Shown: positions 1-17,017 of the stretch, piece by piece
How the letters are laid out: each line of letters starts with the position of its first letter
How positions within the stretch are numbered: position 1 is the first letter of the stretch
IMG/VR virus record: IMGVR_UViG_2850802633_000008
Direction: 5' to 3' (one strand)
DNA length: 17,017 nucleotides
DNA from: a virus
Taxonomy: Duplodnaviria > Heunggongvirae > Uroviricota > Caudoviricetes
Translations under genes and position numbers: made by a program
Notes under the pieces: generated by a model
What the model was told of the DNA's origin: nothing
Database searches by the model: none
What the model saw: the letters and a program-made list of their open reading frames with translations, nothing else

Positions 1-327
1 TCATTTTTTCCAGAGGCGGTCGAACTCCGCCTTCGCAAAATAAGCGGAAGCCTGGCGAAGGATATCGTTACTGCGGCGCAGTTCACGATTTTCACGCTCC
101 AGCTCTTTCAGACGCTGACGTTCAGCGGTGGTGAGCCCTCCATCACCGCCCCCGGTATCCCGCTCATGCTGGCGAACCCAGACACGCAGAGTCTCCGGCG
201 TACAGCCAATCTTTGGGGCAATGGAACAAATTGTCGCCCATTGTGAGTCATATTCGCCCTGACTTTCCAGAACCATACGGACTGCCCGTTGACGGACTTC
301 GGGGGAAAAACGAGTATTTTTAGTCAT
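1..327 (-). CDS. IS3-family transposase OrfA (IS629-like), 108 aa
   Basis: ORF track 1..327 (-), [23 protein letters not shown]...[34 protein letters not shown]. It has the helix-turn-helix plus leucine-zipper layout typical of IS3-family OrfA and matches my recollection of IS629 OrfA. ATG at 327..325, TGA at 3..1. Confidence 0.85.
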
Positions 328-381
328 CCTGTTTACCTCTTTCTCAGGAAGTTTAGTCTCCAGGATTCCCGGGGCGGTTCA
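1..381 (-). mobile_element. IS3-family insertion sequence (IS629/IS1203-like), left-end portion; element continues beyond the window start
   Basis: Complete orfA at 1-327 (-). The minus-strand sequence from 381 downward begins TGAACCGCCCCGGGAATCC..., a TG-initiated terminal repeat of the IS3-family type about 54 bp upstream of the orfA ATG. The exact terminus at 381 is placed from recalled IS629 end sequence, not an alignment. Confidence 0.7.
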
Positions 382-465
382 CGTTGGGTTTTTCTGCTCA
401 TTATTAGCTCCTTCTGATGCCATTCTATTTCAGGAAGGAGTGTCCGTTAAACTCAGGCTACCTCA
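382..465 (-). mobile_element. Remnant left end of a second IS3-family element (IS600-like), interrupted by the IS629-like insertion
   Basis: Minus strand reads TGAGGTAGCCTGAGTTTAACGGACACTCC...CAGAAGGAGCTAATA ATG AGC AGA AAA ACC CAA CG, which then runs straight into the IS629-like terminus. That is a strong RBS plus ATG (401..399) and seven codons (MSRKTQR), matching my recollection of the IS600 OrfA N-terminus. The outer boundary near 465 is inferred, not verified. Confidence 0.4.
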
Positions 466-2183
466 ACTCTCTTTTCAATAGGGTCAAGGTTTTTCATCCC
501 GCCAAGATCTTCTGCCACCTGTTTGAGCATTGACCTTGTTGATGGCGCATCAATTTTTGCACCTGCAGGCATCGCCTTTTCAACATTGCGATAAAGCTGG
601 TCGCTTCGTTTCATCAGCGCAGACATTCTTCCATTGACCGTATCAATAAACTTGTCGCTCATACCAAGAGCATCTTTTGCACCGGAAACGCGATCAATTA
701 TCTCACCCGCGCCCTGTGCTAGCTGCCTGATTGCTTCATTTTCCTGCACCTGTAGAGCAGAACCCGCACGGGACTTGATTGCTTGCTCAACTGCCTTGTA
801 TTGCTCGTTCCCGGAAAAGTGTGAAGGGAGTAATGAATCAACATTAAGCCTTTCAGCAGACTCCAGAACTTCAGCCTGAGGATTGATATCTAGTTCATCA
901 AGCGATGAAGCGAGATTTGGCCTTTTTTGTGCTGCTACTGTGCGAACGACTTCCTCTGGGTTCTTCGTCGCAGGCGTCATTGGTACACCTTGTGCTACTC
1001 TTGCCTCTGCGGCATGAACCGCAGGATTTGTTGCTGCAGCGGCATCACCGGAGAATGGTGATGTTTCTGTTGGCGCAGTGGTCGCTCTCTGTGCAGATGT
1101 TTTATTGCCACTAATTATATTTGATGCACCACGAACACCACGGGTAACGCCATTTATCAGGCCATGCGTAGCAATGCTAAGTCCGGCATTAATAGCGGCA
1201 TTTTCGGCAAAATCACCCCGTTGATTCGCCGCGTCAGCGAGAGAACCAATGACCATGTTTCCAGCTACACCTGCTCCAGGAACAAGATAACCGCCTATTG
1301 ACTCTCCAGCTTGCGCGTAGGGGTCTGTCGGTCTGTCTACTGGACGATAAACATCATCCAATACTTTTGGCCCCCCAAGCCCCTGACTGATTGCATTAAT
1401 CAGACTTGCGCCACCCTGCAATACGTCAAATGGTATGTTTACCAGACCACGACCAGCCTGTTCTGCAATTTGCCCTGCACTTTGACCACCAGTGAGCCAA
1501 TCGCCAGCTTGTTGCATCAATGATGGTTCTTCCCGTGTTGGTGCATTATTGGCCTGATTAACTGTTTGTTGCTGAACAGGTTTCGGTGCGACAGAACTTA
1601 CGGGTTGAGGTGGCTGCTGACTGGCTGCCTGCTGCTCAATCTGAGCAAATGGATTATTTGGGTCTGACTGCACACCTGATGCCGATACTTGTTCGGATGA
1701 CTGTACTTCCAGTTGTGCAAACGGGTTGTTAGGGGCTTGCTGAGGATGTACCTTTGCAGAGGTGGCGCGCTGTTCGACTGTTGAGTCTGTCACCGGGTCA
1801 CCAGCCCATTGAGCAAAGCGATCATCAACGTAACCGCGGCCTTCAGGTCCTGGCGTATATTCACCACGCTTTGCCTTCATAACGTTGCCGGGACCGTCGT
1901 GATAAGCCTGAAGAGCGTCACGCCAGTTACCAAACTGCTGGTACATCTTTGCCAGATAGCGCGCGCCAGCGTCAGCCTGATATTCGGGGTTTTGCATTTG
2001 CTCATCGGTATAACCCATATCACGCCATGTCCTAGGCATGACCTGAGTCAATCCTACAGCCCCGGCGGAGCTTACTGCGGCAGGGTTGTAAGAAGACTCC
2101 TTGGCACCCAGTGCAGTCATCAACCCTTCTGGCACACCGTAACGTGCGCCAGCCTGCTCTAACAAATCACGGTAATTAACCAT
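453..2183 (-). CDS. Internal virion (ejection) protein with N-terminal lytic transglycosylase (SLT) domain; occupies the P22 gene-16 position
   Basis: ORF track 453..2183 (-), 576 aa, ATG at 2183 directly after the TAA of the upstream gene. The N-terminus carries the family-1 lytic transglycosylase motifs: ...[25 protein letters not shown]... (E-S catalytic motif, GLxQ(V)MP) and ...[11 protein letters not shown]... (AYNAG-like). The rest is Q/A/P-rich low complexity, typical of ejection proteins. The last four codons and stop may lie inside the IS600-like end. Confidence 0.75.
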
Positions 2184-3515
2184 TTACTGCCCCAAAGATG
2201 GAAGATATCCGTAGCGATTAATGAAGTCGATTGACAGCTCGGGGTGCTGCTTCAGGTAATCTATAGAAGCCTGAGGCGCTTCCACTCGCTTGATACCGTT
2301 TTGCTGAACGTACTTACCAACCGCCTCATTACGCTTCTGGTTGAGCGTGTTCAGGATGACGCCAGCGTTGCGACGAAAGGACTCCTCGCTCTGCGAGTTC
2401 TGCAGCGAACCAACAGCCTAGTCGAGCTTTTTGCCCTCGGCATCAGAAAGTGCGCCCATGCCTCGCATGGCCTGAACCGCTGTCAGGTATGCTTGTGATT
2501 TAAAGGTATCAAGTCGTGCCTGAGTGTCTGCAGCCTGTGAGCCTGGAACGTTGGGGATTACTCCACGTAAGCCTGTAATGCTCTTAAGTGAAGGAGAACT
2601 AACGATATCGTTCAGAGTGAACATGCTGGTTGTGAGGGTGTTGATGCCGTCTTTGTAGCCATCATTTAGCGCTTGCTGCTTCTGCTGCAACTGCTGGTTG
2701 TTGGCTGCTATGCGGCTCTGTATTTCCTGGCGCTTCAGGTCGTTAGTTTCTGCTGATAGCATCCGGTCAAGGCGCTTATTTTCGTTGTTAATGCGGTTTG
2801 TTTCTGCGTCCAGATTAATGCGCTGCTGACCTAAATTCGCCTGGATATCTTGTCCGCGCATTGTGATTGCCTGATTCCGAGCGGCGGTTTGCGAATCCAG
2901 ATCCTGACCGCGCATGGTAACCTGGCGACCCTGCATTTTATCCTGTAGGTCAAAGTATTTTTCGGGCCCGAGACTGTTCATCCCCAGGTGATCGACAAAT
3001 TCGCCGAACTGCCGCGGGTTCTGTTGGTACATCTGAGCGACGTCATGAGGATTAACGCCAACACGAGCTAACTCACCGGCGTTGTTTTGCAGCCATGATT
3101 GCATTGCTTCTGGAGACGATGACGCAAGGCGTGCGCCAGCCGCTAAGGTGCCGATAGAATTACGCTGCTCTTCATCAATGAATCCCATGCCTTTACGAAC
3201 GGATTCAATCTGGTCTGGATATTGAGTAGCCAACTGACGCAAAGCACCGCGATCACCAGACGCATAAGCATTAGCGTACGCCTGCTGAAATTCTTTCTGC
3301 CGCTGAGCCTGCTTTTCCTGCTGAAAAACACCCGCAATACCTGAAAGACCTTGCAAAGCAGTCAGCCCAACATTGTTAGCGCCTGAACGCTCAATATCAT
3401 TGTTCTGCCTGATAAGCTGAAGCGTATTGCCGATGTCATTTACGCTCGGAGCGTTTGAGTTGACGCCGCCGATACCAGCCAACAATCCGCCGTTTGTTCC
3501 TTGCCAAGTAGCCAT
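2184..3515 (-). pseudogene. gp20-like ejection protein interrupted by an in-frame TAG (2418-2420)
   Basis: ORF track 2418..3515 (-) gives 365 aa (MATWQGTNGG...AEGKKLD) ending at TAG. The same frame stays open for 78 more codons (AVGSLQNSQSEESFRRNAGVILNTLNQKRNEAVGKYVQQNGIKRVEAPQASIDYLKQHPELSIDFINRYGYLPSLGQ) and ends at TAA 2184-2186, immediately before the ATG of the next gene. Gene order matches the P22 7-20-16 ejection-protein block. Confidence 0.65.
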
Positions 3516-3524
3516 GATTACCCC

Positions 3525-4217
3525 TTAAAACAACGAGCCAAGCAATCCGATACCAGCACCAATACCAGCGCCCCAAGGCGTTGATGTTCCCAAAAGGCTG
3601 GCAAGACCTGCACCGGCAATCGCACCAGACGTGCCACCGCTAATTGCAGTCTGAAGACTTGATGGTTTATTGGCATTAGCAGCGGCAAGAGCTGCGCTTT
3701 GCTGTGCAATGCTGCTCATGTTGTTGGCGTACGTCTGCCCGGCGTTTGCCTGACCTTGCAGCGCACCAAGCCCAACGTTTGCCAGATTGTTGTAATTGCT
3801 CATCTGATTTGATAACCAAGACTGACCGAGTGTCGGCGCGATCGTAGCCAGTTGATTGCTTGTGGCTGTCGAACCAAGTCCACCCGTCGCCTCCGCAGCA
3901 GCAAGACTCTGGTAACGCGCCTGCCCTGCAAGGTCTTTATACTGCTTAGAGTTGTAATACTGATTAAGTGCCTGCCCCTGACCTTCTAAACTGGAAAGGT
4001 TCTGAAGCTGGTTAACATACTGCTCCGCAAGAGGCGTGAACGGAGCAAGGTTTTTCATGATCGTCTGCCACTGCTGATTTTGCAGGTCTGCAGCATACTT
4101 CTGGGCTTCTGCTGCATACTTTGCGCTTTTATCAGAACTGCCACCTTTCCCGCCTTTTTCAGGGCAATAAGGTTCCTCGCCGCGCAGTTTTCTGCCCAGC
4201 TTAAATGCATATAACAT
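3525..4217 (-). CDS. gp7-like ejection (internal virion) protein
   Basis: ORF track 3525..4259 (-). The likely true start is the ATG at 4217..4215 (MLYAFKLGRKL...), preceded by GGGAGA with a 5-nt spacer and lying 2 nt after the TAG of the upstream gene. About 230 aa, Q/A/N/G-rich with a Gly-rich hydrophobic C-terminus; size and position match P22 gp7. Confidence 0.7.
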   Translation of the reverse strand: MLYAFKLGRKLRGEEPYCPEKGGKGGSSDKSAKYAAEAQKYAADLQNQQWQTIMKNLAPFTPLAEQYVNQLQNLSSLEGQGQALNQYYNSKQYKDLAGQARYQSLAAAEATGGLGSTATSNQLATIAPTLGQSWLSNQMSNYNNLANVGLGALQGQANAGQTYANNMSSIAQQSAALAAANANKPSSLQTAISGGTSGAIAGAGLASLLGTSTPWGAGIGAGIGLLGSLF

Positions 4218-4219
4218 GG

Positions 4220-4675
4220 CTATCTCCCGTGATTCAGGAAGTCGATTAGTTCTTCGCATGTGCCGCTGTAAAAAGTCACGTCATCCACGCCTTTGAAGTA
4301 TTTCTTGATGGTTCCTACACGCTTAAGGCCAATCATTGCGCAGTACATCTGACCGTGTCGGAATTTGCGTGCAGCGAACGATGTTACGCACTGAACGGTG
4401 GTGTTAGTCAGAATGTATCGCCAGAACGCCAGCCCAATTTCCTTGCTGAAGCCGCGAATCTCTGGCAGGTACATGGCGTGGCAATCTAATGTCAGCGGCT
4501 GAATCTCCTGATAGTAAACAATGCCGCCAAACTGACCGTGCACGTTCACCTCAAAGTAACGGCATTCAGGTTTGTAGTCGTATCCATCACCGTTGTTGCT
4601 CCCGGCGATAATGTCAGGGTGATTTCCGACTGCTTCTATCAGGTCGATGTTTCGCGTTGGTTTGAATGTAATCAT
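4220..4675 (-). CDS. gp14-like virion assembly protein (position-conserved, function uncertain)
   Basis: ORF track 4220..4678 (-). The first track codon is GTG; the ATG at 4675..4673 overlaps the tail-needle TGA (TGATG). About 151 aa. Assignment is by position between the tail-needle and gp7-like genes, as in P22. Confidence 0.55.
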   Translation of the reverse strand: MITFKPTRNIDLIEAVGNHPDIIAGSNNGDGYDYKPECRYFEVNVHGQFGGIVYYQEIQPLTLDCHAMYLPEIRGFSKEIGLAFWRYILTNTTVQCVTSFAARKFRHGQMYCAMIGLKRVGTIKKYFKGVDDVTFYSGTCEELIDFLNHGR

Positions 4676-5523
4676 CACTGCTCCGCGATTATCTTGATGG
4701 TTGTGGCAGTAAACGCCGCACCATTCGACTGAATGGTTAACGTACTGCCATTTGTGGCAAGAAAGCCGTCTTTATCCACGCTGAAGAACGTAGCTAACAG
4801 GATGTTGTCGGTTGTTGTCGCCGCATTACGACTGCTGACCAGTGTGTCAGGAACAGAGCCGGAAAAGGTTAGCTGCATTGACCTGTTGGCGGTTCCGCTG
4901 GGCCACGTGCCGACAATCGACAACTTGAAGAGCAGGGTTTTGTTCTCGTTGAACACAACCATCTTGTTGTTAACGGTGTCGAAGAATGGTGCCAACGAGC
5001 CGGATGACGGTGTGAGCGTTTTCAGCAGGCTAACAAGGTTGGTCGGCGCTGTCGGGATGGTTACAGATACACCAGAGTAAACAACCTCTGACTTCTTGCG
5101 TGTGGTTGCATACTCCAGAGCATCGATGCGCGTTTCATGGTCTGAAACCTGCGACTCCAGCGACTGAACTCTTGTGTCAAGCGACGAAATATCGCTTTCA
5201 TTCTGAGCTATTCGTGTTTCATGGTCCTGAAGAGTTGATTCTGCCTGTCTGATTCGCTCCTCATGATTAACAAGCGTTGCTTCCGCAGCAGAAATTCGCT
5301 GCTCATGGTCAGCGAGAATCACATCCTGCTCATCGTTCCTGACCTGTGCATCATAAGCGCCCTGTCCGGCCTCGTTGGCTTTGTTAGCCACGTTACCAAC
5401 ATCAGTGCCCTGTGCGATAACGTAAAGCAGATACGACTGCGAGAAGATATTGCGTGGAAGGACTGATGTATCGAGCCGCGTAGCTTGGATGATTACCGGC
5501 ACATTGAGATTCGAATCAGCCAT
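4675..5523 (-). CDS. Tail needle protein (gp26-like N-terminus with coiled-coil repeats and a distinct C-terminal knob-type domain)
   Basis: ORF track 4675..5523 (-), 282 aa. N-terminus [43 protein letters not shown]... resembles the P22 gp26 N-terminus as I recall it. It is followed by repeated DHExRI heptad-like units and a Ser/Thr-rich C-terminal domain unlike the P22 gp26 C-terminus. Its ATG overlaps the gp10 stop (TAATG). Confidence 0.85.
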
Positions 5524-6941
5524 TACTCAATCCTTATCTGAGCGCCAGACAGAGTGACAGGTGACTTCGTGATAACGCGCAATTTGAAGCCGACATTTTT
5601 CCTGATGCGCCCTACTCGCTTCCACAAAACACGCTTGTCGTAAACGAACGGTTCATTCTGCTCAATCATCTGCTCACGCCCGTAATTGATGCAGTCAGTG
5701 GTTGCAGAGAGAAAAAGGCGGTCGGCGTACTGCGCAACGCCAGTTGACGATTCAACCTCAAGGTCGAACACTCTGGCGTTATCCGCTTTGAAGAGTGGAG
5801 TAAACAGCAGGTGTTCCTGTTGCTTGTCGTACTGGCTGCTGATATCGAATTGCAGTTTCCCGGTAACAGATTCCAGCTTATCGCCGCACGTTATCTGATT
5901 GCCTTCGTAAACGAAGTCGATAGCGCGGTACACATCGTCATACAGACCTGTTTTCAGCACACACCATTGTGGGCCATTGGCGCTTGAAGATGCGTCGTAC
6001 ACGAGGACGTGACGCGGAAGGTGGATAATCAGCAACTCATGAGCATCAAATCGCAGCGATTCCATCACACCATCAGCCAGTTCATCAGCAGTGTAGGAGC
6101 GGAGGATTTTCTCAATGCTCGCGCTGACAATTGGTGACACCTGACCGGAGTCGATGATATACACAGACGGCGCACCCGTTGCCGGATTGCTGATAAACGC
6201 ATACGAATCAGCGAATGGCGTTTTGCAGTAAGTTCCGGCAATGCCTTTCTGCACCATCAGCGATGGTTGTGCAACATACAAAGCGGCACCAACGGTGGTT
6301 GCGCCAGTCAGGGAGAAATATTCAATAGTCGATGAACCAAAGCAGACGATGAAGTCTCGCCATGTCCCGATACCGATGATGCCGTCAGGCTGAGACTCGG
6401 CACGATATTGTGCGCTGTAACGGTCAGGATGAGATTCGTCTTCAAGGTCAGTGATAAACCATGAATCAGTTCCGTCTTTTGACCACGCATAACGCCCACG
6501 TAAGCGCGTAATGTCGCGAACTGAACCTAACTCATACTGAGTGAATCCACTGTCTGTAGGCCAGTTTGAGACGGTTTTGACCGTGCCATCATAGCGATAC
6601 TCGACCAGTTGACCATTAACGCCTACCGCCTGTGATGTCCGACCATGCGCCATTGATACACGACCACTTCCGGCAACATCACCGACTTCACTTTCTCCTT
6701 TGTACAGCTTGCCGCCACACACGCGATAAACAGCATTCTGCGCCATGTTGTACTCGACGCCGCGAGATACACCGTTCACGTCAGAACGTTTGGCAATGCC
6801 CGGGAATGAGCGAAGATATCCGCTGCTGTTCAGGATTTCTTTGGGTGTAGCCAGCATATTCACTGGCAGATAGTCGATATAGTCGGCGTTTCGGAAGTCT
6901 TTGCCGACACCTTTCATAAGCGGAAGTTGCTGAATAGGCAT
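5523..6941 (-). CDS. gp10-like head completion / tail hub protein
   Basis: ORF track 5523..6941 (-), 472 aa, the same length as P22 gp10; sits between the gp4-like and tail-needle genes. The start overlaps the gp4 stop (TAATG). Confidence 0.85.
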
Positions 6942-7441
6942 TATTCGCTCCCGTTATCGCAAGGTTCCTTTCGGTGGAAGTAATTCCAACCATTCCACTT
7001 CGCCAACTGGTTACCACTACCAACAGGCATACGGTTTGGATAACCGGACTTACATTTAGCTGCTTTTGCCCTGTCCATTGCAGACAGTTTGACGAGTCGC
7101 TCTTTCCCGTATCTGGCAGTGGCTATAAGTTTTGCAGACGCTTCCAGCGCATAATCTGGAGCAATTCGGCAGGCAAGGTTGAAAATGACGGCATTGATAG
7201 CGTTATTTGATAAACCGTGCTCATCGCCCGGATCCGGAGCAACATCTGCATCAGCAAAAATGTAGCCAACGTTGATACCAGGTGACGCATCACCGCCAAG
7301 CCATTCAGCCATCATCATTTCAAGGTCGTTGACGCCGTCTTCCATAGACTGCGGTTCGACATCGGTTAACGTGGCATTTGATGCAACACCGAGCTTACGT
7401 AATGCCGCAAGAACTAAATCACCCTTCGTTGTCAGGTTCAT
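6941..7441 (-). CDS. gp4-like head completion / portal-binding tail adaptor protein
   Basis: ORF track 6941..7510 (-). The start is chosen at the internal ATG 7441..7439 ([21 protein letters not shown]...[10 protein letters not shown]...) because it aligns with the recalled P22 gp4 N-terminus ([21 protein letters not shown]). This gives 166 aa, with AAGG 10 nt upstream. Confidence 0.8.
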
Positions 7442-7649
7442 CTGCTGCCGCCTTAGGTTTTCGACCAGGCTTTTTACGCTGTTTTTCTTCTGGCTCTGGC
7501 TCTGCAACATCCTTCAAAAGGTCATCAGGATGTGAAAACCAGCCAGCATCCAGATATTCCTGAAGCTCTTCGGCTTTCACGATTTCAAAGTCGTAGCCAA
7601 CGCCTTTCCACTTCTTCATGTCGCCATGACGAAAGATCATGTGTGTCAT
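7419..7649 (-). CDS. Small hypothetical protein between coat and gp4-like genes (about 76 aa, highly charged C-terminal tail)
   Basis: ORF track 7419..7697 (-). The first 16 track codons overlap the coat terminator hairpin. The ATG at 7649..7647 has GGAGA 5 nt upstream (CTGGAGACAAGCATG). Sequence [38 protein letters not shown]...[27 protein letters not shown]; its 3' end overlaps the gp4 start by 23 nt. Confidence 0.45.
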
Positions 7650-7661
7650 GCTTGTCTCCAG

Positions 7662-7685
7662 ATAAAAACGGGAGCCGAAGCTCCC
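7662..7685 (-). terminator. Candidate intrinsic terminator immediately downstream of the coat gene
   Basis: Minus-strand RNA GGGAGC-UUCG-GCUCCC (6-bp GC-rich stem, UUCG tetraloop, 7670-7685) followed by GUUUUUAUC (7661-7669). It lies 9 nt after the coat stop and just before the RBS of the small ORF. Confidence 0.5.
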
Positions 7686-7693
7686 TCTGGTTA

Positions 7694-8989
7694 TCACGCG
7701 GTCTGGTTAGGCAGACCAACACCAATTGCCTCTGGTCGTACAGCACATGCTGAATACCACACAGCAATACGGCACTTACCAGACAGAGTGTTGATATCAC
7801 CCTGCGTTGCGAAGATGCCGTTAACACCAATACCTGGAATGCTGAAGGAAGACGTTTTCATGCCAGCAAACAGTTCATGGGTTACCGGGATCGGCTGAGA
7901 CAGCAGGCGGATTGAGTCATCAGCCCAGAACACGTTAGCGGTGGTTGTTGCCACGTTCAGAACGTTTACCGGAGTGGTATCAGCAAGAGAGGTGTTTACG
8001 TTAGCGTAAGCCTTCTCTTCTTTTGTCAGTGACGCGTCATCCAGCGCAATCGGCTTCGGCGTGATTTCGATGTGAGTACCATCGATCACACGGGTGATTG
8101 AGAAAGTCGCGTCATCAGTCAGCACATTCTTCGCCATCTGAGACAGGAACTTCACACCAATGAAGCTGATTTTGTCGCCGCGCTTAAATCCGGTGGTGGA
8201 GGATACGGTCACCGTTGCAACACGGTTGTCGACGTTCTCTTTGTTACCATCGGTATCAAGGGTGTATGCCTGCGGCTTAAACTTCTGCGCACCAGAAACA
8301 GTTACACCAGTCGCGGTTGACTTGGTAACTGCCGGAAGTTTCGGTGAGCGAAGAATTTCATCAAAGCCAGCAATCTGACGCTGAATAGTACCGTTTCGAT
8401 ATGCTTCTTCAGGAACGCGCCCGAAGATGTCACCATCTACCAGGTTGCGGCCTGCTTTGCGGTAATCGTCAGGGTTCAGGAAGTAACTGATGCCCATGTC
8501 GCGGTTTAGCTCACGGGAGAACATCAGTCGCTCTGCATCAGACACAAAATCCCAGCCAGGCAGGCCAGTCGATGGACCAATTGCGCGGGTATCGTGAACA
8601 ACAAGCGAGCCCATTTCAGTTGCCTGTTTGGCAATCGCTGACTCAATGTTATTCGCCAGTTTTTTGGCGGATGCCTGGATGCGGCGACGGTAAGAACGCT
8701 CATCACGCAGGTCATCTGCACGAAGCTCGAAGAAATCGTTATCCGGATCGCCCATGTTGCACTTCACGGAGAGTTCCAGAATCCCGGTTGCGTTGCCAGT
8801 TAAATCCCAGCCAGTCTGGGTTGGCGCTTCCTGCTCAACAGGCATCCACACGGTGTTGCTTGAACGCTGCATGGATTCTGCCGGAGGGGGGTATTTTGTC
8901 ACTTTTGACGCCATTGGCGTCAGGTTCTGGACGGTTCCGATGATTTCATCCAGAGCATACGTGACCAGTTGACCTTCATTTAATGCCAT
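7694..8989 (-). CDS. Major capsid (coat) protein, P22 gp5-like
   Basis: ORF track 7694..8989 (-), 431 aa. [20 protein letters not shown]...[39 protein letters not shown]...[34 protein letters not shown]... matches the recalled P22 coat protein across its length. The start overlaps the scaffold stop (TAATG). Confidence 0.92.
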
Positions 8990-9900
8990 TATCGAATTCC
9001 TTTATTCAGTTGCGCCTTGAGCTTGCGGTACGTCTCTACATCCCCTTTGTTTGCTGCCGCCTCCATCTGCTTTTCAATCGCAGAGATATTTGCAGCAACA
9101 GCATGTCCCTGAATGGGTTCATCAGGTAACGGGGCTTCTGAAACAGGCTTGGCTCGAGGCTTGAGAGTTAAACGTTCTGACAGTCGAGTGAGTTCAATCA
9201 GCGCGGATTGCCCGTCCATCGCCAGCAACTGGCGTGTTTTCTCAGGATTAGCACCAAGGTGATACATGAGAGCGGCGGATTTCTCCGGGAAGAGGCGCAT
9301 GATGTCGGCACCGACTGCTGGCGGCACCAGTTGCATGAATGCATCCTCTTTCTCCTGATAGTCAGGGATATTGAGCTTTTCCGCTGCCTCGTAGTGCTTA
9401 CGGGCCGCCTCGACGTATTGCGCTGATTGCTGGGTGAACTCCTGAGTTTTGCGACCCTGCTCGGCGACAGCCTGGCTTCGTGCGTCCATAGCCTTGATCT
9501 GCCATTCACTGTTTGCCTGCTGGAAGGCAGCCAGTGCGCGGCTCTGGTCATAGTCGTACTTAGCCAGTGCATCTTCGGAAAGATAATCGTTAGGGTCTGG
9601 TTGTTTTGGTAACTCAGGGTTCACCCGCAGGTGCTCCGGCAACTCTCCACGCTTAACCGCTTCCATCTGCTGCTCAAGCTCACGCTGGCGTTTGCGTTCG
9701 ATGCGGCGACGGGCAAATTCAGCATTAGTTGCCGGGTCTTGTTTTGGTTTCTCATCGTCTTTCAGGACAATCTCAAAGCCTTCTTCCTGACCTGCGCTGT
9801 CGTTGGCATTATCGACAACTAAGCCATCAGCAGATGCCGCTGCATGATTGCCGGGCAGGGTTAATTCTTCAGAAGCCTGAATGTCGGTGGTTTGGTCCAT
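8989..9900 (-). CDS. Scaffolding protein, P22 gp8-like
   Basis: ORF track 8989..9900 (-), 303 aa, the same length as P22 gp8. Recalled conserved stretches: ...[14 protein letters not shown]...[31 protein letters not shown]...[42 protein letters not shown]...[11 protein letters not shown]. Confidence 0.9.
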
Positions 9901-9913
9901 GATTAACTCTCTC

Positions 9914-12079
9914 TTATTGAGGTGTCTCGGCTACTCCGCCGGAGGGGATTTGAACTTGACGCATAAGATTCGCGAAATCCATGCGTTGTGAATGAGTCTG
10001 GTCTGCATCTTTAAGAAGCAGCTCAGCGTTAGCACGAGCATCTTTGCTGCGCTGTTGCTGGAATTGACCTACGAGCCTGAGGTACTCACGCAGTTCTGCC
10101 TGCTTGTCGAGGTCCATATTGTTGAATATTTCTGCAATCTTCGCGGCGTTGAGTTGGTTTTGGGCTTCAACCTTGGCAGCTTCAACCTGAATCTGCGCCT
10201 GTTGGTTCTCTGCCTTGAGCAATTCAGCCTGACCTTGCAGAAGGATACCCTGCGCCTGAATTTGCTCTGCTGATGGCTGCTGCGGCTGTTGTTGTGCCTG
10301 CTGCACCATCTCCATCTCTTCAGGTGTTTCTGGTTTCTTCAGCCCCATCATCACCAGTTGCTTGTTCGCGTACTCTCGCATCATCTCGACGCCTTTACCG
10401 TCAAGCAGCGTGAAGTATTGCAGCATCAGCATCTGGAACTCTGGAGTACCTTGCGGAACCTTGGTGAGCAACTCCTGAATCTCTGCGCGGTTCTGTTCCT
10501 TCATACTCTGGAAGGATGGCCCAACGTCTGTATAGCACTCATATCGACCGCGAATGTCGTTGAGTGTGACCACATTGCCGGACTGGTAATCGACAACTTG
10601 CGCATAGAGTTGAACGTCTTTCTCGCTTCCATCTTCAAGTGTCAGCGTTACATGACGAGGAACGTCATAAATATCGTTGACCATTGAGGCATAAATCTCG
10701 CCATCACGTCGCATTGCGGTAGCCAGGTTATCCTGAAACACGTATGTCTCAAGGTCTGCCCGCATGTTCAGTTGATTGACGGTATCAAAAGCGACCTGAC
10801 CATTTGCCGCCTGCGCATCCACGCCAAGACTAGCCACTTCTTTCACTGCGTTGGTGGCAGCCTCAAGCATGTAAGCGTTGGCTTGCGGCACTTCAGGGTT
10901 TTCCATGTAGGAGATTGGACCAATCGGCAGGTCGTTACCGTTTTCATCGGTCCTGTTCTGCAGATAGTACGGATAGTCATCATTTCCGCCGTACATGTAT
11001 TCGTAGCCTTCGATTTGCTCAGGGAAGAAGGTCGGTTTCTTCTTCGGTGACCGAGCAACAATATCGGCGTTGAACGACATAATCATGTTACGAAGGCGTT
11101 GACCGTCTTTCGTCAGCCTTACCACACCCTCGTAGCACTCCTTGTCACCAGCGAATGACCATTCGCCATACACTGGAACGATTGGAATATGCTCTCCGGC
11201 TATCTTCTCGCGGTCTTTCAGTATCTGCGTACAGGTGATGATCGACTTATACACACGCCGACGCTTCACCTTGCGCTCTGCTACCTTAATGAATCCACGA
11301 TTAGCCAGGTCGTCGATGACGTCTTTGATATCCTGCTGGTAATAGCTGACCGGCTCACCTGTCAGCGGGTCGCGGTAGATGAAGACCTTCTCCTTCTCCT
11401 CTTCTACCTCGTAATACTCAGCGACGTAGACGACATCATTCGACACCCACGGGAATAGCCATGTATCGTTAGGATTCTGGAAAGATGGCAGGGTATCCGG
11501 GTCAATACCGTAATCCTCTGCGAACTCTTTCCAGCCATTGCGCGACAAGGCGTTAATCACCGTGCAGTGCTTAGCGTCGCTCTTATCCATCTGCTTGCTG
11601 TTGGCGTCTCATATGACGTGTGAGCAGGCTTCATGGATTGGCAGGCGTCGGATTACCTGATTGTTGCTTGTTGGATCGTTGTCTTCGTACTGCGTGACCA
11701 GACGCCATGCACCAACGCCTGACTCTATCTGCTCACGAACGCCAACGTTAACGGCAATCTTTGCCGTGTTATGGCGCATATCAGTACGATACATCCCCAT
11801 CAATACATCGGCTGCATCAGGATTAGCGCCGTCTTTGGGTCGGAAGAGAACGTCGACAGGGTTCCGGCGCATCTCTGCGACCAGTTTCCTGACCCCCGGG
11901 CGAACAACATCGAATTGTCCGCGATATTGCAGGGTAGTGTAGTTTGATAGCCAGTCATCCCATTGCGACACTCGGCTAAAATACAGGTCATTTGTCGCCT
12001 CGGTTCTGGCTTCATCGCTCGCCATCCAGTCTGCGTCAAACTTACACAGAATGGAATTGAGTCTGTTTTCGTCGGCCAT
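9914..12079 (-). pseudogene. Portal protein (P22 gp1-like) interrupted by an in-frame TGA at 11609-11611
   Basis: ORF track 11609..12079 (-, 156 aa, [43 protein letters not shown]...HEACSHVI) and 9914..11590 (-, 558 aa, [11 protein letters not shown]...VAETPQ) are in one frame. The gap reads [21 protein letters not shown]. The recalled P22 portal has Trp at that position (HVIWDSNSK), so this is TGG->TGA. Combined length is about 721 aa. Confidence 0.85.
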
Positions 12080-13120
12080 TTAAGTTCTCCGTGCGATGGG
12101 CCTGATTGGGGCTGGTATCTTTTTCTCTTTTGGTTTTTTGATGTCGCGCATCATTTTTGCGAAGCGGCGCATCATGTATGCATAGCGAACGGCGGATAGC
12201 ACGTCGTCGTTAAGCTTGACGATTTTCCCGTTTTCATCACGGTGATAGAGGCGGAACTCCTCAAAGAATGGCTCACAGGTATTGAATACTTTGAAGCGAC
12301 CATCGAGCATCATGTCGCGCAATTCAGTGATGCCTGGCTCAACAGCGTTACCGCCATCAGGCCATGTCGCATGCTCCTGCAACATCATAAATCCAGCGTC
12401 TGCATACTGCCCTTTGAGCTGCTCACCGCCGCCCTTCTCGTGCTGGTTTCCATCATGAGGCCATGCGGTTGGCACTTTATGCGCCCATGATTTAACGGCT
12501 CCCCACGCCTGAACGGCTGTTTTTTCTTTCGCCTTCCACACGCGTGAAACGTAGATTGTGTCTGCCTCCTTATCCCACCAAAGCTGAACTTGCGCCTGTG
12601 GGTGATCCCATCCGAAATCCATCCCGCCAATTACGTAGAAGTGATCAGGACACTCGAACGGCTGACACTTAATCGTCTCTTCCGGTATCTGGAAGATTCG
12701 ACCACTACCCATCGTAGGAATACCGCGAGCACGCGCCTCTCTCTCATGCTCGGGATATGATGCGATGATTTGCTCTTTCTGCTCGTCGGTATAGTGCTCA
12801 GCGTCATAGATGGTCATGTTGACCACTTTCTGCGACTTGCTGGGGTTCTTCAGGAACTTGGTAACAACGTCAGACATCCCCATCAGCGGGGTAAACGTCA
12901 GAATTGAGAATTGCCCGTATTTGTTGGTACGGGTAAGACCTTCGCCATAAATGCTGTATGGTGGCTCTTCGTCAAACCACACGCCGTGGATTGTGTCACC
13001 CTGCCAGCGAGCACGGCCTTGCGAGTATGGCTTGAAGTAGCAGATTGAAATGCCATCTTCAACGCCATCAGCCGTGTGATGCTTAACCAGAAGGTGATCA
13101 ACAAGGTTCGGAAAGAAAGG
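12080..13120 (-). pseudogene. Large terminase subunit, 5'-truncated by the IS911 insertion (C-terminal about 346 codons retained)
   Basis: ORF track 12080..12982 (-) starts at an internal GTG. The frame is open upstream with no start codon back to the IS911 end at 13121 and on into the IS to a TGA at 13166-13168. The retained part is the C-terminal nuclease-type region (...VIGGMDFGWDHP...LNDDVLSAVRYAYMMRR...). No Walker-A ATPase N-terminus and no small-terminase gene are present. The stop abuts the portal ATG. Confidence 0.8.
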
Positions 13121-13192
13121 TGAAGTGGCACACTGAATTTGGCCACCTGAACAGAGGTGATATGCTCACCTCAGAACAACACAGGTGCTCCA

Positions 13193-14361
<1,169 letters not shown>

Positions 14362-14369
14362 CCACTTCA

Positions 14370-14762
14370 ATATGGACCATCTGTCGTGGTGCCACAATGG
14401 TGGATGGTAAGCCCGTCATACCGGGAATGAAGCTGTCGAAGGAAAAATGCGACCAGGTTAACGCTATTGAACGTGATAAGGCGCTGGCATGGGTGGAGCG
14501 CAATATTAAAGTACCACTGACCGAACCACAGAAAGCGGGTATAGCGTCATTTTGTCCCTATAACATTGGCCCAGGTAAGTGTTTCCCGTCGACGTTTTAT
14601 AAGCGGCTGAATGCCGGTGATCGTAAGGGCGCATGCGAGGCGATTCGCTGGTGGATAAAAGATGGTGGGCGCGATTGCCGCATACGTTCAAATAACTGCT
14701 ATGGACAGGTTATTCGTCGTGACCAGGAAAGCGCATTAGCCTGTTGGGGGATAGATCAGTGA
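14370..14762 (+). pseudogene. Phage lysozyme (endolysin, lambdoid R21/T4-lysozyme-like family), 5'-truncated by IS911
   Basis: ORF track 14355..14762 (+) starts at a TTG inside the IS911 right repeat. The native sequence begins at 14370 (IWTICRGATMVDGKPVIPGMKLSKEKCDQVNAIERDKALAWVERNIKVPLTEPQKAGIASFCPYNIGPGKCFPSTFYKRLNAGDRKGACEAIRWWIKDGGRDCRIRSNNCYGQVIRRDQESALACWGIDQ). The N-terminal roughly 45-50 residues, including the expected catalytic Glu, are missing. Confidence 0.8.
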
Positions 14763-15226
14763 GCTGAGTCGCCGCGATTATTTATGCTCTGGTTATCTGC
14801 ATCATCGTCTGCCTGTCGTGGGCGGTCAATCATTACCGTGATAACGCCATCGCCTACAAAGAACAGCGTGATAAAAAAGTCAGTGAGCTGAAGCTGGCGA
14901 CCGCCACCATTACTGACATGCAGCAACGCCAGCGTGCTGCTGATGTACTCGATGCTAAATACACGAAGGAGTTGGCTGATGCGAAAGCTGAAAATGATGC
15001 TCTTCGGCGCAAGCTTGATAATGGTGGCCGGGTGCTCGTCAAAGGAAAATGCTCTGTGCCATCCTCAGCCGAAACCTCCAGCGCCTCCGGCATGGGCAAT
15101 GATGCCACCGTCGAACTCTCTCCAGTTGCTGGACGAAACGTTCTCGGTATCCGGGACGGAATCATCAGAGACCAGACAGCACTGAGAACGCTTCAGGAAT
15201 ATATCAGGACGCAATGCCTTCGATGA
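14759..15226 (+). pseudogene. Rz: Rz i-spanin (lambda Rz-like) with TGA at codon 3
   Basis: GTG AGC TGA at 14759-14767 overlaps the lysozyme stop. The same frame then encodes the expected N-terminal transmembrane segment ([31 protein letters not shown]...) and continues into ORF track 14918..15226 (...[34 protein letters not shown]...[10 protein letters not shown]). Lambda Rz begins ATG AGC AGA GTC ACC GCG ATT ATC as I recall, so the Arg codon is replaced by a stop. There is no in-frame ATG/GTG/TTG between the TGA and 14918. Confidence 0.7.
14979..15185 (+). CDS. Rz1: Rz1 o-spanin (outer-membrane lipoprotein), embedded in the +1 frame of Rz
   Basis: ATG at 14979 with AAGGAG 8 nt upstream. 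[44 protein letters not shown]... carries a lipobox (VAGC) and a proline-rich periplasmic segment, and lies wholly inside Rz. The track ORF 14934..15185 starts 15 codons upstream. Confidence 0.8.
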
Positions 15227-15400
15227 TAGAGATAATTTTACTCATCATCCTTCACATCTGGCTCTGTAGACAGGGTGGTGATCACTTCTGGAGGGAATCC
15301 AGATTAAACATCTCATTGCTGATGCTTAAAGTTGAGCATTTGGCGCGCGGTAAGGGGCTGCGTTTAGATAAGAGCCAGTCATCACAAACACCAGGATTTA

Positions 15401-15426
15401 GCCTCGCATTCGCGGGGCTTTTTATT
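15401..15426 (+). terminator. Candidate intrinsic terminator downstream of Rz/Rz1
   Basis: GCCUCGC-AUUC-GCGGGGC (7-bp stem with one G-U pair, 15401-15418) followed by UUUUUAUU (15419-15426). It ends only 18 nt before the ATG of the next gene. Confidence 0.4.
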
Positions 15427-15444
15427 GCAACAAAGGTAAAGACG

Positions 15445-15732
15445 ATGGATGAAGAATATCGTAAAGACCTGCAACTGTGGTTTGGTCTTACGCATGCGTC
15501 GTTCTGCGTGATGCCGCGAGTATTCATGGAGGCTATGCCTCCAGAATGGCAAGAGAAGATGGCTCAGTTGCTTTTTGAGTATAGCGACACGATCAAAACG
15601 GATGTCTGCGGAGTTCACAGCTGTTTTGTTACTGCCAAAGACGGCAACAACCGCTTTATGAGGATGCCAGAAGATATTCTGAACTATCGTCATCCTCGAC
15701 GTGAATTCATCGAATCATTTCTGAAGAAGTAG
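15445..15732 (+). CDS. Hypothetical protein (95 aa), possible moron downstream of the lysis cassette
   Basis: ATG at 15445 with AAAGG 8-9 nt upstream; TAG at 15730-15732. MDEEYRKDLQLWFGLTHASFCVMPRVFMEAMPPEWQEKMAQLLFEYSDTIKTDVCGVHSCFVTAKDGNNRFMRMPEDILNYRHPRREFIESFLKK. I do not recognise a family. The 77 codons upstream in the track ORF 15214..15732 are treated as non-coding read-through. Confidence 0.5.
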   Translation: MDEEYRKDLQLWFGLTHASFCVMPRVFMEAMPPEWQEKMAQLLFEYSDTIKTDVCGVHSCFVTAKDGNNRFMRMPEDILNYRHPRREFIESFLKK

Positions 15733-15788
15733 CCATTACAAAGCCTATCTACGGGTGGGTTTGATAATGGCTTATACTGGATTTGCCC

Positions 15789-16694
15789 CTATATTTCCAG
15801 ACATCTGTTATCACTTAACCCATTACAAGCCCGCTGCCGCAGATATTCCCGTGGCGAGCGATAACCCAGCGCACTATGCGGATGCCATTCGTTATAATGC
15901 TCGAACGCCTCTGCAAGGTTCTTTGCTGCCGTTAACCCGTCTGGTTTGGGCATGATACTGATGTAGTCACGCTTTATCGTTTTCACGAAGCTCTCTGCTA
16001 TTCCGTTACTCTCCGGACTCCGCACCGCCGTGTTCTTCGGTTCAAGTCCCAACATCCGGGCGAACTGGCGTGTTTCATTAGCCCGGTAGCATGAACCATT
16101 ATCCGTCAGCTACTCCACTGGAGACGACGGAAGATCGTTGCCGAAGCGGCGTTCCACCGCTCCCAGCATGACATCCTGTACTGTTTCACTGTTGAAGCCG
16201 CCGGTAGTCACCGCCCAGTGCAGTGCCTCACGATCACAGCAATCCAGCGCGAACGTGACACGCAGTCTCTCTCCGTTATCACAGCAGAACTCGAACCCGT
16301 CAGAGCACCATCGCTGATTGCTTTCTTTCACGGCCACTCTGCCTGTATGTGCCCGTTTCGATGGCGGTACAGCAGGTTTTCGCTCAAGCAACAGCGCATT
16401 CTGGCGCATGAGCCGGTAAACACGTTTGGCATTGATCGCAGGCATACCATCAAGTTCTGCCTGTCTGCGAAGCAGCGCCCATACCCGACGATAACCATAC
16501 GTGGGCAGCTCTCCGATAACATGGTGTATACGGAGAAGCACATCCGTATCATCAGTGTGACGACTGCGGCGGCCATCCATCCAGTCATCGGTTCGTCTGA
16601 GAATGACGTGCAACTGCGCACGCGACACCCGGAGACAACGGCTGACTAAGCTTACTCCCCATCCCCGGGCAATAAGGGCGCGTGCGCTATCCAC
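15789..16694 (-). pseudogene. insD: IS2 transposase InsD (OrfB) interrupted by an in-frame TAG at 16110-16112
   Basis: ORF track 16110..16694 (-, ...[11 protein letters not shown] then stop) and 15789..16055 (-, [11 protein letters not shown]...) are in one frame. Translating the gap gives [33 protein letters not shown]. The recalled IS2 InsD reads [14 protein letters not shown], so this is TGG->TAG. Confidence 0.85.
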
Positions 16695-17017
16695 TTTTTT
16701 GCCCGTCCATATTCAACGGCTTCTTTGAGGAGTTCATTTTCCATCGTTTTCTTGCCGAGCAGGCGCTGGAGTTCTTTAATCTGCTTCATGGCGGCAGCAA
16801 GTTCAGAGGCAGGAACAACCTGTTCTCCGGCGGCCACAGCAGTAAGACTTCCTTCCTGGTATTGCTTACGCCAGAGAAATAACTGGCTGGCTGCTACACC
16901 ATGTTGCCGGGCAACGAGGGAGACCGTCATCCCCGGTTCAAAGCTCTGCTGAACAATTGCGATCTTTTCCTGTGTGGTACGCCGTCTGCGTTTCTCCGGC
17001 CCTAAGACATCAATCAT
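16652..17017 (-). CDS. insC: IS2 InsC (OrfA), 121 aa
   Basis: ORF track 16652..17017 (-), [61 protein letters not shown]...[41 protein letters not shown]. Matches the recalled IS2 InsC. Confidence 0.92.
16694..16700 (-). promoter_or_regulatory. IS2 programmed -1 frameshift heptamer A-AAA-AAG in the insC/insD overlap
   Basis: Plus strand CTTTTTT at 16694-16700 is AAAAAAG on the minus strand, in register with the insC frame (A-AAA-AAG). The insD frame is the -1 frame relative to insC. Confidence 0.7.

Follow-up and report, generated by a model that had tools for sequence, protein, structure and literature searches.

The window analyzed here, a 17,017-nt stretch of a caudoviral record (IMG/VR IMGVR_UViG_2850802633_000008), begins inside an insertion sequence (IS), and within its first 470 bases the end of one IS, a short stub of a second, and the 3′ end of a phage ejection-protein gene meet. 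The locus therefore raises the question of whether its left edge is a nest of one IS within another that truncated a phage gene, and of where the rest of that nest lies. Taken together, the evidence makes it very probable that successive IS events scarred this edge of a P22/Sf101-like prophage, itself defective and resident in a Shigella flexneri-type chromosome, and that the nest was later split by recombination of IS629.

An IS600 Stub Cut by IS629

Read on the minus strand from 465 (TGAGGTAGCCTGAGTTTAACGGACAC...) to 381, the window matches the IS600 reference in 85 of 85 bases (E=6e-40); this reference is the commonest full-length copy among those gathered from IMG/VR, 1264 bp long, with left and right repeats that form an imperfect inverted pair. 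Base 381 is common to IS600 and IS629, and because IS629 begins at 381 the stub itself is 465-382, identical (100%) to IS600 bases 1-84. It comprises, all on the minus strand, the left inverted repeat (from 465, starting TGAGGTAGCC), a promoter-like site known by sequence match (TTAACG-17-TAGAAT, 450-422), a ribosome-binding site (AGGAG, 412-408), and the orfA start codon (ATG, 401-399) with codons MSRKTQR (401-381), the seventh of which is broken after its second base by IS629. The initial annotation had read the same ribosome-binding site, start, and seven codons, and had proposed an IS629-like element inserted into codon 7 of an IS600-like orfA; both points are borne out, as 382-465 is the left end of IS600 cut by the left end of IS629. 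The IS-end comparison that it had called for over 382-470 gave, besides the 85-base match, hits to 434 Escherichia and Shigella plasmids, and the matching DNA of pCP301 is annotated “IS600 ORF1.”

The outer boundary, initially placed near 465, was fixed at 465/466 in two independent ways. Among exact occurrences of the 29-bp IS600 end in IMG/VR, 114 different upstream flanks turn random exactly one base before TGAGG, and collinearity with intact prophages (Escherichia coli F1005 and phage Sf101) ends at 466. The stub thus has the features of an IS terminal repeat, beginning TGAGGT... with a sharp edge against unrelated flanks. A complete IS600 of ∼1264 bp carries an OrfA helix-turn-helix and an OrfB rve domain; here 84 of 1264 bp are present, with no transposase and no right end. 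Copies with distinct flanks and a right end at 1263–1285 bp numbered 59, among which 43 were 1264 bp long and 24 had a 3-bp duplication. No such duplication brackets the copy in question, its left flank being AGT here and AAG at its displaced right end, as in a simple insertion into an integrase gene described below. The stub is a fragment rather than a functional copy, and its remainder lies at another locus.

IS629 accounts for the outermost 381 bp (1..381, minus strand), with the window edge inside the element; this segment shares 99.7% identity with bases 1-381 of the complete 1306-bp copy in the corresponding S. flexneri locus L012. The left repeat begins with TGAACCGCCCCGGG, the sequence from 381 being TGAACCGCCCCGGGAATCC..., and 381 is the same base at which two pCP301 copies annotated IS629 begin. 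IS629 orfA (327-1, minus strand, stop at 3-1) encodes 108 aa with a Pfam HTH_Tnp_1 domain, identical at 107 of 108 residues to “IS629 ORF1” of pCP301. We take IS629 to be the same element as IS1203 of E. coli O157. An intact IS629, with orfA/orfB, spans 1310 bp; outside the window the element measures 1306 bp in L012 and in two copies near adrA (L148 and L149), and all three share a 4-bp deletion in orfB (IS629 positions 579-582; L012 about 12381), given which this copy is probably not autonomous. The L012 and adrA-side copies differ from each other at ten positions, nine of them within the first 430 bp.

IS629 duplicated the triplet ACG (382..384, minus strand; IS600 bases 82-84); the second ACG is present in other loci, at the displaced junction. 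Nests of IS629 in IS600 recur: in loci that had been chosen for containing IS600, IS629 lies within that element at positions 395, 479, and 793/805 (L120, L122, and L123), and it adjoins IS600 ORF2 on pCP301 (L147, 42.9-44.7 kb). The transposition hot spot suggested initially gains slight weight from these four or more other positions, which come from a sample selected for IS600.

The 3′ End of the Ejection-Protein Gene

The ejection-protein gene (453..2183, minus strand) has 576 codons, and its native part covers 466-2183, or residues 1-573. It is of the gp16 type: a lytic transglycosylase (SLT) domain was detected, PF26808 (Phage_P22_gp16) was among the precomputed Pfam hits for the 576-aa protein, P22 gene 16 is 73.5% identical over residues 221-371, and the gene is placed after gp7-like and gp20-like genes. 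By tblastn, residues 1-573 matched gp13 of phage Sf101 and a relative in phage APC_JM3.2. The closest relatives are, however, 911 aa long, as is Sf101 gp13, and the BLASTP alignment to the latter (564/573 identities, 98%) ends at residue 573, so that 573 of 911 residues are retained and 338 codons are absent. At the DNA level, collinearity between the window and the F1005 prophage spans 8999 to 466 and is interrupted by one gap. The breakpoint between phage and IS600 DNA falls at 465..466, where intact relatives read GAAAAGAGAGT followed by CTTTCGGG and the window reads GAAAAGAGAGT followed by TGAGGTAGCC.

Beyond this breakpoint, the gene consists of IS600 sequence, namely E574, V575, and A576 (456-464), the TGA stop (455-453), and the silent third base of V573. 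The initial annotation had credited the IS with the stop and the last four codons; the stop and three of these codons do come from it, and the fourth owes it only a third base. Its view that the gene is 3′-truncated holds as well, but not its treatment of the 576-aa product as a protein unit, since the open reading frame reads as a 573-residue fragment of a 911-aa protein, to which IS600 supplies an end and a stop. The truncated gene is presumably a non-functional pseudogene.

One might instead suppose that a short ejection-protein variant naturally terminates at the 453-455 stop and that the likeness to IS600 is coincidental, and in RefSeq the F1005 gene is indeed given this same endpoint. 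That gene (L008 6818-9552, NZ_OY754353.1) is labeled “incomplete; missing C-terminus” and stops at the very base at which the Shigella gene joins IS600, with ∼1 kb left unannotated; its DNA, however, is an uninterrupted 911-aa ORF that runs 338 in-frame codons further. The truncated Shigella protein may have served as the template for this annotation. Among 44 IMG/VR loci encoding the C-terminal third, the breakpoint is covered in 43, and all 43 continue past it; Sf101 and F1005 likewise extend beyond ...IEKRV, and no IMG/VR relative that reaches the breakpoint ends in ...KRVEVA. Together with the 85-base IS600 match and its E value, the F1005 read-through and the 43 relatives refute a natural short variant, the probability of which we consider vanishingly small. 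Because of the same IS600 match and the homologs that read on, neither of the findings that the initial annotation had named as contrary to it, a lack of any IS end at 382-470 and a shared ...KRVEVA terminus, was obtained.

The Displaced Half of the Nest

Many NCBI assemblies encode exactly this 576-aa protein. Among those read were five large chromosomal records, including CP020753 (S. flexneri 1c Y394); loci with the exact ORF differ from the window at 2–5 positions over about 12 kb. Four of the five records (L009, L011, L012, and L013) continue from IS629 into psiF, phoA, iraP, and ddlA. The apparently different gene order in one scaffold, L010 (KN150717), was discounted because of runs of N inside its IS copies. 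In L012, which holds the window junction of Y394, the 3′ end of psiF comes immediately after the 1306-bp IS629 (right end, then ATCAGGTATCAGG), and none of an IS600 remainder, a tailspike gene, or an attachment site was found after IS629 at this psiF locus. The tailspike gene, initially suspected to be missing, indeed does not follow at this locus in four complete chromosomes. The junction of the ejection gene with IS600 was absent from complete E. coli RefSeq genomes.

From the window alone, the default reading would be a simple intact nest, with the missing portions of IS629 and then of IS600 just past the window start and the other phage genes behind them, and such nests do occur at other IS600 positions and on pCP301 (at 42.9-44.7 kb). 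Against this stand the position of psiF directly after IS629 in the four records above, the mismatch of the two IS629 flanks (ACG versus ATC), and the finding that the absent half adjoins adrA. An intact nest is thus very improbable in general and is refuted, by psiF, for the genomes examined. The initial expectation that the remainder of IS600 would be met beyond the window start consequently fails: psiF is there, and the nest has been split by recombination between IS629 copies.

A pattern search of IMG/VR for an IS629 right end joined to IS600 base 85 onward recovered two loci (L137 and L138), with the junction GGTTCA-ACG-TTACTC. The window reads ...CCCAACG-TGAACC on its side, and L148 and L149 share the junction of L137 and L138; since an IS629 right end, ACG, and IS600 base 85 are found joined in this way, IS629 truly inserted into a whole IS600 and duplicated bases 82-84. 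The other half of the nest, running from the IS629 right end through ACG to IS600 bases 85-1264, is located in a cryptic integrase gene near adrA (also called yaiC). In L137 and L138, the right end of IS600 abuts the 3′ part of this thrW-type integrase; next come att, gtrA, gtrB, a gtr-specific gene, and a tailspike gene. Another locus, L059, contains a simple, complete IS600 in the same integrase with AAG on both flanks, and phage SfII contains the intact site (CCCGGAAGAGAGTAAATC).

The chimeric reading frame formed at the displaced junction is visible in L137 (13031-13375, minus strand) as a 114-aa ORF that runs from the end of IS629 orfB through the right repeat into IS600 orfA from codon 7. 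A protein search with the chimeric IS629-IS600 ORF returned a partial protein alone (P0008, “transposase, partial [Shigella flexneri 2a]”); from this match it follows that the displaced junction exists in S. flexneri, in contigs of ≤737 bp that carry no context.

The adrA side of the exchange was not found in IMG/VR by its own IS629 junction and was later met, via the other junction, in two complete genomes (L148 and L149, one of them S. flexneri SFBU1023). Here, GCACTATC, from the adrA side of the adrA-psiF spacer, is followed by the left end of IS629 (TGAACC), and the right end of IS629 by ACG, IS600 base 85 onward, and the 3′ part of the integrase. The intact E. coli spacer reads GTTAGCACT-ATC-AGGTATCAGG (GCACT-ATC-AGGTATCAGG).

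Recombination Between IS629 Copies

Although insertion of a single IS629 should leave the same 3-bp duplication on both flanks, the copy in L012 has ACG as its left flank and ATC as its right, and the partner of each triplet is at the adrA-side copy: IS600-ACG/IS629/ATC-psiF on one side, and adrA-ATC/IS629/ACG-IS600 on the other. Because the duplications have been swapped reciprocally, with the partners of the mismatched triplets at the adrA-side copy, two IS629 copies must have recombined. In a sample of 12 distinct complete IS629 copies, 3 retained matching duplications.

The arrangement shows the following events. The left end of IS600 became joined to codon 573 of the 911-codon gene, its repeat read in frame as E-V-A-stop. 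IS629 entered that IS600 at bases 82-84, within orfA codon 7, duplicating ACG, and a second IS629 entered the adrA-psiF spacer, duplicating ATC. Homologous recombination between the two copies exchanged their flanks, yielding as one product the gene fragment, IS600(1-84), IS629, psiF, and phoA, which is the arrangement of the window, and as the other adrA, IS629, IS600(85-1264), the 3′ part of the cryptic integrase, att, and gtrA.

This exchange was probably an inversion. The window-type and adrA-type junctions come from different records, and the case for inversion draws on a published finding that Y394 retains adrA: the gtrI cryptic phage of that strain is situated in the proA-adrA locus with adrA kept, in a genome with 345 IS elements (PMC5596473). 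The S. flexneri proA/thrW-yaiC backbone carries int, IS600, and IS629, which its published map lists as conserved host genes (PMC3306764), and an IS629-mediated inversion around the SHI-O region has been described in strain Sf8401 (PMC1550401). Together these three observations favor inversion, above all because adrA is retained in Y394. If the exchange had instead been a deletion or translocation between directly repeated IS629 copies, the genome with the window junction would lack the adrA-IS629-IS600 junction. The occurrence of the two junction types in different records would fit this, as would the small share of IS629 copies that keep matching duplications (3 of 12), which suggests that rearrangements of all kinds are common. 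Yet the window junction (L012) occurs in Y394, where adrA is reportedly still next to the gtrI cryptic phage, and an inversion would leave exactly this reciprocal ACG/ATC pattern; we therefore consider deletion or translocation unlikely.

Joining of IS600 to the Ejection Gene

The IS600 copy concerned would be the one in the cryptic thrW-type integrase, which would have arrived as a simple insertion flanked by AAG, as seen in L059. Its left flank would later have been replaced by the ejection gene, through recombination with a second IS600 copy or through intramolecular transposition. The right end of IS600 is in the integrase, and given the orientations of the elements this step would require an inversion and not a deletion. 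An IS600 right end joined to the C-terminal part of the gene was not found in IMG/VR or in GTDB representative genomes, and IS600 adjoins the C-terminal third at 0 of the 44 IMG/VR loci that encode it.

The 8-mer AAGAGAGT is found flush outside IS600 at both of its ends, next to the left end in the ejection gene (window 466-473) and, within the integrase gene, beside the right end (about 12134-12141 on the minus strand of L137), and it is native to both genes. Insertion followed by IS629 recombination offers no account of this identity. The gene/IS600 junction might thus have arisen via the shared 8-mer, for example by homology-assisted target capture by an IS600 intermediate, and not by ordinary insertion and recombination. 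The flush position at both ends speaks for such a route, with a chance expectation of ∼1.5e-5 if it is treated as a single pre-specified comparison, as does the pCP301 copy with ACGAGAGT flush against the left end of IS600. Conversely, both genes possess the 8-mer natively, 114 left and 77 right IS600 flanks showed no enrichment of a GAGAG-type target, and the pCP301 case was picked by BLAST ranking; its GAGAGT flank, considered as a sign of target preference, is best explained by a ranking that favors matches to the query flank. To our knowledge, no homology-guided mechanism of this kind is known in the IS3 family, and we regard the 8-mer route as decidedly unlikely relative to ordinary insertion and recombination.

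The stub also forms, with IS629, a predicted chimeric ORF of 22 codons (333..401, minus strand), which begins with the ATG of IS600 orfA and ends 5 nt short of the ATG of IS629 orfA. It is improbable that either of two conceivable effects operates here: that 8-mer homology between donor flank and target guides the landing of IS600, or that the promoter-like site, ribosome-binding site, and 22-codon ORF of the stub boost the IS629 transposase by read-in and translational coupling.

Other Lesions of the Prophage

Several independent lesions show the prophage to be dead. In the gp20-like ejection gene, codon 366 is a nonsense codon (stop 2420-2418, minus strand); the gene has 443 codons in Sf101, and the frame runs for 77 more codons to 2184. 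The P22-type portal gene has a nonsense codon at position 157 (stop 11611-11609, minus strand), which divides it into two ORFs, one of 156 and one of 558 aa. The large-terminase gene (12080-12982, minus strand) is without its 5′ part and adjoins an IS911 copy (about 13121-14372, plus strand), which separates it from a lysozyme fragment and lysis genes on the plus strand; given the opposite orientations of the lysis and terminase genes, a further IS-associated rearrangement took place here. An IS2 copy (about 15757-17017, minus strand) reaches the right window edge. In a sister genome, CP026768 (L143), remnants of type VI secretion genes, dnaQ, and rnhA were observed beyond IS2.

Significance and Comparison With Known Systems

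The locus is a case of ordinary IS decay, with one addition, the nest split by recombination of IS629 with IS629. Both elements, which belong to the IS3 family, and the IS-driven decay and inversion of Shigella prophages are already well documented, and nothing here is biologically new. The value lies partly in annotation: the 576-aa “ejection protein” is best treated as the product of a putative IS-truncated pseudogene, and its truncated form seems to have been carried into the annotation of intact genes, as with the full 911-codon gene of F1005 that is flagged at the breakpoint. The locus also serves as a clear example of how swapped 3-bp duplications reveal the recombination of two IS629 copies, and these duplications tie the prophage fragment on the psiF side to the int-IS600-IS629-adrA segment beside the S. 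flexneri serotype-conversion locus.

Compared with Sf101 gp13 and P22 gp16, the ejection protein is alike in its N-terminal SLT domain, its gp16-like region, and the position of its gene after gp7-like and gp20-like genes; it differs from Sf101 gp13 in lacking residues 574-911 and in ending with three IS-encoded residues. The IS600 stub is identical to bases 1-84 of the 1264-bp element and differs by the absence of all else and by its mismatched AGT and AAG flanks. The left repeat and orfA of IS629 are essentially identical to those of the annotated element, and its insertion produced a 3-bp duplication, but the copy in the window is a recombinant whose two flanks come from different insertion sites. 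The partner junction, from prophage fragment through IS600 stub and IS629 to psiF, is not described in the two SHI-O studies (PMC3306764; PMC1550401). An IS629-mediated inversion near SHI-O, however, is already on record (PMC1550401), and the published SHI-O backbone has the same content as the displaced half, with the integrase fragment, IS600, IS629, and adrA/yaiC side by side (PMC3306764).

What the first reader, a model, noticed from the sequence alone, without database searches (positions are those of the whole stretch)
453..2183. Ejection protein carrying an N-terminal lytic transglycosylase domain
The protein in the gene-16 position has textbook SLT motifs (AKESSYNP...AVGLTQVMP...AYHDGPGN) in its first roughly 100 residues, followed by a long Q/A/P-rich region. 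This would be a cell-wall-cutting activity delivered with the ejected internal proteins, analogous to T7 gp16. From memory, I do not think the P22 prototype gp16 carries such a domain, so this may be a module swap.
Basis: partly seen in the sequence, partly recalled or inferred. Interest (0 to 1): 0.5.

Follow-up and report, generated by a model that had tools for sequence, protein, structure and literature searches.

The report
Truncated ejection protein with SLT head
This is the front two-thirds of a P22-like phage DNA-ejection protein (gene-16 type) that starts with a real cell-wall-cutting (lytic transglycosylase) domain; the architecture is already annotated in Shigella phage Sf101 and many E. 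coli prophages, and this copy is cut off by an insertion sequence inside a dead Shigella flexneri prophage.

Summary
The minus-strand ORF 2183->453 starts with an SLT domain (Pfam PF01464, 90 bits, E 9e-26). Its catalytic Glu29 aligns with Slt70 Glu478, and a confident model superposes on Slt70 and on the T7 gp16 N-domain. A Q/A/P-rich linker and a gp16-type body follow, and the gene sits last in the 14-7-20-16 ejection cluster. P22, Sf6, HK620 and CUS-3 gp16 lack SLT, so the "module swap" idea holds. One 98.5%-identical SLT head sits on Sf6-type (IME10), CUS-3-type (Dewey), HK620-type (Shimwellia prophage) and Sf101-type bodies. The Sf101-type body also occurs, 92-97% identical, with two short SLT-less heads.

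It is not new. Phage Sf101 carries a 98.4%-identical 911-aa gene annotated "transglycosylase". The exact 576-aa protein is a RefSeq Shigella "lytic transglycosylase domain-containing protein". 68 of 5426 complete E. coli genomes carry the head.

This copy is a pseudogene. IS600 cuts it after codon 573 of 911. The gene 20 partner and the portal have nonsense codons, and the large terminase is IS-truncated.

The likely function of intact relatives (inferred) is local peptidoglycan cutting by gp16 during ejection, as in T7.

The parts
453..2183 (-). ORF as found: 576 codons plus stop, a truncated gene-16-type ejection protein
   Evidence: 98.4% identical to residues 1-573 of Sf101 gp13, which is 911 aa.
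1800..2183 (-). SLT / lysozyme-like head, residues 1-128 (Pfam match covers residues 7-110, window 1854..2165)
   Evidence: Pfam SLT 90.2 bits. AlphaFold2 model of residues 1-135 has pLDDT 86.6 and pTM 0.81. Foldseek: Slt70 TM 0.75, T7 gp16 TM 0.77 and 0.70.
2097..2099 (-). Codon of Glu29, the predicted catalytic acid (E-S motif)
   Evidence: Aligns with Slt70 Glu478. Invariant in 19 heads down to 49% identity.
2031..2033 (-). Codon 51, Arg in this copy where Sf101 and 102 of 113 related heads have Gly; it lies directly after motif II (GLTQVMP)
   Evidence: R51 occurs only in some truncated Shigella alleles.
1539..1799 (-). Q/A/P-rich linker, residues 129-215, predicted disordered
   Evidence: Composition. 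pLDDT below 50 for the equivalent stretch of the full-length homolog model.
1707..1733 (-). Linker repeat 1, PNNPFAQLE (residues 151-159)
   Evidence: Two NPF motifs are present in 107 of 113 SLT-head proteins.
1635..1661 (-). Linker repeat 2, PNNPFAQIE (residues 175-183). The 97.8%-identity block shared with IME10 ends here.
1104..1538 (-). Conserved gp16 junction segment, residues 216-360 ([41 protein letters not shown]...). All alternative heads join the body here.
   Evidence: 73.5-82% identical to P22 gp16 residues ~53-195. Head comparison.
466..1103 (-). Remaining gp16 body, residues 361-573; the C-terminal 338 residues of the intact protein are missing
382..465 (-). 84-bp left end of IS600. 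It supplies the last base of codon 573, codons 574-576 (EVA) and the stop.
   Evidence: Junction sequence. Annotated 'IS3-like element IS600 family transposase' in E. coli genomes.
1..381 (-). Second IS3-family element inserted into the IS600 fragment (IS629-like by my recollection); orfA at 327..1
2184..3515 (-). Gene 20 homolog, the cognate partner of gene 16, with a CAA->TAA nonsense at codon 366 (2418..2420) that removes 78 C-terminal residues
   Evidence: Pfam Inj_translocase. Base-by-base comparison with Sf101.
3525..4217 (-). Gene 7 homolog (ejection protein)
   Evidence: Pfam P22_gp7, E = 3.7e-134

Best explanation
The ORF is the IS-truncated remnant of an Sf101-type gene 16, the last and largest of the three internal 'ejection' proteins of P22-like podophages. 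It lies in a defective Shigella flexneri prophage.

The intact protein (911 aa in Sf101) has four parts:
1. A family-1 lytic transglycosylase head (residues 1 to about 128, catalytic Glu29).
2. A disordered Q/P-rich linker of about 90 residues carrying two PNNPFAQ[LI]E repeats.
3. A conserved segment shared with P22 gp16 residues ~35-195.
4. A divergent, mostly helical C-terminal body.

Proposed mechanism for intact relatives (inferred, not shown). gp16 is packaged in the head and has no signal peptide. On infection it is ejected through the tail and the gp7 outer-membrane channel into the periplasm. There the SLT head cuts glycan strands locally, which lets gp16 reach the cytoplasmic membrane and makes room for the gp20 dodecameric barrel that crosses the peptidoglycan. 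This is the job the gp16 N-domain does in T7.

The head plus linker is an optional N-terminal cassette that recombines, at the conserved junction segment, onto any gp16 body type.

In this window the gene is dead. It lacks the C-terminal 338 residues, and its partner gene 20, the portal and the large terminase are also inactivated.
For: SLT identity:
- Pfam 90.2 bits. E29 aligns with Slt70 E478.
- E29-S30, G44-L45-x-Q47-V48-M49-P50 and A93-Y94-x-x-G97-P98-G99-N100 are invariant across 19 heads.
- Model pLDDT 86.6. Best structural matches are Slt70, LtgA, Pseudomonas Slt, MltE and T7 gp16, the last both in the virion core and in the ejectosome.

gp16 identity:
- Gene order 14-7-20-16.
- PHROG 770 'DNA transfer protein', E = 1e-106.
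- 73.5% identity to P22 gp16 over residues 221-371.

Truncation and decay:
- Sf101 gene 13 is 2736 bp. The IS600 junction follows codon 573.
- Gene 20 TAA at codon 366. Portal TGA at codon 157 and IS-truncated terminase.
- Loss of the last 33 or 66 residues of P22 gp20 already gives non-functional virions (PMC10883804).

Modularity:
- The Sf101 body is 92-97% identical in SLT-less proteins carrying P22-type or HK620/Sf6-type heads.
- The same head sits on Sf6-type (IME10, 88%), CUS-3-type (Dewey, 92%) and HK620-type (P0050, 70%) bodies.
- An SLT-bearing gp16 equivalent occupies the same position in Skarpretter.

Mechanistic context:
- For P22, Yu et al. 2026 (bioRxiv 10.64898/2026.09.03.749273) propose the order gp7*, then gp16, then gp20. 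In their model gp16 crosses the periplasm to the cytoplasmic membrane, the gp20 barrel crosses the peptidoglycan, and gp16 residues 1-205 are predicted to contact the gp20 C-terminal plinth.
- The T7 gp16-N transglycosylase is needed for genome internalisation when peptidoglycan is highly cross-linked (PMC8954989).
- No N-terminal hydrophobic segment was found.
Against: - No enzymatic, virion-proteomic or genetic data exist for any SLT-bearing P22-like gp16 in the literature I could reach. Activity and timing are inferred.
- P22 itself manages without this domain, and a muralytic activity has been attributed to its gp4 (PMC5380687). The head is therefore dispensable at least on some hosts, and the window also encodes a gp4 homolog.
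- This copy carries G51R next to motif II, so even the domain may be impaired here.
- The full-length model is low confidence (pLDDT 60.7), so the domain arrangement beyond the head rests on sequence only.
Confidence: 0.85

Rival explanations
1. The SLT head of these gp16 proteins is catalytically silent. It would serve only as a peptidoglycan-binding anchor or structural element of the channel.
For: P22, Sf6, HK620 and CUS-3 work without it, and P22 has another virion-associated lysin, gp4. In T7 the gp16 N-domain is also a structural 'wing' of the periplasmic tunnel (PMC8954989).
Against: The catalytic Glu-Ser pair and motifs II and III are invariant in heads down to 49% identity. That is the pattern expected under selection for catalysis, not merely for fold.
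Confidence: 0.08
2. The truncated 576-aa protein has been co-opted by Shigella flexneri, for example as a cell-wall remodelling enzyme, and is maintained by selection.
For: The identical truncated protein is seen on 119 contigs including complete S. flexneri chromosomes, and its cluster has 227 members.
Against: - S. flexneri is clonal, so identity across isolates needs no selection.
- There is no signal peptide or N-terminal hydrophobic segment to reach the periplasm.
- G51R sits next to motif II.
- The neighbouring late genes are decaying in parallel.
- The gene lies in a late operon whose upstream part is disrupted by IS elements.
Confidence: 0.03
3. It is a lysis-cassette endolysin or a tail-fibre-associated lysin (PHROG labels it 'lytic tail fiber protein') rather than an internal ejection protein.
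For: PHROG 21143 and the RefSeq Sf101 record use the name 'lytic tail fiber protein'.
Against: - The domain is fused to a gp16 body and sits directly after genes 7 and 20.
- The tailspike is a separate downstream gene in Sf101, Dewey and Skarpretter.
- The lysis cassette with its own lysozyme lies elsewhere.
- PHROG 21143 has a profile length of exactly 576, so it appears to be built on this truncated form.
Confidence: 0.03

Closest known systems
Shigella phage Sf101 gp13 (AII27837.1, 'transglycosylase'; Lederbergvirus)
   Same: 98.4% identical over residues 1-573, with the same flanking genes 14, 7 and 20 at 98.2% DNA identity.
   Different: Sf101's gene is intact (911 aa) and lies in a viable phage. 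The window copy stops at codon 573 in IS600, and its head genes come from a different mosaic (IME10/Dewey type, 97.7%).
Salmonella phage P22 gp16 (609 aa), the prototype E-protein
   Same: Same position in the 14-7-20-16 cluster. Residues ~53-195 are 73.5-82% identical to window residues 221-360.
   Different: No SLT domain. Instead it has a ~30-residue head (MKVTANGKTF...) plus a short Q-rich stretch. The C-terminal body is not detectably aligned beyond residue ~195 by BLASTP.
Coliphage T7 gp16 (internal core / ejectosome protein with an N-terminal lytic transglycosylase)
   Same: A lytic transglycosylase fold sits at the extreme N-terminus of the largest, last-encoded ejection protein and is followed by an extended non-globular stretch. 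TM 0.70-0.77 to T7 gp16 chains. Weak sequence match over query 4-112 to T7 12-126.
   Different: There is no detectable similarity outside the head. The head is closer in sequence to Slt70 (39.5 bits) than to T7 gp16 (18.8 bits), so the fusion is probably independent. [quoted passage not shown]
E. coli Slt70 catalytic domain and other family-1 lytic transglycosylases (MltC, MltE, MltD)
   Same: E-S, GLxQ and AYxxG motifs and the lysozyme-like fold.
   Different: It lacks a signal peptide, a lipobox and the superhelical U and L domains. It would reach the periplasm through a phage tail rather than by Sec export.
Skarprettervirus / Sortsne / Lumpael / IME_EC2 'DNA transfer protein' (e.g. Skarpretter gp17, 977 aa)
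   Same: An SLT domain 58-66% identical at the N-terminus of the gp16-equivalent, with the same gene order.
   Different: A different genus. In Skarpretter the SLT starts about 36 residues in. The more distant heads I could inspect (prophage proteins P0116, P0120 and P0128) lack the NPF repeats; the Skarpretter-group linkers themselves were not examined.

Membership tests
Pfam SLT (PF01464) / family-1 lytic transglycosylases | Profile score above the curated gathering threshold | tested here: met
   90.2 bits against 21.3, residues 7-110 covering profile positions 2-110 of 117.
Pfam SLT (PF01464) / family-1 lytic transglycosylases | Catalytic Glu in the E-S motif, aligned to Slt70 Glu478 | tested here: met
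   E29-S30 aligns to E478-S479 of 1qsa_A and is invariant in 19 homologous heads.
Pfam SLT (PF01464) / family-1 lytic transglycosylases | Motif II (G-L-x-Q) and motif III (A-Y-N-x-G) | tested here: met
   G44-L45-T46-Q47 and A93-Y94-H95-D96-G97 are present, with H in place of N. This copy has the unusual R51 right after motif II.
Pfam SLT (PF01464) / family-1 lytic transglycosylases | Lysozyme-like (goose-type) fold | tested here: met
   AlphaFold2 pLDDT 86.6. Foldseek probability 1.00 and TM 0.64-0.76 to Slt70, LtgA and Pseudomonas Slt.
Pfam SLT (PF01464) / family-1 lytic transglycosylases | Non-hydrolytic cleavage of MurNAc-GlcNAc giving 1,6-anhydroMurNAc | not testable with these tools
   Needs enzyme assays.
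P22-type gp16 ejection (E) protein | Last gene of the 14-7-20-16 cluster, upstream of the tailspike region | tested here: met
   Neighbours identified by Pfam. Colinear with Sf101, P22, Sf6, HK620, CUS-3 and Dewey. The downstream region here is replaced by IS elements.
P22-type gp16 ejection (E) protein | Sequence homology to P22 gp16 | tested here: met
   73.5% identity over residues 221-371. PHROG 770 'DNA transfer protein', E = 1.2e-106 over residues 108-566.
P22-type gp16 ejection (E) protein | Complete protein including the C-terminal domain | tested here: not met
   573 of 911 codons remain. In P22 the SieA-escape substitutions G532W and P546S map to the gp16 C-terminal region, which points to a functional role for it (PMC10883804).
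P22-type gp16 ejection (E) protein | Packaged in the virion and released before the DNA | not testable with these tools
   Needs virion proteomics or ejection assays on Sf101 or Dewey.
T7 gp16-type internal virion protein with endolysin domain | N-terminal lytic transglycosylase domain | tested here: met
   TM 0.77 (9jyy_I) and 0.70 (7k5c_B). PHROG 342, E = 1.2e-24 over residues 3-238.
T7 gp16-type internal virion protein with endolysin domain | Homology of the remaining ~1100 residues (molecular tape, C-terminal hub) | tested here: not met
   The PDB sequence match is confined to query 4-112. The full-length homolog model has no PDB match at E<=0.001. It may work like T7 gp16-N but is not a member of that family.

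The most novel reading that the evidence does not exclude
The SLT head plus its NPF-repeat linker (residues 1 to about 183-215) is a self-contained, optional cassette that reassorts onto every gp16 body type of P22-like phages. Under this reading P22-like phages split into SLT-plus and SLT-minus forms. The two forms would differ in their ability to deliver DNA through highly cross-linked peptidoglycan (stationary phase, low temperature), as T7 gp16 transglycosylase mutants do. [quoted passage not shown] It would also fix the topology of the gp16 N-terminus as periplasmic.
Probability: 0.5. Interest if true: 0.35.

Novelty: already known. Interest (0 to 1): 0.18.

Why it matters
Little is new for this locus: it is a correctly recognised domain in a decayed prophage gene. 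Three modest points have wider use.

1. SLT-bearing gp16 proteins are common in P22-like phages and prophages: Sf101, APC_JM3.2, IME10, Huey, Dewey, 68 of 5426 complete E. coli genomes, and prophages of Cronobacter, Serratia, Shimwellia, Pluralibacter and Klebsiella. This corrects the generalisation in a 2022 review that this activity is absent from P22-like phages.

2. Natural pairs that share a body at 92-97% identity but differ in the head (Sf101 against P0024, P0025 and P0030) would allow a clean test of what a virion-borne transglycosylase contributes. So would pairs that share the head on different bodies.

3. A periplasm-acting enzyme at the N-terminus supports the topology now proposed for P22 gp16: N-terminal region at the periplasmic face next to the gp20 plinth, body in the cytoplasmic membrane.

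Tried and rejected
- I first translated the plus strand and got nonsense; the gene is on the minus strand.
- I suspected that E. coli F1005 shares the same truncation, because megablast ended at window base 466 and PGAP calls its gene 'missing C-terminus' at codon 573. Rejected: the F1005 gene is an intact 911-codon ORF, 99.7% identical to Sf101.
- I tried to read Casjens & Thuman-Commike 2011 and Casjens & Grose 2016, the papers most likely to describe gp16 sequence types. Neither is held, and a PMC id I guessed was wrong. I therefore cannot say whether the head cassette has been described in print.
Its Foldseek search found nothing significant for the body, so there is no structural link to T7 gp16-C or any other solved ejectosome part.
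- Kyte-Doolittle scanning found only weakly hydrophobic Gly/Ala-rich stretches (maximum 1.2) and no clear transmembrane helix. This agrees with what is reported for P22 gp16.
- The endolysin and tail-fibre readings were rejected on synteny (see rival explanations).
- Precomputed Pfam PF26808 covers the gp16 body in database hits. It is not in the local Pfam copy, so I could not name it.
Full report
**1. What is there**

The finding's coordinates match a 576-codon ORF on the minus strand, 2183->453. The plus-strand translation is full of stops.

Pfam SLT (PF01464) matches residues 7-110 at 90.2 bits, against a gathering cut-off of 21.3, with E = 9.1e-26. NCBIfam gives only sub-threshold matches to lytic murein transglycosylase models (Slt, MltC, MltD, EmtA), so it is none of those equivalogs. 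phmmer against PDB sequences gives E. coli Slt70 as best hit (E = 2.8e-9). In the printed alignment, query E29-S30 aligns to Slt70 E478-S479, the catalytic Glu.

In an alignment of 19 related heads down to 49% identity, these residues are invariant: E29, S30, G44, L45, Q47, V48, M49, P50, A93, Y94, G97, P98, G99 and N100.

An AlphaFold2 model of residues 1-135 is confident (pLDDT 86.6, pTM 0.81). Its best PDB matches are Slt70 (TM 0.75), Neisseria LtgA, Pseudomonas Slt and MltE. It also matches the N-domain of T7 gp16, both in the virion core (9jyy_I, TM 0.77) and in the ejectosome tunnel (7k5c_B, TM 0.70).

Residues 121-215 are Q 18%, A 13%, P 12% and contain two PNNPFAQ[LI]E repeats.

**2. 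Context and identity**

The upstream genes on the same strand, running from the tail genes towards gene 16, are:
- gp4 (P22_Tail-4)
- gp10 (Phage_stabilise)
- an Sf6-type needle
- gp14 (DUF2824)
- gp7 (P22_gp7)
- gp20 (Inj_translocase)

So the ORF occupies the gene-16 position of a P22-like virion module. PHROG 770 'DNA transfer protein' matches residues 108-566 (E = 1e-106).

The nearest phage is Shigella flexneri phage Sf101. Its gene 13, annotated 'transglycosylase', is 98.4% identical over residues 1-573. Window 466-4675 (genes 14, 7, 20, 16) is 98.2% identical to Sf101 DNA without gaps. The head genes instead match IME10 and Dewey at 97.7%, so the prophage is a different mosaic.

The exact 576-aa sequence is a RefSeq 'MULTISPECIES: lytic transglycosylase domain-containing protein [Shigella]', seen on 119 contigs including 4.6-Mb S. 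flexneri chromosomes. The window is therefore from S. flexneri.

**3. This copy is a pseudogene in a defective prophage**

- **Gene 16.** Sf101 gene 13 is 2736 bp, or 911 aa. In the window, similarity stops at base 466. From 465 the sequence is TGAGGTAGCCTGAG..., the end of IS600 (annotation). IS600 is itself interrupted after 84 bp by a second IS3-family element, whose orfA is at 327..1. The last three residues and the stop codon are IS-encoded, and 338 C-terminal residues are missing.
- **Gene 20.** The adjacent gene 20 homolog (2184..3515) has a CAA->TAA change at codon 366 of 443. In P22, loss of the last 33 or 66 residues of gp20 gives non-functional virions, and gp16 and gp20 must be a cognate pair (PMC10883804).
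- **Portal and terminase.** The portal gene has an in-frame TGA at codon 157 (11609..11611). The large terminase is truncated at its 5' end by another IS3-family element.
- **Lysis genes.** The lysis-gene remnants are inverted relative to the virion genes.
- **G51R.** The window allele carries G51R directly after motif II. This change is found only in some of the truncated Shigella alleles, whereas 102 of 113 related heads have Gly.

**4. The 'module swap' idea**

P22 (609 aa), Sf6 (665 aa), HK620 (722 aa) and CUS-3 (719 aa) gp16 give no SLT signal at E<=1 or E<=0.1. Sf101 (911 aa), Dewey (875 aa) and IME10 (an unannotated 797-codon ORF) all do.

BLASTP shows that P22 gp16 residues 34-194 align to Sf101 residues 196-358 at 71%. 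The SLT head and linker therefore take the place of the short P22 N-terminus.

The database search found E. coli prophage proteins whose bodies are 92-97% identical to Sf101 residues ~156/199-911 but which have no SLT. They begin in one of two ways:
- P22-type head: MKVTANGKTF... (P0024)
- HK620/Sf6-type head: MAKAWKDVIASPQYQ... (P0025, P0030, P0035)

All heads join the body at the conserved segment [41 protein letters not shown].

Conversely, the same SLT head (98.5% identical over 129 residues) is found on several bodies:
- An Sf6-type body in IME10 (88% to Sf6 gp16).
- A CUS-3-type body in Dewey (92%).
- An HK620-type body in a Shimwellia prophage (70%; that head is about 79% identical).

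SLT heads 58-66% identical also occupy the N-terminus of the gp16-equivalent in Skarpretter, Sortsne, Lumpael, IME_EC2 and C130_2. In Skarpretter the gene order is the same.

The head is thus an optional, reassorting N-terminal cassette.

**5. How it most likely works (inferred for intact relatives)**

The protein has no N-terminal hydrophobic segment, so it cannot reach the peptidoglycan by Sec export. It can only do so by being ejected from a virion.

For P22, in-situ structures and complementation data lead Yu et al. 2026 to propose the following (bioRxiv 10.64898/2026.09.03.749273):
- gp7* forms the outer channel.
- gp16 is ejected next, crosses the periplasm and settles at the cytoplasmic membrane.
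- The gp20 dodecamer then forms a barrel through the peptidoglycan to a plinth on the membrane.
- The gp16 N-terminal region (residues 1-205) is predicted to contact that plinth.

An SLT head at the gp16 N-terminus would therefore be in the periplasm, at the right time, to open the sacculus locally. This parallels T7, where the gp16 N-terminal transglycosylase is required for genome internalisation when peptidoglycan is highly cross-linked, and where one model has gp16 leaving before gp15 (PMC8954989).

The full-length model of a close intact homolog (P0021, 84% identical to Sf101 gp13) is weak overall (pLDDT 60.7). It predicts a folded head, disordered stretches at 141-267 and 295-455, and a confident helical domain at 460-935. 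No solved structure resembles the body.

Nothing here shows activity, packaging or ejection of an SLT-bearing gp16. Those steps are inference.

**6. Comparison with what is known, and novelty**

- **Membership.** The protein is a member of the SLT family, with all sequence and fold criteria met. It is a gp16-type E-protein by synteny and homology, but an incomplete one. It may work like T7 gp16-N but is not a T7 gp16 homolog outside the head. The head is also closer in sequence to Slt70 (39.5 bits) than to T7 gp16 (18.8 bits), which suggests independent fusions.
- **Existing annotation.** The feature is already in databases: Sf101 'transglycosylase' (2014 record), PGAP 'lytic transglycosylase domain-containing protein' in Shigella and E. 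coli, and PHROG 21143. The head DNA occurs once each in 68 of 5426 complete E. coli genomes.
- **Literature.** In the papers I could read, the domain is never discussed for P22-like phages. The Sf101 paper only notes that ORF11-13 form a divergent injection module (PMC4159516). [quoted passage not shown] I could not access the Casjens comparative papers that may already describe it.

**7. Verdict**

The feature is already known and annotated, so interest is low. The one useful by-product is the explicit head-by-body reassortment map, which offers natural isogenic pairs for testing what a virion-borne transglycosylase contributes in P22-like phages.

Noticed in passing
window 2418-2420 (minus strand; gene 20 homolog 2184-3515): CAA->TAA nonsense at codon 366 of 443 relative to Sf101. 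It removes 78 C-terminal residues of the gp20-type periplasmic channel protein.
   Followed up: yes
window 11609-11611 (minus strand; portal gene 9914-12079): In-frame TGA at codon 157 splits the portal gene into 156-aa and 558-aa ORFs. The gene is otherwise 97.7% identical to the Dewey and IME10 portal.
   Followed up: yes
window ~12080-13150 and ~13121-14371: The large terminase lacks its 5' part. It abuts an IS3-family element (orfA 13157-13495, orfB 13522-14361; IS911-like by my recollection).
   Followed up: partly
window 14355-15423: Lysis-gene remnants (an N-terminally truncated lysozyme ORF at 14355-14762 and an Rz-like ORF at 14918-15226) lie on the plus strand, inverted relative to the virion genes. 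They match the Sf101 lysis region at only 73-94%. This suggests an IS-mediated rearrangement.
   Followed up: partly
window 1-465 and 16110-17017: There are nested insertion sequences. An 84-bp IS600 end (382-465) is interrupted by a second IS3-family element (1-381). An IS2 copy (TnpA/TnpB) lies at the right edge of the window.
   Followed up: partly
L002 (E. coli F1005, NZ_OY754353.1) 1983-4718: PGAP annotates this gene as a pseudogene 'missing C-terminus' covering only the first 573 codons. The DNA is in fact an intact 911-codon ORF, 99.7% identical to Sf101 gene 13. The likely cause is annotation against the abundant truncated Shigella protein. PHROG 21143 likewise has a profile length of exactly 576.
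   Followed up: yes
L006 (phage IME10, NC_019501.1) 4501-6894: The 797-codon gene-16 ORF (SLT head plus Sf6-type body) is not annotated at all in the IME10 records.
   Followed up: yes
window 1635-1661 and 1707-1733 (minus strand): Two PNNPFAQ[LI]E repeats lie in the linker and are conserved in 107 of 113 SLT-head gp16 proteins. They travel with the head cassette (the IME10 identity block ends right after the second repeat). Their function is unknown; they may be a short binding motif.
   Followed up: partly
P0061 / P0094 (E. coli prophage proteins, 569 aa): An IME10-type SLT-gp16 with a clean internal deletion of residues ~361-585, seen on 66 contigs. It is another recurrent decayed or shortened allele.
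   Followed up: no
window 4675-5523 and 466-4675 versus 9914-13150: The prophage is a three-way mosaic: an Sf6-type needle knob (PF16532), Sf101-type genes 14-7-20-16 (98.2%), and IME10/Dewey-type portal and terminase (97.7%).
   Followed up: partly

Follow-up and report, generated by a model that had tools for sequence, protein, structure and literature searches.

The window, which is the whole 17,017-nucleotide stretch of DNA analysed here, is very probably what remains of a defective P22-like prophage in the chromosome of Shigella flexneri, where it has become fixed, and the in-frame stop codons that interrupt four of its genes would then be spontaneous point mutations in unselected DNA. 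The portion of the window compared (5214-17017) is 100% identical to the S. flexneri chromosome CP026768.1, which belongs to strain 93-3063, serotype Y (PMC9455713). A search of complete E. coli genomes with the window returned no record that covers 80% or more of it. S. flexneri gathers pseudogenes via IS insertion, nonsense mutations, and frameshifts (PMC7373316), and the stops described here are part of this known decay of Shigella genomes. In that study by Hawkey et al. (2020), phage regions were excluded when phylogenies were built (PMC7373316), so that the locus in the window has perhaps never been described individually.

Structural module and its truncations

The structural module, located between T6SS genes and psiF/phoA, has the gene order of a P22-like (Lederbergvirus) phage, namely terL, portal, scaffold, coat, gp4, gp10, needle, gp14, gp7, gp20, and gp16. 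The Pfam families encountered are, in order, P22_portal, Phage-scaffold, P22_CoatProtein, P22_Tail-4, Phage_stabilise, Phage_tail_NK, P22_gp7, Inj_translocase, and Phage_P22_gp16. All genes of the module lie on the minus strand. Those for the scaffold (8989-9900), coat (7694-8989), gp4 (6941-7441), gp10 (5523-6941), tail needle (4675-5523), gp14-like (4220-4675), and gp7-like (3525-4217) proteins, assigned by Pfam and by the annotation of relatives L001 and L002, are all open, as is an ORF of 76 aa (7419-7649, minus strand) located within this P22-like gene run (3525-9900). The module shares 96.8-97.2% identity with an E. coli prophage and with phage APC_JM3.2, which is classified as a Lederbergvirus. 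Comparison of the 12.6-kb module with the 97.2%-identical E. coli prophage gives a net frameshift of zero, with one 1-bp intergenic indel and compensating alignment gaps.

The earlier note, made from the letters of the window, had described the interrupted genes as otherwise intact. Their surroundings are heavily damaged: terL and the lysozyme gene are cut by IS911, the gp16-like gene is cut by another IS, and the lysis segment is inverted, so the window does not hold a complete, potentially inducible phage genome. The gp16-like ejection protein gene (453-2183, minus strand), which carries an SLT lytic transglycosylase domain (Pfam SLT and Phage_P22_gp16), is truncated at its 3' end by the IS at 465/466, with 576 codons left compared to 911 in phage APC_JM3.2; its C terminus departs from those of L001 and L002 exactly at 466, where homology to the phage relatives stops. 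The IS debris responsible (1-465, minus strand; NCBIfam transpos_IS3, with two pieces annotated as IS3 family transposase) consists of an IS3-family element at ~1-381, with its orfA (108 aa) at 1-327, nested in the end of a second IS3-family element, of which the terminal ~80 bp (~384-465) are present. These IS ends are putatively IS629/IS1203-like and IS600-like. No tailspike gene was found downstream of gp16.

At the other end of the module, only the 3' part of the large terminase gene remains (terL, 12080-13120, minus strand; Pfam Terminase_6N/6C). Its 5' third was removed by IS911, and similarity to the terL genes of L001 and L002, which are 1500 bp long, breaks off at 13120. The IS911 copy (13121-14369, plus strand, 1249 bp aligned; NCBIfam transpos_IS3) is complete. 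Its orfA lies at 13193-13495, its orfB extends to 14361 in the -1 frame, and elements that bear the name IS911 in the annotation of S. flexneri pINV plasmids match it at 100% identity. Next comes what IS911 has left of a lambdoid R-type lysozyme gene, a 3' fragment (14370-14762, plus strand) that lacks the 5' part; the intact lysozyme of relatives has 177 aa, a form retained in locus L027. The terL/IS911 and gp16/IS junctions are common to both S. flexneri lineages, A and B, which indicates that the prophage was dead before the stops in the portal and gp20-like genes appeared.

A 172-aa ORF of unknown function (15214-15732, plus strand) spans a homology breakpoint at ~15438, and an NCBIfam search with it gave no match. 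A rare SNP within this ORF, 15294 T>G, sets strain 93-3063 apart among complete genomes.

Four stop codons of different ages

All four in-frame stops are found exactly where the earlier note had placed them, and the frame downstream of each is open as far as the normal end of the gene. The portal gene (9914-12079, minus strand, 721 codons) carries TGA at codon 157 (the reverse complement of 11609-11611), which arose from TGG by a change of base 11609, C>T on the plus strand; gene callers split it into 156 and 558 aa in lineage A and report an intact product of 721 aa in lineage B. In the gene for the gp20-like DNA ejection protein (2184-3515, minus strand, 443 codons), CAG was changed to TAG at codon 366 (2418-2420; base 2420, G>A on the plus strand), whereas seven lineage-B genomes, like the E. 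coli and phage relatives, have the gene intact (443 aa). The Rz i-spanin gene (14759-15226, plus strand), which begins with GTG, has TGA in place of AGA at codon 3 (14765-14767; base 14765, A>T), and the embedded Rz1 frame (14979-15185) is open. In insD of the IS2 at the end of the window, TGG became TAG at codon 195 of 301 (16110-16112; base 16111).

Alignment to intact homologues gives TGG, CAG, TGG, and AGA as the ancestral codons of portal, gp20-like, insD, and Rz, respectively, in agreement with the earlier placement of the portal and insD stops at Trp positions. The portal TGG and the gp20 CAG are present in the intact E. coli prophage, in phage relatives, and in seven S. flexneri genomes, and codon 3 of Rz is AGA in its nearest relatives, which are phages PhiR47_1 and mEp460 and E. 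coli E10. As judged from these alignments, each of the four stops is a derived state, the close homologues being intact. The proposal that every change could be a G:C>A:T transition is borne out for portal, gp20, and insD; the change in Rz is an A:T>T:A transversion.

The distribution of the stops among S. flexneri strains points to different ages and to at least three separate branches. The Rz TGA occurs in every S. flexneri locus that retains the segment, including the lineage-B locus L012, while the portal and gp20 stops are confined to lineage A, which includes strains 93-3063 and 61-4982, both genes being intact in seven other S. flexneri genomes. The insD TAG is found in a subset of lineage A, since locus L010 combines the portal and gp20 stops with an intact insD. 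Sister strains add an in-frame deletion, five indels that shift the frame, and three further nonsense mutations, the latter at 2843, 5834, and 8017 in gp20, gp10, and coat. The frameshifts affect coat, terL, gp10, portal, and gp4, with sites at coat 8891 in CP026765 and terL 12842 in KN150717, the rest being in SRA-derived assemblies; some of these private variants come from automatic SRA assemblies and may include errors. The absence of frameshifts noted earlier is thus a property of this strain rather than of the locus, and lesions of several kinds are scattered across strains and branches, as in decay.

If the stops came from errors of sequencing or assembly, or from chemical mutagenesis in a single laboratory strain, this would account for the G:C>A:T changes in three of the four genes, a class made by alkylating agents and deamination. 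Such an origin is scarcely credible, as the change in Rz is a transversion, spontaneous changes at this locus are likewise dominated by G:C>A:T (21 of 39 changes), and identical stop alleles recur in independent complete genomes (CP026768, CP026792, CP026765, two NCTC assemblies, and KN150717) and in independent SRA-derived assemblies. At least five independent NCBI assemblies, and many independent SRA-derived ones, share the portal and gp20 stop alleles, which hence are not sequencing errors. In the sequence index, the stop-truncated products occur in 165 blocks (the N-terminal 156 aa of portal) and 137 blocks (the 365-aa gp20), compared to 3278 for the coat protein.

Suppressor tRNAs or leaky stops could in principle restore full-length proteins from the interrupted genes, and low-level misreading of TGA as Trp does occur. 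Although all four downstream frames are still open and two of the stops replaced Trp codons, this reading is very improbable and is set aside by argument. With two TGA and two TAG codons, no single suppressor would serve and two different ones would be required, and no tRNA gene was found in a search within the window. The stops arose at separate times, and the full-length products would be useless in view of the truncated terL, lysozyme, and gp16 and the inverted lysis segment; the module is moreover without constraint within S. flexneri, downstream of the stops or elsewhere. Recoding is further contradicted by the lack of conservation of the stop position among homologues, the stop alleles being restricted to particular lineages with sense codons in relatives and sister lineages. 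A mutagenised or amber lineage maintained on a suppressor host, which the earlier note had also entertained, is at odds with the mixed stop types and ages, the truncated genes, the ordinary mutation spectrum, and the presence of the stop alleles in many natural isolates rather than in one laboratory stock.

Of the readings offered in the earlier note, very recent prophage decay is the one upheld, as the stops are derived, lie on at least three branches, accompany relaxed constraint, and, for portal and gp20, postdate the loss of the 5' part of terL. The sequence of events in this decay was probably as follows. Three events would predate the divergence of the S. flexneri lineages sampled, namely loss of the 5' part of terL to IS911, interruption of the gp16-like gene by another IS, and the change of Rz codon 3 from AGA to TGA. 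On the branch to the lineage with 93-3063 and 61-4982, eight substitutions would have accumulated in the 12.6-kb module, two of which hit the gp20 CAG and the portal TGG and created stops. The T6SS-adjacent IS2 would then have gained the TAG-bearing insD allele, which circulates among IS2 copies in the lineage. None of the stops would be decoded, and the downstream frames would still be open because there has been too little time for further damage.

Substitution counts and selective constraint

Comparison with 97%-identical phage relatives on the two sides of the stops, suggested earlier as a check, gave omega values of 0.03-0.07 for both sides of the portal stop and for the upstream part of gp20, values that reflect ancestral purifying selection only. 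The 77 codons of gp20 downstream of its stop differ from phage relatives at 0-1 positions, too few for omega, and dN/dS is blind to the decay since the stops are too young. It was therefore replaced by a count of substitutions in situ in 22 S. flexneri loci, set against a neutral model built on the observed mutation spectrum. A block of SNPs at 10127-10676 in locus L007, corresponding to a recombinant or duplicated portal segment in that assembly scaffold, was excluded from the counts. Within S. flexneri, 28 missense, 5 nonsense, and 6 synonymous changes were observed against neutral expectations of 26.1, 2.1, and 10.8, that is, 33 non-synonymous changes, nonsense included, versus 6 synonymous. 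The mutation spectrum is of the usual AT-biased type. Taken with the omega of 0.03-0.07 against phage relatives, the in-situ counts indicate that the constraint is gone, and purifying selection is relaxed across the whole module, not merely downstream of the stops.

The counts also bear on whether loss of the portal and ejection proteins was itself selected, for example through a cost of residual structural or lytic expression. All sampled strains together have 5 nonsense changes among 39, compared to 2.1 expected (P 0.057), and the stem of lineage A has 2 among 8 substitutions (P 0.046-0.066) with no synonymous change; the nonsense mutations in gp20, gp10, and coat of sister strains are three more independent events. 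The nonsense excess and the synonymous deficit, each marginal with P of about 0.05-0.06, could be a hint of selection for inactivation. However, the window was chosen for its stops, and without the two stops ascertained in this way the count falls to 3 of 37 compared to 2.0 expected (P 0.32). Nonsense changes thus show no clear excess over chance. In addition, ~95% of indexed assemblies (3278 blocks versus 165) keep the ORFs open with no apparent cost, the lesions are spread over different genes in a manner that matches random decay, and several of the additional events come from unverified SRA assemblies. Adaptive inactivation is, on balance, improbable, and spontaneous mutation in unselected DNA remains the preferred explanation.

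The IS2 allele and relation to known systems

The IS2 at the end of the window (15778-17017, minus strand; 1240 of 1331 bp lie in the window) belongs to the IS3 family, with insC (16652-17017, minus strand; NCBIfam IS2 TnpA, 276 bits) and insD (15789-16694, minus strand; NCBIfam TnpB, matched over residues 1-194 of 301) in the 0 and -1 frames. Related loci hold full-length copies of 1331 bp with 5-bp duplications. The copy in the window is not autonomous, as the TAG at codon 195 of insD truncates the rve (DDE) domain. Index blocks with the insC protein number 80,750, and the locations listed for it belong to unrelated genomes. The TAG allele of insD is linked to two synonymous changes, at 16173 and 16242. 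IS2 copies with 0-2 differences from that of the window occupy eight chromosomal sites, with perfect 5-bp target duplications around the TAG-bearing element at five of the eight, and include stepwise sub-variants. Eight IS2 copies among the examined loci have TGG in insD, all of them in other strains and at the T6SS-adjacent site that the window's copy also occupies. The TAG copy here differs from that of L010 at four positions within 630 bp, whereas the other ~16 kb of the window and L010 differ at only about six. The allele most probably reached the IS2 of the window via gene conversion from another copy; the direction of transfer is inferred, and could have been either conversion into the site or origin there followed by transposition out.

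Defective IS copies are able to spread by trans-mobilisation or by gene conversion among IS copies, and the TAG-bearing IS2 resembles them in its eight sites, five of them with target duplications, and in its stepwise sub-variants, while differing in that the allele at the window's own site was replaced in place. We can speculate, as a rather unlikely possibility, that the TAG-bearing IS2 forms a non-autonomous subfamily still spreading in one S. flexneri lineage, either with transposase supplied in trans from intact copies or by concerted gene conversion.

The prophage remnant as a whole has several parallels. As in Shigella genome decay elsewhere, IS insertion, nonsense mutations, and frameshifts are mixed, the lesions are partly fixed in lineages and partly strain-specific, and IS2, IS911, and other IS3-family elements are expanded; nothing essential is different. 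Like the cryptic defective lambdoid and P22-like prophages of E. coli, such as DLP12, Rac, and Qin, it is a chromosomally fixed remnant in which modules are truncated, lysis genes interrupted, and selection relaxed, although much younger, with most structural ORFs at full length and 97% identity to viable Lederbergvirus phages such as APC_JM3.2. It shares with the amber and opal mutant phages grown on suppressor hosts in the laboratory genetics of P22 and lambda the lone nonsense codons in otherwise open portal, ejection protein, and Rz genes; unlike them, it comes from natural isolates, has stops of mixed types and ages, and is non-viable for other reasons.

The significance of the locus beyond annotation is small. 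In annotation, the split ORFs should be treated as lineage-specific pseudogenes that belong to a dead prophage, rather than as recoded genes or sequencing errors, and the portal and gp20 stops are usable as markers of S. flexneri lineages. That the nonsense allele of IS2 occupies multiple sites offers a minor lead regarding the persistence and spread of defective IS copies. With omega of ~0.05 in its phage ancestry and ~1 or more in situ, the module is a clean, small example of the rapid loss of constraint that follows immobilisation of a prophage.

Organization of the window and its relatives

The P22-like structural module lies between positions 453 and 13120, with most of its ORFs on the minus strand, and its Pfam families follow the order terL, portal, scaffold, coat, gp4, gp10, tail needle, gp14-like, gp7-like, gp20-like, and gp16-like. 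The module aligns with a prophage of E. coli F1005 at 97.2% identity and zero net frameshift, and with the Lederbergvirus phage APC_JM3.2 at 96.8% identity. Outside the module, the window is mostly IS: nested IS3-family elements, one inside the end of a second (1–465), a complete IS911 (13121–14369), 100% identical to copies on S. flexneri pINV plasmids, and IS2 (15778–17017), with TnpA and TnpB assigned to the IS2 families of NCBIfam. At 14370–15438, part of a lambdoid lysis cassette lies in inverted orientation, with the 3' portion of the lysozyme gene, Rz, and Rz1. Next to the gp16-like gene, at 465/466, lies the terminal ~80 bp of one IS3-family element, which is interrupted at ~382 by another (orfA, 1–327); these ends are probably IS600-like and IS629-like.

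Exact look-up of the coat protein shows that many NCBI genomes have this locus, flanked by T6SS genes and psiF/phoA. Across the stretch compared (5214–17017), CP026768.1 and the window are 100% identical, and strain 61-4982 differs from the window at 7 of 17,017 positions; these genomes are Shigella flexneri 93-3063, serotype Y, and 61-4982 (CP026792.1), serotype 4b (table in PMC9455713). A 172-aa ORF (15214–15732) bridges the ~15438 breakpoint between the lysis fragment and the IS2-flanking sequence. It has zero NCBIfam matches and no Pfam match on record, carries a rare SNP (15294 T>G), and its exact product is present in only 4 index blocks (the units counted in the look-up), with CP026768.1 the only complete genome among them. 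The ORF is probably a chimera and not a gene.

Origin and age of the four stop codons

The earlier note reported one in-frame stop in each of four genes, and all are present: TGA 11609–11611 in the portal gene (codon 157 of 721), TAG 2418–2420 in the gp20-like gene (codon 366 of 443), TGA 14765–14767 in Rz (codon 3), and TAG 16110–16112 in insD of IS2 (codon 195 of 301). As claimed, each downstream frame runs on to the usual gene end. Sequencing error was rejected as their source, since the portal and gp20 alleles are shared by independent complete genomes and by independent SRA-derived assemblies. The description of the genes as otherwise intact applies to these four but not to their surroundings, where terL and the gp16-like gene are truncated by IS.

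Polarity was set by E. coli and phage relatives together with seven S. flexneri genomes in which portal and gp20 are intact (lineage B; L003–L006, L009, L011, and L012), and the alignments derive all four stops from sense codons. Relative to these outgroups and lineage B, the portal codon changed from TGG to TGA and the gp20-like codon from CAG to TAG; in insD, TGG became TAG. The nearest homologues of Rz, in phages PhiR47_1 and mEp460 and in E. coli E10, all read GTG AGC AGA GTC at the 5' end, and the change of AGA to TGA, an A:T>T:A transversion, contradicts the proposal that all four changes could be G:C>A:T transitions. Programmed read-through of the stops, one of the explanations offered, is excluded by the alignments, as relatives do not share the stop codons.

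The stops differ in age. The Rz TGA is found in every S. flexneri locus that keeps the lysis segment, including the lineage-B locus L012, and is thus the oldest; it is also present in a copy whose 177-aa lysozyme is still intact. Lineage A, to which the window, 61-4982, CP026765, two NCTC assemblies, and KN150717 belong, is defined by eight substitutions, among them the portal and gp20 stops. The stop-shortened portal N-terminal product (156 aa) occurs in 165 index blocks and the shortened gp20 product (365 aa) in 137, compared with 3278 for the coat protein. The insD TAG is confined to part of lineage A, with strain L010 combining both phage stops with an intact 301-aa insD. Lineages A and B share the terL/IS911 junction (13120/13121) and the gp16/IS junction (465/466); terL had therefore lost its 5' part, encoding the terminase N-terminal region, before the portal and gp20 stops arose, and the prophage was by then already dead. 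Maintenance on a suppressor host, with the stops read by suppressor tRNAs, is not supported: the mixture of TGA and TAG would need amber and opal suppressors together, suppression would rescue nothing while other genes are physically truncated, and the stops differ in age and occur in many natural isolates. A search for tRNA genes within the window found none.

IS911 at the terL junction has opposite orientations in the two lineages (window 13121–15438 compared with L012 1–5800 and L004 4600–5900), and in L012 two inverted IS911 copies flank a full lysis cassette (holin, DUF1327 protein, 177-aa lysozyme, and Rz). The lysis/terL arrangement of the window therefore looks as if it arose through an inversion and a deletion mediated by IS911. 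Rz1, the embedded o-spanin gene (14979–15185; 68 aa, with a lipobox-like VAGC), is still open despite the codon-3 stop in Rz and the truncated lysozyme. An NCBI-derived gene call starts a 149-aa Rz at a non-canonical ATT at 14777.

Selection and disabling mutations in the remnant

Against E. coli and phage relatives, omega is 0.03–0.07 on either side of the portal stop; for gp20 the same range holds upstream, and the 77 downstream codons have only 0–1 differences. Such values show the downstream frames, judged from sequence comparison, to be real, formerly constrained coding sequence. Among 22 distinct S. flexneri loci, with a recombinant block in the KN150717 scaffold (L007) left out, in-situ coding substitutions comprise 28 missense, 5 nonsense, and 6 synonymous changes, compared with 26.1, 2.1, and 10.8 expected under neutrality with the observed mutation spectrum; constraint has therefore vanished across the entire module, in lineages A and B alike. 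Mutagenesis of a laboratory stock is excluded by the distribution of the alleles across the population and by an ordinary mutation spectrum (G:C>A:T, 21 of 39; G:C>T:A, 8 of 39).

In lineage-B loci (466–13120), the remaining structural ORFs are all full length in most S. flexneri assemblies, despite the terminase-less state of the remnant, and the lineage-B stem carries four missense and zero synonymous changes, which suits a remnant of very recent origin better than a domesticated one. A synonymous portal site, 10949, is homoplasic (G in the window, L010, L007, and outgroups; A in 61-4982 of lineage A and all lineage B), which could be due to recurrent mutation or a small recombination tract. 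The KN150717.1 scaffold (L007/L041) contains a second, inverted partial terL–portal copy corresponding to window 9624–13241. In the 3' half of the L007 portal (9571–10676), six of ten SNPs match both outgroups, two match one, and two are private. The extra copy and the SNP block indicate duplication/rearrangement or recombination with another P22-like sequence.

Nonsense changes account for 2 of 8 lineage-A stem substitutions (P 0.046–0.066) and for 5 of 39 in all loci (P 0.057). Because the window was chosen for its stops, the fair test omits the two triggering ones, leaving 3 of 37 (P 0.32), and the implied significance of the four-stop pattern is not upheld. Adaptive inactivation of the remnant genes, to which the marginal nonsense excess would point, is a weak possibility. 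The absence of frameshifts holds for the structural module of the window, compared with E. coli F1005, but not for sister strains, which in this sample add five frameshifts and three nonsense mutations to the disabling events. CP026765 has a 1-bp deletion in the coat gene (8891) and KN150717 one in terL (12842); SRA-derived assemblies have single-base indels in gp10, portal, and gp4, and one a 6-bp in-frame portal deletion. The two phage nonsense mutations and zero frameshifts of the window are a small-number outcome.

The IS2 allele and the mode of decay

At the window site, L010 differs at the insD TAG and at three further positions within 630 bp, compared with only about six positions in the rest of the window (~16 kb). 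Comparison of 15778–17017 with loci L016–L025 shows that IS2 copies with 0–2 differences from the window IS2 specify an identical shortened insD protein; they occupy eight chromosomal sites, spread over several S. flexneri genomes, and five of these TAG-bearing copies are bounded by perfect 5-bp target duplications. Their variants can be arranged stepwise (TAG alone, TAG with 16173A, then additionally 16242A), and across strains the window site holds the intact, TAG+1, or TAG+2 allele. Given this multi-site occurrence and the clustered differences, the stop is an allele circulating among IS2 copies, which most probably reached the window site by gene conversion rather than by an independent hit there. 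Its spread suggests that a defective IS was mobilized in trans, that the copies underwent concerted gene conversion, or that the two processes acted together.

Recent prophage decay is the one supported explanation among those offered. In Shigella genome decay, IS elements expand and genes become pseudogenes through nonsense and frameshift mutations, some of them fixed within lineages (PMC7373316), and the window similarly shows IS damage plus nonsense, partly lineage-fixed. A 12.6-kb segment would gain about one substitution per century, and the eight lineage-A stem substitutions would, judged from such rates, span roughly a millennium or less, a time short enough to explain why no further damage is yet seen downstream of the stops. 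The nonsense-bearing IS2 allele at several sites is only a mildly interesting by-product; the mode is the well-documented Shigella decay acting on a young cryptic P22-like prophage, with nothing new in kind.

Follow-up and report, generated by a model that had tools for sequence, protein, structure and literature searches.

The window (the whole stretch of 17,017 nt analysed here) carries on its minus strand, between positions 9914 and 12079, a homologue of the P22 portal gene (gp1; 721 codons plus stop), which translates in a frame of 722 codons interrupted by only one internal stop. This stop is a TGA at codon 157 (11609..11611, minus strand), embedded in the minus-strand reading CAC GTC ATA TGA GAC GCC (context AUA-UGA-G). 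It delimits an N-terminal ORF of 156 aa (11609..12079, minus strand, TGA included), listed in the public protein collection as 'portal domain protein [Shigella flexneri 1235-66]', and is followed by a C-terminal ORF of 558 aa (9914..11590, minus strand). The latter starts at an incidental ATG six codons past the stop, which encodes an internal Met of the intact portal and corresponds to Met in P22 too. Both ORFs are assigned to the Pfam family P22_portal.

Affiliation of the gene with the P22-type portal family (PF16510; PDB 3lj5, 5jj3) is evident from its full-length homology to P22 gp1 as well as from its position between large terminase and scaffold in a P22-like morphogenesis operon, the order terminase, portal, scaffold, coat being shared with P22. 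Alignment to the P22 portal structure 3lj5_A (residues 3–721 on 4–725) proceeds in one stretch (E = 0, 1273 bits), with Trp158 of the P22 portal standing opposite the window stop and with no domain boundary or natural gene split at this point. Unlike in P22, the frame of about 720 aa is broken at the codon matching Trp158, and the gene resides in a non-viable remnant (see below); due to the TGA at codon 157 it represents a pseudogene of the PF16510 family.

The closest intact portals are those of a prophage of Escherichia coli 2013C-4991 and of phage IME10 (98.5 and 97.9 % DNA identity, respectively; gapless). Gapless matches of 97–98.5 % identity to annotated portal genes further include other E. 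coli Lederbergvirus phages (Dewey and others), phage Sf101 and more than 200 E. coli prophages. In contrast to the window gene, the portals of IME10, Sf101, Dewey and the 2013C-4991 prophage are intact (721 codons), belong to complete phage genomes and possess TGG at codon 157, as confirmed codon by codon for the 2013C-4991 prophage and IME10. Since both of these close relatives have TGG (Trp), they are separated from the window by a single G>A transition on the coding strand, the derived base being plus-strand position 11609 (T in the window, C in intact alleles). The initial annotation had proposed the replacement of a Trp codon by TGA in an otherwise conserved portal, described the two ORFs as sharing one frame and cited the P22 sequence at this site; all of this agrees with the comparisons above, the coordinates being correct and only the minus-strand location having been omitted. 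Its statement that a product of 156 residues cannot be a portal likewise holds, and a genuine domain boundary, named there as a possible refutation, is excluded by the single continuous alignment.

The pseudogene is part of a remnant of about 12.7 kb (453..13123) comprising head and ejection genes bracketed by IS elements. Upstream of the portal gene lies a 5'-truncated fragment of the large terminase gene (12080..13123, minus strand), which lacks about 150–170 N-terminal codons and encodes 300 aa as compared to 499 aa in full-length cluster members. Homology to IME10 ends at window position 13123, equivalent to IME10 position 6957, whereas the IME10 gene starts at 6447, i.e., 510 nt further; no small terminase gene is present upstream of the fragment. 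The terminase break is abutted by an IS911 (IS3 family) copy (approximately 13120..14373, plus strand; 99 % identity to annotated IS911), comprising orfA (13157–13495) and orfB (13522–14361; IS3-family transposase, E = 6.7e-90), with the IS911 match beginning at about 13119–13121 and transcription directed away from the head-gene cluster. Between IS911 and an IS2 copy, a lysis-gene fragment (approximately 14374..15740, plus strand; DNA match and Pfam) contains a truncated lysozyme gene (118–121 aa versus 177 aa in locus L014), an Rz-like ORF and a 172-aa ORF. This fragment is inverted relative to the head genes, and positions 14760–14875 match the lysis genes of locus L001 and of IME10 (locus L002) in opposite orientation. 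In other S. flexneri genomes, for example, a fuller lysis cassette is enclosed by two IS911 copies, or IS911 is oppositely oriented; these differing arrangements indicate IS-mediated inversions. The IS2 copy (15740..17017, minus strand) runs off the window and harbours a transposase gene (orfB, 15789–16694) with an in-frame TAG at 16110–16112 (Trp195 to stop; context ...SPVE*LTDNGS...). Other copies at this site have TGG, and the TAG is polymorphic even inside the lineage carrying the portal TGA (TGG in UAUS01000007.1), making it a third, more recent nonsense mutation.

On the other side of the portal gene, seven head and tail-accessory genes are still open across 3525..9900 (all on the minus strand and recognized by Pfam): those for scaffold (8989–9900), coat (7694–8989), gp4 (6941–7441), gp10 (5523–6941), gp26 (4675–5523), gp14 (4220–4675) and gp7 (3525–4217). 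Codon 140 of gp14 (window 4258) is TGC (Cys) in the window, CP026768.1 and SRR4897405, but CGC (Arg) in IME10 and all other S. flexneri copies covering the site, and thus represents a near-private missense change. The following gene for the DNA ejection protein gp20 (2184..3515, minus strand) contains a nonsense mutation, CAG>TAG at codon 366 (2418–2420), identified by gapless comparison with IME10 and shortening the product from 443 to 365 aa. The gp16 homologue (453..2183, minus strand) is cut at its 3' end by an IS3-family element (1..471, minus strand; orfA at 1–327), recognized by IS homology, which forms the other boundary of the remnant; gp16 has 576 aa here versus 911 aa in phage Sf101, to which the homology stops at about window position 466 (codon ~573 of 911). 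The last few gp16 codons and the stop are supplied by the IS end (about 453–471).

Chromosomal genes adjoin on both sides, i.e., psiF, phoA, iraP and ddlA past the IS3-family element and type VI secretion genes past IS2. Flanked in this way, the remnant is without tailspike, integrase, immunity and replication genes, and late-regulatory genes are absent as well, so that essential genes of the phage life cycle are missing. No NCBIfam family was obtained for the terminase fragment or for two small ORFs of the lysis region, the identity of which is based on DNA homology and Pfam marks. In thousands of S. flexneri assemblies, the remnant is located at this same site, bordered by psiF-phoA and by a degraded type VI secretion cluster; 3278 blocks of the collection list its coat protein in exact form.

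The stop allele is reproducible and confined to part of this population. Exact sequences of the 156-aa and 558-aa products are present on 140 and 124 contigs, respectively, all of them labelled as Shigella flexneri and derived from NCBI genomes as well as independent read-run assemblies. TGA was found in 14 of 14 distinct fragment-bearing records examined, among them five complete chromosomes and five independent read-run assemblies; complete chromosomes of this lineage include CP026765.1, CP026792.1, CP026768.1, CP020753.1 and UGYS01000001.1, and the window is identical to CP026768.1 across the comparable 11.5 kb. An exact-match scan with 41 nt spanning the TGA yielded no match in a collection of species-representative genomes, which holds one genome per species and evidently none with this allele. 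The intact TGG allele of the S. flexneri portal, in comparison, resides on at least 1000 contigs, and searches with the products of the coat gene and the truncated terminase gene found many further S. flexneri genomes in which this remnant occupies the same chromosomal site and encodes a 721-aa portal and a 443-aa gp20. Altogether, 13 distinct S. flexneri records have TGG, as do both E. coli relatives (phage and prophage).

The order of events follows from five records with TGG portals (CP026788.1, CP178302.1, NEDR01000003.1, CP004057.1 and ADUV01000065.1), which are identical to the window over the whole terminase fragment and 500 nt upstream, including the IS911–terminase junction; only three bases differ, all in the portal gene and one of them being the TGG/TGA site. 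The same junction combined with TGG portals implies that the truncation is ancestral and the portal stop derived, and since the junction is shared by the TGG majority, the nonsense mutation arose in a prophage already unable to package DNA. With IME10 as outgroup, the ancestral states are TGG (portal) and CAG (gp20), TGG being also the majority allele of S. flexneri. Portal and gp20 stops are perfectly linked, all 16 TGA loci having TAG and all 7 TGG loci having CAG. Judged from these sequence comparisons, the IS truncations are shared and ancestral, and the portal and gp20 stops are derived in one minority sublineage. The portal gene varies at two further codons. Codon 62 (window 11895) occurs in three states, GTG (Val) in E. 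coli phages, GAG (Glu) in the S. flexneri majority and GGG (Gly) in the TGA lineage; two changes at a single base are unexpected given so little divergence. Codon 63 is also variable (Val/Gly) in one strain.

Variation within the remnant points to relaxed selection. The window and eight full-length S. flexneri copies differ at 30 sites, and 22 of the 29 coding changes, counted over all remnant genes, are nonsynonymous or nonsense versus 7 synonymous. A comparison of two live relatives yields 10 nonsynonymous versus 47 synonymous codon differences in the genes for portal, scaffold and coat (Fisher's exact p = 2e-7, with all genes counted for the remnant, three for the live relatives, and numbers small); restricted to these three genes, the remnant counts are 8 versus 2 (p = 2e-4). 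Neutral mutation produces a ratio of about 3:1, and the substitution pattern thus indicates neutral decay. Additional lesions have accumulated in individual isolates of the TGA lineage: a 1-nt deletion in the coat gene (CP026765.1), 1-nt deletions in the portal and gp10 genes (SRR1811630), a 6-nt deletion in the portal gene together with gp10 Q370* (SRR4897405), and coat E325* together with gp20 Q225* (SRR33123153). The single-base deletions could be assembly errors, which is less likely for the nonsense SNPs. In the scaffold KN150717.1 (loci L024/L031), likewise of this lineage, the portal gene is split by an inversion breakpoint (about 10640–11800 of the window), so that its 5' part and the terminase fragment no longer adjoin the other remnant genes.

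Several alternatives to a plain nonsense mutation were considered. A sequencing or assembly error, which the initial annotation had named as a second possible refutation, would agree with the single-base difference from close relatives, but is ruled out by the 140 contigs and the independent assemblies with the exact fragment and is at odds with the perfect linkage to the gp20 TAG, leaving it a negligible probability. The initial annotation had further argued that DNA-filled capsids could assemble only if the UGA is read through. Leaky or programmed decoding of the UGA as Trp would restore the wild-type residue exactly, and no other interruption of the portal frame is present in the window. 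Among stop codons, UGA is the leakiest and is misread as Trp, some basal read-through by tRNA-Trp being expected in enterobacteria. Trace amounts of full-length portal may therefore be formed by basal misreading; a literature search on the context-dependent rate of UGA read-through in E. coli yielded nothing directly usable. The argument, however, presupposes a working phage, whereas the element is an IS-bounded remnant without a complete large terminase: small terminase, tailspike, regulatory and replication genes are likewise lacking, gp16 is truncated and gp20 has a stop of its own. Furthermore, a segment of 86 nt spanning the UGA and the sequence behind it shows no greater folding stability than shuffled sequences (-19 kcal/mol versus a shuffle mean of -20.6; z = +0.58), the substitution pattern is neutral, and the stop is not conserved, all homologues outside one sublineage of one species having TGG, including the same remnant elsewhere. 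Programmed read-through as known from the Q-beta A1 protein shares with the present case only an in-frame UGA within a phage structural gene; there, a conserved stop precedes an extension that is the rarer, functional product, while here a recent derived allele without conserved context is found in a dead element. That read-through provides enough full-length portal for filled capsids is accordingly highly improbable. Decoding of the UGA as selenocysteine, or a functional two-piece portal made by re-initiation at the ATG six codons downstream, would be in line with the proximity of this ATG and with the annotation of both pieces by gene callers. Yet neither the fold nor an Rfam scan of the whole window (no match) revealed a SECIS hairpin just downstream of the UGA, and no Shine-Dalgarno motif precedes the ATG of the 558-aa ORF in AGCAAGCAG. 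The sequence downstream of the stop is the same in TGG alleles, so any structure there would not have evolved for the stop; moreover, the P22 portal is one continuous chain in this region, and no split portal occurs among the intact 721-aa relatives listed. Either form of this explanation is exceedingly unlikely.

Another explanation regards the head-gene cluster as a domesticated module, for example serving as capsid source for satellites or as recombination reservoir for P22-like phages, with the stop tuning or disabling it in one lineage. The fixed site in very many S. flexneri assemblies could suggest retention, and in most of them every ORF from portal to gp20 is open despite the neutral substitution pattern; even in the window, seven head/tail genes are open apart from two nonsense mutations and two IS truncations. 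In addition, S. flexneri is a host of related live phages such as Sf101. Against domestication, the 22 versus 7 coding changes fit neutrality and are sharply unlike the purifying pattern in live relatives, and different isolates possess different extra knock-outs. No sigma-70-like consensus promoter was found upstream (11500–13400), which constitutes weak negative evidence. S. flexneri lineages are only centuries old (PMC7373316), so that open ORFs need no selection to persist. Domestication is thus very unlikely. A combination of the two ideas, in which an IS-bounded cassette is retained as recombination donor or as capsid/portal source for Sf101-/Sf6-like phages or satellites, with UGA-to-Trp read-through trickling portal in the TGA sublineage, is speculative and highly improbable.

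The TGA is thus, with high probability, a simple nonsense mutation pseudogenising the portal of a cryptic P22-like (Lederbergvirus-type) prophage remnant of S. flexneri. The remnant, bracketed by IS elements, had already lost everything needed for making or packaging phage when a single G>A transition converted TGG to TGA (Trp157 to stop). In such a dead prophage, the portal mutation would have been selectively neutral, spreading to fixation through drift or hitch-hiking within one S. flexneri sublineage along with the gp20 nonsense mutation. If transcribed at all, the gene would yield a useless 156-residue fragment, perhaps with traces of a 558-residue or read-through product without any role; the remnant is probably neither expressed nor of any function.

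Such a course is in agreement with the genome biology of S. flexneri, which is characterized by IS expansion (including IS2 and IS911) and lineage-fixed pseudogenes (Hawkey et al. 2020, PMC7373316). Like the cryptic or 'grounded' prophages and the IS-driven pseudogenisation known from Shigella (PMC7373316), the present locus shows bounds and rearrangements associated with IS911, IS2 and IS3-family elements, lineage-fixed nonsense mutations and variable knock-outs between isolates, with no difference of substance. The portal gene is an ordinary pseudogene of an already known kind, for which read-through is unnecessary and unsupported. For a correct annotation, both portal ORFs have to be joined into a single pseudogene, and the region is to be labelled a cryptic prophage remnant instead of a prophage. 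Beyond annotation, the locus is of little importance; it provides a small, clean illustration of dead-prophage decay, in which IS truncations common to all copies were followed by portal W157* and gp20 Q366* in a sublineage and by IS2 tnpB W195* in a subset thereof, and these nested lesions could serve as lineage markers for S. flexneri.
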